This document shows positions 1 through 64,000 of a stretch of 64,000 nucleotides of DNA, in pieces. Under the pieces are notes generated by a model. It was not told where the DNA came from. It did no database searches and worked only from the letters and a program-made list of their open reading frames with translations. How positions within the stretch are numbered: position 1 is the stretch's first letter; each line of letters begins with the position of its first letter. Origin of the DNA: an uncultured delta proteobacterium (GTDB lineage: Bacteria > Desulfobacterota > Binatia > UBA9968). The translations under genes and the position numbers were made by a program. The stretch covers positions 1-64,000 of the forward strand of contig CAVWLW010000044.1 of NCBI GenBank assembly GCA_963755715.1, in the 5' to 3' direction.

Positions 1-47
1 GACCGCAATCTTGTTCCTCCAGCGTTGCTGTGCGAAATTAGCGCGGC

Positions 48-1190
48 ATGAACGCCGCCAAAACTTTTCATCGCCGAGGTATCGTCGAAGGTTTTTTCGG
101 TCCGCTGTGGTCGATGGCACACCGGCGGCGGCTGTTCGCGTTCGGCGCGGAACGGGGGATGAATACTTATCTCTATGCGCCAAAAGACGACCCCTATCAT
201 CGAAAGCTATGGCGACAACCTTACCCCCCTTCGCAATGGCATGAGCTACTAAGTTTGATTCGAGCTGCACAAACGCAGCGAATCGATTTCGTCTACGGTT
301 TTCACCCCGGCGAGGGATTGTACTTCGGCGACGATCGCGCCGTTGGTATTCTCCTGCGCAAAGCACGGCGCTTTTACGACGCTGGTGTGCGCACCTTCGC
401 CGTCCTGTTCGACGATATCCCGTCGGAGCTTACCGATCCACGCGACCGGCGCGCATTCAAGAACAGTCTGGCCCGTGCCGAAGGGACTTGGATGGCCAAA
501 ATCATCGCCGCCCAGCCGGCGAGCTGGAGCGCCGTCGAGTGGTGGATTTGTCCTTCTTATTACAGCGAAGATGTTCTGCTCGAACGGGTCTTCGGCCAAT
601 TCGAACCGGAGTTTCTCGAAACTTTGGCGCAATATCTGCCGCCAAACATCCCCTGCTTCTGGACCGGGCCGTCGGTGGTTTCAAAAAGCATCACACTCGC
701 CCACGCACGGCGCGTCGCCAAGAAGATTCAGCGACCGCTGCTCCTGTGGGACAACTATCCGGTCAACGACCTGTCCATGCGCGACGAGTTACATATCGGC
801 CCACTCACCGGCCGCGATCCGCGCTTGCCGGATGCAGTCTACAGCTATCTGAACAATCCGTCGCTGCAGGAAGAGTTGAGTTTTATCCCGTTGGCAACGT
901 GCTTTGACTACGCCCATGCGCCGGCCAATTACCGAGCGGAATCGTCCTGGACAAAAATCGTTCGCCAGCGCTTCGGCGCCGAGGCGTTACCTCATTGGCG
1001 AGCGCTCAGGAGTTATGCTGAGGCGAGCATCACCGCCAAAAAAGATAAACGCGTGCTGCAACTAACACCAATCGAGAAGCGCCGACTGCAGTCGGCATTC
1101 GCCTACGTCGAACGAAATCGCGGTCGACGCTGGGTGAAAGAATTAGCACCGTGGCGCGCGGCCATAGTGAAACTGATTTCAGGTTTGTGA
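48..1190 (+). CDS. GH84 beta-N-acetylglucosaminidase (O-GlcNAcase/hyaluronidase family), catalytic domain only, no signal peptide
   Basis: Motifs RGIVEGFFG, YLYAPKDDPYHR, catalytic FAVLFDDI, FWTGP, LWDNYPVND. Confidence 0.92.
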   Translation: MNAAKTFHRRGIVEGFFGPLWSMAHRRRLFAFGAERGMNTYLYAPKDDPYHRKLWRQPYPPSQWHELLSLIRAAQTQRIDFVYGFHPGEGLYFGDDRAVGILLRKARRFYDAGVRTFAVLFDDIPSELTDPRDRRAFKNSLARAEGTWMAKIIAAQPASWSAVEWWICPSYYSEDVLLERVFGQFEPEFLETLAQYLPPNIPCFWTGPSVVSKSITLAHARRVAKKIQRPLLLWDNYPVNDLSMRDELHIGPLTGRDPRLPDAVYSYLNNPSLQEELSFIPLATCFDYAHAPANYRAESSWTKIVRQRFGAEALPHWRALRSYAEASITAKKDKRVLQLTPIEKRRLQSAFAYVERNRGRRWVKELAPWRAAIVKLISGL

Positions 1191-1273
1191 CGGGTGGCGA
1201 TATGCATTAAATCAAGTAGAATAAATTCTTCGTGAATTGAATCGGTAAAGAATTTTTCGCGACAAATGCCCAA

Positions 1274-2696
1274 ATGCCGACGATGATCTCCAGTGCAACT
1301 GCCAGTTCTCTCCCGACCATGGACGTGCGCCAATTGATCGCAACCATGCGCGAGTTCCGTAGCCGCTTGCTCAGCCTGGTCGCCGACCTTGACGACGAGC
1401 AAATGATCGGCCCGCGCATCTCGATCGTCAATCCGCCGCTCTGGGAGATCGGCCATGTGGCGTGGACTCAGGAGTTCTGGGTGCTGCGCCACATGCGTAA
1501 CGAAAAGCCACTGCTGGAAAACGGCGACCGTCTTTACAACTCCACCGATGTCGCCCACGACACCCGTTGGGAGCTCTTGTTGCCGACGCGAGCGAGCACC
1601 CTCGCCTACATGAACGAAGTGCTCGAGCGTTGCGTCGCGCGCATCGACAACGCCAAAGAATTGTCCACCGATGAATTTTACTTCTACTGGTTGACGACCT
1701 TCCACGAAGGCATGCATGCCGAAGCGCTGGCCTACACGCGCCAGACTCTAGGCTATTCGGCGCCGGTCATCCAAGGCGAGCCGGCGGCCGCCGTCGATGG
1801 CGGCTCTCGTCTCGGTGACGTCGAGATCCCCGGTGGCAAATACTTGATCGGCGCGACCAAGGACTTTCCCTTTCGTCTTCGACAACGAGAAGTGGGCCCA
1901 TGAGGTCATGCTCAAACCTTTTCGCATCGCCCGGGCACCGGTCACCAACGGTGAGTTTCTCGAATTCGTCGAAGCGGGCGGCTACCGCGAGCGCCGCTTC
2001 TGGAGCGACGAGGGTTGGCACTGGCTCGAATCCGGCGGTTCGCCCCAGCTGGAAAAATCCTTCGCCAAGTTTTTCAACAAAACTCATAACGAACCGATAG
2101 AATTGAGCGCATTCAACGAACGACTCGACTGTCCGGTTTATTGGAGGGGCGAAGCGAATGGCCGCTGGCTTCAACGCATTTATGACCAATACCTCCCACT
2201 GAATGAAAATCTGCCCATCGTTCATGTGAGTTGGTATGAAGCCGAGGCGTTTTGCAATTGGGCCGGGCGTCGTCTTCCCAGCGAAACGGAATGGGAGGCT
2301 GCCGCTTCAGCCGAACCGAACGGCGGGCTCACCGGATCGCCTGAGCGCCGCTATTTTCCGTGGGGCGACGTAGCGCCAACTCCTGAACACGCCAATCTCG
2401 ATTGGCATAAGTCCGGCGTCGTCGAGGTCGGTGCTTACGCTGCCGGCGACAGCGCCTTCGGCTGCCGCCAGATGATCGGCAACATCTGGGAGTGGACCGC
2501 CGATGATTTTCAACCTTATCCGGGATTTATCATCGACCCCTACAAGGAATACTCAAAGCCCTGGTTCGGCACGCACAAAGTCCTGCGCGGCGGCTGCTGG
2601 GCGACTTCCTCGTTGCTCATTCGCAATACCTGGAGAAATTTTTATACTCCCGACCGGCGCGACGTCTGGGCCGGTTTCCGCACCTGCGCAAAATAA
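1274..2696 (+). CDS. senA: Selenoneine synthase SenA (EgtB-like DinB + FGE-sulfatase domain); joined across a frameshift at ~1870
   Basis: NPPLWEIGHVAW and HEGMHAE iron-binding His motifs; removing one T from ccctttc restores FVFDNEKWAH; C-terminal RLPSETEWE, GNIWEW, RGGCW, GFR; directly followed by senB. Confidence 0.85.
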
Positions 2697-2704
2697 TCTG
2701 CGGC

Positions 2705-3656
2705 ATGAATATACAGCTCGTCACGCCGGCGCCGCTGAAACTCAACAACGGCAATAAAATTACCGCCGTCCGTTGGGCCGGCATTTTCAAGAAACTTGGA
2801 CACCGGGTGCGCGTCACGCAAAACTATGACGGCAAACCTTGCGACGTGCTCATCGCGCTTCATGCCCGCCGCAGCGCCGACTCCATCCGCCGCTTTCACG
2901 AGTTGCATCCAGGGCTCCCGCTGATCGTGGTTCTCACCGGCACAGACATTTATCGCGACATTCGGCACGATCTAAAATGCTCAACGATCGCTTGAGATTG
3001 CGAGCCGTCTTGTCGTGCTGCAAAAAATGGCTTTACGTGAAATTCCGAAGCCTTTACGGCGGAAAACCCGAGTCATTTATCAATCGGCCGAGCCGATTCG
3101 AGCAAGCCGATCCCGCGCCAACGGCATCTTTGACGTTTGCGTCGTCGGTCATTTACGCGGCGAGAAAGATCCTTTGCGCGCAGCAATGGCGGTACGCGAT
3201 CTGCCATCGCAGTCGCGTATTCAGGTCACCCATATCGGTCTCGCTCTGGATCCGCGGCTGGAAAAAACCGCAAAGCAAGAAATCAGACGCAACCCGCGTT
3301 ATCGTTGGATCGGTCAGCTTTCACATGGAAAAACTCGCCAACGCTTGGCGCGCAGTGACCTCGTTTGCATTACGTCCAAGATGGAAGGCAGTTCCAACGT
3401 TTTGTCGGAGGCGCTGGCATCGCGGGTGCCGGTTGTGGCTTCGAGGATTTCAGGACTGATGGGCACTCTCGGCAATCGTTTTCCAGGCTATTTTCCGGTT
3501 GGCGACACCGAGCGACTGAAAGCACTATTGCTAAAGGCGGAATCGCAACCTAAATTTTACCGTGACTTGACTCGTTATTGCGCGCGTCTATCGGATCGGG
3601 TCAAGCCCAAGCGCGAGATCGAGGCTTGGCGCCGGCTCCTCGCGCAATTTGCTTGA
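2705..3656 (+). CDS. senB: Selenosugar synthase SenB (GT-B glycosyltransferase, TIGR04348-like); joined across a frameshift at ~2975
   Basis: NNGNKITAVRW, IALHARRSA, VVLTGTDIYRD, GHLRGEKDP, EGSSNVLSEA; extra A in ctaaaatg. Confidence 0.88.
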
Positions 3657-3676
3657 GGTATCAGAGGCGAAATGAA

Positions 3677-4930
3677 TCACTCCCGCCGCTCTTCTTGAAT
3701 CCACGGCTTGACCCACGGCAAGAGCAAATAGGCCGGCATCGAGAGCAGAAAAGTGATCGCAAAGTAGTCGCCGAAACCGAATTTTTCCGCGCCCAAGCCG
3801 CTGATCCCGCCGATCAACCGTCCGGTAAGAGAAAATACCGAAGAGAGAAACGCGTACTGGACGGTCGCGTGTTCCTTTTGGCAGACATTCATGAGAAACG
3901 CCAGAAATGCCGCGGTGCCGAGCCCGCCGCTGAAAGATTCGAACATGGACGCGCCGTAGAGGCCGAAGCGGCCGAGATCGAACCACTCCACCAGGGAGTA
4001 GCTGAGATTGGATACCGCTTGAAGCAAACCGAGAAACCACACGCCGTGAAAGATTCCGTAACGCGTGATGAACGCGCCGCCGATTAAGGCGCCCACGATG
4101 CTAAGTACGATACCGAAAGTGGTCGGAAACAAACCGATCTGAAACATCAGCTCTTCCGGCACCGGCCAGATCGTCTTGCCGTAATCGACCCAAAACGGTT
4201 TGACCATCGGTCCGATGGCAAACTCGCCGAGTTTATAAGTCAGGACAAATAAAACCAGCGGAATTACGCGCCAGGTGCCGGCCCAGCCGATAAATCCTTT
4301 CCACCAATGCCCTCGCGCTTCCTCCGGCAGACTCTGGCGCGGAATCCTCAGCGCGGCGAAGCCCAAGAGCGCAAAGATTACACTGGCCAAAATGAACAAC
4401 GAATTCCACTGCAAAACCGCCGCGAGAAAAACCAAGCCGCCGCCGGCGCACACCAGCGCCACCCGATACGCCGATGCCCGGACGCCGTTGGCCGCGCCTT
4501 CTTCCTCGCGAGTGATCAATCCAACCGAATAAGAATCGATGGCGATATCCTGCGTCGCAGACATCGTCGTCAACGCGAGAATCAGAAGCAAAACAATGAT
4601 CCCGACGGCCGCAACGTTCACGAACGGCAGAACAAAAAGAACGGTGGCGATGCCGAGCATGCATGCCAGCACCCAAACGCGCCGATCGCCATAACGATGC
4701 ACGAGCGGCGACCAGAACACTTTGAGCGAATAGGGTAATTCCAGCAACCGCAGTCCGCCAATCGCCCGCAGCGAAACCCCATGCAGGCGAAAGTAAACCG
4801 GCAGCACTTCCCATAAGATCGCCGCCGGCGCGCCTTGAATGAAATAGAGCAGCGCCACGATGCCGAGTTTTTTTCGCGACGCCGGCGAATTTCCGCTTAC
4901 TCCTAAAAATTTCCAAATCCAAGAATACAT
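3677..4930 (-). CDS. AmpG-family MFS permease
   Basis: LPYSLKVFWSPLV, SATQDIAIDSY, ATVQYAFLSS; about 12 hydrophobic segments. Confidence 0.85.
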   Translation of the reverse strand: MYSWIWKFLGVSGNSPASRKKLGIVALLYFIQGAPAAILWEVLPVYFRLHGVSLRAIGGLRLLELPYSLKVFWSPLVHRYGDRRVWVLACMLGIATVLFVLPFVNVAAVGIIVLLLILALTTMSATQDIAIDSYSVGLITREEEGAANGVRASAYRVALVCAGGGLVFLAAVLQWNSLFILASVIFALLGFAALRIPRQSLPEEARGHWWKGFIGWAGTWRVIPLVLFVLTYKLGEFAIGPMVKPFWVDYGKTIWPVPEELMFQIGLFPTTFGIVLSIVGALIGGAFITRYGIFHGVWFLGLLQAVSNLSYSLVEWFDLGRFGLYGASMFESFSGGLGTAAFLAFLMNVCQKEHATVQYAFLSSVFSLTGRLIGGISGLGAEKFGFGDYFAITFLLSMPAYLLLPWVKPWIQEERRE

Positions 4931-4998
4931 AGTTCACGTTTATAGAGACAAACCGGAAAACTTTCTAGGGTACGAGGGTGTGAAACCAACTGAGAAAC

Positions 4999-5736
4999 TT
5001 AAACCATCGCCGAAACGTTAACTTTTTTGTTGACAGGCGATGCTCGGTTCACCCGCGAAACTTTGCGTTTCATGAGCTCGGTTTTGCATCGAGCAGCCAA
5101 CGCGCAAACCAAGGTAGCCAACGCTGCGCCGACCAACTGGGCGGCGACAAAAAGCGGTACGCTGCGTGGTGAGATTCCGGCAAAGGTGTCGGTCATTGCG
5201 CGCGCAAACGTCACGGCGGGATTGGCAAAAGATGTGGACGATGTGAACCAATAAGCGCTCGTGATGAAGGCAGCGACGATCATCGGGATCGCCTCGCTGC
5301 GGTATCGCAGCGCGAGTAATATAACCATTACCAAGCCGAACGTCGCGATCGCTTCGCCTAAGCCTTCGCCGAGCGTCGGTCGCAGGTGCACCGAGAATTG
5401 AACGATCGGCAGTCCAAACATCGCGTGCGCCGCGGCGACACCGAGCAAAGCGCCGCCGAACTGGGCCAGTACATAGACGACGCAGCGGTCGCGCGAGAGC
5501 CGCCCCTCCCAAACGCTCACGGCGGAAACAACCGGATTGAAGTGCGCGCCTGAAATCGGTCCAAAGACGATGATCAATGTGTAGAGTCCGGCGCCCGTGG
5601 CGATGGAATTAGCCAGCAAGGCGATCGCCGGGTTCCCTTGAGCCAGCCGCTCGCCCATGATGCCGGAGCCCACCACGATCGCCAGCAGGAGCGCTGTTCC
5701 GATAGTCTCCGCTGCGACTGCTCTGCCAAGCGTCAT
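4999..5736 (-). CDS. MIP/aquaglyceroporin, AqpS-like arsenite channel
   Basis: SGAHFNPVV and SFANPAVT NPA boxes; overlaps the arsC stop. Confidence 0.9.
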   Translation of the reverse strand: MTLGRAVAAETIGTALLLAIVVGSGIMGERLAQGNPAIALLANSIATGAGLYTLIIVFGPISGAHFNPVVSAVSVWEGRLSRDRCVVYVLAQFGGALLGVAAAHAMFGLPIVQFSVHLRPTLGEGLGEAIATFGLVMVILLALRYRSEAIPMIVAAFITSAYWFTSSTSFANPAVTFARAMTDTFAGISPRSVPLFVAAQLVGAALATLVCALAARCKTELMKRKVSRVNRASPVNKKVNVSAMV

Positions 5737-6230
5737 TGCGTGCGACCGATCTGGTCCAGTTTCTCCTTAAGCGCGAGACCGCTGAGTGTGTCGAGCGGGA
5801 GATTGATAAACAGCGATATGCGCCGATGTAGCTCCGTATACGCTTTAAGAAAAGCTCTCCGCTTGTCTTCATCGCTGCCTTGAACTGCCGCTGGGTCATG
5901 AACACCCCAGTGCGCTGTCATCGGTTGCCCGGGCCAGACCGGACAAGGTTCCGCCGCCGCTTGATCACACACGGTGAACACGAAATGCATAAACGGCGCG
6001 CCCGGCCGGGAGAACTCGCTCCAGTCCTTGCTGCGCAGTCCTTGGGTGGAGAGACGATTTTTTTCGATGAGCTCCAATGCAAGAGGATTCACCGTCCCCG
6101 CTGGATGGCTCCCCGCGCTGAATGCTTTGAACTTATTCTTTCCGAGAGCGTTGAGCATCGCCTCCGCCAAAATGCTGCGCGCCGAATTGCCGGTGCACAG
6201 AAACAGAACGTTAAACGGTTCGTTTGCCAT
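5733..6230 (-). CDS. arsC: Arsenate reductase, LMW-PTP family
   Basis: VLFLCTGNSARS P-loop, VCDQAAAEPCP, HWGVHDPA; GGAG RBS ahead of ATG 6230. Confidence 0.92.
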   Translation of the reverse strand: MANEPFNVLFLCTGNSARSILAEAMLNALGKNKFKAFSAGSHPAGTVNPLALELIEKNRLSTQGLRSKDWSEFSRPGAPFMHFVFTVCDQAAAEPCPVWPGQPMTAHWGVHDPAAVQGSDEDKRRAFLKAYTELHRRISLFINLPLDTLSGLALKEKLDQIGRTQ

Positions 6231-6262
6231 AATAATCTCCTTCAAGCGCAGCAGGCGGCGGA

Positions 6263-6688
6263 TTAGCCGACTGGATATTGTGGTCGGGTGGTGCAGCAAA
6301 CAGTCGGGCGGTCCATGCCTACCTCCTCTTCCGTTTTGGGTTTCGTTTGCGGAGGACAACAGCGCCCCAGCGCCGTTTCGACAACCGTGAGACACTCCTG
6401 CGGCATGCCCCGACAGCAATTCTGCGTGAGAAAAGTCATGAGCTCGGCCATACGTCCGAAGTCTACCGCGTAGTAGATGAATTGCTTTTCCTGTCGCGCG
6501 GAAACGAGAGAAGCACGACTAAGTTCTTTCAAATGGAAGGACAACGTCGCTCCAGGAACATTCAGCTTTTCACCGATACGACCGGCCGCCATTCCTTGGG
6601 GTCCTGCCTCAACCAGCAGACGATAGATCGAGAGCCGCGTTTCCTGGGCGAGCGCGGCGAGCGCAGTGACAGCCGTTTTTATTTCCAT
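6263..6688 (-). CDS. arsR: ArsR/SmtB repressor with C-terminal Cys-Cys; the true stop may be at ~6319 (see findings)
   Basis: ALAQETRLSIYRLL, ATLSFHLKEL HTH, FLTQNCC. Confidence 0.92.
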   Translation of the reverse strand: MEIKTAVTALAALAQETRLSIYRLLVEAGPQGMAAGRIGEKLNVPGATLSFHLKELSRASLVSARQEKQFIYYAVDFGRMAELMTFLTQNCCRGMPQECLTVVETALGRCCPPQTKPKTEEEVGMDRPTVCCTTRPQYPVG

Positions 6689-6709
6689 ATTTCCACTATC
6701 ATCGAAATA
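6688..6709. promoter_or_regulatory. Probable ArsR operator
   Basis: Inverted repeat TATTTC-N10-GAAATA abutting the arsR start codon. Confidence 0.6.
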
Positions 6710-6813
6710 AGAGTTTCGGCAAGACCCTCGATTTCATATTGCATCGTTTTCATCAGCCTCCATGCGTTCGCTGCAGCGAATCCCTCAAGCCGTATAAAGT
6801 CGACGCTCCCGGC

Positions 6814-6864
6814 CTTCATCGACATTTAATCTCACCGTCACCCGTTGCTAACGCTGTCTTGACT
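6814..6864 (+). promoter_or_regulatory. Pho-box-like 11-bp phased repeats
   Basis: CTTCATC/TTTAATC/CGTCACC/GCTAACG/CTTGACT at 6814, 6825, 6836, 6847, 6858, upstream of a phosphodiesterase. Confidence 0.5.
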
Positions 6865-6907
6865 AAAGACATGCGCGGACAAAATTTCGTTTTTCAAGGA
6901 GGTTTTT

Positions 6908-8940
6908 GTGAAGCATCCCAGAAAAGGCATCGTTTTTCTGCTCTCTGTTCTCTTGTCTCTGTGTGCCAACGGTCGTGTCGAGTCTCGCGACAAAAGCTCT
7001 TCCACGCCCACGATCCTGATTTCCTTTGACGGGGCCCAGCCGCAGGTCATCGAAAAACTGCTCAAGAGCGGCAAGCTGCCCGCGAACGGCGGTTTCGCAA
7101 AACTGATTAGTGAAGGAACTCAGGCGCAAGGCATGACGGCAGTCCTTCCCACCGTGACGGCGACAAACCACATTACGCTCGCCACAGGTGCCTATCCCGA
7201 GCGGACCAATATTCCCGCCAACACCTTTCACCTTACGGACACACCATTGACGGCCACGACAAGCGGTTTCGGCACCGAGATCGAAGCTGAGACACTCTGG
7301 GAAGCCGCCAAGCGTCAAGGCAAGAAGGTTATCACCATCGCTTTCGCCGGCGCCGATGGCCGCGGTGATGCACGGCGCGGTGACCAAACTTTGGGATTCG
7401 GCGTCGTTGACGGCTTCTCTGTGATCAAGTCGATGAACAGCTCGCACTTCGACAGCGCCACAGGCGCCACGTGGAATCTCGGCAGCGAGGTCGCCTGCGA
7501 ATTTAAGAAGGGCAATCTCGGCACGGCGACGGCCAACCAGGTTTTTTTCCGGGCGACCGGCCTGGGGCCAGACGTATTCGTCAACGTGCTCGTCTGCGAC
7601 ACGATCTTCGATGGCCAGGAACGCTACGACACGGCGTTCTTCGACTTTGACAAGAATCTATCGAACGGATTTATCGCGCGCATGCGCGTGGGAGAATGGG
7701 CGCCCTTCGCCCTGCCGTATACGGTTCCCGCCGGACCCGGCCTTTCCGGACTTCGCCAGAGGCAAGGTCGGATCATGGGTCAAGCTGCTCGCCTTTGAGC
7801 CCAGTCTTAGGCTGTTCAATATTTATCTGGGAAACATCGTTCATAACGTCGGCTTTCCCCAGTCCTTCATTAACGAGATTGACAGCACCATCGGTTTTTG
7901 GCCGGCGGAACCGGATTTTTTCAACCTAGAACGCGGTCGGATCGACGAGGCAACCTATATGGAGCAACTGGAGCGCCTGGCGGATTACCTGAAAGACGCC
8001 ATGCTGCTTTCGATCGACAATCACGAGTTCGATCTCTTGATGGGCTATCAAGTGCAGACCGACGAGGCCGGTCATGAGTTCTCGCTCACGGACCCGCGCC
8101 AGACGGCGTTCCAGGACAGCGCCAAGCGCCAGCGTTATGCGGAATATCTAGAACGCTCTTATCAGATCGCCGACCGCAATCTTAAAGAGATCATCGAAGC
8201 CGCTAGCCTGCAAAAAACAAACATCATCGCAGTTTCCGATCACGGCATGGCAGCCCTTCACACCCAGGGATTTCCAAACCGCATTCTTCGCACGGCCGAA
8301 TTGTTGACCGTCACGACCACAAACACGGGAACGGTGGTGGTGGACGGGGCTACCAGCAAAACCAACGCGGTGACAGTCGGCGGCGCTGCGAATATTTATA
8401 TCAACCTTAAAGGGCGCGAACCGACTGGGATCGTCCCGTTGGAACAGTACGAAACGCTTCAGGATGAGATCGTTAAAGTGTTCGAAGCCGTTGAAGCCGC
8501 CGTCGGCAATCCCCCGATCAACGAAAAAGTCTTTGAGATTATTCTAAAGAAACCGCGCCCTACGGATGTGCTGCAGCAAAAGTCAAACTTCAACGGCAAC
8601 AAAAAAGTCTAAAGAGGCGCAGCGGGATTTTCACGCCTTCGGTGAAGACACCGGCGATGTCCTCATAGTATCGCGGGCCGGTTACAATCTTGATTTCAAC
8701 CCTGGCACATTAGCTTCGATCGGCGATTTTTTCCAAGCATCGACGTTCTTTGGCCAGCACGGTTATGATCCGAATCTGCCCGAAATGAAAGCTATCTACT
8801 ACGCGGCAGGTCCTGATATCAAAAAGCGAACTTTGCTCAACGTTGATAATATCGATGTTGCTCCGACAGTCGCCCATCTGCTTGGCATCAAAGCTCCAAG
8901 CGATGCGCAAGGAAAGAAACTCAACAACTCCGTTAAGTAG
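6908..8940 (+). CDS. Secreted alkaline-phosphatase-superfamily nucleotide pyrophosphatase/phosphodiesterase; joined across frameshifts at ~7730 and ~8605
   Basis: Signal peptide; ILISFDG, PTVTATNH (Thr nucleophile), TDEAGH, AVSDHG, GQHGY, DVAPTVAHLLGI. Confidence 0.82.
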
Positions 8941-8954
8941 CCGCATTGCTGCCG

Positions 8955-8987
8955 GAGGCACAGGGCGAACCCCGCTCTGTGCCTTCG
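8955..8987. terminator. Hairpin between convergent genes
   Basis: ggaggcacagggcg-aaccc-cgctctgtgccttc stem with G-U pairs. Confidence 0.5.
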
Positions 8988-9021
8988 GCTCTCGTGCTGA
9001 CAAACTATTTTCTGCGACCCT

Positions 9022-9759
9022 CTACGAAAAGCTCTTTTTGGGTGACTGGACGAGCTTGGCTGGAACGATATCGGCTTTGGGTAGGTTTATATTTCGCTGA
9101 GTGAATTTGTCACCAACGTCTTTTGGCTGACCTTGCAGCGACTGTTTCAAGACTTCTTCTTGCAGCGACGCTTTATCGTTTGTCGTGACCTTTTCCGATT
9201 CGAGAGACGCCGTCTCATCGTTGATAAAGACGCCAGCAGCAAACACCGTGGTCCAGAGACCGTCCTTGTTGCCTATCGTGGACTGCGTCATGTTAGTCGT
9301 ACGGACGATTTTGCCGGACATTTTGAAAAGTTGCTCCCGTTCGTCCCAATCCGACTCGGAATTGAAGTCGATTCCCAACGTGGTCGCCAGCATGCTGGCA
9401 GCCAGATCTTCTGCGTATTCTCCCGCTTTCTCGTCGGTCTCTCCGAAAGAATGATGTTCGGAGAGATACCCATGCATGGAAGGATCGGCGGGAATTGCCA
9501 CGCCGACCGAAGCAGCCATCAGCCGATTGGGCTCGTTGCTGCTTTCCCGATCATAGACGGCAAAAACAATTTCGCCGGGCTTCAGTAGCTTGAGTCCTTC
9601 ATCTTTGGAGATGACTTTACACCCCGGCGGGTAGATGCTCGACACCAGAACTAGATTGCAGTGCGCCAGCCCGGCAACTCGCAACGCCATCTCGAATGAC
9701 GCGAGCTTCTCCTTGTGAACTCCAACTCCTTTGGTGAAAAACATCCTTTTTGGAATCAT
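9022..9759 (-). CDS. pdaD: Pyruvoyl-dependent arginine decarboxylase with a C-terminal extension
   Basis: [31 protein letters not shown] (Ser-Ser cleavage site), GYLSEHH. Confidence 0.9.
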
Positions 9760-9829
9760 TTCTAGAAACTTTAGCACGTCTCGACACAAGACAAGAATTT
9801 TTTTAGTTGGCACCATATTTTTCCCGGCG

Positions 9830-10314
9830 GAATGCAAAACCAGATCGAAAGCGCCTTCAAGGCGAGTTAACGCATCCGTGTCACCAACGAGCAGGTTTTT
9901 GAGATCATTCTGAAAAAGCCACTGGCTGCCAGACATCCTGCAAAAGAAATCAAATTTCGCCACCAACAGGGGAAGAAACGGCGCGGCGGCGAAAGAGACT
10001 TTCATCGTTTTCAGTGAAGATACCGGCGATGTTTTGATCGTTACGATACCCGGTTATCAGCTGGACTTTAACGCCGGCACCGGCACGAGCGTCCGGGAGT
10101 TTCTTTGGCCCTTCGACTTTTTTCGGTCAGCACGGATATGACTCGCACCACCTCCGAGATGAAAGCCATATTCTACGGCGCGGGACCAAGCTTTAAATCA
10201 AAGACTGTTAAAGAAGTTATCACCGTCGATGTCGCTATCACCGTCGCTGAGCTGTTCGGCATCGAGCCGCCGACGGATGCGCAAGGAAAAGCGATCAATT
10301 CGGCGATCAAGTGA
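9830..10314 (+). pseudogene. 3' remnant of a paralog of the 6908-8940 phosphodiesterase
   Basis: Encodes [39 protein letters not shown] and PTDAQGK in shifting frames, colinear with ~8460-8940. Confidence 0.8.
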
Positions 10315-10320
10315 ATTCAT

Positions 10321-10359
10321 TTTACCGAGTTTTACCAGGGTTGTTACCTGTTCTTAACT
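10321..10359 (+). promoter_or_regulatory. Pho-box-like repeats upstream of the PhoX-like gene
   Basis: TTTACC, TTTACC, GTTACC, CTTAAC at 10-12 bp spacing. Confidence 0.4.
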
Positions 10360-10564
10360 CTCGGCGGGTCTTATGCGTCGGTGGGCGCGAGCCGCACGTC
10401 TTGCCGAGCACCAAGCCCGACTAATTTAAACCACAAAGAAGAACACTGATGTAAGGAACGAATCACGGGCGAGTCAACCAAAACTTCGCTTGCTCGTAAC
10501 AGCACCGTAATGCCCTTCGGGCAACAAAGCACGTGACCGCAAAAATTTTTCAAGGAGGATTAAG

Positions 10565-12243
10565 ATGAAGAAAACAATTCAACCCGAGGACAACGACCCG
10601 ACAGTTGGAGAACCGGTCGCGCAGGCACTGTCGCGACCGATCAGCCGGCGCACTTTGCTCAAAGGCGCTTTAGCCAGCGCGCCGCTATTAATCAGCCCGA
10701 CTTTATTACTGCCGCGCAAGGCGGCTGCGGCTACCAACATGGGCCCCAGCACCGCAACTGAACCGTACCTTATCCCCAGCATACCCGGTGTGAAATTCGT
10801 TTCGATTTTGACAGTCGGCGATAACATCGGCGGATACCGCATGGTGGGCATTCCGGATGGCTTGGGGTTGTTCAATAGCAGCAGACGGGAATTTACAGTC
10901 TTGATGAACCACGAGATCAATCCGAACGGCAACTCCATCAATATCCGGGGATTGCCGCAAGCACGGTTCAAACGGCGCTTTTGTCTCCCGCTGGACGATC
11001 GACCAGAGGACGCTGAAGGTGTTAACGGGCCAAGACCTCACACCGTCCGGCGAGAAAGTGCATCTATGGGATCCATACGACGAGCAACTACGAGCGAAGG
11101 GCGCACCACTCAATGGCAGCGGCTCTGTTCGGCGGACTTGCCGGCGGAGAGCGCTCTCTTCGGCAAAGGCCGCGGTACTCACGATCGGATTTTTTTCGAC
11201 GGTGAAGAAGTCAGCGATCCGAATCCGCGCGCGCCTGGGCGCGTATCGTCACGGGTCCGCACGCCGGGGAGGCTTGGCAACTGCCGCGTCTTGGCCGAAT
11301 GTCCTATGAAAACGTCGTTGCTTGTCCACACTCAAAGGACAAAACAGTTGTGTTACTCTACCGACGACGGCGATCCTCAGCACAGCCCCGACCACCACCG
11401 GTTTTCCCAGCGAAGTTTATGTCTACATCGGCGAGAAGGCGAAATTCGGTCACCCCATTCAACAAGCCGGTTTTACCGACGGCGATTTTTATGGCGTGAA
11501 GGTTTTTTGAACGGCGCCTGGTCACCGAGGAAAGCGATCTTTTTGGGCTCGGCGTCACCGCCACCGGCTTCATCGGCAAGGCGCGATTCAGCCTGGTCAA
11601 CCTGGGCGATGTCTCCAACCTGACACAGCGCCAGATCGAGGATGCCTCGATCGCCGCCTGAATCACCCGCTTCCGCCGCCCCGAAGATAGCGCCTGGGAT
11701 CCCCGCAAAGGCGAGAAGCACAGAAACGACGCCTATTTTGTAACTACGGCGGACATCAACACCAACTGCCGTCTCTGGCGCTTGCGCTTCGACGACGTCA
11801 GGAAGAGATCCGGAAAAAGGCGGAACCATCGAGATCCTGCTGCACGGGACGAGGGCCACAGGATGCTCGATAACGTGACCATCGATCCCTTCGGCCGCAT
11901 CGTCATGGACGAGGACCCAGGCAACAACGCGCGAGTCTCCAAGATCTGGCTGTACCAGATCGAGACGGGCGAGTTCATTCAAGTCGCCCATCATAATCCG
12001 AAATTCTTCGACCCGACCATCCTCAACAACAGCGCTTTCATCACCCAAGACGAAGAGTCGTCCGGCATTATCGACGCAAGCGATATCCTCGGTGACGGTT
12101 GGTTTTTGCTCGATTCTCAGGCGCATAAAGTCAATACCGGCGACCCGGAGTTAGTCGAAGGCGGCCAATTGTTGGCCATGTATATCGATCCCAGAATCGG
12201 CGCCGGAAAGCGCGGTAAGAAGAACGACGAGGACGAGGAGTAG
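10565..12243 (+). CDS. Tat-exported PhoX/DUF839-like alkaline phosphatase; several frameshifts and one in-frame TGA (errors or pseudogene)
   Basis: SRRTLLK Tat motif, MVGIPDGLG, LMNHE, RLCSADL, SYEN, YVYIGEK, RPED-AWDP, MLDNVT, EESSGIID. Confidence 0.7.
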
Positions 12244-12271
12244 AATCCCGGTCTTTTGCTAGTCCTTATCG

Positions 12272-12306
12272 AAGCGGGGTCTCGTCTGCCGGGGCCCCGC
12301 TTTTTT
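12272..12306 (+). terminator. Rho-independent terminator
   Basis: aagcggggtctc...ggggccccgc followed by T6. Confidence 0.8.
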
Positions 12307-12364
12307 ATCAGTGCTGTAAGCAACGGGCGATTTTGTTTCCAATTCGCCATTTCCTACGGCGAAT

Positions 12365-12393
12365 CTTAATCGTCTGTTAATCGTGGCTTAACA
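12365..12393 (+). promoter_or_regulatory. Pho-box-like triple direct repeat
   Basis: CTTAATC-gtct-GTTAATC-gtgg-CTTAACA with an exact 11-bp period. Confidence 0.65.
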
Positions 12394-12483
12394 CCGTCCG
12401 TTCATGATTGAGCTATGGAACATTCCTCGATTTTACTCACCAATGTATTTTGTTCCGCCGTAACGCGGCGCTGTCCCTGAAAA

Positions 12484-12522
12484 TGTCACAAGAGTTAACT
12501 CCCACTTTATTCCGTTTTAACC
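12484..12522 (+). promoter_or_regulatory. Second Pho-box-like array
   Basis: TGTCACA, then GTTAACT/CTTTATT/TTTAACC at 12494, 12505, 12516. Confidence 0.5.
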
Positions 12523-12567
12523 TCCGCGCACGAAATATTCCGTCAAACAGATAAACAGGAGGACATT

Positions 12568-13113
12568 ATGGAGCAAGTCAACCTGGGCTCGGTGATCGAA
12601 AATGCGATCACGCGATTTAGCCAGAACCGAGTCGGCGACAAGCCGCCGGTCTTTGTGACGCTAGCGCCGGCGCTGCCGCAGATTCCATGGAAGGGCTCGG
12701 CGTTAAGGCAGTTCCTACAATTTTTCTTGTACGAGTCGCTGCTCACCAGCGACGCCAACGCCCCCATCGAGATTACCTTGCGTCGCCGCTCGCTGCTCAA
12801 GGACCTCACGGCATTCGTCGGCATACAACCATCGTATTGGGTTCAGTTGCGCGTTTCCGGCAGGGGCTTGCGAATCGCCGAACAATTTGTCGAGGATCTC
12901 TTCACCGAAGTCGGCTACCGCTGCGAAGAATGGGTCGGCATGGACGGCTCGGACGCACGCCTAGGAATTTTCGGCACCATCGACGCGCCGAAGCTCAAAA
13001 TGGTTTTTTGCCTGGAATCGAGCCGCCACCGGCTGCGCTGCGATCTGCTGCTTCCCGTGGTCGATAAATTTCCGGTTCCATGTCTTTCCGAGGTTATGGC
13101 GCAGCGCACGTAA
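12568..13113 (+). CDS. Hypothetical protein resembling a degenerate stand-alone HATPase_c domain
   Basis: AGGAGG RBS; EQVNLGSVIENAI...LAPALPQI...ALRQFLQFFLYES...IEIT...VQLRVSGRG follows the histidine kinase catalytic-domain pattern but lacks the N-box Asn and G1 Asp. Confidence 0.6.
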   Translation: MEQVNLGSVIENAITRFSQNRVGDKPPVFVTLAPALPQIPWKGSALRQFLQFFLYESLLTSDANAPIEITLRRRSLLKDLTAFVGIQPSYWVQLRVSGRGLRIAEQFVEDLFTEVGYRCEEWVGMDGSDARLGIFGTIDAPKLKMVFCLESSRHRLRCDLLLPVVDKFPVPCLSEVMAQRT

Positions 13114-13193
13114 CAGAGAAATCACGATTGCGTCAAACCGAACTAACAAAGCGAGTTTATCATGCCTCTAAATTTACTTTCGAAGGAGGCTCT

Positions 13194-13736
13194 ATGAAGG
13201 GTTTATCAAAGATTTTGGTGCCGACGGATTTGTCGGAGCATTCACGGCGCGCCCTGCTTTACGGCTGTTGGCTTGCGGCGGACGATAAGGCATCCTTGCT
13301 AGTCCTGCACGTCGCCAACGAGCTCAATGCTTGGGAATATCAAACCGATGAGCTCGCGCTGGTCGAGCTTAGTGGTAAAACCTGGCCGGTCGACCGGGTT
13401 TTGTCGGAAGCGAATCTCGACTTGGTGCGATTCTTAGAGCCGAGCCTGGCGAGCCTAAAGAAAGCCGCGTGCGTCACCAAGCGCGTCGTTCTCGGTTCCA
13501 TTGCCGAGCAAATCGCCGCCGTAGCCGAAGAAGAAAACGCCGACTTGGTGATCATGTCGCCGCAACGTCATCGCGGCTGGCGCCACCTGCTCTTCGGCGC
13601 GATCACGGATCAGGTCACCCGGTTGAGCCCTTGCCCGGTGCTGTCGATCGCTCCGCCTCAACCTTCCAAGCCCTGGCGCGGAAAATGGACGCCACTGCAA
13701 TTCGCTTGGCCGAGACATAGGCCGGCGAATGTTTGA
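13194..13736 (+). CDS. Universal stress protein
   Basis: KILVPTDLSEHS, LLVLHV, ADLVIM, LFGAITDQVTRLSPCPVL; AAGGAGG RBS. Confidence 0.9.
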   Translation: MKGLSKILVPTDLSEHSRRALLYGCWLAADDKASLLVLHVANELNAWEYQTDELALVELSGKTWPVDRVLSEANLDLVRFLEPSLASLKKAACVTKRVVLGSIAEQIAAVAEEENADLVIMSPQRHRGWRHLLFGAITDQVTRLSPCPVLSIAPPQPSKPWRGKWTPLQFAWPRHRPANV

Positions 13737-13852
13737 CCCGGCGGCCGCCGCACAAACTCGAGTTGGCCTCGAACGGCGCGCATGTGGATCGAGCACAGTG
13801 TCAATTTGTAGACCGCAGGATCGTACCTTCTCGATAAAAAGGAACCCGCCAA

Positions 13853-14221
13853 ATGATCCATATACCGACTCGCCTACCGCCCAAGAAAACCCGATCGCGC
13901 AAACAAGCACCGGAGGACGCATCAGCGTCCGAGACTCAGCGCCTCGTTCATGAAATAGTGAATCAACTGACCGTGATGAATCTCTGCTGCTTTAAGTTTC
14001 GCGCGGCGCAAGCGTACTTGCCTCCTTCTTCACTGGCCGACATCGACCGTATGGAAACCGCCGTGGCCGAAATTGCCGCGCTGTTGGGCAATATTGCGAA
14101 ATCCAAACCACCAAAACCGTTGGACAGCCCATTGCCCGATCCGCGCCAGTCCGAACCGCCACAGGTCCAATCCCAGCCGAGCAAGGTGTATCTCCTTTTC
14201 AAACCGACTCTACAGCGCTAA
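13853..14221 (+). CDS. Small protein with a HisKA/DHp-like H-box
   Basis: RLVHEIVNQLTVMNL followed by a second amphipathic helix and a Pro-rich tail. Confidence 0.5.
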   Translation: MIHIPTRLPPKKTRSRKQAPEDASASETQRLVHEIVNQLTVMNLCCFKFRAAQAYLPPSSLADIDRMETAVAEIAALLGNIAKSKPPKPLDSPLPDPRQSEPPQVQSQPSKVYLLFKPTLQR

Positions 14222-14657
14222 AAGCACCACGACACAGCCGTTCGAAAGTGCGCTGCAACCTTCCACTGAACTTTTAGCGAGCCCAGGTTGGGAATCCGTT
14301 CTGATTTTTAAAGCCGAGCTTTTCCGGCGGAGCCTGGCGAAGGCACGCCCGGCAAATCGTTGACGCGGCGTACGCATGTATTCTTGTTTCATTCGGAGCG
14401 CACGGCTCGCGCTTAAAATCAAAGTTCACGACAAAATTCACACACCAGGTGAAGCGGCCACAAAAGTGAAATCTTCTTGTTCTGGTGAGTCTGCATGGCC
14501 ACATAGTCAAAACTCAAGAGTAAACACCGCAACTAGTTAGAGCTGCAATCATGCCATCCATCCTAAACGCGATTGATTGACGGTTGCTTCAAGGTTTGGT
14601 TAAACGAATTCAGTGAGTCTCCCTAAATAATTAGCGTAAACGGACCCGAGATATCAG

Positions 14658-15668
14658 ATGAATTTCTTTCTCTTCCGATCGACGATCCTTTGGACCGCTC
14701 TCGCCCTGCTGAGGTCATTCGCCGCTCCCGGTGGTGCCGACGCGGCTGAGAAGATCAACGCCAGCTACGGCGCTATCTCCGGGTCGATGGCGCCCATCTG
14801 GGTGGCCAAGGAAGCGCGGCTGTTCGACAAGCAAGGTCTCGATCTCAATCTCGTTTACATCCCCGGCGGACCGCGCAGCATCATGTCGCTCATCGGCAAC
14901 AGCATACAGTTCGTCAACCACTCCGGCATGCCTGCGCTGGAGGCGTACCAGCGCGGCGCGGACACGGTCATGATCGCGTCTTCGATGAATCAACTCGAAC
15001 ATGCGGTGATGGCGGAAAAGAGCATCACCAGCGTCGATCAGCTCAAAGGCAAAGTGCTGGGAATCAGCGCCCCCGGCGCCTTGACGGATATTATCCTGCG
15101 CGAGGCGCTGCGCTTTCACGGGATCTCGGAGAAGGAAGTCACTATCATTCCCGTTGGGGATGAAGGAGCGCGCCTGAGCTCGCTGCAAACCGGACGCGTG
15201 CAGGCGGTGATCATCTCCGGCATCCAGCGGCGCACCGCGGCCCGACTGGGCTTTCGCCAAGTCATCGATCTCGCCAAGCTGCCGATCGAAGTGTCCGGTT
15301 CGAGCATTCAGGTGCGGCGCTCTTACTTGGCGCAAAATCCCGAGATCACCCTCAAGTTCCTCAAAGCCTGGATCGAAGGCGGTTTCCTGTTCAAGGCCAA
15401 ACCCGAGTTTAGTCTCGGCGTGCTGAAAAAATACGTCGCCAATCAGGACCCCGAAGTACTGAACGCAATTTACGAGCTCAACAAACAACAGCTCTCGACC
15501 AAACCGGTGCCTTACGTGCGCGTGGTCAAATCGATGATGCAGTTATTGGCGCGGACGCGCCCCGATTTGCCGAACGTGAATCCGGAAGGTTTCATCGAAC
15601 CACGTTTCATCAACGAACTCGAAAAGGCGGGTTTCTTCGAAGAAATGACCCGACAGTACGGCAAGTGA
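14658..15668 (+). CDS. NMT1/SsuA-type ABC substrate-binding protein
   Basis: Signal peptide; APIWVAKEARLFDKQGLD, QLKGKVLGI, FINELEKAGF. Confidence 0.88.
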   Translation: MNFFLFRSTILWTALALLRSFAAPGGADAAEKINASYGAISGSMAPIWVAKEARLFDKQGLDLNLVYIPGGPRSIMSLIGNSIQFVNHSGMPALEAYQRGADTVMIASSMNQLEHAVMAEKSITSVDQLKGKVLGISAPGALTDIILREALRFHGISEKEVTIIPVGDEGARLSSLQTGRVQAVIISGIQRRTAARLGFRQVIDLAKLPIEVSGSSIQVRRSYLAQNPEITLKFLKAWIEGGFLFKAKPEFSLGVLKKYVANQDPEVLNAIYELNKQQLSTKPVPYVRVVKSMMQLLARTRPDLPNVNPEGFIEPRFINELEKAGFFEEMTRQYGK

Positions 15669-15752
15669 GGATCGGCGCGGCAAAGTGTCCCGGTAGACCG
15701 CGCTACGGTTATCGACGACACACCGGCGGGCGTCGCCGGCAAAGGGAGTTCC

Positions 15753-16757
15753 ATGAATCTATACATTTTTGTGATTCTCGTTCTCGCGCTCGTATCGTTC
15801 AAACCGACAGCCTCGCTCAGTGCCACCAAGCTCACCATCGGCCACTCGACGATCAATCCGCGCATCTCGCCTCTTTGGATCGCTCAAGAGAAAGGCTACT
15901 TCCAAAAGTATGGAATCGACGCGACCCTGGTCTTTGTCCGCAATACACCGTTGATGATCGCCGCTATGAAGGCTGGAACCATTCCAATCGCCTATGGCGG
16001 CGGCAGCGGTATCCTGGGCGCGTCGGTGACCGAGTCGGATTTGCGAGTGCTAGCGACGTTTACCGGTAAGATGACCAACAATGTGGTTGCTCGACCGGCG
16101 ATCAAAACACCGAAGGAACTGCGCGGTAAGATTCTTGGGATTCAAGGAGTAGGCGGCACCAACTGGATGGCAGCGCTGCTGTGGCTCGAGCATTTCGGCC
16201 TCGACCTGCGGCGGGACAATATCATGCTGCAGGGCACCGGCGAACAGGTGGTGCGCAGCCAAGCGCTCGAATCCGGCAAAGTCGATGCCGCGGTGATCGA
16301 CCTGGCGTTCAGCAAAAAACTCGAGCAGCGCGGCTTCAATGTTCTCGGCGACTCGCAAAAGACTGATATCCCGTTTACCGGCGTGGATATCGTCACGACG
16401 CGCGGGTTCATCGCCGACCAGCCGCTGCTGCTAGAAAACATGCTCAAAGCTCTGCTGGAAAGCTTGGCTTATCTGATCGCGCCGCAAAACCAAAGCGCGG
16501 TGGTCGAACTGATTACGAAAAAACTCCGGCTCAAAGACTCCGTGACTGCTGAAGAAGGTTACCACGACACGGTTCGAACCATGGCGCGCAAGCCCTACCC
16601 GGCGATCGAGGGAATGCGCAACGTGCAGCGCCTGCTGAAAACGCAGAATCCGCGCATCGCCGAAGTCAATGTCGATGATCTCGTCGATAACCGCTTCATT
16701 CGAAAATTAGATGAGAGCGGTTTTTTCGAGCGAGTTTATAGCAACGCCGGACGTTGA
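15753..16757 (+). CDS. NMT1/SsuA-type ABC substrate-binding protein
   Basis: PLWIAQEKGYFQKYGID, ELRGKILGI, FIRKLDESGF. Confidence 0.88.
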   Translation: MNLYIFVILVLALVSFKPTASLSATKLTIGHSTINPRISPLWIAQEKGYFQKYGIDATLVFVRNTPLMIAAMKAGTIPIAYGGGSGILGASVTESDLRVLATFTGKMTNNVVARPAIKTPKELRGKILGIQGVGGTNWMAALLWLEHFGLDLRRDNIMLQGTGEQVVRSQALESGKVDAAVIDLAFSKKLEQRGFNVLGDSQKTDIPFTGVDIVTTRGFIADQPLLLENMLKALLESLAYLIAPQNQSAVVELITKKLRLKDSVTAEEGYHDTVRTMARKPYPAIEGMRNVQRLLKTQNPRIAEVNVDDLVDNRFIRKLDESGFFERVYSNAGR

Positions 16758-16766
16758 TCGCTTTGT

Positions 16767-18215
16767 TTAGGGAAAATTGGCGATCGTCCGTGCCGCTCCG
16801 GTCAATTCGAGAATGTGCATGCCGGTATTGGCGCGGTCGACGACATAAATGTAGCCGCGATCGTCGACTTCGGGGTTGTTCGACTGAATCGCAATCTTGC
16901 AGCTCTCGCCGCCGCCCGGCTGAGGTACACAGCGTTTGTCGGTCTTCTCCGTGATGGCGGGAATGTAATAGCCTACCTCTTTGGGACGATAAGGATCGCG
17001 AATATCGACCGCGCGCACGCCGGCGTTGAAGTAGGTGACAAAGATCAGCCGTTTATAATAGATCGGCGTAAAGGACTCGTTGCTCGCATGGGCGCCGAAG
17101 CGGCCGCCGCGGGCGCAAAAATCACCGCTCGCTTCCATCACGTCGAAGTTGGAAACCGAAAACGGTCTCTTTTCGTCGCTGATGTCGACGAAAAAAACCG
17201 GATGGCGAAATTCGCGACATTCGTTTTGCGTCGATTCCGTGGCAATCACTACGAAATCGGCGCTCTTGCCTTTCTCCATCTTGGCGAATTCCGGCATCGT
17301 CATGCCGAGCACCGGAAATGTCGTATGCGCGCCCGTGTTCGGATAAAGCTCCAGCCGCGAGATCTCCGGGTAGCGAAGGTTCTCCGGTGTCGGCGCAAAG
17401 CGATCTTTCGCCGCGGGATTGCCATTGAGAAGCTTTTCCCGGTCGACGATCTGAAGAGTGCCGGCGCTACTCGAACCGTAGCCAAAATAAACCCGATTCC
17501 CCAAGCGAATGGGGCCGTGCAGTGCTTGCGGCACGGGTTCGCCTTTCGACCCCGGCTCCTGCCCCACCAATCCGAAGTCGCGAATGTAACGCGGCTGCGA
17601 GGGATCGCTGAGATCGTAAATCTTTACACCCCGGCTGCGCCAACCTTCGTCTTTCCTGTAGGACACAAGGTAAGCAATGCCGGTATCGCACTCCCACCAG
17701 TTTTTATGTGTGGTGGTGAGACCCGAAATAACCTTGGTAAGCAACATCGGTTTCGAGGGATCGCTCACGTCTAAAATCTCATGACCCTCGTTACCGAAAG
17801 TACGAAGCAGATAGGTTTTTGTCCGATCGCCTTTAGGCAGGTCTTTGCCGTCGCAGACGCGCACCATCTGCGCCCCGCCGGCCTCGCCGCTGCCTGCGGG
17901 AGAGCCGGGAACATGGGCAAGGTATTTGGGGTTACGTGGATCCGTCACATCGACGACAGAGGTGCCATTCGCTTCAACTCTGCCGGTTAAAGAATTGAGC
18001 GCCGTGCCGCCGTGATGGCCGATATACGCGATGAAGCGGTCGCCCTGGCGATGGATCACCGGCTGATAAGCGGAGCGATTCTGCAAATCATTGAACCCCA
18101 CCAACGCCATGTCCTTCGCTTCCGGAGCCGAACCGACGCCACCGCGCAGCGCCATCTGCGCGCAGGCCGTCAAGCCTAGTGCAATGATCAGCAACGACGA
18201 CAGTACGTATTTCAT
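16767..18215 (-). CDS. LVIVD-repeat lipoprotein (beta-propeller)
   Basis: Lipobox LTAC; repeats VVDVTDPRNP, ILDVSDPSKP, IYDLSDPSQP, AVDIRDPYRP. Confidence 0.8.
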   Translation of the reverse strand: MKYVLSSLLIIALGLTACAQMALRGGVGSAPEAKDMALVGFNDLQNRSAYQPVIHRQGDRFIAYIGHHGGTALNSLTGRVEANGTSVVDVTDPRNPKYLAHVPGSPAGSGEAGGAQMVRVCDGKDLPKGDRTKTYLLRTFGNEGHEILDVSDPSKPMLLTKVISGLTTTHKNWWECDTGIAYLVSYRKDEGWRSRGVKIYDLSDPSQPRYIRDFGLVGQEPGSKGEPVPQALHGPIRLGNRVYFGYGSSSAGTLQIVDREKLLNGNPAAKDRFAPTPENLRYPEISRLELYPNTGAHTTFPVLGMTMPEFAKMEKGKSADFVVIATESTQNECREFRHPVFFVDISDEKRPFSVSNFDVMEASGDFCARGGRFGAHASNESFTPIYYKRLIFVTYFNAGVRAVDIRDPYRPKEVGYYIPAITEKTDKRCVPQPGGGESCKIAIQSNNPEVDDRGYIYVVDRANTGMHILELTGAARTIANFP

Positions 18216-18267
18216 GGCATGCCTCCCTATTCGTAGGTGATCTGGTCGCGCTGCGTTATCGCGCGGC

Positions 18268-19371
18268 TCACGTCGGTATCTTCATCAGCTTGGCGGCGTT
18301 GCCGCCGAGGATCGCGATCCGCTCGTCGTCACTAAAACCCGGCGTATTCAGGATATGATCGACGGGGCCCTTCACCCAGGGCACCGCGTAATCCGTTCCT
18401 ATCATGATCTGACTCGCCCCATGTTCGTTCACCAAATGGCGTAGCGCCTCGGAGGTGAAGACCAGCGAATCGATATAGAGCTGCTTCAAATATTCGCTCG
18501 GCCTTTTTTTCAGCGTCGGGCCCTTGCATTGATCGGGAAAAACAACACAGCCGTGATCCATTCGCGCGGCGTAAGACGGCAGGAACCCGCCGCCGTGCGC
18601 GCCGCAGATTTTCACGTTGGGGAAGCGGTCGAGCGTACCCTCGAAGATCAGATGAGCGAGCGCCAGCGATGTCTCCAATGGATTGCCGATCACATTACCG
18701 AGCGCACCGCTGCCTTGGATGCGCTTGGTGATGCCGGTGGATTGCGGCGCGGTTTGCGGGTGGATGAAGACCAGCGCTTGCAGCTCCTCGGCCTTTTTCC
18801 AGAAGGGGTCGAACTTGGGCGCGGCGATTTCTTCGCCTTCGACGCTGCCGCCGATGGCAGCGCCGACCAAACCCAAGTGCTTCACGCCGTGTTCGAGCTG
18901 CTCGGCGGCGAGGTCGGGAAACTGCAACGACACCGGGGCGTAGCCCAAGAAACGGCCGGGAAAGGACCGGCACATCTCTGCGACTTTTTCACTCTGGAGA
19001 TCGAACATCCGGCGCGCCAGATCGCGGTCCGCAGCGTACCAGAAAGCGTTGATGCTGAGCACCTGGACATCAATACCGTCTTTGTCCATATCCGCAACGC
19101 GCGGCGCCGCAACCGGAAAGCCAAGATTGCCCTCAAGCTGCCGCCGTGCCGGTGCCTCGAATGGGGTGCCTTTGACGATGTCGAGCACGGCCGGCACGGC
19201 ACAGTGCGCGTGAACATCCACAGTTTTAACCCGGCGGCCGCCTACAATGACTTCGCGGCGCGTTGGAGCCGCGGCAGCCTGCGCGAGCGCATGTCCGAGC
19301 CCGCAGCCGACGCAAACCACGCCAGCCGATGCGCCCGCGGCATATCTCAGAAATCTTCTCCGATTGAGCAT
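18268..19371 (-). CDS. Tat-signal amidohydrolase_2 (ACMSD-like)
   Basis: NRRRFL Tat motif, DVHAH, FIHP, AHGGGFLP, IGTDY. Confidence 0.88.
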   Translation of the reverse strand: MLNRRRFLRYAAGASAGVVCVGCGLGHALAQAAAAPTRREVIVGGRRVKTVDVHAHCAVPAVLDIVKGTPFEAPARRQLEGNLGFPVAAPRVADMDKDGIDVQVLSINAFWYAADRDLARRMFDLQSEKVAEMCRSFPGRFLGYAPVSLQFPDLAAEQLEHGVKHLGLVGAAIGGSVEGEEIAAPKFDPFWKKAEELQALVFIHPQTAPQSTGITKRIQGSGALGNVIGNPLETSLALAHLIFEGTLDRFPNVKICGAHGGGFLPSYAARMDHGCVVFPDQCKGPTLKKRPSEYLKQLYIDSLVFTSEALRHLVNEHGASQIMIGTDYAVPWVKGPVDHILNTPGFSDDERIAILGGNAAKLMKIPT

Positions 19372-19446
19372 GTCATTCTCCCCAACAAAACTGAAGCGAA
19401 AGCGCCGATAGCGGTGCGGCGCACCGTCATGAGCTTGTGCGTTCGG

Positions 19447-20404
19447 TCAGTGGATGGCGATCGGCGCCACCGCCGAGCCGGTGGCGCCTTTGATCTTTAG
19501 CGGCTGCACGATGAAGGCGAATTCGTAGGCGCGCGCCGTCGCCAGCGCTTCAAGCTCCAAGTTCTCGATCAAGTAGATGCCGTGCTGGATCAGCATCATC
19601 GCGTGAACCGGCAGATTGTGCGGCGGCTCGGAAGGCCGCACTTCGACGCAGCAATTATCCGCCGCAATCAGCATCGGCTCCTGTCCAACGAGCCATTGGG
19701 CCGCCGCGACGCCAATGCCGGGGCTGACCGACCCATAGCGCTGGTTCTCCTTGCCCATCAGCTTGGACCAGCCCGTGCGAATGAGGACCGCATCGCCGGG
19801 CTCCAAGTTTCTGGTTTGCTTTGGCGAGCGCCTGTTGCAGATCCTCAGGCGTGATGTTGTACGACGTCGGCAGCATATCGACGCCTTTTAGTCCGGCAAC
19901 GTCGATCAAGACGCCGCGCGTCATCAGGCTACCGACATTCTCGACGCCGAGCTTCTTGAACCCACTGCGCGTGCCGATGTCGCCAAGCTTGAAACAATTG
20001 TAGAAACTATCGCCCCACATTTGGTGCGCGAATGCGTCGAACTGGGTGCCGATCTGGCCGAGTTCGGAGACGATCAGCTCTTCGTTGGCGACACGGGCAT
20101 TCGGCACCGGCAGCGCAGGTTTGGTGTAGATGTTGAAGACGCGGTTGGCGTTGAGGAAGGCTTCCTTCGGGTCGGGAGACAATACGGCTGCGAGCTCGAA
20201 CATTTCGCCGGTCTTGATCAGTTTTGCTGCGCGCAGAATACTCTCGGGCTTCATCATGTTGGCGGAACCGCGCTGGTCCGCGGCGCCCCACTTCGATGGA
20301 CAGCGCTGATTGTCGGGCGGCATCTGCCAGGTTTGTGCGTGAAGCGGCGCGCTGCCGAAAGCCAGCAACGCCGAAGTTGCCATGGCCAAAGCATTTAGCT
20401 GCAT
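19447..20404 (-). CDS. Secreted cyclase-family (kynurenine formamidase-like) protein; frameshift at ~19803
   Basis: KWGAADQRG, QIGTQFDAFAH, RGVLIDV, PGDAVLIRTGW, IENLELE, GATGS. Confidence 0.85.
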
Positions 20405-20589
20405 ATTGCTACCTCCGCAATGTGGATTGTTTCTTGAATTTCTCGGCAATCCCGCTTTCTGCTCGCGTGTTGCAGAGACAATTTTTTGTGGAGAATATGC
20501 GATTCGAATCGGACGACGAACGACTTGAACCGTTGAAACAGTTGGGCGATCTGTTTCGGAACCCGTGGATCTTCATAGTGCCGCAAGCG

Positions 20590-21645
20590 CTACGGCATAC
20601 CCGGCGTGTTCACCCGAATCTTATAGATGCTCGTCCGCGCCGCGATATAGAGAGTCTTCCGGTCGGCATCGCCGAATTCGACGTTGGCGGCGAGCTCGGG
20701 CGTGAGAATCGTGCCCAGATGCTTGCCCTCCGGTGAAATAATCCAGACCCCACCGGCCGCCGTTTCGTAGAGGTTCCCCTTGCTGTCGACTCGCAGGCCG
20801 TCGGTAATGCCGGGAGTCGGGTCTTTGCTGATGTCGATGAACATCGTGCCGTTGACGAGCGTGCCGTCCGGCTGGACCTCGTAACGCTTGACGAACTTGT
20901 CGCGGCTGCCGTTGGCATAGAGATATTTTTCGTCCGGCGAAAAAGCGACTCCGTTCGTGTTTGGTATATCCGTGATCACCCGGCTCACCTTGCCGTTTCT
21001 GAGCATGTAAACCCCGCCGAAATCCAACTCCTTCTTCGGATCCTTTTCTCTGAGACGGAGGCCGCCGAATCCGTCGGTGAAATAGATCGAGCCGTCCTTC
21101 TTTACGACGACGTCGTTGGTGCCGCCGAAGCGCTTTCCTTCGTAGCGATCGGCAAGAACGCTGCGCTTGCCGTTGTTTTCGATGCGATCGATGGACCGGC
21201 CTGCCCACGTCGCAATGATGAGTCGACCCTGCCGGTCCAAGGCAAGCCCGTTCGACCCGATCATGGGGAATTCCTCGAAGAGTGGGTCGTTTCGATCCTT
21301 CCCGTTGGTCTGGATAAAACCGACGCGCCAAATGTCCTGACCCGTATAGCCGCTGTGGTCCAGATACACGGACAATTTGCCATCCGGCGTCCACTTGTAG
21401 ATCACGTTGGCGGGGATATCGCTAAACAGCAAATAGCCGCTCTTGCCTTTCTGAACCCACAGCGCTCCCTCGGTAAATCCAAAGCCGCCTTTCACCAATT
21501 CCAATTTGGCGTCGGGAGACACGAGCGCATCGAGGGCAGGATCCATTCTGACGACTGCTCTATCGCTCGGCTTTTGCGCGGTTGCCACGCGGACTCCTGT
21601 GATCGTGACGAACAAAATGACGACAGGCATCCATAATTTTTTCAT
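20590..21645 (-). CDS. SMP-30/gluconolactonase family protein
   Basis: GFGFTEG, LFSDIP, SNGL, NDVVV, NGVAFSPD, DGLRVD; signal peptide. Confidence 0.9.
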   Translation of the reverse strand: MKKLWMPVVILFVTITGVRVATAQKPSDRAVVRMDPALDALVSPDAKLELVKGGFGFTEGALWVQKGKSGYLLFSDIPANVIYKWTPDGKLSVYLDHSGYTGQDIWRVGFIQTNGKDRNDPLFEEFPMIGSNGLALDRQGRLIIATWAGRSIDRIENNGKRSVLADRYEGKRFGGTNDVVVKKDGSIYFTDGFGGLRLREKDPKKELDFGGVYMLRNGKVSRVITDIPNTNGVAFSPDEKYLYANGSRDKFVKRYEVQPDGTLVNGTMFIDISKDPTPGITDGLRVDSKGNLYETAAGGVWIISPEGKHLGTILTPELAANVEFGDADRKTLYIAARTSIYKIRVNTPGMP

Positions 21646-21732
21646 GGCGAAGCCTCCCTCAAACCAGATGTCCAGGACGAACGACGTTGCGACCGACATG
21701 ATAGCGGCTCTGGTCGTCGTTCTCCTCGGAAT

Positions 21733-21780
21733 TCCCGATTGCAGAATTCAGAATTGCAATCTGCGATCTACTATTTTGAG
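21733..21780. repeat. Degenerate heptamer repeat/inverted element
   Basis: gattgca-gaattca-gaattgc-aatctgc-gatctac. Confidence 0.45.
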
Positions 21781-21815
21781 ATGCCGGAGGTCAAGGCTTT
21801 CCCGAGCCGCTTTGT

Positions 21816-22812
21816 CTAGCGCCCGTCGTAAACTTTCGCGATAAAGCCTTCGCTCTCGAGCTCTGCGATCAGGCTCCGGTCGGTGAAGTCCTCCACCTTG
21901 AGTTGGTTGGTCTGCGGCACGGTGGCCGCGAGTTGCGTCAGCGCCACGCCCATCAACTTGGGATCGGGGATCGGAATTTTTTCGTGGACGGTTTTATAGA
22001 CTTCGAAGATCTTGTCGAGCACCGATCGATCGCTGGTCTTGAGAAACTTTTGCATTACCGAGACGGTATATTCTTTGTCGGTCTTCGCTGTCTTGATGCC
22101 CTCGATCCAGCCGCGCAAAAATCTTTTCACCGTGTCTCGCTTGGCCGCAAGAAAGGATTTGCTGACGATGATCGTGCTGCTCGGATAGTGGATCGGCAGT
22201 TGGCTGAAATCGATCAACTTATGAAATCCTAATTTCTCGGCTTCTAGAGCGGTATCACCGGTGACGATGGCGCCATCGACGGCGCCGACTTTGAGCGCAC
22301 CCAGCCGTTCGGGTAAGCCGCCTGATTGAATCACCGCGACGTCGCGGTCGGGAACTAAATTGTAGTGCCGCAACGCCGCGCGCAAGATCAAATCCGACAG
22401 TGAACCGTAGCGGTCGCCGCCGATCTTTTTATTTTTCAGCTCCTCCGGCCTTTTGATCGAGGCTGCGGGTCATGATGACGTGCAGCAAACGATTCGATGT
22501 CACGCCGACGGCGCTCAGTTCCGCGCCGCGCGCCCAGGCGGTCAGCGCTGGCGCCGAACTCATGTTGGCGATGTCCACTTGGCCGGACAAGATCGCCGGC
22601 ACGATCACGGAACCGGCGGAAATATAGATCAGCTGTACATCCAAGCCGTGCTTTTTGAAAAACCCTGCCTGATCCGCGATCCACAACGGCGCATAATTAG
22701 GCGACAGTGCTGCAAACGGAACTTTTAAACTTTGCGCTGCGGCGGGAACGCTATAAGCGCAAAGCCAGGCGATCGCCAATGCGAACCGAAGCTTCCACGC
22801 GCGCAGTCGCAT
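21816..22812 (-). CDS. NMT1/SsuA-type substrate-binding protein; frameshifted around 22410-22465
   Basis: APLWIADQAGFFKKHGLD in one frame; ERLGALKVGAVD and LIAELESEGF in another. Confidence 0.8.
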
Positions 22813-22825
22813 CGCCGGTAGAAGG

Positions 22826-23446
22826 TTAGCTGGCGGAAGCGCGCTGCAGAGGAATGCTTTCGGATACCAGCTTGAGATCATCGGAGTGTGAGACCGTAAC
22901 GTTAAAATTGTAGGCATTGGAGCGGAATTGATGGAGGGCAAATGGCTGCGATTGCGGATGGACGCCGTGGATGCAGTCTTCGGGCACGATGCTGTAGTAA
23001 TTCCTGATGTGGAAGCCAATGACCGCATGATAGACGCAATTACTCGATCCAATGCCGGTGACGACAATTTTATCCCGGCACGGCCGCAGGTCGAGCTTTT
23101 CCAGCGTCGCTTCCATGGAGGTTTTGTAGAAGCAGTCATGGGAGGTTTTCTGCACGACATTCTCACCGGGCAGCGGCTGTAGCTCCTCGACGAAATCCGC
23201 GCCCGGGCTGCCGAGCAGCAAGCCATACGGCCGTCCGAAGACCGTAAATTCAGGGTGATCTTTGGTGCGGACGGATTGAACGTGAATGATCTTTCCGTTC
23301 ACGGCGCGAAAGCGATCGAGCAGGCGGCGGATATTGCCGATGACGGGTTTCATGCCGGCCCCATGGCGCTCGCACCCTTCCACCTGCATATCGACAATGA
23401 CGAGACCCGTAGACTCCGGCTGCAATTCGATTTTCGCGTTGGCCAT
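22826..23446 (-). CDS. Isochorismatase/cysteine hydrolase
   Basis: Asp-Lys-Cys triad: VIVDMQ, VQKTSH, GIGSSNCV. Confidence 0.88.
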   Translation of the reverse strand: MANAKIELQPESTGLVIVDMQVEGCERHGAGMKPVIGNIRRLLDRFRAVNGKIIHVQSVRTKDHPEFTVFGRPYGLLLGSPGADFVEELQPLPGENVVQKTSHDCFYKTSMEATLEKLDLRPCRDKIVVTGIGSSNCVYHAVIGFHIRNYYSIVPEDCIHGVHPQSQPFALHQFRSNAYNFNVTVSHSDDLKLVSESIPLQRASAS

Positions 23447-23649
23447 GGGCGAATCCTCCGACACGTTAGTTTTCAAGCGACTATTTCATGGGCGTTTGCG
23501 AGTTGTCAATGTGAGCGATGCAAGACGGTCGAGCATGAGCCTCCACTTAATAGATTTCAGATCGATTGTGCTGAAATCACCAGCCTTTTCTACCCGCGTT
23601 TTATTCGAAAACGATCCTTCATCAAGTCTAGACGTGGTGCCGTCAACGG

Positions 23650-24957
23650 TCAGTCCCGCGCCGGTCCAACAAGCGGACGGATACCGACAACGCTGAAAAA
23701 AAGTCCCTGGATGGAAACCTCGTGGGCAGCTCTGACCTCGCGAAAACTTCGCGAGAGCAACAGGTAAAACGATACCCGGCAGACGCAAGAAAGCGCAAAC
23801 AGGCCGAGCAGACGATAGCCGAAAAACGGCGGCAAGCGCGCGGCGAAATAGCCGCCCAAGGAAGAACCCATAAAAAGCGCGAGACCATTGATGACATTGA
23901 AATAGGCGATGCAACGAACGCGCTTTTGCGGCGTCACCGCGTCATAGATGAAATTGCCGGCGCTGAGTGTCACTCCGCTCCACGAAAAGCCGGAAAAAAT
24001 TTGCACCAGCATGAGATAGGCGGGGTTGTGCGAAAAAAGCCAAAACATCGGAATCAGCGCGGCAAGAAACGAACTGAGCCGCAAGACTCTCACGTTGCCG
24101 ACAAGATCGGCGTGCCTGCCCCAGAGAGGCAGGGCGATCAGCGCGGCAAGCGAAGAGCAAACCTGGAGCGCCATGTAAGTCACGTAGCTCAATTGCAGAT
24201 CGCGCAGCATGAAGACGGCGAAAAAGGGAGCCGCCATATAGGTGGCGAAAGTCAGACAACCGCTAAAAACCACGAATTTGAGAAAATTGCTTTCCCGGAA
24301 GCGCCGCATGAACATAAGAAAAGTGAATTCACTGGCCGGATCTTTTTTATGCGGAGGCTCATCCATCCGGCTGATGAAATAAGCGGAGACAAATCGGGCC
24401 GCCGCGGCTAAAGAAAAAATAATCCAAAAACCCGTGGCGTAAGATATCTCGTGGAAAAAATTCAACAGCAATCCCGACGTGACGATGCTGCCGACGGTTA
24501 CCGTGCCCACGGTCCTGCTCCGCCATGCGAAATATCGTCCTCTCTTTTTCGCCGGCACGTAGTCGCTCATCAGGCTACCCCAGGCCGGTCCAGCCAAGCC
24601 GCCACACACGGCCGCGAGAATTAAGAAGATCAGCAATAGCTCCACTCGATAAGCAATCTCGAGCAACGGCAGCACGGCGATACAGAGAATGAACGACGCC
24701 TGGGAGAAAACTAAGCGCACCAATAGTTTAAGCCGGCCGCCGACCCAATAAATGACTCTGACGGAAAAGAACTGCGACAAAGAAGATAAAAGATTCGGCA
24801 AAGCTGTGATGAGACCGACCTGCTGTACGGTAGCGCCGAAAAAGAGCGCAGCGGGCGTTGCGTAGTAATCGGTAACGCCGGCCATAAAAGCGGCAAAGAT
24901 CCCATCCTTGAATGACGACCGGAGGCTTTCTCGAACGTTGACCTTTTTAAACCTCAT
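23650..24957 (-). CDS. MFS transporter
   Basis: About 12 TM segments; WGSLMSDYVPAKKRGRYF, WGRHADLVGN. Confidence 0.85.
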   Translation of the reverse strand: MRFKKVNVRESLRSSFKDGIFAAFMAGVTDYYATPAALFFGATVQQVGLITALPNLLSSLSQFFSVRVIYWVGGRLKLLVRLVFSQASFILCIAVLPLLEIAYRVELLLIFLILAAVCGGLAGPAWGSLMSDYVPAKKRGRYFAWRSRTVGTVTVGSIVTSGLLLNFFHEISYATGFWIIFSLAAAARFVSAYFISRMDEPPHKKDPASEFTFLMFMRRFRESNFLKFVVFSGCLTFATYMAAPFFAVFMLRDLQLSYVTYMALQVCSSLAALIALPLWGRHADLVGNVRVLRLSSFLAALIPMFWLFSHNPAYLMLVQIFSGFSWSGVTLSAGNFIYDAVTPQKRVRCIAYFNVINGLALFMGSSLGGYFAARLPPFFGYRLLGLFALSCVCRVSFYLLLSRSFREVRAAHEVSIQGLFFSVVGIRPLVGPARD

Positions 24958-25100
24958 GGTGACGGGACGAAAAGAAGAGGATGAGTTATTCTTGCGCGAA
25001 TTACCGGCGGTCACCGCAGGGGTCACGTTTGTTAATAGTTACCATTCGGAGCGAATATCAAACCGGCGTTCTTAAAAGCACGCCCCTATTGTGAGCCGCT

Positions 25101-25601
25101 TCAGGTCTTTTTCCTACGGAAATAAAAGAATAGGCCGCAATAGACAATAAACATAGTGCCGTAATTCGCCGCCATGAACCACGGCGTAGACCATGGAACA
25201 CCGTTCACGAACGGGGTTGGAAACGGCCAGAGGAAAGGCGTTGGAAAGTAGCTGGCGGCATGCGTTGGGATATCGCAGAGAATATGCAACAGCCAGGCGC
25301 CTAAAAGCCACGGCGGTTTCTTCATTAACTGCCAAAGCAAAAAGAAAGCGACGGCCCAGACGACAAGACTATGAGTGACGTTGTAAGCGTGAAACACGTA
25401 CGGCGGAAGTAGCGTCAGCGCCGGCGGCCCCGAGACTTTTCCCGCCAAACGCTCGGTGAACCATCCCGGGTGCGTAACGTGAAAAACGCCGAACGATAAG
25501 AGATCCGGCGCCATGCCGAGCAAAACTCCAGCGAAAAACTTCTTGCGGCCCTGCGCATAGAAAAGCGCACCGCCCCAAAGTCCATGGGCCATGACATCCA
25601 T
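25101..25601 (-). CDS. Membrane-bound metal-dependent hydrolase-like protein
   Basis: MDVMAHGLW, PDL, THSL, HILCDIPTH. Confidence 0.7.
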   Translation of the reverse strand: MDVMAHGLWGGALFYAQGRKKFFAGVLLGMAPDLLSFGVFHVTHPGWFTERLAGKVSGPPALTLLPPYVFHAYNVTHSLVVWAVAFFLLWQLMKKPPWLLGAWLLHILCDIPTHAASYFPTPFLWPFPTPFVNGVPWSTPWFMAANYGTMFIVYCGLFFYFRRKKT

Positions 25602-25954
25602 ACGAATTCAACAGCTAACAGTGTCAGAATCGACAGTCCAGAACTAAATCGCCGAAACGATTCAGATTCACAATCAAGCTGCGCTAAGCGTGCGCTCGCG
25701 CGATAGCCGCCGTGGCGATGCTTTCCCCTGATCATTGAATTCACCAACTTGACATTCACCTGGTCAGTGACATGCTTTTGGGAGGAGATTATCACCGATG
25801 CACGCGAGATCTCCTCCCACACACAGATCGCAGCAGTAAACTTTGGCTCTTAGCCATACGCAAACTTGTGTCTCAGCCTGAGCTTCATCTAACTTCCGAG
25901 TTTGTAAGGTTTTTGCGTCTTTCTTTGACTCAAACGAAAAGAAAGGAGAGACCG

Positions 25955-26876
25955 ATGGAAGAGAAAAGCAGCATATTTGAATCGGTAAAAAACAGCGTCG
26001 TCGGAACGATCAGGGGAACGGGTGATGTGGCAAAAGCGGTGGTGGATACGGTGAGCGGAACTCTGGCGCATACGATTAAGGGAACGGGCGCGGTGGGAAC
26101 GTCATTAATTGAAGCTGTTTCGGACGTAGGCCGCGCGGCGATTCGTGGAGTATCGGATATCGGCGGCGACGTGGGGTCGGCGGCGAAGAATGCCGTGGTC
26201 GGAACGCTGCGCGGGACTAAAGAAACCAGCGTGGAAGCGGCGGATACGATAAAGGCAGCCACCAGCAGCGTGATCAAAGAAACATCGGCGGTGGCCGGCG
26301 ACCTTGGCAACGCGGCAAAAGGCGCCATGCAAGGAGCGATAACCGGTGCGAAAGAAATCGGTCTGAATGCGACAGAGGCAACCGCTGCGGCGGCAAATGG
26401 CATCCTCAAATCAACCAGCGAAGTTCTTTCCGGCACCGGCAAAACGGGCGCGTCATCTGTTTGCGGCCTCTTCCGGCGTGATTCGCTCCGCCATTCAAGC
26501 CGTCGTCGACGTTGGCGGTGATGTCGGTTCGGGTGCCAAGGGAGTGGTTATCGGAGTCTTGCAAGGAACCAAAGCCAGCGGCAAAGAGGCTTTGCAGGCG
26601 ATCAGCGAGACCACGAGCAACGTTGTCAAAGAAACCTCGGATGTTACAGGCGACATCGCAAAAGCAGCGAAGGGCGCCGTGCAAGGCGCGATCGCAGGAG
26701 CGAAAGAGATCAGTTTGGATACCACGGAAGCGGCCTCAGCGGCGGCCACCGGCGCGCTGAAAGCGGCTGAACAGATCAGCTCAAAAGCAGCGCAACAAGT
26801 GCGCAAGGCGGTAACCGGAACAATCGCCGGTGTGAAAGTCGTGCTGAAGGAACCTTTCAAATCAAATAAATCCTGA
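25955..26876 (+). CDS. Ala/Gly/Thr/Val-rich protein with 22-aa amphipathic repeats; frameshift at ~26450
   Basis: AAGGAG RBS; repeats GDVGSAAKNAVVG, GDLGNAAKGAMQG, GDVGSGAKGVVIG, GDIAKAAKGAVQG. Confidence 0.78.
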
Positions 26877-27094
26877 ACCGATTGAGTTGGCGCGAAAAAC
26901 CCCTGCGTGTAGTGGGGTTCATTTTGACAGTTGCAATCCGGCGCGCGGCGAAGATGAAAATTCTTCTCCGCGCGCCTAGCTGTCCATAGCAGCAGCTATC
27001 TCCGCGAAGTCCAAACCGGCGAAGTAGCGTGATGCAACGCTTTGCGTTGTTTCGACGGGAGTGAAAAAATTTGCTCGCGCATGCGCGCTTGGCT

Positions 27095-27664
27095 TCAGCA
27101 CTTCCGGCAGATGAGATCGCCCTTTGGAAACGGCAGGAGCACGCAGTCTACTCGCGGATCGCTGTGCGCGCGTTCCAGCAACTCCTTCTGGTAGCGTGGC
27201 GATGTTACGTTGTCGACGACCAGCCAGCCCCCCGCCACCAGGCGTGGCACGATCAGTTCATAAATCTTGGCGTTATTTTCCGGCGGCTCGATATCGGAAA
27301 AACAAAACGCCAGCGGCTCAGACCGGCCGGCATAGTCGAACGCGTCGCCGTGAAAGACCTGGACAGAACCGTCGGCACCGGCCTGGGCGATGTTTGTCCG
27401 CGCTAGGGCGACCTTCTTTTCATCAAGATCTACGGTTGTAAGCGTGACCCCTTTTGCGCGCGCGGCCAAGGAAAGCCACAAACTTGAGTAGCCGCCGCTG
27501 CTGCCAAGCTCGAGAAACGCGCCCGGCGGCGCCGACAGTGCCAGCAGCGTGAGGATGCGCGCAACATCGCTGTCGACGCTGCGGAGCGATCGTTGATCGC
27601 GCTCCAATTGCTCTTCGAGAGCGCGCATCACCTGTTGCATCTGCGGTGAAATGTCATGAAACAC
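27095..27664 (-). CDS. Class I SAM-dependent O-methyltransferase
   Basis: FLELGSSGGYS, GGWLVVDN; GTG start overlaps the radical SAM stop. Confidence 0.85.
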   Translation of the reverse strand: MFHDISPQMQQVMRALEEQLERDQRSLRSVDSDVARILTLLALSAPPGAFLELGSSGGYSSLWLSLAARAKGVTLTTVDLDEKKVALARTNIAQAGADGSVQVFHGDAFDYAGRSEPLAFCFSDIEPPENNAKIYELIVPRLVAGGWLVVDNVTSPRYQKELLERAHSDPRVDCVLLPFPKGDLICRKC

Positions 27665-29066
27665 TGGCGGCTCCCGCAATGTTTTCGAATGGCACGCTGC
27701 GCCGGTTGATCTGTTCCTCGACATCCTCCGGAAATAAATTTTCCTTTATCATCGCGAAGTCGCCGTAGGCGCCATGCACCGGACCGAGCAGATTACGCTC
27801 GGCCAGGAGCCCCGGCTTGCGCGTGCCGAACTTCGGCAGCTTGTCGCGATATTTTTGGTAGAGCTCGTACCACGTGCGGGTCATCAGAATGTAATAGTCC
27901 AGAGGCACCGGCGGCTGCTCGGCTTCTTTGCACAGCGCGGTCGACGGTTCGCGCCGCCACTGCTGCGGCCGCGGAAAAATGCCGCGCGCCATCAAGTATT
28001 CGAATCCGGAAGTCATGGACTTGACCGCTTCCTCAACAGTCTTGAACCCATGCGGCCGCGCCATTTCGACGCCGGAGACAAAGCTCGGCTGCACCATGCC
28101 GTTGCCGAACACTTCGACCGCGTCTTCCATCCAGCGTACCCAGTTGTCCCAGCCGACGCGCTCGGCCTTGCCGGGATTGATCCACGGAAAGAGCGTCTTG
28201 TCCCACACCTCCATGTTGAAGTGGATGTGATCGGCGCCGGCGTCTTTATAGCGCTGCACTTCTTCGCGCGGCCGCGCGTTGACCTCGAAAGTGATGCGCG
28301 GCTTGGTTGCGATGTTCTTGATGGCGCGAATATACTCTTCGTAGAAATCCACCTCGCTCTTGCTATGCAGCGTTTTCGTGATGGTACCGCCGCTCAGCAC
28401 GAAATTTTGCCCGGCGCCGATCTTTTGCGCGTCGCCGGCGACGTGCTCGCATACCTTGACCACATCGGCCACCGACTTTACCGGCGCGTTCAAGGTGAAG
28501 TCGCGCGACAGCTTCATCTGGCGCGCGTTCTCATTGATATCGCAGAATTTACACTCTTCCTTGGCGCCCCAGTATTGGCAGTTGCGAAAGATCGTGATGA
28601 AGGAGCCGAAGGCGACAATCTCATGATAAGGCGTGCCGTCGGGCAAGTTCTTGAAATAGTAGTCCGGCGTTTTGGGAATCCGCACATGCGCCACCACTTG
28701 CCCATCCACGGTCAAGACGAGCCGGCCATCAACGACATCGATCAGGTAGGGCGAATAGGGCGAAAGCGAAGTCTGAATCGCCACCGGGCGCATGTCGTAC
28801 GGCCCGTTTAATAGAACGAAGTGCTCCGGCACGCGCCGATGCTCGTTTCTTTTGAACTCCGACATCGGCACGAGATCATAGGAGAATAGTCTATACGATT
28901 TGACCAGCGCGCCTGCCGACGCGTCGAGCGCGGCATCGCTGAACCAATGACCGAGACTCAGCATGTGTTGCTTGAGAATCGTTTCCTTGGGAACGTCCGG
29001 ATATTTCTTGAAATAGGATTCCAAAACGTCGAAGCTGGATTCGGTCGCCGTCGAGATATTACCCAT
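27654..29066 (-). CDS. Radical SAM protein with a CX8CX2C motif
   Basis: CQYWGAKEECKFC, LSGG, FNMEVWD...INPGK. Confidence 0.82.
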   Translation of the reverse strand: MGNISTATESSFDVLESYFKKYPDVPKETILKQHMLSLGHWFSDAALDASAGALVKSYRLFSYDLVPMSEFKRNEHRRVPEHFVLLNGPYDMRPVAIQTSLSPYSPYLIDVVDGRLVLTVDGQVVAHVRIPKTPDYYFKNLPDGTPYHEIVAFGSFITIFRNCQYWGAKEECKFCDINENARQMKLSRDFTLNAPVKSVADVVKVCEHVAGDAQKIGAGQNFVLSGGTITKTLHSKSEVDFYEEYIRAIKNIATKPRITFEVNARPREEVQRYKDAGADHIHFNMEVWDKTLFPWINPGKAERVGWDNWVRWMEDAVEVFGNGMVQPSFVSGVEMARPHGFKTVEEAVKSMTSGFEYLMARGIFPRPQQWRREPSTALCKEAEQPPVPLDYYILMTRTWYELYQKYRDKLPKFGTRKPGLLAERNLLGPVHGAYGDFAMIKENLFPEDVEEQINRRSVPFENIAGAASVS

Positions 29067-29116
29067 TCGCGGATCCTTTCGATCGCACATTCGTCGCAGC
29101 ACGCTTGCCGTCGTTG

Positions 29117-30232
29117 CTACTTCAAGATGGCTTGGGCAAACTTGGCCGCGGGTTCGCGGATCTTGTCGAGTTTTTCTTCCGACTGATTTTCGATCTGCAA
29201 ATAATCATTGACCGACATCACGTCTTTCGCCGCGATCGTGCCGGATTCTTTCAGAAAGCGGGTATCGACGTCGAGGCGCCGGGTCGCTTGACCGAGCGCT
29301 CTGGAAACTATTTCCTGTCCCTCGCGGCCCAACAGCCAATTGACGAAAACCTTGGTGCTGTTCGGGTGCGCCGGTCCTTTGATGATCGCCAGATTGCCGC
29401 TGCCGCCGGTGCCGTAGTTTCCCTCTTTGAGTCTAGGAAGACTCTTGATCGGCAATCCTGCTTTCAGAAAGGGCAAATAAGAATAATAGGAGTTGCCGAT
29501 CATGACGGCAACCCGCCCTCTGGCCAAACTTTCGGCAAGCACGCGTTGATCACGGCCGAGAAACAAATCCTGCGCCACGAGTTTTTTGAGATACTGTTCA
29601 CCTTTCACCTGCCACAGGAACGACCAGGTGGAGTCTCCGGCGCCGGGCGTGCGCGGGTCGAGATAGCCGATCTTGCCTTTCCATTTCGGGTTGAGAAAAT
29701 CGTCCAGCGAACGAATCTCGGCGGGCTTGACCAGTTCGGTATTGTACCAAATAACTTCCGAAAGATAGGCCTGAAACGTGTAAACGAAGCGTTTGGCGTT
29801 ATCGACCCATAGATGTCCGCCCCACCACTGTTTCGGATCCTTGACTTCGGGGAGCACCAGCCACGGCTCGATGGGATCGAGAATGCCCTCGTCCAGCATG
29901 CCCGAGACGATCGAAGAAGAGCCGCCGATGTGCAAATCGAAACTGCGCACGCCGGCTTTGAACTCGTCCGCCATGCGGCGCACCGCCGAACTGCCGCGCG
30001 CCGTGAAAGCTTCCACTTCGATGCCATAGCGTTTTTTGAATTGCTCCTCGACCTGTTTTTTCATCTCGGCGCTGGCCGGAAACGAGACCGTCACCTTGCC
30101 TTCCTTCTTCGCGGCATCGACCAACTTATCCCATTCCGCCGATCCGGTGGCTTTGCCGTCTTGGCCGTAGACCGCGGACACGAATATCAGGATCCAAATC
30201 AGGCCGACAGACAAAAAATTTCTCACGATCAT
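29117..30232 (-). CDS. ABC substrate-binding protein (Fe3+/thiamine/polyamine-like cluster)
   Basis: AAKKEGKV, YNTELV, LNPKWKGKI, HPNSTKVFVNWLLGREGQ. Confidence 0.85.
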   Translation of the reverse strand: MIVRNFLSVGLIWILIFVSAVYGQDGKATGSAEWDKLVDAAKKEGKVTVSFPASAEMKKQVEEQFKKRYGIEVEAFTARGSSAVRRMADEFKAGVRSFDLHIGGSSSIVSGMLDEGILDPIEPWLVLPEVKDPKQWWGGHLWVDNAKRFVYTFQAYLSEVIWYNTELVKPAEIRSLDDFLNPKWKGKIGYLDPRTPGAGDSTWSFLWQVKGEQYLKKLVAQDLFLGRDQRVLAESLARGRVAVMIGNSYYSYLPFLKAGLPIKSLPRLKEGNYGTGGSGNLAIIKGPAHPNSTKVFVNWLLGREGQEIVSRALGQATRRLDVDTRFLKESGTIAAKDVMSVNDYLQIENQSEEKLDKIREPAAKFAQAILK

Positions 30233-30689
30233 GATTTGGACTGGCAACCTGTCTCCATCGCACCGGCAAAAATTTCGCACAACGCCGTCGGCGCTCCGCT
30301 TCGTGGCAAATAGTCCTTTAAAGAGAAACATTCTATATGTCAACATGTTGGGCAGTAATTTTGAAATGAAGGGACGACGAAGTCCGTGCCCACTGCCGCG
30401 CGATTTTCCGCGCCACTTGCTCGAGCTTGGCTACAAACATATCGTGGCGACATCGCTCTAGTTTGATAAAACTCCCCTTACTGAAAGATGCTCTCTAATT
30501 CAAGCCGATCCCAGTCAGAGCCCGGACGCTCATCCAACAGCCCAACTTCGCGGATTATGTTGGGTTGCGCGCCAATCAATTTGACGTTGACAGACGGGAC
30601 GAGCCGGCGATATAGGGCGGCTGGCAGCCGAAACGTCTCAACTTCGCGTCCGATGCGGCGATAGACAATGCTCCCGCGTGCTAATTTCA

Positions 30690-31123
30690 AAGCCAAGGGT
30701 GAAGAGTTCGTCAAGAAGCTGAGAGAGCAGCAAATCAAACTTTATTCCATCGATGCGCCGGCGCTAGTCAACGTGATTGCCTCAGGCGAGATCGCCGCCT
30801 CGCCGGCAATCTTCGAGAGCCACACGGTGCTGGCGGCTTCGAAGGGCGCGGCGCTGGAGTGGGTGCCAATGGATTTGGTTCCGAACAACGTCGGCAGCGC
30901 GGCGATCGCCTTGAAACCGCCGCATCCTCATGCCGCGGTCTTGATGGCGGATCTGCTCTTGGGTCCGGACGGACAGAAGGTTCTGGAAAAATTCTATTAT
31001 GGTAGCGCAACAAAAAGCCGGCCGTTCAAGCGCTGGCGCCCGGAGCGGGGACTGACGACAGAGAAGTATGAGAAAGAAATCGACCACTGGGAAAAACTTT
31101 TAAAGCAAGTTGGCCGCAAGTAA
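30690..31123 (+). pseudogene. C-terminal fragment of an ABC substrate-binding protein
   Basis: KGEEFVKKL...PHPHAAVLMADLLLGPDGQ; no signal peptide or N-terminal half upstream. Confidence 0.65.
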
Positions 31124-31237
31124 CCTTTCGAACCGCCGTCACGATTGAGTCCAAAGCTTCCGCTTCCAGATCGATTTGACGGCAACTCATGATCGCCCTA
31201 TTTCGGTCGTGAGCTAATTCTGGCACTGGAGGCTGCG

Positions 31238-31957
31238 ATGGCGGAGAAAAAACTCACCGGTAAAATTGCGCGAGAACGGATTCGCTTGATGGAGACGCCG
31301 CGGCCGCCGGAAGGGATCATCGAGGGCTATCGCGCACTCGGCGACGCCACCGGCATAATTTCAGACGTGATGGACGAGCTCGGTATTACCGGCGTTGTCG
31401 GCGCAGCCGTGCTGAAGCCGACCATCGCCGGCGCGTGCATCGTCGGGCCGGCGCTCACCGTGCGCAACATCGTGCAGCGCGAGCATGTCTATGAAACCGC
31501 GCGCCAACACGTGAACAAGATGGCGGAGTTCGAAGCCCACAATTTGGCACGCCCGGGTGATGTGGTGGTGATCGATGGAGTCGCGGGGATTTCGAACATG
31601 GGCGGTATTTCCGCGCAAACCGGCAAGCGCCAGGGCGAAGTAGGCGCGGTGGTCTTCGGCGGCGTGCGCGATGTCGCCCATTCACGCCGGGTCGGATATC
31701 CGGTTTGGGCCACTGAGGTTACGCCCGTCACCGGCAAATGGCGCATCGAGACCGTCGAGATCAACGGCGAGATCGTGGTTGGCGATATTCGCGTCGCTCC
31801 CGGTGACATCGTGTTCGCCGACGATACGGGAGTGTGCTTCATTCCACGATCAAGGGCTGCGGAGGTTCTGGCCATGGCGAGGCGAAAATCCGCTGCCGAA
31901 GAAGCCAAATGTAAAGCAATTGACGATGGTGTCGGTGTCGCTGATCTTCCGGCGTAG
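31238..31957 (+). CDS. RraA/HMG-CHA aldolase family protein
   Basis: ISDVMD, GPALTV, PGDVVVID, GGVRD, PGDIVFADDTGV. Confidence 0.88.
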   Translation: MAEKKLTGKIARERIRLMETPRPPEGIIEGYRALGDATGIISDVMDELGITGVVGAAVLKPTIAGACIVGPALTVRNIVQREHVYETARQHVNKMAEFEAHNLARPGDVVVIDGVAGISNMGGISAQTGKRQGEVGAVVFGGVRDVAHSRRVGYPVWATEVTPVTGKWRIETVEINGEIVVGDIRVAPGDIVFADDTGVCFIPRSRAAEVLAMARRKSAAEEAKCKAIDDGVGVADLPA

Positions 31958-32161
31958 CCGCCATTTCCAGAAGACTGCATTATCGACTGCTAATAATTCG
32001 TTTCTCATTCAATCCCGCGCCAAACTCCCTGAGCTGTGGAACATTTCCGATCTCTGGACATCGCGGCGCCCCTCAAAATCCGCGATTTCTTACGACAGGG
32101 CAATCGCTATATTTGCCACATCCCGCTCAAGATCGTGTCGCGATTCGCACAATCATATGGA

Positions 32162-32266
32162 TGTCTGCTGAGCAACGCGAAGCATCGCGTCTTTTCAGCA
32201 GGTTGCGAAGACGAGATTCTTCGCCGGAGTTTATCCCGAGCAAGGTCGAAGGGGCTCAGAATGACA
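32162..32266. repeat. Nested palindromic REP/MITE-like element
   Basis: TGTC-TGCTGAGC...GCTCAGAATGACA ends, inner GCGAAGCATC/GATTCTTCGC and CGTCTT/AAGACG stems, plus a ~29-nt insert. Confidence 0.6.
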
Positions 32267-32491
32267 TTAAGACACAGTCTCTTCGGGAGAATTCGATGGA
32301 CATTAAAGAAAGGCCGGAACAGATCTCGTTGTAACCGGCAAGATTGACTCCGCGCCTTGGCTAAGTTGCCTTAACGCGCGCTGGCTCGTATAAGTTTTTT
32401 GTGCGGATGCGATTCGATCCCTTAACAAGCTTGATCGACGAGCCGGCATTAAGTTGAGTTCAAACCAACAAGATATTGGAGATGGTCAAAC

Positions 32492-33232
32492 ATGGATTGG
32501 ATGACAAACCCGGAAGCCTGGATCGCGTTCGCCACACTGCTGGCGCTCGAAATCGTTTTGGGCATAGACAACGTGGTTTTTATCTCGATTCTGGCGGGTA
32601 AACTGCCGGCAAACCAGCAGGCTAAGGCGCGCTATCTTGGACTGGCACTCGCGATGGTGACGCGCATTATCCTTCTATTCTCGATTTCCTGGATGGTGCG
32701 GCTAACCGCGCCCTTGTTCACTGTTTTTGGCGTGGAAATTTCCGGCCGGGACTTGATACTGATCGTCGGCGGGCTGTTTCTGATTGGCAAAAGTACCCAC
32801 GAAATCCATCAAAAACTCGAAGGTGAGCGAGGACAAGTAAGCGCTCGCGTGGCGCCGACATTTACCGGGGTGATCGTGCAGATCCTGCTCCTCGATGTCG
32901 TGTTTTCGCTCGACTCGGTGATCACCGCGGTTGGCATGGTCAATCAGATCGGCATTATGGTTGCCGCTGTGATGGTGGCGGTGATCGTGATGATCGGCTT
33001 TGCCGGCGCGATCGGCCGCTTCGTCGAGCGCCATCCTACGGTGAAAATGTTGGCGCTAAGTTTTCTGCTATTAATCGGCATGACGCTGATGGCCGAGGGA
33101 TTCGATCAGCATATTTCGAAGGGCTACATCTATTCGGCGATGGCTTTTTCCGTGTTTGTCGAGGTTCTCAATCTGAGGGCAAAAAAAGCCGCGGAGCCGG
33201 TTAAGTTCCACGAGTCATACAGCGAACGTTGA
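32492..33232 (+). CDS. TerC family membrane protein
   Basis: LEIVLGIDNVVFI, DVVFSLDSVITAVG. Confidence 0.92.
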   Translation: MDWMTNPEAWIAFATLLALEIVLGIDNVVFISILAGKLPANQQAKARYLGLALAMVTRIILLFSISWMVRLTAPLFTVFGVEISGRDLILIVGGLFLIGKSTHEIHQKLEGERGQVSARVAPTFTGVIVQILLLDVVFSLDSVITAVGMVNQIGIMVAAVMVAVIVMIGFAGAIGRFVERHPTVKMLALSFLLLIGMTLMAEGFDQHISKGYIYSAMAFSVFVEVLNLRAKKAAEPVKFHESYSER

Positions 33233-33291
33233 TCGCAAGGGTCGCCCCGACATCCGTCAGTTGGCAGCCAGGATGTTTCATTCATGATTCG

Positions 33292-34044
33292 TCACCGGGT
33301 GCTGGCATAGAATTCAACGCGCCGCTCGACGAAAGCGACGGCCTCGGAGACCGCAAACGCGAACATAAAAACGATCACCACGAGAGCCCAGAATTCTTCC
33401 ATGAGAAAATTTTGCGAATAGAGTTCGAATAATTCTCCCACGCCGATAATCGCGATGAGCAACTGGCCGATAACGACGCCTTTGACGCCGCGGATGACTC
33501 CGAGCCGCACGCCGGCGAGAATCTCCGGCAGGGCGCTCAAAAAAAGAATTTTCGTATAAAGTTGGCGCCGTGTCGCACCGAAGCAGCGGGCCATCTCCAC
33601 GAGCGAGCGGTCGGCCTGCTCGATTCCCACCCGAGTGTCCAAGATGATCACGAAAACGGCGAAGAGAAAAACCGTGGCCACCACCGTGGTTTCCCCGATG
33701 CCGAGGACCGACATGAAAATCGGCACCAGCGCGGAGATCGGCGCGCTGACGAAGATATTGACCCACATGCCGAAGATTTTGCCGACGCTTTTTATTCGCG
33801 CCATGAGGACGCCGGCGGGAATACCGATCAGGAGCGCCAGCGCCATGCCCAACGCGAAAGAGCGCAGAGAGATCGAGACCGCCGTACTGAATTTTTCCGT
33901 CGGTAGGATCGTGATGCCAGCCGCGATCACGCGGGAAAAAGGCGGAACGATCGTCGACAGCTCGGCGCGGCCGATGATCTCCCAGACGACGAACCAGATC
34001 GCGAGCGAAAAAAGGATCGGGATGCGCTTGCCGAATAAAGTCAT
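33292..34044 (-). CDS. NitT/TauT ABC permease
   Basis: EAA-like loop LVEMARCFGATRRQ...ALPEILAGVRLG. Confidence 0.88.
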   Translation of the reverse strand: MTLFGKRIPILFSLAIWFVVWEIIGRAELSTIVPPFSRVIAAGITILPTEKFSTAVSISLRSFALGMALALLIGIPAGVLMARIKSVGKIFGMWVNIFVSAPISALVPIFMSVLGIGETTVVATVFLFAVFVIILDTRVGIEQADRSLVEMARCFGATRRQLYTKILFLSALPEILAGVRLGVIRGVKGVVIGQLLIAIIGVGELFELYSQNFLMEEFWALVVIVFMFAFAVSEAVAFVERRVEFYASTR

Positions 34045-34185
34045 ACAGTCACCGGCCCGCAACGCATCACCGAAGCGGGGTCCAGCCAGACGAGCCCGAG
34101 GAGGAGCCGTCCGGAAGCGTACGTGGTTCGGTACGTTGAGGAACGACGACCGAGAACGAAGTATCGCGCAGCAATTCGGCTTCCG

Positions 34186-34950
34186 CTAAATGTAGTGTTT
34201 GAGGATCTGCCATATCTCGTCCACCGCGTCGAGATAATTCTTGTCGCGCCGAATCTCGTCCGGACTCCTCCCCTGGCGGTCAATGTTGGGCTGGATGATT
34301 TTCGATACGGTTCCCGGACGTGCCGACAGGAGCACGATCTGATCCGAGAGATAGGCCGCCTCTTCGATACTATGGGTGACGAAGATCACGGTCTTTTTCT
34401 TGTTCTTGAGCAGATCCAAAAGTTCTTCCTGGAACTTTCGCCGCGTCTGTTCATCGACGGAAGAAAACGGCTCATCCATGAGGATGATTTCCGCATCGAC
34501 AGCGAAGGCGCGGGCGAGCCCGACTCGCTGGCGCATCCCGCCCGAGAGCTGGTGCGGATAGCTGGATTCGAAAGCTTTGAGCCCGACCTCCGCGATGTAT
34601 TTGCGGGCGATTGGATCGCGCTCTTCTTTGGGCATGCCGCGTAGTTCCAAACCAAAACCGACGTTGCGCAAAACGTTGCCCCATGGCAGCAGCGCGAAAT
34701 CTTGAAATACAAACGCGCGCTCGGGCCCCGGCCCGTCGACCTTTTTGCCTTTCACCCAGATCTCGCCGCGATTGGGCGGAATCAGCCCAGCGATGATTTT
34801 TAGAAGCGTCGTTTTGCCGCAACCGCTGGGGCCCAGCAACGTGCTGAGCCCGCCGTGAGGAAGCGCTACGTTGACCTCCGCCAGGGCCTCGACGCCGCCA
34901 TCGTAGGTCTTGCCGACATTTTTCACGTCCACGATGGCCTCAGCTGACAT
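34186..34950 (-). CDS. NitT/TauT ABC ATPase
   Basis: GPSGCGKTT, LSGGMRQR, ILMDEPF, VTH. Confidence 0.93.
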   Translation of the reverse strand: MSAEAIVDVKNVGKTYDGGVEALAEVNVALPHGGLSTLLGPSGCGKTTLLKIIAGLIPPNRGEIWVKGKKVDGPGPERAFVFQDFALLPWGNVLRNVGFGLELRGMPKEERDPIARKYIAEVGLKAFESSYPHQLSGGMRQRVGLARAFAVDAEIILMDEPFSSVDEQTRRKFQEELLDLLKNKKKTVIFVTHSIEEAAYLSDQIVLLSARPGTVSKIIQPNIDRQGRSPDEIRRDKNYLDAVDEIWQILKHYI

Positions 34951-35788
34951 CCTCAAAACCTCTCATTTCAGGCGGAAAGAGCTTGCGCTCCAGCCGCTCG
35001 AGCGCTTGGATCGTCAACGCCGCGAAAAGCACAATGGAGGCGATCGCCGCGAACATCTTTGGATAGTCCGCCACCGAGCTGTTGTAGGTGATTAGATCGC
35101 CGATGCCCGTCGGCGTGATCAACAGTTCGGCGATCACGATGCCGATGAATCCCATCGCCAGTCCAAGCCGCAGGCCGGCGAAGATCAAAGCGGCGGCGTG
35201 GGGCAGGATAATCTTGATCACCTCCTGTCGCCTCGTTCCCAAAAACGCACGGCACATTTGGATCAGCGACGGATTGGTATTGCGGATGCCCTTGTAAGAA
35301 TTCATCACGATAACGGGCGCAGCCAAAACGACGACGGCCAAAACTTTGGCGGTAACGCCGATGCCGTACATGTAAGTGATCAGCGGAATGATCGCCGCCA
35401 TCGGCGCTGCTTGCAACACGATGAAGATGGGCAGACTCAACCACTCGATGGCGCGGGAAAGCCCCATGCCGATGCCGAAACCGATGCCGACGACACTGCA
35501 GAGAACGATGCCGATGGCCAGCGGTTGGAGCGTAGATTGATAAGCTTTAAGGAGACTGCCGTCGACGATCATGCCGAGCAGCGCCGCCAGGGTCTTACTG
35601 AACGGCGGAAAGGCATAGCTGATCGGCCAGCGCCCGGCCAGCTCCCACAAACCGAAAAAGAGCGCGAAGGAAAGCAATTGCCAGAGGAATGGCTTCGCGA
35701 TCCAGCTTTTTTGCTCCACGGAGTCAGTTACCAGCGAGTGATTGAAAAAACGCTCAGTTGCTTCGCCGCGCGCGAACACATCCGCCAA
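34940..35788 (-). CDS. NitT/TauT ABC permease
   Basis: LIQMCRAFLGTRRQ...IFAGLRLG, IAEL. Confidence 0.88.
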   Translation of the reverse strand: MADVFARGEATERFFNHSLVTDSVEQKSWIAKPFLWQLLSFALFFGLWELAGRWPISYAFPPFSKTLAALLGMIVDGSLLKAYQSTLQPLAIGIVLCSVVGIGFGIGMGLSRAIEWLSLPIFIVLQAAPMAAIIPLITYMYGIGVTAKVLAVVVLAAPVIVMNSYKGIRNTNPSLIQMCRAFLGTRRQEVIKIILPHAAALIFAGLRLGLAMGFIGIVIAELLITPTGIGDLITYNSSVADYPKMFAAIASIVLFAALTIQALERLERKLFPPEMRGFEDVS

Positions 35789-35846
35789 AGGCGCTAGAGA
35801 CCCGGGTACCTCGGACTCTCAATCTCTCCGACACCCAAGCCGGCTT

Positions 35847-36833
35847 TCACTTCACCTTCGGAAGCGCAGCCTTGAGCGGAGCGAAATGCCAGAACTCGTC
35901 CGCCTTCAGGTTTTCGCCGGTCAGCGCGCCGGAGAGAGCGTAGAATTCCAAATCATTCTTGGCCGCGCCCTCGACGCCGCCGTCGTTTGGAAAGACGCCG
36001 TTTTGTACGGCTTCCTCGAAGAAAGGAAGAATCTCCTCCTCCAGCTTCGCGGGCAGGTCCTTTAAGAGCGCGAGTTTCTTGCGCTCTTCGATCACCCACT
36101 TGGGATTCGCATTGATCTGCCGATTGACCCTTATCAGCTCTTCCACGAAGACTGCGATGGCCGCTTGATTTTTGTCGAGAAACTCTCGGGTGGCGAAGAG
36201 CGCCTCGTCGCTCGCCTTCAAATTGCCGAGCGGCAAGATGATGAACTTGTCGGGCGCTTCCTTCATCACCCTGTTTTTGTTGGGCGCGTCCAAGATCGTC
36301 GCCTTGATATTGCCCTTCAAAAGCGCCAGAGCGCGCACTTGAGATCCAGGCACGTAGCTCACGCTCTTATACTTGATACCGTGCTGCTTCGCCGCCAGGA
36401 GCATGATCGCCTCGGTCCCGGAACCGCGTCCCTGCAACGCGATCTCCTGACCGTCCAGATCTTTCCAGCTCTTGTAGCTGTCCTTGGCTACCACCGGAAA
36501 AAACAGCAAGGTGCTCAACTGATAAAAAAAGCGGATCGGCACGTTGGCTTTCTGAACGGCCGCGTACGGCGTCCCTTGCCCGACGTCCGCCTGACCGTTG
36601 ATCACGGCTTGGGTCGCGACTTCCTCGCTTTTAAACGCGGTAACCTCGACATCGACGCCGCGCGCCTTGGCGCGCTCGACAGCGATCAGGAGCGGCAACT
36701 CGTCGATCGACACGACATCGCCCAGGGCGTACCTGATTTTGGTTCTGCCCTGCGCCCCCGCCTCGCCGGCCAAGGTGCCAACGAAAACGAAGAGAATCAG
36801 AAAACCGACAATCGATTTTGCCGAGTGGGTCAT
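35847..36833 (-). CDS. NitT/TauT ABC substrate-binding protein
   Basis: Signal peptide; WKDLDGQEIA; first gene of the ABC operon. Confidence 0.85.
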   Translation of the reverse strand: MTHSAKSIVGFLILFVFVGTLAGEAGAQGRTKIRYALGDVVSIDELPLLIAVERAKARGVDVEVTAFKSEEVATQAVINGQADVGQGTPYAAVQKANVPIRFFYQLSTLLFFPVVAKDSYKSWKDLDGQEIALQGRGSGTEAIMLLAAKQHGIKYKSVSYVPGSQVRALALLKGNIKATILDAPNKNRVMKEAPDKFIILPLGNLKASDEALFATREFLDKNQAAIAVFVEELIRVNRQINANPKWVIEERKKLALLKDLPAKLEEEILPFFEEAVQNGVFPNDGGVEGAAKNDLEFYALSGALTGENLKADEFWHFAPLKAALPKVK

Positions 36834-37121
36834 TGTAGCCACCTCCTGCTTTCGTGGCGTGAGTATCGCAAACGCTGGGGAGGTGTCAAGTTACTTTTTT
36901 CAGCGGAATCGGAGCAACGTCGAACCTTGTGAGTGAGCGCAATTGTCGGGATCACAGATTGGACAAATCGTCGGGACAAATTATGAGTGAGCAAGTCGCG
37001 AGAGTTACGTTTTGCGGTGCGAGGCAAACCGCCTACGAGGGTTGCTCGAGCTGCCGCACTTATGGCTTGCGATCTCAAAGATTTTGCGCATACTCTGCTA
37101 AGCGATAGAGTGTTTTTAAAA

Positions 37122-37556
37122 ATGTCTGGCTTAATCAGAAAAAAAGAGCCGTGGAAGACCCGGGCCTCAGTCGACCGAATTGCGCTGGACGAGTGGGGTT
37201 ATCCAAGCGGAATGGTCTGGTGCCCGATGAAGATGAGCGGTATGGCCCTCATGAAGTGCGCCGAGCTGCAGAAACAATTCGGCTGCGGCAGCCTTGCGCA
37301 GTTTAGAATTATCACGACCACGAAGCCCGGCAATGTGCCGTTTTGCTGGCCATGGTTGCGGCGCGGCCGCGAGTGCCCGGAGCGCGCGAACGAAAAAGAA
37401 GTGCGCGAATTGCGGTTGGAGCTGAGCCCGCTCAAATCCGTTGAGAAGAGCAGGAAAAATCCCCGCGCATACCGCTGCACGGCGTGCGGCGGCCGTAAAG
37501 TTTTCGGCGCACGCCAATGTCGCCACTGCTGGCGTCACTCCTTGAGGAGGAGATGA
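37122..37556 (+). CDS. Basic Cys-rich hypothetical protein with a C-terminal zinc ribbon
   Basis: CTAC-x10-CRHC plus 5 further Cys; ends ahead of a bidirectional terminator. Confidence 0.55.
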   Translation: MSGLIRKKEPWKTRASVDRIALDEWGYPSGMVWCPMKMSGMALMKCAELQKQFGCGSLAQFRIITTTKPGNVPFCWPWLRRGRECPERANEKEVRELRLELSPLKSVEKSRKNPRAYRCTACGGRKVFGARQCRHCWRHSLRRR

Positions 37557-37628
37557 CTTAGGGGCTCCAATCGTTTCAGATGGTTCGAACCGTCTAAAGC
37601 GGCGCGCAACAAGTTCTAAAGAAAGATC

Positions 37629-37658
37629 AAAAAAGGGAGGCGACTTGCCTCCCTTTTT
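37629..37658. terminator. Bidirectional Rho-independent terminator
   Basis: A6-gggaggc-gactt-gcctccc-T5. Confidence 0.85.
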
Positions 37659-37678
37659 CATTGCGGTTTTACGAACAG

Positions 37679-38119
37679 TTATTGCACGTTTATTTCAATC
37701 TGCCGCGGCCTGGCTTTTTCCACCTTCGGCACGCGTATCTCAAGGACACCGTCTTTGTAGCTGGCTTCAATGCCATCCTGCTTCACGGTCTCGGGCAGGG
37801 TGAATGAGCGCCAGAATTTTGCGGCGACCCGTTCTGTATGGCGGTATTCAATGCCTTCAGCCGGCTTCTCGGATTTTCTTTCCCCGCTGAGAACCAGGGC
37901 TCCGTCCTTGACTTCCACTTTGATGTCTTCCCTTTTCATCCCTGGAAGCTCGGCGTGAATTAAGTACGAATCCTTGCTTTCCAAAACGTCTACCGCCGGA
38001 TACCACTTCGATACGCTCGGTTGCGTCGACGAGCGACCGTGGTTCTCATCGAATAGATCGTTGAGAACAGACCGAAAATTGCCAAAACCCGCAAATGGTT
38101 CAAATCTTACTAGTTCCAT
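37679..38119 (-). CDS. Hsp20/alpha-crystallin small heat-shock protein
   Basis: PAVDV, AELPG, ASYKDGVLEIRVPK; GGAGG RBS. Confidence 0.93.
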   Translation of the reverse strand: MELVRFEPFAGFGNFRSVLNDLFDENHGRSSTQPSVSKWYPAVDVLESKDSYLIHAELPGMKREDIKVEVKDGALVLSGERKSEKPAEGIEYRHTERVAAKFWRSFTLPETVKQDGIEASYKDGVLEIRVPKVEKARPRQIEINVQ

Positions 38120-38145
38120 AGGTTACCTCCCTATGGTCAAAAAAA

Positions 38146-38200
38146 TAAGCACGCATCCTCGGGTCGTCAAGCGACTTGACAAACGTAAACCCCGTGCTTA
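38146..38200. promoter_or_regulatory. Symmetric divergent promoter/operator
   Basis: TAAGCACG-N12-GTCAAG-CGA-CTTGAC-N12-CGTGCTTA centred on 38173. Confidence 0.6.
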
Positions 38201-38286
38201 GGAGGGTGATTCAAGTTCGAAAACTAAGTCCGGCGAATATAAAATCGTTCAACGTCAGGGGTCCGAGAAATCACGGGAGAATCACA

Positions 38287-39183
38287 ATGGCGACAGCCGG
38301 AGAGAAAATTTACGAATGGGATAAACAACCGCGGATGCCGGTTCCGCCGCCGCCGCGGGGAAGCTGCGATTGTCAATTTCATCTCTATGAGGACCCGGCG
38401 ATGTTTCCACCGCGGTCCAATCCGCCCTACCCGCCGATCACCAGCGCGACATTCAGCGAAGCGCAAAGGATGCACAAGGCAATCGGCTTCGATCGCGGCG
38501 TCATCGTGCACAGCGCGATTTACGGCAGCGATCATCGCTTGTTGTTGCACGCGCTCGAAAGCTTGAACGATCGGGATCATTATCGCGGCATCGGCATCGT
38601 CGACGACCGGGTTTCGGACAAAGAACTTGAGCGCATGCATGCGGCGGGTGTGCGCGGCGCGCGCTTCAATTTCGTCCGCTTTCTTACTCTCGATCAACGG
38701 GAGGCGGAGATCAGACGCTCGATGGCCCGGCTGCGCGAGCTCGGCTGGCACGCGCGGCTGCACGTGAATGGAGACGATCTGCTGAACAATTCAGACTTGC
38801 TGCGTTCACTCAAGGACGTGCCCATGGTGATCGACCATTTCGGCCATGTCGGCTTCGACGGGCGGGATGGACCGGCCGGTGATCCGTTGGGTGCTCGACA
38901 TGCTGAAACAGGAGAATTGGTGGATGATGGTGTCCAACGGCAATCGCGATTCGAAGATGGACGCGGGCTGGGACGACGCGCTTCCCTACGGCAAAGCCTT
39001 CATCGAGGCGGCGCCCGACCGCATCGTCTGGGGCACCGACTGGCCCCATCCGCAGTGGACCAAGCGCATGATGAACGACGCGGAAGAAGTCGAGCTGCTT
39101 TACCGCTACGTCGATGGCGATACGAATTGCTGCGCAAGATTCTCGTCGACAATCCCGCGCGGCTGCACGGGTTCAGAGCTTAG
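38287..39183 (+). CDS. Amidohydrolase, 2-pyrone-4,6-dicarboxylate lactonase (LigI)-like; two frameshifts
   Basis: CDCQFH, GVRGARFN, VIDHFG, WGTDWPHP, ILVDNPARL. Confidence 0.8.
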   Translation: MATAGEKIYEWDKQPRMPVPPPPRGSCDCQFHLYEDPAMFPPRSNPPYPPITSATFSEAQRMHKAIGFDRGVIVHSAIYGSDHRLLLHALESLNDRDHYRGIGIVDDRVSDKELERMHAAGVRGARFNFVRFLTLDQREAEIRRSMARLRELGWHARLHVNGDDLLNNSDLLRSLKDVPMVIDHFGHVGFDGRDGPAGDPLGARHAETGELVDDGVQRQSRFEDGRGLGRRASLRQSLHRGGARPHRLGHRLAPSAVDQAHDERRGRSRAALPLRRWRYELLRKILVDNPARLHGFRA

Positions 39184-39211
39184 CGTTGCACAAGCGATCG
39201 CGAGAGTGAGT

Positions 39212-40315
39212 CTAGTTTAAGCCCGGCTCTAGCTTGTAAAACCGGGCGGCGTTCGTTCGTAGGATCGCGTGCTTGGATTCTGCACTGATCTCCTCCCGCT
39301 CGCAAAGCTCGCGAATTTCTTTTTGGACCGTGTGGACGTTCACCTCGTGGGGAAAGTCCGACGAGAACATGAACGCTTGTTCGCCCGCCACCTTGATCGC
39401 ATAGGCAAGATCCGATTCCCCGCCCTCGACGCCTACGACCAATCGGCCAGCTTGCACCAGCGCGCGGACATAATCCGCGACGGTTTTCCCCTCCGGCAAT
39501 TTCAGTAATTCGCCGCGCGGATTGATCGGCGTGCCCGCCTCGTAGGATCGCGAAAGACGTTCGAGCGCCATGAGGAACCACAACGGACCGCCTTCGAGAT
39601 ACGCGACGCGCAGGCCCGTGAAACGGTCGAAGAGATTGTTCAGCACCATCTCCGCCAAAGCGATCGCCAGAGACATGGGATGTCCAATGGCATTGGCGCC
39701 GGTGGAGATATTCATCGTCTCCATACCGAGGTCCCAATGGCCACCGCCGTGAACGACGATCGGGCAGCCCAAGCGCGCCGCTTCCGCATACACCGGCCAG
39801 TACGGTTTTGCTCCAAGGTTCAAGTGCACCCCCGTCGCGGGAAAAAGCACACCGCACATGCCCAGCTCGGTATAAGCGTGGCGCAGCTCTTCCAACGCCG
39901 CGTCCGCATCATGCATCGGCACGATGGCGATGCCTTTGAAACGGGTATCCCGCCCAAGATAAGTCTCGGCCAACCAATCGTTGTACGCGCGCGCCGCGCC
40001 GACGGCGTAGTCGCGGTCGACGATCCGTCCGATGCGTTGGCCGGCGGTCGGAAAGAGGACAGCATAATCGAATCCTACCTGATTCATGAACTCGATCCAG
40101 CCATCGGCGCCGGGATTTTGAAAGCGGCCTTCAGCATTGGTCGCAAACGCACCGGGCGGAGTACGGGTTAGCGAATATTGGATATGGCTATTGAGCGGAA
40201 ACACGCCGCTCCTGAGTCGGGCACCCGCCGCACTGTAGGGAAAATGACGAGCGATGGCATCGCCGTCTTCGAAAATATGGCCGTCGCCATCGATGATTTT
40301 TAGCTGCTGTGCCAT
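39212..40315 (-). CDS. Amidohydrolase_2 family protein
   Basis: IIDGDGH, RAYNDWL, AYLEGG, FSSDFPH, NAARFY. Confidence 0.88.
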   Translation of the reverse strand: MAQQLKIIDGDGHIFEDGDAIARHFPYSAAGARLRSGVFPLNSHIQYSLTRTPPGAFATNAEGRFQNPGADGWIEFMNQVGFDYAVLFPTAGQRIGRIVDRDYAVGAARAYNDWLAETYLGRDTRFKGIAIVPMHDADAALEELRHAYTELGMCGVLFPATGVHLNLGAKPYWPVYAEAARLGCPIVVHGGGHWDLGMETMNISTGANAIGHPMSLAIALAEMVLNNLFDRFTGLRVAYLEGGPLWFLMALERLSRSYEAGTPINPRGELLKLPEGKTVADYVRALVQAGRLVVGVEGGESDLAYAIKVAGEQAFMFSSDFPHEVNVHTVQKEIRELCEREEISAESKHAILRTNAARFYKLEPGLN

Positions 40316-40565
40316 GGGATGCTCCTTCGTCGACAAGGACTTTTATCGTAGTGCTGCTCAGACGACGCGCTAAAAAATTGCGCGGCGCTGCATCCTACTT
40401 GTTCGCGCTTTAGAAGCCTGCTGATAACACCCGGCTGTGAAAGTTGTCAACTTCACACACGCAGAGACAATCGCGATTGAGCCTCATTCGCTCCACTAAA
40501 TCAATTTGCCCAGCGCGTGCCGGTGCGATATTGTCTCATCAATTCCAGAATCGGGAGGATTGATC

Positions 40566-41627
40566 ATGGCCGAGACAAATCCCAACTATTCTACGCCGAG
40601 CTCCGTTCGTTCGGTAACATCGTATCCCGCTCGCCGCGGCTTCAAGCAGGGGCCTGTCGATCCCTCGCTCGATCACGTGATCGGCGTCGAGGACGCGATC
40701 GACATTCATTGCCACGCGCACGAGGGGCAGCAAGACGCTCTCGGGGTCGCCAAGCTCGCCTCGAAGAGCGGCATGAAAGGCATACTCTACAAAACCATCG
40801 TCGGGCGAAAGGATCCCGCAGGGACGGTTGGCGGCGTGCGCAGCGCGTTGGAATCCTGGTGCGCGGAGCAGGGTTTGACACCGACACACCTCTGGCCCGG
40901 CGCCTCGGTCACGCAAGGTTTTCTCTCGAAGATCGAGCCCGCCTGGTGCGCCAAGAACTTGAAAGCCGGCGTCGTCGGTCTGTGGATGCCCAACAACACT
41001 TCAGCCAACACGCTGTCCATCGTCGGCGGCAAACCGAGCGCTTGGGACAAGAATGCCGATCCGAAAGCGCATACCGAGCCGCTGTCTTGGGCCGACTCGC
41101 TCAGGTACGGCCATTACCTGCTCGACGACAAAGGCCGGCTATTACCGGAGATCGAAGAAATTTTCCGCATGGCTCACGACCAAAACGCGGCGATATTTTT
41201 CGGCCATCCGACCAAGCCGGAGTTCAAAGCGATGGCGGAGTTCAGCCACAAGATCGGTTTCAAAAGAGGCGTGGTCGACCATCCCTTTAGCCCTTTCGTC
41301 AATTTGACGATCGAGGAAATGAAAGACGCGGCGGCCGCCGATCTCTGGCTCAATTTCACCTTCGACGAATTGTCGCCGCTCCTCGGCATCGACCCGGCGA
41401 ATATGTACAAAGCCATTCGCACGGTCGGCCCCACGCACTGCACGCTGTCATCGGACGCGGGCGAACCGCTGTTTCCGAACTCAGTCGAGTCGCTTCGTCT
41501 GCTACGCGGCTACATGTCGGCTTTCGGCTGCACCGAGGAAGAGATCTACACGATGTCCACCGCCAACCCGGCATTCATCGTCGGCCTCAGCCTGGAAACA
41601 AAGCAACGGGCAAGCGCAGCGCACTAG
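40566..41627 (+). CDS. Amidohydrolase-fold protein (DUF6282-like)
   Basis: AIDIHCH, FGH, VDHP, LSSDAG, NPA. Confidence 0.7.
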   Translation: MAETNPNYSTPSSVRSVTSYPARRGFKQGPVDPSLDHVIGVEDAIDIHCHAHEGQQDALGVAKLASKSGMKGILYKTIVGRKDPAGTVGGVRSALESWCAEQGLTPTHLWPGASVTQGFLSKIEPAWCAKNLKAGVVGLWMPNNTSANTLSIVGGKPSAWDKNADPKAHTEPLSWADSLRYGHYLLDDKGRLLPEIEEIFRMAHDQNAAIFFGHPTKPEFKAMAEFSHKIGFKRGVVDHPFSPFVNLTIEEMKDAAAADLWLNFTFDELSPLLGIDPANMYKAIRTVGPTHCTLSSDAGEPLFPNSVESLRLLRGYMSAFGCTEEEIYTMSTANPAFIVGLSLETKQRASAAH

Positions 41628-41640
41628 CGGACAGGCACAG

Positions 41641-41742
41641 AGCGTTCAAATAGTTCAAGACGTTCCCGATCGAATAAGTCGGAACGGTTCCAGTCATTCC
41701 CATCGTTCCGGTAGATGATGCCGGCCTGCCGTTCAAGTTCAA
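41641..41742. repeat. Degenerate ~9-nt tandem repeats (GTTCAA/GTTCCA core)
   Basis: cgttcaaat-agttcaaga-cgttcc...ggttccagt-cattccca-tcgttcc...gttcaagttcaa; similar tract at ~37563-37620. Confidence 0.45.
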
Positions 41743-41820
41743 AAAGAGCGGCCGGCCGGTTTTTACATTTGCGGCTTTGCGCAAAGGACCACATCGCGTG
41801 TCACGGTGAATTTTTCTGAG

Positions 41821-44298
41821 TTATCGATCCCTTTCCACCTGATCCCGCTCGCGCTGCTCCCGTTTCTGCCTTAGTAAGTCCAGCAGTCGCTCTTTCTCGC
41901 GTTGTCTTTCCAGACTCCTTTGCTCCACCGAATCATCCAAGCGATTTCTTTCCGGTGGTGTCTCTTCGACCCGCGGCGCTGCGCGCGGCAGATCGCGGCG
42001 CTGCGACGGCCTCGCTGTTTCTCCGAACAGGCCCTTTAATATGTCGCCGACCCAGTCTTTGGCCGTATCCAAATACGGATCTAAAATCGAATCGCGCGGT
42101 CGTGGGTATGGGAAGTGCGCGGTCGCGTCGATCAAGCGCGCGGCGAAAACGTGCTGAAAGAAATCTCCAACCAAGAGCACGGCGTTGTGACCGCCCTCGC
42201 CCCAATAATTGCTGCGCATGGTGATGCGCGAGTCGTTGAAACCGACCCACGATCCGGCGACGAGTTGCGGATGCATCAAAATAAACCAGCCGTCGGTATT
42301 TTTTTGCGTGGTGCCGGTCTTCCCAGCGACGTCGGCGCGCAGGCCGAAGCGCGCTCGCACCTCTTGCCCGGTGCCGAGATCGACGGCGTCGCGCAACATG
42401 TTGATCAGATCGCCGACGGTCTTGTCGGACAGAACGGGCCGACCTTCGGTTTTGAATTCGTCGAGCACGGTGCCATTTTTGTCGGTGATGCGGGTGATAA
42501 AAATCGGCTGACGGTATTGGCCACGGGAGGCGAGAGTACTGTAAGCGGAGACCATCTCCAACGGCGTTACCGGACTACTGCCGAGAGCTAAGGCCGGAAC
42601 TTCGTCGAGCTTGCTCTGGTTGACGCCCATGCGCCGCGCGAGTTCCGCGGTTTTTCTCGGACCGACCTCTTGCATGACCTGCGCGGTGATGGTGTTTTTC
42701 GAATAGATGAGACCCTCGCGCGCGGTCATCGAACGGCCGGTCGGTTCTGAGACATCGGTGGGGCGCCACACGGCGCCGTTCGGCAAAGAAATTTCCACGG
42801 CTTGGTCGACGAAGCGTTTGTCGGCTGACATCCCCTGCTCGAGCGCGGCGCCGTAAACAAACGGCTTAAACGTCGAACCCGGTTGCCGCTGCGCTTGCAC
42901 CACGTGATCGAACTGGTCGGTTTTGAAGTCGCGGCTGCCGACCCACGCTTTGACGTAGCCGGTGGCTGGATCGATGGCGACGAAGCCCGCCTGCAACCGG
43001 GTCTTTTCGGCGCGCAGTTTTGCCATAAATTCTTTATCGCTCTTGAGCTGCGCCAGGGCATCGTTCGGCGCGGTGCCGCGAGCGACCGCGCTGCGGTAGG
43101 TGGCGGACTCTTGAATAAAACTGTCGATCAAGCCGGGCTTAGTTTTCCAAAAATAGGCGAAAGGTTGCACACGGCGGCGCAGTTGTAGGTAACCGTTCGC
43201 CTCCGACGAGAGCACTCCGCCGGAGCTCATTCCCCACTCCACATCGGCTACCGCCTGCAAGGCTTCCATCCGGCGGTGGACTGCTTGGTTGGCTACTGCC
43301 TGCAAACGCGAGTCGATGGTGGTGTAGACGATCAATCCGTCGGAATAAATGTCATGATCGTAACGGTCCGCCCAGTCGATCAGCCATTTGCGAATTTGGA
43401 TGGTCAAATGAGGCGCGGGACCGAGAGCGTCCGGCTGGCGTTCGAAATCGAGACGTATCGGCCTGGGTTTTAACTGATCGAAATCGCTCTGGCTCAACAC
43501 GCCGCGCTTGACCATTTGCGCCAGCACGACGTTGCGGCGCTTAAGCGCGCGCTCGGGATTGAGCACCGGGTTGTAATAGCTGGTGCCTTTGAGCATAGCA
43601 ATCAGCGTGGCGCTTTCGAGGACGTCGAGTTTTTGTGCCTGCTTATCGAAGTAAGTGCGCGCCGCCATTTCAATGCCGAACGCGTTGTATAAAAACGGAA
43701 TCGTGTTGAGGTATGTTTCCAGGATTTCATTTTTGCTGTAGGCGTATTCGATTTTGAGCGCCGTGATCATCTCCTTGAATTTTCGCGTGAGCGTGCGCTT
43801 TCGGCCGATTTCTTCGGGATAAAGATTGCGCGCGAGTTGCTGGGTCAACGTCGAACCGCCCTCCGGATCGCCGGTCAAGATGCCCAAGAGGCCGGCTGCG
43901 CTGCGCAGCACATCGATGCCGTGGTGATCGTAGAAGCGATGATCCTCCGTGGCGAGCAGAGCATTGATCACCTGCGGCGAGATCCGATTTAACCGGACCC
44001 ACTCGCGGTTCATCGGCTTCAGCGTGGCGAGGCGCTTGCCATCGGAAGAGATCAACACCGTGGGCTGATCGATTTTGGCTTTTCGTATATTGGCAATACT
44101 CGGCGTGAAGGGTATCAAAATGATCGCGTACGCGAACAACAGCGCGAAACCGAGCGCGCCTAACACGGCCAATCCCTTGGCACCGGAAACAAGCCGGTCC
44201 CGCCCGCTCAACGCAGAATCGAATACAGCCGCGAAGTAGCCGGCGGCGCGCCGATATAAGCGTCTGATCCGTTCGGGAGGCCTTACGCTTTCAGCCAC
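41821..44298 (-). CDS. Class A penicillin-binding protein (PBP1A family)
   Basis: Transglycosylase EDHRFYDHHG and GGSTLTQQL; transpeptidase STFK, SKN, KTG. Confidence 0.93.
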   Translation of the reverse strand: MAESVRPPERIRRLYRRAAGYFAAVFDSALSGRDRLVSGAKGLAVLGALGFALLFAYAIILIPFTPSIANIRKAKIDQPTVLISSDGKRLATLKPMNREWVRLNRISPQVINALLATEDHRFYDHHGIDVLRSAAGLLGILTGDPEGGSTLTQQLARNLYPEEIGRKRTLTRKFKEMITALKIEYAYSKNEILETYLNTIPFLYNAFGIEMAARTYFDKQAQKLDVLESATLIAMLKGTSYYNPVLNPERALKRRNVVLAQMVKRGVLSQSDFDQLKPRPIRLDFERQPDALGPAPHLTIQIRKWLIDWADRYDHDIYSDGLIVYTTIDSRLQAVANQAVHRRMEALQAVADVEWGMSSGGVLSSEANGYLQLRRRVQPFAYFWKTKPGLIDSFIQESATYRSAVARGTAPNDALAQLKSDKEFMAKLRAEKTRLQAGFVAIDPATGYVKAWVGSRDFKTDQFDHVVQAQRQPGSTFKPFVYGAALEQGMSADKRFVDQAVEISLPNGAVWRPTDVSEPTGRSMTAREGLIYSKNTITAQVMQEVGPRKTAELARRMGVNQSKLDEVPALALGSSPVTPLEMVSAYSTLASRGQYRQPIFITRITDKNGTVLDEFKTEGRPVLSDKTVGDLINMLRDAVDLGTGQEVRARFGLRADVAGKTGTTQKNTDGWFILMHPQLVAGSWVGFNDSRITMRSNYWGEGGHNAVLLVGDFFQHVFAARLIDATAHFPYPRPRDSILDPYLDTAKDWVGDILKGLFGETARPSQRRDLPRAAPRVEETPPERNRLDDSVEQRSLERQREKERLLDLLRQKREQRERDQVERDR

Positions 44299-44655
44299 GG
44301 CGATCCTCTAGTTTTTTAGCAACGCCGAAGCGGTGTCGAGAAGCGGATAGATTATCGGCGCGGCGCTCGAGACGGAGCCAATGCCGTTTCTCGTGCCGCC
44401 CTGCCGTATGCCGCCGCCCGATAACGGCGTCTTCTCTTTCGGGTATCTCGACTCTCACAACCTTTCTAGAAAAGCACGCGGAGAGCTTGCTCGCAACAAA
44501 TGAATGAGACTTGGGAGATTCCAGAGGTTCAAACCGTCGAATCAACGCAGCGGAACCACGCAATCAACGGGAGTGAAAGTTGTCGAACGGCACGTGTGAG
44601 TGAATAGAGGGGACGCTGAGAAGGGATACCTTGAACTCGTTATTGCTTTCGAAAG

Positions 44656-45637
44656 CTATTTGCCTGCCAAAACTTCTTCAAGCAAAGAATGATCGATCAT
44701 CTGCGCAGCGAGTAACGGTTTGGTGATTTTTTGAGTTTGGCGCGCGAGATCGATGAGGAATTGCACGCCGGCGGCATTGACACGGCCGTCCTCGCTCATG
44801 AGACTGACGATCTGTTCGTAGCCTTTGGCGGCGCTGTCCGGGTCCATGCCTAGTTCTCTGAACAATGGTTGCAATCGAGTCGCCGCGGTTTTCGCGCATA
44901 AACTTCATGGCGCGCAGATTTCCTCGGAGCATTTTCTTGATTTGCTGCGGCTGTTTGACTATCCGATCGCTGCGAACGGCCAAACCGCTGGTCGGTACTT
45001 GAAGATAGTCGGCGGCGGCCGCGATTTTTCGAAAACCGTCGCGTTCGGCGCGAAAGTTGTGCGGCGCGCCCAGCACCGTTGCCGCGACCGTCCCGGACTT
45101 GAGCGCTGCGTACCGCTCCGGTGTCCCGCCGAGGTTGATGAGCACGACGTCGCGGTCTGGATCCAGACCGTTCTGTAAAAGGATCTGGCGTAACAGTGCA
45201 TCCACCAAACCGCCCGGGTTGAGCGAGCCGATCGTCTGGCCTTTGAGATCTTTCACCTGGCGATATTTGTTCTGAGCCACCAGCACATGTTCCGCCCGGC
45301 CGACCACTCCTTGGATCAATCGTACCGGTATGCCGGCCACAAACGCGCTGATGGCACTGCCGCTCGCCATTGCATAGTCCACATCGCCGGTCACTAGAGC
45401 CTTGATGTCGATGGCTCCTCGCACGTAGATGAGATTGGCCTCGATCCCTTCGGCGAGGAAAAAGCCTTTTTGCCGCGCAATTTCAGGAACCAGGAAACTT
45501 GTGAGCGTTCGGCTCGGATAGCTGACCACAACCTTTTCAGCGGCGAGCACGGGCACATGGAAGAACCCTACACTTGTTAGCCAGGCGACGGACAGAACTA
45601 ACCAGCCGCATTGGCCGATTAACATGTTCACTTTCAT
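44656..45637 (-). CDS. NMT1/SsuA-type substrate-binding protein; frameshift at ~44865
   Basis: IARQKGFFLAEGIE, DLKGQTIG, ERYAALKSG. Confidence 0.82.
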
Positions 45638-45816
45638 GGACGGATTCTCTATCCCATGATCCAGCGCTGTCAAGGCGGAATTTTTACGGTTCCTTGTGTT
45701 TGCTCTCAGGGTCTTGCATGCAAAGTGAAAATCGTGAAAGCGTTTGAAACAGACCGACCGCGGTAAGCGAACCGCCGAATTCCGAGCGGGTCGGCAATCA
45801 TGACACGGAGGGAACG

Positions 45817-46875
45817 ATGGGAGCGATTGACGCTGACGCGCATGTGATCGAGACGATGCAAACTTGGAGTTATCTCGACGACGAGGAACGGCGCTTTACG
45901 CCGCAACTGATGACCCAGAGCTTCGGCGCGGAGCTGCGCAGCAATGAAGGCATCCCCGTGCGCGACTTCTGGGTGATCGAAGGGCGTGCGCACGGCAAAG
46001 ACCGTAACGTCGGCACCAACACCTCGCAGGAGTCGCGCGAGATGCTGAGCGTCGAATCTCGCCTAGCGCACATGGACGAGCTCGGCATCGAGACCCAAGT
46101 GCTTTACCCGACGCTCTTTCTCCGGCCGGTGGTCGAGCAAGCCGAGCGCGAGCGCGCTCTGTGCAAATCCTATAACCGCTGGATGGGCGATCTTTGGCAG
46201 CGCGGCAAGGGCCGGCTGCGTTGGGTGGCGAAGCCACCGCTGCGGCTTCTGGAAAAAACTCCGGCAGCGGTGCGGGATGAGCTCGAATGGTCCAAGAACC
46301 ACGGCGCCTGCGGCGTCTTTATGCGCGGTCTGGAGTGCGAGCGCGCGCTCGGCTCTCCCTATTTTTATTCGCTTTGGGAAATGTCGGGAGAGCTCGATCT
46401 GCCCGTCTGCATCCATTCCGCCAACGGCAGCTTCCTCCACCACGACTTCTTCGCTGAGGACACGACGTTTACCAAGTTCAAACTCACTGTGGTCGGCGCG
46501 TGTCACACGCTGATCGAAAAAGAGTTGCCGAAACAGTTTCCAAAGGTCCGTTGGGGCTTCGTGGAAGTCAGCGCGCAATGGGTGCCTTATGTTCTGAACG
46601 ATCTGGCCGACCGCTACCGCCGCCAAGGCAAATCGTTTCGCGCCGACGCGCTCGCCGCTAACAACATGTGGGTGGCCTGCGAGAACACGGATGATCTCCC
46701 CTACGTCTTGAGCTACGCAGGGGAAAATAGTTTGATGATCGGCACCGACTACGGTCACCACGATCCATCATCCGAGCTCAATGCGATTCGCCTGCTGCGC
46801 AAGGATCGTCGGATCGGTCCCGAGACGATCGAAAAAATTCTTGAGATCAAATCCGCGAAAGTTTTACGGCATTGA
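45817..46875 (+). CDS. Amidohydrolase_2 family protein (last codons probably frameshifted)
   Basis: AIDADAH, SYNRW, CIH, GFVE, IGTDYGH; removing one A gives the typical NPRKFYG ending. Confidence 0.87.
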   Translation: MGAIDADAHVIETMQTWSYLDDEERRFTPQLMTQSFGAELRSNEGIPVRDFWVIEGRAHGKDRNVGTNTSQESREMLSVESRLAHMDELGIETQVLYPTLFLRPVVEQAERERALCKSYNRWMGDLWQRGKGRLRWVAKPPLRLLEKTPAAVRDELEWSKNHGACGVFMRGLECERALGSPYFYSLWEMSGELDLPVCIHSANGSFLHHDFFAEDTTFTKFKLTVVGACHTLIEKELPKQFPKVRWGFVEVSAQWVPYVLNDLADRYRRQGKSFRADALAANNMWVACENTDDLPYVLSYAGENSLMIGTDYGHHDPSSELNAIRLLRKDRRIGPETIEKILEIKSAKVLRH

Positions 46876-47053
46876 CTGAATTTTAACCAAGACCGTATGG
46901 TTCTTGTCCTTCGTTCTCAGTATCCTGGTTTGCAGCACCAATGGGGCACTGATCTGCGGCGCGCGGCAGGGCGCCCCGACTTGAAGCGGGTGATCGCCGA
47001 ATTTCGTCCGCGGCCTTTGATTTCCTCTCGATTCACGATATATCCCGCGTGAT

Positions 47054-48070
47054 ATGCAATTTGGGATTTTCGACCACCTAGACCGCAATAAATTACCCCT
47101 GAAGGATTATTACGAGGCGAGACTCCAACTGATCGAGACGTATGATCGTGAAGGGTTTTACGCTTACCACGTCGCTGAGCACCACTCGACGCCGCTCGGT
47201 ATGGCGCCTTCGCCCAGCGTTTTTCTCTCCGCGGTGGCGCAGCGCACCAAGCGCCTGCGCTTCGGCCCGCTGGTTTACGCCCTGCCGCTTTATCATCCGA
47301 TCCGCTTGATCGAAGAGATATGCATGCTCGATCAGATGAGCGGCGGTCGCCTCGACATCGGCTTCGGCCGCGGCGCATCGCAGATCGAAGCGGCGATCTA
47401 CGGCAACGATCCCGCCAAGGCGGAAGCCATGTACGTCGAGGGCCTCGAGCTGATCATGCGCGGTTTGACGCATAAGACGCTCGACTTTCACGGCGAGTGT
47501 TTTTCGTTCGATGACGTGCCGATGGAATTGGAGCCGTTGCAAAAACCCCATCCGCCGGTCTGGTACGGCGTGCACTCGGCGGTGAGCGCGGAGCGCGCGG
47601 CGCGCCAAGGACTGAATATCGTGAGCCTCGACCCCGCCGACAAGACGCGCGAATTCACCGATCGCTTTCGCGAAGTCTGGCGCGAAACGCAGGCGAAAAA
47701 TCGTATCGCGCCGCTGGTCGGTCTCGGTCGTTTCATCTTCGTCGCGGAGACGGACGAGGAGGCGCTCACGATCGGCCGCAGGGCCTATCCCGTTTGGCAT
47801 CGGAGCTTCAACTATCTTTTCTACCACCGCGGCGGCAAGGGACCGGTGCATCAACGGCCGGCGGAGTTGGACGGGCTCATCAAAGTCGGCCAGGGTATCG
47901 CGGGCAGTCCGGCGACCGTTACCGCCTTTTTGCAAGATCAAATGGCTCAAGCGGGCTGCAATTATTTGGTCGGACAATTCGCTTTCGGCGATCTGTCGCC
48001 GAGCGAGACTAAACGCTCATTGGAATTATTTACCCAACACGTCATGCCGCAACTGAAGGTAAACGGTTAG
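47054..48070 (+). CDS. LLM-class flavin-dependent oxidoreductase
   Basis: AEHH, LDQMSGGRLDIGFGRG, PLQKPHPP. Confidence 0.9.
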   Translation: MQFGIFDHLDRNKLPLKDYYEARLQLIETYDREGFYAYHVAEHHSTPLGMAPSPSVFLSAVAQRTKRLRFGPLVYALPLYHPIRLIEEICMLDQMSGGRLDIGFGRGASQIEAAIYGNDPAKAEAMYVEGLELIMRGLTHKTLDFHGECFSFDDVPMELEPLQKPHPPVWYGVHSAVSAERAARQGLNIVSLDPADKTREFTDRFREVWRETQAKNRIAPLVGLGRFIFVAETDEEALTIGRRAYPVWHRSFNYLFYHRGGKGPVHQRPAELDGLIKVGQGIAGSPATVTAFLQDQMAQAGCNYLVGQFAFGDLSPSETKRSLELFTQHVMPQLKVNG

Positions 48071-48083
48071 GAGGAATCGACTC

Positions 48084-48914
48084 ATGGAAAAAATCGGCTT
48101 TGTCGGCACCGGAGCGATGGGCAGCGCGCTCTTGTCGCGATTGAAATTGGCCAACGTCGTCGCTACCGCCTTTGATATCGCGCCCGCTGCTTTGGACGCG
48201 GCGCGCGCGGAAGGCGCTGAAACCGCATCGTCTGCGAAAGCCGTTGCGCAATCCTGCACGCTCATCGACGTGGTCGTACGCACCGATCAGGAAGTCCTGG
48301 AATGCATGCTCGGCAACGATGGCGTCTTGGAAGGCGCGGCGCCCGGCTCGCTGGTCTTGTTGCACAGCACGATTCGGCCTGCGACGACGAAAAAAGTCGC
48401 CGAGCTGGCGGCGGATAAACGAGTCAACGTGATCGACGCCTGTATGACGGCGGTCCCAAGCGCTGTGCGCCAGGGCGGTTTAACTTTTCTCGTTGGCGGG
48501 CAAAAAGCGTTCTTCGAGCGCGCCAAGCCCCATCTATTGAAGATGGCCAAAGACGCCGTGCACATGGGTCCCCTCGGCTGCGGCAACGTGAGCAAGCTTT
48601 TCAAAAACATGGTCACCGCATCCGAAGCGCTGATCGTCTATGAAGCGTTGCAGATCGCCAAAGCCGGCGGCGTCAGCTACAAAGCCGCGCTCGACCTGAT
48701 GAAGAAAACCAAGTCGCAGCATGTCCTCGACCGCTGGGAAACTCGCTACGATATCTCCGACGGCGAGTTGAAGTTCAATCCAGGCACCAACCTCTACGAC
48801 AAAGATTTGCCGCTAGCGGCCGACGTCGGCAAAGCTCTTGGCGCAGAGATTCCGGTCGTGGAAGCGTTGGCGAAACTGGGCGTCAAGCTAAACGGCGGGA
48901 AAATGAGTATCTAA
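48084..48914 (+). CDS. NAD(P)-dependent beta-hydroxyacid dehydrogenase
   Basis: IGFVGTGAMG, GNVSKLFKN, KDL. Confidence 0.88.
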   Translation: MEKIGFVGTGAMGSALLSRLKLANVVATAFDIAPAALDAARAEGAETASSAKAVAQSCTLIDVVVRTDQEVLECMLGNDGVLEGAAPGSLVLLHSTIRPATTKKVAELAADKRVNVIDACMTAVPSAVRQGGLTFLVGGQKAFFERAKPHLLKMAKDAVHMGPLGCGNVSKLFKNMVTASEALIVYEALQIAKAGGVSYKAALDLMKKTKSQHVLDRWETRYDISDGELKFNPGTNLYDKDLPLAADVGKALGAEIPVVEALAKLGVKLNGGKMSI

Positions 48915-48915
48915 G

Positions 48916-48988
48916 AAAGGCCGAAGGATAAAGGATAGGAGAAAAACTAACGGAAGGCTTATCCTTCCGCTTTTATCCTTCATCCTTT
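48916..48988. repeat. Heptamer tandem/inverted element
   Basis: aaggataaaggata...tatccttcatccttt with an inner cggaagg/ccttccg stem. Confidence 0.55.
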
Positions 48989-48993
48989 CTTCT

Positions 48994-49236
48994 ATGGTGC
49001 GAACGAAAACCTACCGCGGCCACCGCGTCGAGTTTGACTCGGAGGAAATTCGCACACGCGAATGGATCGCGAGAGCGACCATCGTCATCGCTGATGGCAA
49101 GAAGGAAAAGCGAATTCCCATTTTCGGACGGCGCCGAGGCACCTTCGAGACCCAGAGACAAGCCGATGCCTACGCGCTCGAACTGGCAAAACTGTGGATC
49201 GACGGCCGCGTCTGGGGCACCAATGGACACGGTTGA
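48994..49236 (+). CDS. Small hypothetical protein
   Basis: TYRGHRV...FETQRQADAYALELAKLWIDG, a pattern typical of small beta/alpha DUF proteins; fits between co-oriented genes. Confidence 0.6.
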   Translation: MVRTKTYRGHRVEFDSEEIRTREWIARATIVIADGKKEKRIPIFGRRRGTFETQRQADAYALELAKLWIDGRVWGTNGHG

Positions 49237-49256
49237 CCTGAATTGAAAGGAGACAT

Positions 49257-49676
49257 ATGGAAATCGTCGACGCACAAAAATTTCTCCAGCAAAACCACCG
49301 CGCCTGCATCGCCGTGCGGCAGAAAGACGGCTGGCCGCAAATGACTTTTGTCAGCCCGGGGATCGATCCCCAGGGACGCGTGATCATCACATCGCGCGGC
49401 ACGACCTATAAGATTAAACACCTGCGCCGGGAGCCGCGGGTGTCGATGTTGATCTTCGGCGAGCAATACAGCGGCTCGAAGTTCGTGCAGATCCACGGCA
49501 CCGCCGAGATCATCGAGCAGCCCGCCGCGATGGACATGTTAATCTATTGGTATAAGCAGGTGCGCGGTGAGCACAAGAACTGGGAGGAATACAAAAAGCG
49601 GATGGCCGACGAAAAGCGCGTGATCATCCGAGTCAACATCGAGAAGGTCGGCCCGCAAACCGTAAATAGGATTTAG
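49257..49676 (+). CDS. PPOX-class (pyridoxamine 5'-phosphate oxidase-like) probable F420/flavin-dependent protein
   Basis: RQKDGWPQ, KIKHLRREPRVSM, VQIHGTA, EKRVII. Confidence 0.82.
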   Translation: MEIVDAQKFLQQNHRACIAVRQKDGWPQMTFVSPGIDPQGRVIITSRGTTYKIKHLRREPRVSMLIFGEQYSGSKFVQIHGTAEIIEQPAAMDMLIYWYKQVRGEHKNWEEYKKRMADEKRVIIRVNIEKVGPQTVNRI

Positions 49677-49700
49677 CTGCAAGATACGAAAATGGATGGT

Positions 49701-49780
49701 TTACCACGAAGGTCACGAAGAACACGAAGGTAAGAATCTAAAATGAAATTTCTTCGTGGCCTTCGTGCGCTTCGTGGTGA
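49701..49780. repeat. Inverted element of 3x CACGAAG units (9-nt period)
   Basis: (CACGAAG)x3...(CTTCGTG)x3 between convergent genes. Confidence 0.8.
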
Positions 49781-49787
49781 TTCTTCA

Positions 49788-50774
49788 TCAGGCCGCCGCA
49801 CGAAGCCGCTCGCGATCATGCGACAATTCGAGATGACTCATGTCGGGTCCGATCGGCACGATACCCGTCGGATTGACGTTGCGCTGGCCGTAGTAACCTG
49901 ATTTGGTTTTTTGCAAATCGAACGTCTCTCTGATCCCCGGCCACTGGTACAGCTCGCGCAAATAGTTTCGCAAATTCGGATAATCCTGCACACGGCGCAG
50001 GTTGCATTTGAAATGGCCGTGATAAACCGGATCGAAGCGCAGCAAGGTTGGGAAAGCGCGCCAGTCGGCTTCCGTGATGCGCTCGCCGACTAAATAGCGC
50101 CGCTCATTGAGCCACTGTTCCATTTGATCCAAGCAAACAAAAACTTTCTTCACTGCTTCGTCGTAGGCTTCCTGGCTGCGCGCAAAACCGGCCCGGTAAA
50201 CCCCGTTGTTGAAGTGGTTATAAACGAAATCGTTGATCCGATCGATTTCGCCGCGCAGCTCTTCCGGGTAGAAATCGTAGCTCACATTCGTATGCGCGCC
50301 AAAGCCGGAGTTGAACATACGAATGATTTCAGATGACTCGTTGTTCACGATCGTGCGCCGCTCGCGGTCCCAGAGCGTCGGTACGGTCACTTTGCCGGTG
50401 TAGTTGGCATCCGCGGCCGCGTAAACTTGATGCAGACGAAAGACGCCGTCTTTTTCCGGTTGAAAGTCGTCGATCGTCTCGGAATAAGCCCAACCCGCGG
50501 TTTTCGGCCTATCGGCCAGCGACATCGAAACCGCGTTTTCTAGTTTCTTAAGCTTGCGGAAGATGATCGTCCGATGAGCCCAAGGACAATTGTAAGAAAC
50601 GAAAAGATGGTAACGTCCCGGCTCGGCTTTGAAACCGCCGCTGCCGGAAGGACCGGCGTTGCCATCAGCCGTAACCCAGCTACGGAACTGCGAGTCGGCA
50701 CGCACAAATGCGCCGCGCACATCGGCCGTGATCCGGTCATCGTCCACCCATCTGCCGTTCATCATGTGGCCCAT
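49788..50774 (-). CDS. Glutathionyl-hydroquinone reductase (YqjG/GST Xi class)
   Basis: CPWAHR, TVPTLWD, NNESSEI, NNGVYRAGFA. Confidence 0.92.
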   Translation of the reverse strand: MGHMMNGRWVDDDRITADVRGAFVRADSQFRSWVTADGNAGPSGSGGFKAEPGRYHLFVSYNCPWAHRTIIFRKLKKLENAVSMSLADRPKTAGWAYSETIDDFQPEKDGVFRLHQVYAAADANYTGKVTVPTLWDRERRTIVNNESSEIIRMFNSGFGAHTNVSYDFYPEELRGEIDRINDFVYNHFNNGVYRAGFARSQEAYDEAVKKVFVCLDQMEQWLNERRYLVGERITEADWRAFPTLLRFDPVYHGHFKCNLRRVQDYPNLRNYLRELYQWPGIRETFDLQKTKSGYYGQRNVNPTGIVPIGPDMSHLELSHDRERLRAAA

Positions 50775-50839
50775 AGGATTTACTCCTTCCCGATGATTGA
50801 TTCCTATCAAAATCATCGCAGACGGAAAAGCCGGCTCTA

Positions 50840-50910
50840 ACCGCAGAGACGCAGAGCACGCGGAGATAGAAGTCGGAATTGTACCTCTGCGTCCTCCGCG
50901 CCTCCGCGGT
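50840..50910. repeat. Inverted element of 3x CGCRGAG units
   Basis: accgcagag-acgcagag-cacgcggag...ctctgcgt-cctccgcg-cctccgcggt. Confidence 0.8.
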
Positions 50911-50990
50911 AAAGAATTCCGACCCGCGTTGACACCGGAATAGACGTTCTGCGATAAGCTGAGACATCATAGTCGCCAGCAGGAGCTGAA

Positions 50991-51947
50991 ATGGAAACAG
51001 TCGGTTTCATCGGTCTTGGCAACATGGGCGGACCCGTCGCCGGACACATTCAGAGCGCCGGCTTTCCGATGATCGTGTTTGATCTGCGCGAGGAAGCTAC
51101 GCATCCGTTTGAAGAGCGCGGCGCGAAGGTTGCCGACAGCGTCTCAGACTTGGCGCGCCGGAGCGACGTGATTCTCACGGCACTGCCGATGCCCGACGAT
51201 GTGGAGCAAGTCGCCTGCGGCGCCGCGGGGATCATCGAAGGAATCAGACCCGGCGCCGTCTACATCGACATCTCGACCAGCCCGCCGTCGCTCATTCGCA
51301 AGCTGGCACCCCTGTTTCGGGAAAAGGGCGCGCATGTTCTCGATGCGCCGGTCGCTTCGGGCCAACCCGGCGCCGCACGCGGCATTCATGAGGTGATGGT
51401 GGGCGGGGATAAAAACATCTTCGAGCGCGCCAAGCCGGTGCTCGAAGCGTTCGGCGACCAGGTGCTCTATGCCGGGCCGCTTGGTTCCGGGAGCATCTGC
51501 AAGCTCGTCCATCAGATGATCAACAGCACCCTATCCCAATCGATCGCCGAAGGACTCACCCTGGGCGTGAAAGCCGGGGTCGATACCGTAGCGCTCTGGG
51601 AATGCGTCCGGCGCGGTATGGTCGGACGGATGCATGTGCTGCACGTGCAAGTGCCGCAGACGGTTTTTCGCAATAATTATGCGACGGACACTTTCCCCCT
51701 CAAATTGCTACGCAAGGACGTCGGCTTGGCGACGGCGCTCGGCCGGGAACTGAACGTGCCCTTGCCACTGGCCAACATCGCGGAACAAAAACTCGTGGCC
51801 GCCGTCAACCGTGGTCTGGGCGATCAGTCAGCGTACACCGTCACCTTTCAACTTCAGGAAGAAGCGGCGCAGGTTAAACTACGCGCCGACGGCATCGACC
51901 CGCAGCAGGCGGGAAAATATATTTCAACGAACCCGGAAGCGAAGTAA
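50991..51947 (+). CDS. NAD(P)-dependent beta-hydroxyacid dehydrogenase (HIBADH/GarR-like)
   Basis: GFIGLGNMG, LDAPVASG, GSICKL, KDVGLA. Confidence 0.9.
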   Translation: METVGFIGLGNMGGPVAGHIQSAGFPMIVFDLREEATHPFEERGAKVADSVSDLARRSDVILTALPMPDDVEQVACGAAGIIEGIRPGAVYIDISTSPPSLIRKLAPLFREKGAHVLDAPVASGQPGAARGIHEVMVGGDKNIFERAKPVLEAFGDQVLYAGPLGSGSICKLVHQMINSTLSQSIAEGLTLGVKAGVDTVALWECVRRGMVGRMHVLHVQVPQTVFRNNYATDTFPLKLLRKDVGLATALGRELNVPLPLANIAEQKLVAAVNRGLGDQSAYTVTFQLQEEAAQVKLRADGIDPQQAGKYISTNPEAK

Positions 51948-52018
51948 ACGTTCGGCACCCATGCGCCCGAACAAACTGTTTAAAAGATCTGAACCGCTTC
52001 ACAGATACGAGGTGATCT

Positions 52019-53152
52019 ATGGCCAACAACGGTTTCAAAGTTTTAGACAGCGACATGCACATCCTCGAGCCTGCCGATCTCTGGCAGCGTTACATCGATA
52101 AGAAATTTAAACACCGCGCGCCCATCGGCACCACCGATCATGTGCGGGACTTGCGCCTTGTCGGTCCAGACGGCCGCGCCTGGGGCCGCCCGGCCGATCC
52201 GCCACCTGGAACACTTCCCCCGCCGGGTCACATTTTTCACAAGAATCAGAAACTCTTTAAAACTCACAACGAGCGTGGCTGGTCGTCACAAGTTCAGCTC
52301 GACGCCATGGAAGAAGAAGGAATAGATCTCGCTATTCTCTACCCGAGCCGCGGGCTGAACGTTCTGAGCATCCCGCAATTGGATCGCGAATTCGCCGCCG
52401 CGCTGGCGCGTGCCTACAATGACTGGCTTTACGAATTCTGCCAGGCCGACCCGAGCAAGCTTGTCGGCGCCGGTATGATTTCGCCCTTCAACATCGAGGA
52501 CGCGATCGCCGAGACGCGCCGTTGCGTCGAGCAATTAGGTTTTCGCGCGATTTTTCTCCGCGCCAATATCGTCAATGGGCACAACTGGCACGAGCCCTAT
52601 TACGAGCCGCTTTGGTCCGCACTCGAAGATCTCGGCGTGCCGCTCGGCTTTCATGAGGCGAACAACTCGGCGGCGCGCCAGGTCGGCGAACAGTTCGGTT
52701 ATGATTTCATGCTGCGGCATACTTTTTCCCATCCCGTGGAACAGATGCTTGCCGTCGGTAGCTTCTGCGGCGGCGGGATTTTAGACCGCCATCCAAAACT
52801 ACGCGTAGCATTTCTCGAAGGCAACTGCGGTTGGCTGCCCTTTCTCATGTGGCGTCTCGATGAACACTGGGAATTGTACGGCGATCAGTGGGCGCCACAG
52901 CTTCAAAATCCCCCGAGCTTTTACTTCAAGCGGCAGTGTTACGCGTCGGTCGAATGCGACGAGGAGCCAGCGAAGTACGCGATTGATTACCTCGGCAACG
53001 AGCGCTTGGTTTTTTCCACCGACTTTCCGCATGTCGATACCAAATATCCGAAGGCCGTCGAGCGCTTTCTCCAACTGCCGCTCACTGATGAAGACAAGCG
53101 AAAAATTCTCTGGGATAACTGCGCGGCTTATTACGGCGTCGTTGGAATGTAA
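52019..53152 (+). CDS. Amidohydrolase_2 family protein
   Basis: LDSDMH, RAYNDWL, AFLEGNCGW, FSTDFPH. Confidence 0.9.
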   Translation: MANNGFKVLDSDMHILEPADLWQRYIDKKFKHRAPIGTTDHVRDLRLVGPDGRAWGRPADPPPGTLPPPGHIFHKNQKLFKTHNERGWSSQVQLDAMEEEGIDLAILYPSRGLNVLSIPQLDREFAAALARAYNDWLYEFCQADPSKLVGAGMISPFNIEDAIAETRRCVEQLGFRAIFLRANIVNGHNWHEPYYEPLWSALEDLGVPLGFHEANNSAARQVGEQFGYDFMLRHTFSHPVEQMLAVGSFCGGGILDRHPKLRVAFLEGNCGWLPFLMWRLDEHWELYGDQWAPQLQNPPSFYFKRQCYASVECDEEPAKYAIDYLGNERLVFSTDFPHVDTKYPKAVERFLQLPLTDEDKRKILWDNCAAYYGVVGM

Positions 53153-53172
53153 TTGGAACGCGAGAATGGGTC

Positions 53173-54121
53173 ATGGCTAGAAACATTTTGGTGGCGCTTT
53201 GGCTTTTCGCCGAGATGTTATTGCCTCGGTCGTCCTCGGCGGCCGACGCGCAACAAAAAGTTCGGATCGGATATCCGTCGTCAGCCGTTTCGACCCTTCC
53301 CTTCGACATCGCCAAAGAGAAAGGCTTTTACACCAAAGCAGGTCTGGAGGTCGAATACATCCAGATGCGCAGCGCCATCGGCCCGCAAGCGATCTTGAAC
53401 GGAAATATTAACTTCTTCACTTCGCCGCAAGCCGCGATCAACGCTGCGGTCGCCGGCTTGCCTCTCGTGGTCGTGCTGTCACTTTACCGCGACACGCCTG
53501 TGGGTGTTGGTGACAAGTAAAGACATTGCCAAACCCCAGGATCTCGCAGGCAAAAAGATCGCGATCTCCGACATCCGATCGTCGCCCTACTATTTCGCGC
53601 GCGCCGGATTGAAGAAACTCGCATTAGACGAGAAGCAGGTCAGCCTTGTCACCACCGGCGGGACTTCGAACAGTTTCGCGACGCTCGCAACCAATCAGGT
53701 AGCTGGGGCGGTCTTGAGCCCGCCGTTTGACGACAAGGCGGTTTCCTCCGGCTATAAGAAATTTCTTTTTCTCGGCGACCTCGCGGATATTCCCTACGTC
53801 GGACTGTTTACGTCCCAATCTGAGATTCGCAATAGCCGCGACCGGATTAGAAAAACTATATCGGCGGTGCTGGACGCGGTCGCATGGCAGCGCGCCAACC
53901 GCGCTGAAACTATCAAGATAATTGCCGCGCGCTTCAAAATCAGCGCAAACGAGGCGGAACATTCCTACGAGACTATCATCGGCATTCTTTCGCCCGACGG
54001 CGCCATGGATTTGAAAAAAGTGCGCGGCTACTTGACGCTGCTCCGAGAAGAACGGCCCCTACCGGAAAGTTTGGATGCCGAGAAATTGGTCGATTTCTCG
54101 ATGTTGCCATCGGCGCGCTAG
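53173..54121 (+). CDS. NMT1/SsuA-type substrate-binding protein; frameshift at ~53500
   Basis: IAKEKGFYTKAGLE, then DLAGKKIAI in the next frame. Confidence 0.82.
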
Positions 54122-54147
54122 TTTGCTTTTATAAAACTATGGGATTC

Positions 54148-54649
54148 GTGACAAAACCAACCTGCCAGCGCACTTTGTTTTTGGGTCATGATTGTCGCGG
54201 CGGCAAACGTCTTTGCGGCTGCGGACCCAGTGGAAGAAATCTTAAAGGAACAAACCAAAGCACGGCAGGAGCAAAAGGCAAAAGAGCAACAACGCCAAGA
54301 ACAAATCGAAAATTTGAAGCGCGACCGGGAAATCAATCAGGCGCAGCAGCAATTGGATCAGCTCAAGCAATCAAAGCCGGAGGCTTCTCAGCCGCAGCAA
54401 CCCGACGCCGCGCAGGCGCAACGGCAATTGGATCAGCTGAAAAACGATCAGCAGCTGCAGCGTTTGCAAACCGATCAGCAGATCAATCGAATCCAGCGCG
54501 AGCCCGACCCTTTGCGCCAGCAACAGCAGATCGACAATTTGCAGCGCCAGCAGCGGATCGACTCTCTCCAGGATCAAATTCGCCGCAACCAAACTCAGCA
54601 AGATTTGGATCGCCTGCGGCAGCAGCAGAATACGAGGCCGACAAGGTAG
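54148..54649 (+). CDS. Gln-rich secreted coiled-coil protein; probable GTG start at 54148 with a 1-nt error, uninterrupted ORF from 54188
   Basis: 42 Gln in 153 aa; QQ(I/L)DxL repeats; hydrophobic leader ending VFA-A. Confidence 0.7.
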
Positions 54650-54672
54650 AAAGCGGGTTCAAACCTGCCTAC
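54646..54672. repeat. GTAG-type REP-like hairpin
   Basis: gtag-aaa-gcgggtt-ca-aacctgc-ctac between convergent genes. Confidence 0.45.
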
Positions 54673-54701
54673 GAGTATTTGTCGATTTCGCCATCGACTG
54701 A

Positions 54702-55819
54702 TTAGCTTAATTTTTCTTTCAGCCATTGAACGATCACCGCCTGAGCATCGCCGCCGCCCATGTGACCGCCGGGATAAAAACGCGCGGCTTTCGGGGTGCC
54801 GTGTTCGAGCAAGAGATACATATCGGCGATCGGAAAGACGCTATCGTTGACGCCGTTGACGCAGAGTAGCGGCGCGCAGGGTTTGTCGAGAATTCCCTGA
54901 TCGATCAGCGAAAGCTTCGGCGCGTATTCGACCCATTCTTGCGCCGTGGAACGGCCGAAGGCGCAGGCCAAAGTCTCGGCTAATTCGAACGGATACTCAC
55001 CGCGCTGCGCGTTGACAATCCAATCTTTTTGAAACGCAAAATGAGCCGGACCGCCTTGGTTCACCGCCGCGCGCAATCGTGCCGCATGCGTGTGCGCGAC
55101 TTTCGTCGCCCAATAACCACCCGTGCTGCCGCCATGAACGCCGACGCGATCCGAATCGAGATCCGAACGACTCGCGATGAAGTCGAAGACTGCGTCCCAT
55201 AGTCGTTCGCCGTTCTCCGACCCGGCGAGGGGCGCGTCGGCCACGCCGGGCATGTCGATCGCGAGCGGCGCCAGGCCAGCCTTCAAATATGGCTCGCTGG
55301 CGCGCTCTTCTTTGAAGGCATCGATGCCGCCCCAGACAACCACAACCGGAGGCTTGGCGACTCCTTGGGTTTTCGCAGGAGACCGACGGCATCTTGCCTT
55401 CTCCCGCGCGTCCGGCAAACGGCATCTCTACGCGCTCCAACGGTGGATCGAAATAGCGCGCGGCTTTAAGAAAATATTCCTGAGACTTTCGGTACGCGGC
55501 CAGTTTGCCGGGTGAATTCGGCGCCGGATAACGCGCCACGTGCTGACAGTCATAGGCAATCAAATACTCCCTACGGGCTGTATCGCTATCGCCCTTCGCT
55601 TCTGCCTGTGCGGCCCGCTCTTCGTGCGGCGCTGCCAACGCGCCGAACGCATTGGCCCATTCCTCCCGATCGACGGAACGCAGCCCGGTGATCACCGGCA
55701 GGACCTCTTGGAAAATTGTGTAGAGAAACGGATTGCGATTTTCTTGTGCGCGTTCGAACAGCTCGCGTTTCACTTCGTCGATCGGACGCGCTTCAAAGGC
55801 GCTCTCGCGTGTTTGTCAT
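54702..55819 (-). CDS. Alpha/beta hydrolase (FrsA/DUF1100-like); frameshifts at ~55390 and ~55795
   Basis: WGGIDAFKEE, AIDMPG, GGSTGG nucleophile elbow, NGVND, GGHMG. Confidence 0.8.
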
Positions 55820-55954
55820 TATCGTTTCTCCAGCAGTCAAATTCAGACGAACCGAAGGTAATCAAAGCCGAACGATCAAGTCAACGAATAATTCGCATTG
55901 GTGAACTGCCGGACGATTGACAGGAACTCGCTTTCTATAGCACTAATGCTTTAG

Positions 55955-56819
55955 ATGGCGTTCGAGCAAAACAATCAAGCAACCACTGGCGCGCCAAAAC
56001 CCAGGGGTCGCCGGCGTCGAGACGCTGCCGCCCTTTGCCGTGTCGTCGGCGCGCGACTTGACCGGCCGCCTCTTACCGCCGCTGCTTGCCGTCGCGAGCG
56101 TGATTCTCATCTGGTGGACGCTCTATCTGATCTATCCGCGACTGTTGCCGAGTCCGCTGAGCACCGTTAGGGAAGCGATCCGGTTGGTTTCCGACGGCAC
56201 TTTCTTTTTCCATATGTATCAAAGCTTGCGGCGCGTATTCGTCGGCGCCGTGATCGCGATGTTCTTTAGCGTCGGCGTCGGTATCTATATGGGCACGGTC
56301 GTCATGGGCGAGCGCTTTTTCCAGCCCTTGGTCGTGCTCGGTCTCACCATCCCCGGCTTGATGTGGGCGCTCATCGCCGTCATGCTCTTCGGCATCAATG
56401 AGTTTTCGCCCTACTTCGCGGTGACGGTCACGATCTTTCCCATGCTGGTCATCAATATTTGGGCGGGAGTAAAATCCCTCGATAAAGAGCTCATGGACAT
56501 GAGCCACGTCTTTCATTTTACCAAGTGGATGAAAATCTCTCAGGTGATCCTGCCGCAACTGGTGCCGAATATTTTTGCCGCGACTCGGTACGGCTTGGGT
56601 CTCGCGTGGAAGGTCGTCGTGGTCGTCGAGATGTTCGGTACCAGCAACGGCGTTGGCTATCAGGTCATGAAAGCTTATCAAGTCTTCAACATGGAAGGTG
56701 TCATCGCCTGGACGCTTACATTCGTCGTGGCTATGATCGTGATCGAATACGGCATCATCAATTTGGCCGAACGGCGCCTTACCGCATGGCGTCCCAAGAT
56801 CGACGTCTGGAGACGCTAG
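55955..56819 (+). CDS. NitT/TauT ABC permease (likely start 55955 with a 1-nt error; uninterrupted from 56040)
   Basis: LLPSP, SLRRV, ILPQLVP, AWKVVVVVE. Confidence 0.87.
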
Positions 56820-57581
56820 ATGGCGGAGCTATTAGTCAAAGACGCGGAGAAATGGTTTCGCCGCGAGGATGGCGAGCCGTTCAAAGTGATCGACCGGCTA
56901 TCATTCGAGGCCCGCGAAGGTTGTGTCACGGTTCTAATCGGGCCGTCGGGATGCGGCAAATCGACGTTGCTCAATTCCGTCGTCGGCTTGGAAACGCTCG
57001 ACCGCGGCGAGCTGCTTTTCACCGTCGAGGGGCAAACTCGAGAACGCCCGCTCATCGGTTATGTCTTTCAAAGCCCGCGCTTGCTGCCGTGGAAAACCAT
57101 TGGTGAAAACATTAGTCTCGCGTTAAAAGGCGCGGGTATTGGCCGAACTGAATGGGACTCTCGCGTGGCGCATTACTTGAAGCTCGTGGGGCTCGAGGAA
57201 TATGTGAATCAATTTCCGTTATATCTTTCTGGTGGTCAGCGCCAGCGTGTCGGCTTGGCGCGCGCCTTGGCGGTCGAGTCGGACATTGTGCTGATGGACG
57301 AGCCTTTCGCGAGCGTAGACGAGCTGACCGCGCGCCAGTTGCGTCAGACGACGCGGCGCCTATGCGAGCAACTACACCGCACAGTGCTTTTCGTTACCCA
57401 TAACCTGGCCGAAGCGGCCTACATGAGCGATTACGTCGTCACGTTGACCAACCGCCCGGCACGTCTCGATGCCTACGTAACCAGTCCGCTACACTCACCG
57501 CGCCACTGGGGACCGGAGATTTATAATTTTGCCGCCGAGCTGGAAACCAAAGTGACTCTGAAGGAGGATGAAGGATCATGA
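56820..57581 (+). CDS. NitT/TauT ABC ATPase
   Basis: GPSGCGKST, LSGGQRQR, LMDEPF. Confidence 0.93.
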   Translation: MAELLVKDAEKWFRREDGEPFKVIDRLSFEAREGCVTVLIGPSGCGKSTLLNSVVGLETLDRGELLFTVEGQTRERPLIGYVFQSPRLLPWKTIGENISLALKGAGIGRTEWDSRVAHYLKLVGLEEYVNQFPLYLSGGQRQRVGLARALAVESDIVLMDEPFASVDELTARQLRQTTRRLCEQLHRTVLFVTHNLAEAAYMSDYVVTLTNRPARLDAYVTSPLHSPRHWGPEIYNFAAELETKVTLKEDEGS

Positions 57582-58549
57582 AAACGAGACGGGATTATTT
57601 GCGTTTGCTGATTTTTCTAGTGACGTCATGTCTCGCCGATCCGGCGTTAGCCGGGCAAGCTATGCAGACGATCAACATCGCCACCAGCGCCGCCGGCCAG
57701 TCCGGTTACATCGCCGCCCTGATTGAAAACAAAAAGCTCGACGTCAAATACGGCATTAAGATCAATAACATGATGATGGACTTCACCGAAGCGGCAAACG
57801 CGGTGAAGCTCGGCCGAACTACGGCGAGTTCCATGCAACCGAGCACCGCGGTGAACCTGGTAAAAAGCGGCACGGACATTCGTCTGATCACGCCACAGAT
57901 TTGGTCCGGCAACTCCTGGGTCGTGCGCAAGGATGCGCCGTACAAATCTTTCGGCGACCTCAAAGGCAAAAAGATCGGCAACTTCGCGCGTGTTACCGGG
58001 GCCTATTTTTTCTCCGCGGTCATCGCTAAGGAGCAGAAGCTCGACATCGAGAAAGATTTTCAAAACGTGCCGGCTGAAACGGGCGCGCTGATCGCTCTTT
58101 TAGAACGGGGCGAGGTCGAGGCGATCAATATGTTCGAGCCGCACACCACGAGATTGGTGATGTCCGGCAAGTATCGGGTGCTCGCCGATTTCGACATCGA
58201 GCTCGAGAATATCTTTGGCGCGCCGCCGCTCAAATCGACCGTGGGTATGCTCAAGGAGACGGTGGAAAAACAGCCCGCGCTGGTCAAGGCCATTCGCAGC
58301 GCCTATGGGGATGCGATTCAGGTGATTAAAGCGGGGCAGGACGAAGAGTTTTTCAAGTCGAAAGCGAAAGAGCTATTCAATTTGAGCACGCCGGAAGAGA
58401 TCGCTGCAGGGCTGAAACAGAACAAAGCCAATTTTGCCGATAAGTGGGGCGAGAGCTTCTTTCAGTCACAGAACAAAATTTTGCAATCGGGCATTTCCTT
58501 GGGCTTGCTGCCGAATATCGGCGATCTGAATAATCTCTGGATCAAGTAG
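57578..58549 (+). CDS. NitT/TauT ABC substrate-binding protein
   Basis: Signal peptide; DLKGKKIG, LERGEVEA; ATGA overlap with the ATPase stop. Confidence 0.87.
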   Translation: MKTRRDYLRLLIFLVTSCLADPALAGQAMQTINIATSAAGQSGYIAALIENKKLDVKYGIKINNMMMDFTEAANAVKLGRTTASSMQPSTAVNLVKSGTDIRLITPQIWSGNSWVVRKDAPYKSFGDLKGKKIGNFARVTGAYFFSAVIAKEQKLDIEKDFQNVPAETGALIALLERGEVEAINMFEPHTTRLVMSGKYRVLADFDIELENIFGAPPLKSTVGMLKETVEKQPALVKAIRSAYGDAIQVIKAGQDEEFFKSKAKELFNLSTPEEIAAGLKQNKANFADKWGESFFQSQNKILQSGISLGLLPNIGDLNNLWIK

Positions 58550-58585
58550 CGCGGGTTGGCTTTTAATGGAGATCTCTGATGGGAC

Positions 58586-59437
58586 CTATCTGTTTGCCAA
58601 GATCTGCTTGCGCACCCATGCCGCCACGTCGCCCCGGCGCGCCAGCCAAACGTCCTTATGACTCGTCGCATAAGCGACGATCTGCTCGAATGTATCGATC
58701 AAAGGAATGCGCGAGCTCAGGTAAGCGTGGGAGATCACGTTCATCATCGTCGGGTTCGCGTCGCCGATCTTGTAGCGGTAGTCGAATTCGTCCTTGAATT
58801 TTTCAAAGAATTCGTGGCGCGTCCCCTCTTCCTGGGTTCGATGATCGTTGATCGTATACTGGTGTGGAAACTCGACTAACAATTTATCTCCCACCCAGAT
58901 TGGATACGGCATCTCGTCGTCGTGAAAATCGCAGTGGTACTCCAAGCCGGTTTCCACCAGGAGCTCTACCGTGTTGTCCGTCGGGCGCACACCGGGCGAT
59001 GACCAACCGGTGGGACGTTCGCCGGTGACTTTCACGATCGCATCGATAGTCTTTAGAATATTCTCGCGTTCCTGTTCGCGCGTTAGCATATAGAGGCGTT
59101 CGCCCATTTCCCAGCCATGAGCAACCAATTCATGTCCGCGCGCGTGGCAGTCCTTGACCAGGTCCGGGTAGTAAACACAGGTAAGACCGTTCAATGGAAT
59201 ACTGACTTTGAGATTGTACCTGTCGCAGATATCGAGGAGACGCTTCATGCCTATCTTCGGGCCAAAGTCTCGAAAAGTTTCCGTGGACCAGTCCCATTTG
59301 TAGAGCGCGTCTTTGGGGAGCGGCGATTGCAGGGCGGCTCCCTGGGTCGGCTTCGTCCGATCCCAGGCTTCGAGTGCGATGCCAAGCACAAACGCAACGC
59401 GAGCATTATTCGGCCATTTTATCGGATGTTCAGCCAT
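58586..59437 (-). CDS. Polysaccharide deacetylase family protein (PuuE-like)
   Basis: WPNNARVA, GHELVAHG, GERPTGWSSPG, DVWLA. Confidence 0.87.
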   Translation of the reverse strand: MAEHPIKWPNNARVAFVLGIALEAWDRTKPTQGAALQSPLPKDALYKWDWSTETFRDFGPKIGMKRLLDICDRYNLKVSIPLNGLTCVYYPDLVKDCHARGHELVAHGWEMGERLYMLTREQERENILKTIDAIVKVTGERPTGWSSPGVRPTDNTVELLVETGLEYHCDFHDDEMPYPIWVGDKLLVEFPHQYTINDHRTQEEGTRHEFFEKFKDEFDYRYKIGDANPTMMNVISHAYLSSRIPLIDTFEQIVAYATSHKDVWLARRGDVAAWVRKQILANR

Positions 59438-59776
59438 GGCGATCCTTTCACGATTGAATTCTTAACTTCCTAGGACGGTGAGCGGCACAGGGTTGCCATC
59501 GACCGAAAACGCAAGCAAATCGCCTCGTTCAACACGCCGCGAAATAACTCATTTGCATCGATCTTGTCTTCGCTCGTGCGGTGAAACATAACAACCGAGC
59601 TTTTGCGTTGTCAACTGAAACCGTGCGTGCGCGGCAAACGCGATTCATGCCAGCGCGGCTCTTTTGCCGGCGTATGAAAACCGATAGCGGATCTGAAAGG
59701 ACGGCTAAGAAAGGCGTGGCGATGTTGGCAAGGGATCTTATCGGATCGTCAATAGAGCCAACGGCAATATCGAACA

Positions 59777-60461
59777 CTACCCAGGAACGTTACCGACTCC
59801 GTGCGCGTTTTGAATTCCTTTCCAGGTCACGAACAGCGTCGGCTCACTGGGGGGCGGCAATTTGGAACGATTGCTGCGACGCATATACATCTTCACCCAA
59901 TAGTCATAAAAGTATTCCAAATCCTGCTTGGCCTGCTCCAAGCGGCCTTCAGTGCTCTCATAAGTCACGGTTACCCATTTTCCACGTAGTGAAATTGCCG
60001 ACAACGTCGCGACATCCCGGTTATCCAAATAAGAGCCTGTACCGCGTAGAATTTGCGAGATACTGTAGGGATCGGGCATCTTGCTTGAGTCCTGGCGCTT
60101 GACTTTTCCGCGCGCGTCGAACTGCTCGATCTCGTCCGGCGAAAAGCGTAAGTCCATCTGGTTTTGCGCATAAGTCAGCGTAGTCCGTGGCATGGTACCC
60201 TGAAACAATTCGCGTAAGAATCGAGAAAACGAAAATTTAATTTCGGTCCGCGGTCACGGCTCTGCCAGTGACAACGTAGATGCCGCTTTTCAACTCAAGA
60301 TCGAAAGCGGAAAATTTGAATTTCTCCAGCGCCTGACCGAGCGCGCGCAACTGCTTCGCAAATCCGCGCACGTCCGCGGCCGCGCTTTCTGCGGAGTTCC
60401 CGAACATCTCGCGTTCCTCAATAGAATAATTTTGGGCGATCTGAGCAGTATTTTGCTTCAT
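59777..60461 (-). CDS. Hypothetical protein (~225 aa); joined across a frameshift at ~60240
   Basis: Removing one A joins ORFs 60237-60461 and 59777-60208 (…ADRIKFSFSRFLRELFQ…); internal repeat AKQLRALGQALE / SQILRGTGSYLD. Confidence 0.7.
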
Positions 60462-60489
60462 AGTGCACTCCAAGCATACCAATGATAAA

Positions 60490-60610
60490 ATTTTCGCTTT
60501 CGGCAGCTCGGCGGTCAGAGCAGCTATCAACACATCGGCTGACAACCGTTGGACCCGTAGCTTTCCGCCCTCTTCTCGCGAAGAGTTCGGCTTTTTCAGG
60601 CGAGTAAAAT
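60490..60610 (-). ncRNA. c-di-GMP-I (GEMM-I) riboswitch
   Basis: Minus strand reads AAAAG-CC-GAA-CUCUUC-GCGA-GAAGAG-GGC-GG-AAAG-CUACGGGUC...GACCGCCGAGCUGCCGAA, matching the GEMM P2 (GNRA loop), AAAG junction and P3 pattern. Confidence 0.85.
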
Positions 60611-60656
60611 TCTTTGATCGTACTTCCTCGGTGCGACTCCTCTGTCCCGCTGTTAC

Positions 60657-60672
60657 AGCAACGTTAATGCCA
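60657..60672 (-). promoter_or_regulatory. Sigma54 (-24/-12) promoter
   Basis: TGGCAT-TAACG-TTGCT on the minus strand, directly upstream of the riboswitch. Confidence 0.75.
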
Positions 60673-60899
60673 TAACCACACAGTCCAAGAAGTACTTTCG
60701 ATTCGGCGCTAGGTCTCTAGCGCCGGTTTTGCTCTGACAGGGTGACAGTCCGGCAAGTCAGGAAAGACAAAAGCGCGGCGGCACCGGCGCAATAAACCGC
60801 CGATAGTCTTTTAATGAGGAGAATTTAAGAAATTTCATTGTCGCGGTTGGTAAACTCGATCACCTTCAGAAATCGGCGAGAACTTACCTGTCGGTAAGA

Positions 60900-62384
60900 T
60901 TAGGGTAAATTCGTATCGTTCATCAGATAACGGTCGCACTCGCGCGCCGCGCCGCGACCTTCATTGATCGCCCAAACTACCAAGCTTTGGCCGCGTCGGC
61001 AGTCGCCGGCGGCGAAGACTTTTGGCACACTTGTCACAAAATGGCCGTACTCCGCCTTGGCATTGGAGCGAGGATCCCGCTCGACGCCGAGCTCGGTTAG
61101 TACCGCATCCTCCGGTCCCAAAAATCCCATCGCGAGCAATACCAGTTCGGCTTGCAAGACCTTATCTGAATTCGGCACGCGCTTTGGAATGAAGGCGCCC
61201 TGCTCGTTTCGCGCCCATTCCACGTCGTAGATGTGCAATTCTTGGACGTTGCCATTTTTATCGCCGACAAATTTCTCGCCCGTGGTCAAATAGATACGCG
61301 GGTCAGCGCCGAAACGCGCCGCCGCTTCTTCTTGACCATAATCGAGCTTGTAAACCTTCGGCCATTCCGGCCACGGATTATCGGCTTGCCGCGAGTCCGG
61401 CGGACGGGGCAAGATCTCGAGTTGGGTCAAGCTTCGGCAACCGTGCCGCATTGCCGTGCCGACACAGTCGGTTCCCGTGTCGCCGCCACCGACCACGATC
61501 ACGTGCTTGTCTTTAGCAGAAATGAAGTTGCCGTCCCGATGTTGCGAGTCGAGCAAGCTCTTGGTATTGGCGTGGAGAAACTCCATCGCCATGTAAACGC
61601 CCTTGAGCTCGCGCCCGGGGATAGGTAAATCCCGCGCCTTGGTCGCGCCCGTACAAATTACCACCGCATCAAAATCATCTTTCAGTTTTGCCGCCGGCAG
61701 ATCCACGCCGATGTGGGTATTGGTGATGAACTCGATGCCCTCTGCCGCCATCACATCGATGCGCCGCTGCACGATCGTCTTATCGAGCTTCATGTTAGGG
61801 ATGCCGTAGGTGAGTAGACCGCCGATACGGTCGGCGCGTTCGTAGACGGTGACCAAATGACCCGCCCGATTAAGCTGGTCCGCGCACGCCAACCCTGAGG
61901 GTCCCGAGCCGATGACAGCGACCTTTTTTCCAGTGCGCTTGGCGGGCGGCTCAGGATTAACCCATCCTTGCGCGAAGCCGTTGTCGATGATCGCGCACTC
62001 GATGTTTTTGATCGTAACCGGTAGCTCGTTTAAACCGAGTACGCATGAGCCTTCGCAAGGCGCCGGACAGACCCGGCCGGTGAATTCCGGAAAGTTGTTG
62101 GTCTTATGCAAGCGCTCGAGCGCTTCTTTCCAAAGTCCGCGATAGACGAGATCGTTCCATTCGGGAATCAAGTTATTAACCGGACAACCGGAAGCCATGC
62201 CGCTGATCAATTGGCCGGTATGGCAAAATGGGATACCGCAATCCATACAGCGCGCGCCCTGGTCGCGCAGCTTGTCTTGCGAGAAATGCTCGTGAAACTC
62301 GTTCCAGTCTTTCACCCGCTCTAAGGGCGAGCGGTCCTGCGGCAACTCCCGCTCATATTCCATGAAGCCAGTCGGTTTACCCAT
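60900..62384 (-). CDS. gltD: Glutamate synthase small subunit
   Basis: [52 protein letters not shown]. Confidence 0.96.
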
Positions 62385-62446
62385 CTCTTGACCTTTTCTC
62401 AGCAATACGATCCATCCACTCGGCACGCCGCGCGAAAATTTCCACC

Positions 62447-62510
62447 TTTTCAGTTCTGAATTTTTGATTTTGAGCCGAGTTGAGCTAACTCAAAACAAGA
62501 AACTCAAACT
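62447..62510. repeat. Heptamer tandem/inverted element between gltB and gltD
   Basis: ttctgaa-tttttga-ttttgag...actcaaa-acaagaa-actcaaa. Confidence 0.5.
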
Positions 62511-62544
62511 TGTAGTAAATGACCTGTGTAGCGGCACTCGAAAC

Positions 62545-64000
62545 TCAGTTGCCGCTGACCCGCGCGGCATCGTTCTTGTTGGCTTCGAACGCAGCCATCA
62601 ACGCCTCGTCGCCAACTAAACCTTTCGCCTCCGCTTCTTCCAACGCCTCGAGCACGCGCTGATAATCTCGCGGCATAACCTTGACGAACTTGAGTGCGGT
62701 TTCCTGCCAGAGCGCCAGGAGCTGCCAAGCGCGCGCACTGCGGGTGTAGACCGCATGGCGCTTGAGCATTTCCTCGACTTCCTGCAAATCGCGTTCAACT
62801 AACCGCTCGAGTGACACGTTTTCAAAGTTGCAGCGGTTCTTAAACGTCCCGTCTTCATCCAGTACATAAGCGATGCCGCCGGACATGCCCGCTGCGAAGT
62901 TGCGGCCGGCTTTACCGATCACGACCACCCGCCCGCCGGTCATGTATTCGCAGGCGTGATCGCCAACCCCTTCGACTACCGCTCGCACGCCACTGTTACG
63001 CACGCAGAAACGTTCGCCCGCCATACCGCGAATATACGCCTCGCCGTTGGTCGCGCCGTAAAATGCAACATTACCGACGATGATGTTTTCTTCCGGCACG
63101 AAAGTCGATCCTTCGGGCGGATACAAAATAACTTTGCCGCCGGAAAGTCCCTTGCCGAAATAATCGTTGGCGTCGCCTTCGAGCTCCAGCGTTACCCCGG
63201 GCGGAATGAAGGCGGCGAAGCTTTGCCCCGCCGAGCCCTGGAAGTGAAAATGAATCGTATCTTCGGGCAAGCCTTGTGGACCGAAACGGCGCGTGACCTC
63301 GCTGCCAAGGATCGTCCCGACAACGCGGTTGGTGTTGCGGATATCCAGTTTGGCCTTCACTTTTTCTCTGCGTTCCAGAGCGGGCGAAGCAAGGTCCAAC
63401 AGCACTTGGTTATCGAGGGCGTTTTCCAAACCGTGATTCTGCGGGATTTGGCAATAACGTCCGACCTCGGGACCAGCCTTTGGCTGGTAGAGAATCGCTG
63501 AGTAGTCTAGCCCCTTCGCCTTCAAGTGTTCCACGGTGCGGCGCATCTCGATCCGGTCCGAGCGGCCGACCATTTCGTTGATCGTGCGAAAGCCCAACTC
63601 AGCCATATGCTCGCGCATTTCCTGCGCGATGAAGCGCATGAAGTTCACCACGTGGGCGGGATCGCCGGCAAATTTTTCGCGCAGCTCAGGGTTTTGCGTA
63701 GCCACGCCGACCGGGCAAGTGTCGAGATGACAAACCCGCATCATGATGCAGCCGAGAGTCACTAATGCCGTCGTCGCAAAACCGAATTCTTCCGCGCCGA
63801 GCAAGGCTGCAATCACCACATCCCGCCCAGTCTTGAGCTGGCCGTCGGTTTCCACGGCAATTCGGCTGCGCAGATTATTGAGCACGAGCGTCTGATGCGT
63901 TTCCGCTAAGCCGAGCTCCCAGGGCAATCCGGCGTGTTTGATGCTTGTTTGCGGGGACGCGCCAGTGCCGCCGTCATGACCGCTGATCAGCACCACGTCG
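62545..64000 (-). CDS. gltB: Glutamate synthase large subunit, 3' part (runs off the window)
   Basis: [32 protein letters not shown]-domain [23 protein letters not shown]. Confidence 0.96.

Follow-up and report, generated by a model that had tools for sequence, protein, structure and literature searches.

A GH84 glycoside hydrolase conserved beside the selenoneine genes senA and senB in the Binatia

Selenoneine is a selenium antioxidant. In a genome of the order Binatia, senA and senB, which code for its synthase and for the selenosugar synthase, are preceded by a gene for a cytoplasmic GH84 β-N-acetylglucosaminidase, and this operon-like GH84–sen linkage is conserved across the order. A functional tie between the GH84 and the pathway is well supported, because the adjacency is conserved, the linked enzymes form one clade, and the unlinked clade members occur only in SenB-positive genomes; a role of some kind in the seleno-GlcNAc pathway is, in our view, highly probable. 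Its substrate and reaction we infer. We tentatively propose an accessory enzyme of the SenA/SenB pathway, neither a protein O-GlcNAcase nor a cell-wall recycling enzyme, that would act on hercynyl-SeGlcNAc.

Selenoneine biosynthesis was described in 2022 as a three-enzyme route with a non-enzymatic last step (10.1101/2022.04.13.486033). The first-pass annotation of this DNA knew of no GH84 in the pathway, and the literature search agrees: no paper found on selenoneine connects it with a GH84 or another N-acetylglucosaminidase, nor do the available parts of the 2022 and 2024 preprints (cluster neighbours also being given in the 2022 Supplementary Fig. 1). The NHISS neighbourhood table of PMC13674229 (2026) likewise ties no GH84 to the pathway, although rarer neighbour families may be listed elsewhere in that source.

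The GH84–senA–senB locus

The first-pass annotation reported a signal-less GH84 with an intact Asp-Asp pair, 83 bp upstream of co-oriented senA-senB, a description with which the open reading frames and profile matches agree (Table 1). The window, the whole stretch of 64,000 nucleotides analysed, begins at base 1 of contig C44, leaving just 47 bases 5' of the GH84 gene. Promoter and terminator scans of the plus strand of the GH84–senA spacer gave no sigma-70-like or terminator-like site, and an Rfam scan of the spacer no match. Metagenome contigs from three of four runs (X2, X6 and X7) part from the window sequence at 1242-1246, so the spacer differs among strains.

Table 1. Features of the window around the sen genes
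Feature	Position	Strand	Remarks
GH84 β-N-acetylglucosaminidase	48..1190	+	380 aa, cytoplasmic; PF07555; predicted catalytic D122-D123; sen-associated GH84 clade
Spacer GH84/senA	1191..1273	+	83 bp, AT-rich
senA (selenoneine synthase, DinB + FGE-sulfatase)	1274..2696	+	two frames here: 1274-1903, 1908-2696
senB (selenosugar synthase, GT4-type)	2705..3656	+	two frames here: 2705-2995, 3015-3656
AmpG-family MFS permease	3677..4930	-	convergent with senB; TIGR00901 245 bits, cut-off of 350 not reached

Both sen genes are indeed present beside the GH84 gene, but a +1 frameshift in each had been overlooked, at a T run (1871-1873) in senA and at an A run (2974-2977) in senB. The two senA frames cover positions 4-190 and 201-382 of the profile NF041186 and include both the DinB and the FGE-sulfatase domains; split in this way, they score 172.1 and 274.9 bits, each below the cut-off of 420. 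Intact orthologues at the same position in relatives reach 482 and 491 bits and fall below the EgtB cut-off. Similarly, the senB pieces match positions 1-87 and 102-309 (87-309 if read through) of TIGR04348 with 116 and 266.8 bits, under the cut-off of 300, and orthologues at the same position in relatives score 340-418 bits. Of the 41 genomes searched, a number that includes the window's own (below the cut-off), 33 have an intact senB that passes it. The senB product has an NGNxxT motif and the Glu that belongs to the donor-sugar motif.

The splits are most likely assembly (consensus) errors, or at the very most peculiar to this strain, because metagenome contigs lack the extra bases and frameshifts occur elsewhere in the assembly. 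Contigs of all four soil-metagenome runs, from four studies and compared over positions 1-3700, are, at full depth, one base shorter at 1863/1865 and again at 2974, and their sen frames are intact. Over the 10,818 aligned residues of about 31 genes compared with relatives, the assembly shows 5 frameshift sites, approximately one per 6.5 kb, three of which fall in unrelated genes on contigs C47 and C25; an NMT1-like gene of the window is also split (53173-53520 and 53504-54121).

With regard to senC (selD), the canonical senA-senB-senC arrangement cited in the first-pass annotation does not hold at this locus. The only over-cut-off selD match in the window's genome, split as well, is on contig C3, and no selD was noticed in the 20-kb sen neighbourhoods, which were examined without a selD query. 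Real decay of the selenium genes, all three being split in this genome (G000), was considered and rejected for senA and senB, given the four metagenome runs without the extra bases and the similar frameshift rate in unrelated genes. The available text of the 2022 preprint states that published sen genome mining began from selD neighbourhoods (10.1101/2022.04.13.486033); such mining would probably have missed these GH84–sen loci.

Conservation of the linkage across the order

The adjacency is clearly not absent from related genomes. Of the 120 further genomes examined from the order, 106 contain SenB, 100 GH84 and 95 the two together, and in 83 the senB and GH84 genes share a contig; in each of these 83 cases, GH84 lies upstream of senB on the same strand, at a distance of 0.3-4.5 kb. 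These genomes are kin, and the 83 cases represent far fewer independent events. The arrangement varies in its details. In nine of the 12 loci of family f3, GH84 runs into or right up to senA (stop to start, -34 to +4 nt). In the three genomes of family f2 and in G383 (egtD-GH84-senB), GH84 directly adjoins senB and senA is elsewhere in the genome. The order is egtD-GH84-ABH-senA in G402, and in other genera one to three genes are inserted between GH84 and senA with orientation unchanged. The sole genus of the order without SenB (g5, 2 genomes) is also devoid of GH84. Exceptions were noted: G400 and G397 have no GH84 in the approximately 2.3 and 2.1 kb upstream of senA, sen genes are missing within 8 kb of the GH84 in G415, a 60% complete genome in which SenB was not found, and G005/G424 carry GH84 and senB on separate contigs. 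Within the phylum, SenB is confined to this order, the phylum-wide sample giving it in 2 of 300 other genomes, one of them over the cut-off.

The AmpG-family permease is conserved as a neighbour solely within the window's family: it directly follows senB in 20 loci (two pairs being from the same genome) and in none of the 15 loci of two other families. A full-scoring AmpG occupies the place beside senB in G383. In the window's family, an alpha/beta-hydrolase and sometimes a VOC-family protein are also found near the sen genes, together with this permease. Many loci have, upstream of GH84 and divergent from it, a short gene with an FGE-sulfatase domain; this gene was considered as a second selenoxide synthase and set aside since it matches only positions ~164-326 of the SenA profile and lacks DinB; in two examples, its N-terminus is hydrophobic and signal-peptide-like as judged by eye.

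Phylogeny and co-occurrence

The sen-linked GH84s do form one clade, a point that the first-pass annotation had proposed to check, comprising 38 rows (35 different sequences; SH-aLRT 99). Together with three sister rows they make up a 41-row clade, also with a support of 99, and the same split is recovered under a mixture model with 48 rows (99.6). The Thermobaculum-type GH84 (L071) falls in the outgroup. All seven clade members that are not adjacent to sen genes (L055, L057, L063, L066, L072, L073 and L089, from Binatia, Burkholderiales and three other lineages) belong to genomes with SenB over the cut-off, versus none of the seven outgroup GH84 genomes. A SenA match was obtained in all ten clade genomes tested (nine over the cut-off; that of G728 split in two pieces). 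Around L057, L063, L072, L073 and L089, no selenium-related neighbour was recognised, most open reading frames there having no Pfam match. In Burkholderiales, SenB occurs in 114 of 300 genomes and GH84, very rare, in 1 of 300; 113 of the 114 SenB-positive genomes sampled lack GH84, which is therefore accessory and dispensable in general.

These data bear on the possibility that there is no functional tie, the GH84 being a housekeeping cytoplasmic GlcNAcase, for instance a NagZ analogue recycling muropeptides with the AmpG-like permease, and the synteny being simply inherited. The kinship of all 83 linked cases, the AmpG-family neighbour and the GH84 genes without nearby sen genes in G415 and G005/G424 are in keeping with it. 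Nevertheless, we judge it improbable: a NagZ-like GH3 gene already exists elsewhere in the genome (contig C23, 269.5 bits), the linkage to senB survives rearrangements, insertions and absence of the permease, and SenB accompanies the unlinked clade members and not the outgroup, even in Burkholderiales where GH84 is otherwise so rare; in addition, SenB and GH84 are both missing from g5.

Features of the GH84 protein

The protein matches PF07555 over profile positions 1-286 of 295 (E 3.7e-80; 269.8 bits, cut-off 25), and its catalytic domain begins at residue 7-10, which leaves no space for a signal peptide. Its best solved relative is the Thermobaculum OGA (PDB 5DIY, a D120N mutant; E 5e-68 over residues 7-365), with whose D119/D120 the pair D122-D123 aligns; this pair corresponds to D174/D175 of human OGA (constant offset of 52). 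The sugar-site residues K46, D122, D123, Y172, N236, D241 and N270 are invariant; five of them (K46, Y172, N236, D241 and N270) reach 90% conservation or more among rows inside the clade and also among those outside it. The catalytic machinery of the sen-linked GH84s is intact at the sequence level. The equivalog NF041654 (NagJ-type GlcNAcase) gives 195 bits, against a cut-off of 1000, with the match restricted to the catalytic part of the 732-position profile.

Judging from the alignment, the residues beside the sugar site have probably been remodelled in the clade. Position 17 is Phe in all 38 core-clade rows, but Tyr in all 58 outgroup rows and in the three sister rows; it aligns with Y69 of human OGA, reported to anchor the peptide backbone (PMC5610315). 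Other clade-specific changes concern H86, S170, F185, E186, F189 and several Trp, and a clade-wide insertion of about 10 residues is present around 173-184, after the active-site Tyr loop.

A bacterial protein O-GlcNAcase, like the Thermobaculum and human enzymes, could be suspected from this closest structure, all the more as the Thermobaculum OGA, too, is a GH84 of the cytoplasm that lacks a signal peptide and has a helical bundle, according to the available text (PMC4683255). The loss of the peptide-anchoring Tyr throughout the core clade and the outgroup position of the Thermobaculum-type enzyme argue against such a role, as does the genome, where a search for the GT41 O-GlcNAc transferase (PF13844) gave no match (93.6% complete; same search positive in 2 of 14 control genomes). 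We consider this role very unlikely indeed.

Candidate substrates and reactions

The SenB product is the beta anomer (PMC10891094) and SenA prefers SeGlcNAc (10.1101/2022.04.13.486033), according to the available parts of these sources; given that GH84 enzymes need a beta-linked 2-acetamido sugar, the chemistry fits. By the known steps, SenB converts UDP-GlcNAc and selenophosphate to 1-seleno-beta-GlcNAc, which SenA couples oxidatively with hercynine into the hercynyl-SeGlcNAc selenoxide. If the latter is reduced rather than eliminating, the hercynyl-SeGlcNAc selenoether arises, and this reduced form has been observed in vitro with DTT (10.1101/2022.04.13.486033). The most likely job of the GH84 would be to cut the beta-Se-GlcNAc bond of this compound by the normal mechanism of the family, in which the 2-acetamido group would displace the aglycone; the selenone/selenolate would leave very readily, and selenoneine and GlcNAc would be formed. 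The proposal of the first-pass annotation that the GH84 acts on Se-GlcNAc or a conjugate has gained support for the tie to the pathway, from linkage, clade and co-occurrence, while the specific bond cut is a candidate only.

Several observations weigh against hercynyl-SeGlcNAc as the substrate. In vitro, the pathway runs without such an enzyme, the selenoxide eliminating spontaneously with no need for an EgtE-like enzyme after SenA, as reported in the available text (10.1101/2022.04.13.486033). Thioglycosides are cleaved by OGA, to go by the title of Macauley 2005, but S-GlcNAc on cysteine is reported, in a source available in part, not to be hydrolysed by the human enzyme, and cleavage, being leaving-group dependent, is not assured. 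Nearly all SenB-positive Burkholderiales do without GH84, and the order has its exceptions (G400, G397, G415 and G005/G424). Furthermore, no SenB sugar-site motif tracking GH84 status was found, the motif being EGSSNV in Binatia and EGGA(N/H)V-like in all Burkholderiales whatever their GH84 status. Lastly, in f2 the GH84 stays with senB and not with senA, which a SenB-product substrate fits at least as well.

Such a substrate would be 1-seleno-beta-GlcNAc in free form, or a different seleno-GlcNAc compound derived from SenB or imported, hydrolysed to selenide and GlcNAc, a reaction that we find rather unlikely; its purpose, as unlikely in our estimate, would be selenium homeostasis, salvage, or the use of selenosugars imported by the AmpG-family permease. 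The position of GH84 directly beside senB where senA is elsewhere (f2 and G383) speaks for it, as do the convergent permease, of a type that transports GlcNAc-containing muropeptides, in most loci of the window's family and the full-scoring AmpG of G383. Yet it would amount to a futile cycle with SenB, spending UDP-GlcNAc and selenophosphate; the SenA matches in all clade genomes tested leave no SenB-only case, and the permease is missing from all loci examined in the two other families.

It is also conceivable, though we think it unlikely, that the GH84 hydrates 2-acetamidoglucal, a by-product that selenoxide elimination would yield once per SenA turnover, to GlcNAc via the oxazolinium intermediate of the family, thereby recycling the sugar and removing a member of a class of hexosaminidase (NagZ) inhibitors. 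This glucal was observed as the sugar that the related OvsA releases, and the available text of PMC11030361 describes SenA as analogous; N-acetyl glycals are tight-binding hexosaminidase inhibitors (Santana 2016, as cited in PMC6017319), which could affect the genome's own NagZ-like GH3. The linkage and co-occurrence evidence fits equally well, and the invariant new H86 and the other sugar-site changes could serve an altered proton transfer. However, the literature searched contains no glycal hydration by a GH84, glycals being reported as inhibitors and not as substrates; both catalytic Asp and all sugar-hydroxyl ligands, the needs of ordinary glycoside cleavage, are kept; and the near-absence of GH84 from SenB-positive Burkholderiales counts here too. 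As a documented SenA-type by-product, 2-acetamidoglucal was absent from the substrates considered in the first-pass annotation.

Implications

A GH84 fixed in the sen cluster of a widespread soil order, and tracking SenB elsewhere, is a candidate fourth, glycosidase-type gene of the pathway; it implies that in these organisms enzymes may control in vivo what becomes of the seleno-sugar adduct or of the sugar released from it, and it offers a candidate role for cytoplasmic bacterial GH84 enzymes without an OGT partner. If a Se-glycoside is the substrate, this would be a natural enzyme cleaving C-Se glycosidic bonds, with a bearing on selenium biochemistry, on the leaving-group dependence of GH84 and on the biocatalytic production of selenoneine. 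Returning to hercynyl-SeGlcNAc, the clade might even be the first dedicated seleno-glycosidase, selenoneine being released in vivo by hydrolysis of this compound and not by spontaneous elimination alone, an idea that we advance with marked reserve. In that case the accepted three enzymes would not be the full pathway in a large group of soil bacteria, and an enzyme family recognised for stripping O-GlcNAc from proteins would have been adapted to a C-Se bond, through an aglycone pocket of aromatic and acidic character that would read the trimethyl-histidine part. SenA, SenB, SenC and EgtD have already been handled in vitro, and the GH84 would be a single new protein beside them.

Comparison with known systems

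As in the senC/selD-senA-senB cluster of Variovorax paradoxus (Kayrouz et al., 10.1101/2022.04.13.486033), EgtD supplies hercynine, and the senA and senB orthologues of relatives pass the NCBIfam equivalog cut-offs. Here, by contrast, selD lies outside the cluster, GH84 leads the operon, and the window's family adds the alpha/beta-hydrolase, sometimes the VOC-family protein, and the AmpG-family permease; the published pathway, in the available text, needs no post-SenA enzyme.

Compared with the GH84 enzymes TtOGA (5DIY), human OGA, Clostridium perfringens NagJ and Bacteroides BT_4395, the protein has the same GH84 domain followed by a helical region, the Asp-Asp pair and all GlcNAc-binding residues. 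TtOGA is the closest (E 5e-68, the others at about 1e-48 to 1e-43) and is similarly cytoplasmic with no signal peptide, whereas the secreted NagJ/BT_4395 type has carbohydrate-binding and further domains that are lacking here. Unlike these O-GlcNAcases, the enzyme has no OGT partner, belongs to a separate clade, is set among selenoneine genes, and differs by the Tyr to Phe anchor, Ser to His at 86, Thr to Ser at 170 and the insertion of about 10 residues.

NagZ, the GH3 enzyme of muropeptide recycling, is frequently discussed along with the AmpG permease. It is also a cytoplasmic beta-GlcNAcase, but of another family, and the genome carries a GH3 gene elsewhere. In ergothioneine and ovothiol biosynthesis, the thiol is set free by EgtE and OvoB, PLP-dependent C-S lyases that are unrelated to GH84 in fold and chemistry. 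By analogy, the GH84 may occupy the same logical place, removing a carrier group after a sulfoxide or selenoxide synthase, with a glycoside hydrolase in place of a PLP beta-lyase and GlcNAc on selenium in place of cysteine on sulfur.

The GH84-senA-senB locus and its surroundings

The 64-kb window opens contig C44 of a 7.4-Mb genome assembled in 76 contigs, and begins with a GH84 (O-GlcNAcase-family) gene followed by the selenoneine genes senA and senB. The first-pass annotation had described a GH84 without signal peptide and with an intact Asp pair, 83 bp upstream of co-oriented senA-senB; ORFs, the PF07555 match and profile matches confirm this arrangement. The lack of a signal peptide is deduced from the ORF, which begins directly with the catalytic domain, and the catalytic pair is D122-D123. 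The GH84-senA spacer is variable among otherwise near-identical strains, as judged from metagenome contigs. Those from three out of four runs depart from the window at positions 1242-1246 with a common alternative sequence.

The AmpG-like permease located downstream of senB is 82-86% identical across the genus, a higher conservation than that of senA or senB, and no AmpG-family permease was found in the order's other two families. Since AmpG carries GlcNAc-containing muropeptides, it is conceivable that this permease moves a GlcNAc-Se compound or selenoneine. The neighbouring MIP channel/ArsC-like pair is also present in locus L042, and the channel occurs without its partner in L047. Further along the window (14658-58549), at least eight NMT1/SsuA-like periplasmic binding protein ORFs, six Amidohydro_2 ORFs and ABC transporter parts were noticed.

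The upstream part of the island appears to reside on another contig, C2. In loci L042, L045, L048 and L051, DNA matching the reversed start of C2 continues straight into DNA matching the start of C44, and in the first two of these, an extra short match near C2 245-268 stops a few bases from where the C44 match starts. Synteny at L167 likewise joins the two contig starts, and the closest relative, G001 (GH84 95% identical), carries LysE, the FGE-like gene, then ABH-GH84-senA on a single contig. From this synteny in relatives, the island would read egtD ... LysE, FGE-like / ABH-GH84-senA-senB / AmpG-like. About 244 bases at the C2 end are without counterpart in relatives and may represent an insertion at the assembly break.

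Features of the sen island and split genes (C, contigs of the window's genome; L, loci in other genomes; ABH, HsaD/BphD-like alpha/beta-hydrolase)
Feature	Position	Strand	Remarks
GH84	window 48-1190	+	380-aa ORF; PF07555, 269.8 bits
senA	after 83-bp gap 3' of GH84	+	reads in two frames
senB	8 bases after senA	+	reads in two frames
AmpG-family MFS permease	window 3677-4930	-	TIGR00901, 245 bits (under its cut-off); convergent, downstream of senB
MIP-family channel and ArsC-like low-molecular-weight phosphatase (arsenate reductase type)	window 4999-6419	-	4-base overlap; beyond permease
ABH	C2 448-1275	-	
FGE-like gene	C2 1724-2518		
LysE	C2 2547-3155		
egtD	C2 4180-5076	-	
Inserted genes between GH84 and senA	L150:3671-6295; L054:7196-8846; L152:3416-5059; L155; L156		same orientation, short gaps
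NMT1-like gene	window 53173-53520 / 53504-54121		split, clear case
Second split gene	window 21816-22391 / 22429-23226		probable
Gene with two frameshifts	C47:19822-21365		
Gene with one frameshift	C25:32782-34447		
selD	C3:71086-72013		split; one in-frame TGA

Integrity of senA and senB

The reading frame shifts in a T run (1871-1873) in senA and in an A run (2974-2977) in senB. Near-identical DNA, covering the whole stretch or part of it, is present in 20 out of 24 listed soil-metagenome runs from nine studies. When Logan contigs from four runs (four studies) were aligned to window 1-3700, every contig covering the two sites was one letter shorter, at 1863/1865 in senA and at 2974 in senB; this held at full depth in each of the four runs. 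Furthermore, across 10,818 aligned residues of about 31 genes, comparison with the ORFs of eight same-genus loci revealed five frameshift sites, three of which affect unrelated C47 and C25 genes. A mutation private to the strain is a possible explanation of the two sen shifts; because the metagenome contigs are devoid of the extra letters and other genes are frameshifted too, we read the splits as consensus errors, both genes being intact in nature. Given the other split genes, frameshifts have to be allowed for when genes are called in this genome. The in-frame TGA of selD may encode selenocysteine.

Linkage of GH84 and senB across the order

Among 120 other genomes of the order (SenB threshold E <= 1e-30; unpublished G005, G387, G390 and G401 included), SenB was found in 106, GH84 in 100 and both in 95. 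The two genes share a contig in 83 genomes, and in all of these GH84 lies 5' of senB, on the same strand and 0.3-4.5 kb apart; the adjacency for which the first-pass annotation had proposed a neighbourhood survey is thus kept within the order. Where they lie on separate contigs (12 genomes), the assembly is in nearly every case fragmented, and one true separation is seen in G005/G424 (unpublished, locus L055), with no sen gene in the 6 kb downstream of GH84. As to the 11 genomes with SenB only, the contig stops within or just past senA in five of the seven examined, and the DNA preceding senA in G400 and G397 (approximately 2.3 and 2.1 kb, respectively) contains no GH84. In three of the four examined genomes with GH84 only (five in total), the contig ends in senA; in G415 (60% complete), no sen gene was found within 8 kb of GH84. 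The sole genus without SenB, g5 (two genomes, 95% and 81% complete), is missing GH84 as well. Of 300 other genomes sampled from the wider phylum, two gave a SenB match, one of them above the cut-off.

The gene order varies between families. In f3 it is GH84-senA-senB, and in 9 of 12 loci the GH84 stop codon overlaps or touches the start of senA (-34 to +4 nt). In f2 (three genomes) and in G383, whose order is egtD-GH84-senB, GH84 directly adjoins senB and a full-scoring senA is located far off; G402 has egtD-GH84-ABH-senA. In the window's family, ABH either immediately precedes GH84 or separates it from senA, a LysE-type exporter and an FGE-domain protein, whose start resembles a signal peptide by eye, are encoded divergently upstream, and egtD lies 0.2-8 kb upstream. 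In some genera of this family, the stretch from GH84 to senA encodes an SsuA-like binding protein and a VOC/glyoxalase protein of two domains; over several genera, the inserted genes code for VOC/glyoxalase, ABH and at times SsuA/NMT1-like proteins. Locus L149 (G730:C84:17994-21661), whose genome is one of those in the sister GH84 clade, has a senB containing one in-frame TGA and, behind it, a tandem pair of full-scoring senA genes.

Phylogeny and co-occurrence with SenB and SenA

The GH84 query was compared with 185,579 species genomes and the best 80 loci were taken. Nineteen of these share at least 58% identity with it and the next one 42%; around the 61 loci of lower identity, the nearest 6 kb contain neither senA nor senB. 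After removal of two partial rows, a 99-row tree recovered the sen-linked GH84s as a single clade of 38 rows (35 different sequences; SH-aLRT 99), in line with the grouping envisaged at the outset, and the split came back with support 99.6 when 48 of the rows were analysed with the LG+C20 mixture model (quick search). Within this core clade, senB lies beside GH84 in 32 of 38 rows; L049 and L051 have an adjacent senA, where the contig ends, and L055, L057, L063 and L066 are without adjacent sen gene, the L066 contig ending at GH84. L072, L073 and L089 form a sister group, which joins the core clade with support 99. In L057 (6045-8102; Burkholderiales MAG), the GH84 frame runs without stop into a LysR-type regulator, yielding a 685-aa ORF that may reflect a fusion, an absent stop codon or faulty assembly; its weaker matches include the 'selenium metabolism-associated LysR' model (115 bits, under cut-off).

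The association extends beyond linkage. All seven unlinked clade or sister members have a full-scoring SenB elsewhere in the genome, and a SenA match was obtained in 10 of 10 clade genomes tested, nine over the cut-off and one (G728) split into two pieces. SenB was found in none of the seven outgroup GH84 genomes tested. With a SenB base rate of at most 0.38 and about five independent lineages, exclusive occurrence of GH84 with SenB by chance is unlikely, of the order of 0.01 as a rough estimate rather than a formal test. In Burkholderiales, SenB is present in 114 of 300 genomes (including three unpublished ones) and GH84 in a single one, also SenB-positive. GH84 is therefore dispensable for the selenoneine pathway in general, SenB being common and GH84 rare in this group.

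The GH84 enzyme and its candidate substrates

Among solved structures, Thermobaculum OGA (5DIY) matches best (E 5e-68, residues 7-365); it combines a helical bundle with a GH84 domain. The GlcNAc-holding residues are invariant within and beyond the clade, and clade-specific residues adjoin them in sequence. F17 is Tyr in 58/58 outgroup rows and occupies the position of human Y69 (constant offset 52), a residue described in PMC5610315 as anchoring the peptide backbone. H86 is Ser in most others, S170 is Thr in 98% of others, and F185, E186, F189, C203 and Trp at 148, 160, 165 and 166 are further clade-specific residues. The clade and the sister group share some 10 inserted residues behind the active-site Tyr loop. 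We read these alignments as pointing to an unchanged sugar site and an altered aglycone site. This genome has a separate NagZ-like GH3, and no GT41 transferase was found in it.

The first-pass annotation had suggested a seleno-glycoside hydrolase step. SenB forms the beta anomer, as stated in PMC10891094. According to the preprint 10.1101/2022.04.13.486033, SeGlcNAc is the preferred substrate of SenA, spontaneous elimination is proposed for the resulting selenoxide, and the reduced selenoether is seen with DTT. Release of the sugar as 2-acetamidoglucal was observed for OvsA, SenA being stated as analogous (PMC11030361), and N-acetyl glycals are cited in PMC6017319 as tight-binding hexosaminidase inhibitors. 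OGA cleaves thioglycosides, according to the title of one paper, but is reported not to cleave S-GlcNAc-cysteine peptides, so that leaving-group quality matters. This published chemistry makes three pathway-linked substrates plausible, namely, in order of preference, the hercynyl-Se-GlcNAc selenoether, 2-acetamidoglucal and free SeGlcNAc.

Relation to described sen clusters

NCBIfam holds no model for the sen-linked GH84 clade. No coupling of selenoneine with GH84 or N-acetylglucosaminidase was found in the main texts of the papers searched, and neither appears in the table of gene families near NHISS genes in PMC13674229 (section 7). Order-wide linkage, the clade and co-occurrence together give the functional link between GH84 and the sen pathway good support from comparative genomics, the reaction itself being a candidate only. 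The original sen mining, as described in 10.1101/2022.04.13.486033, began from selD neighbourhoods, whereas no selD was seen beside the present clusters; in the window's genome it lies on C3.
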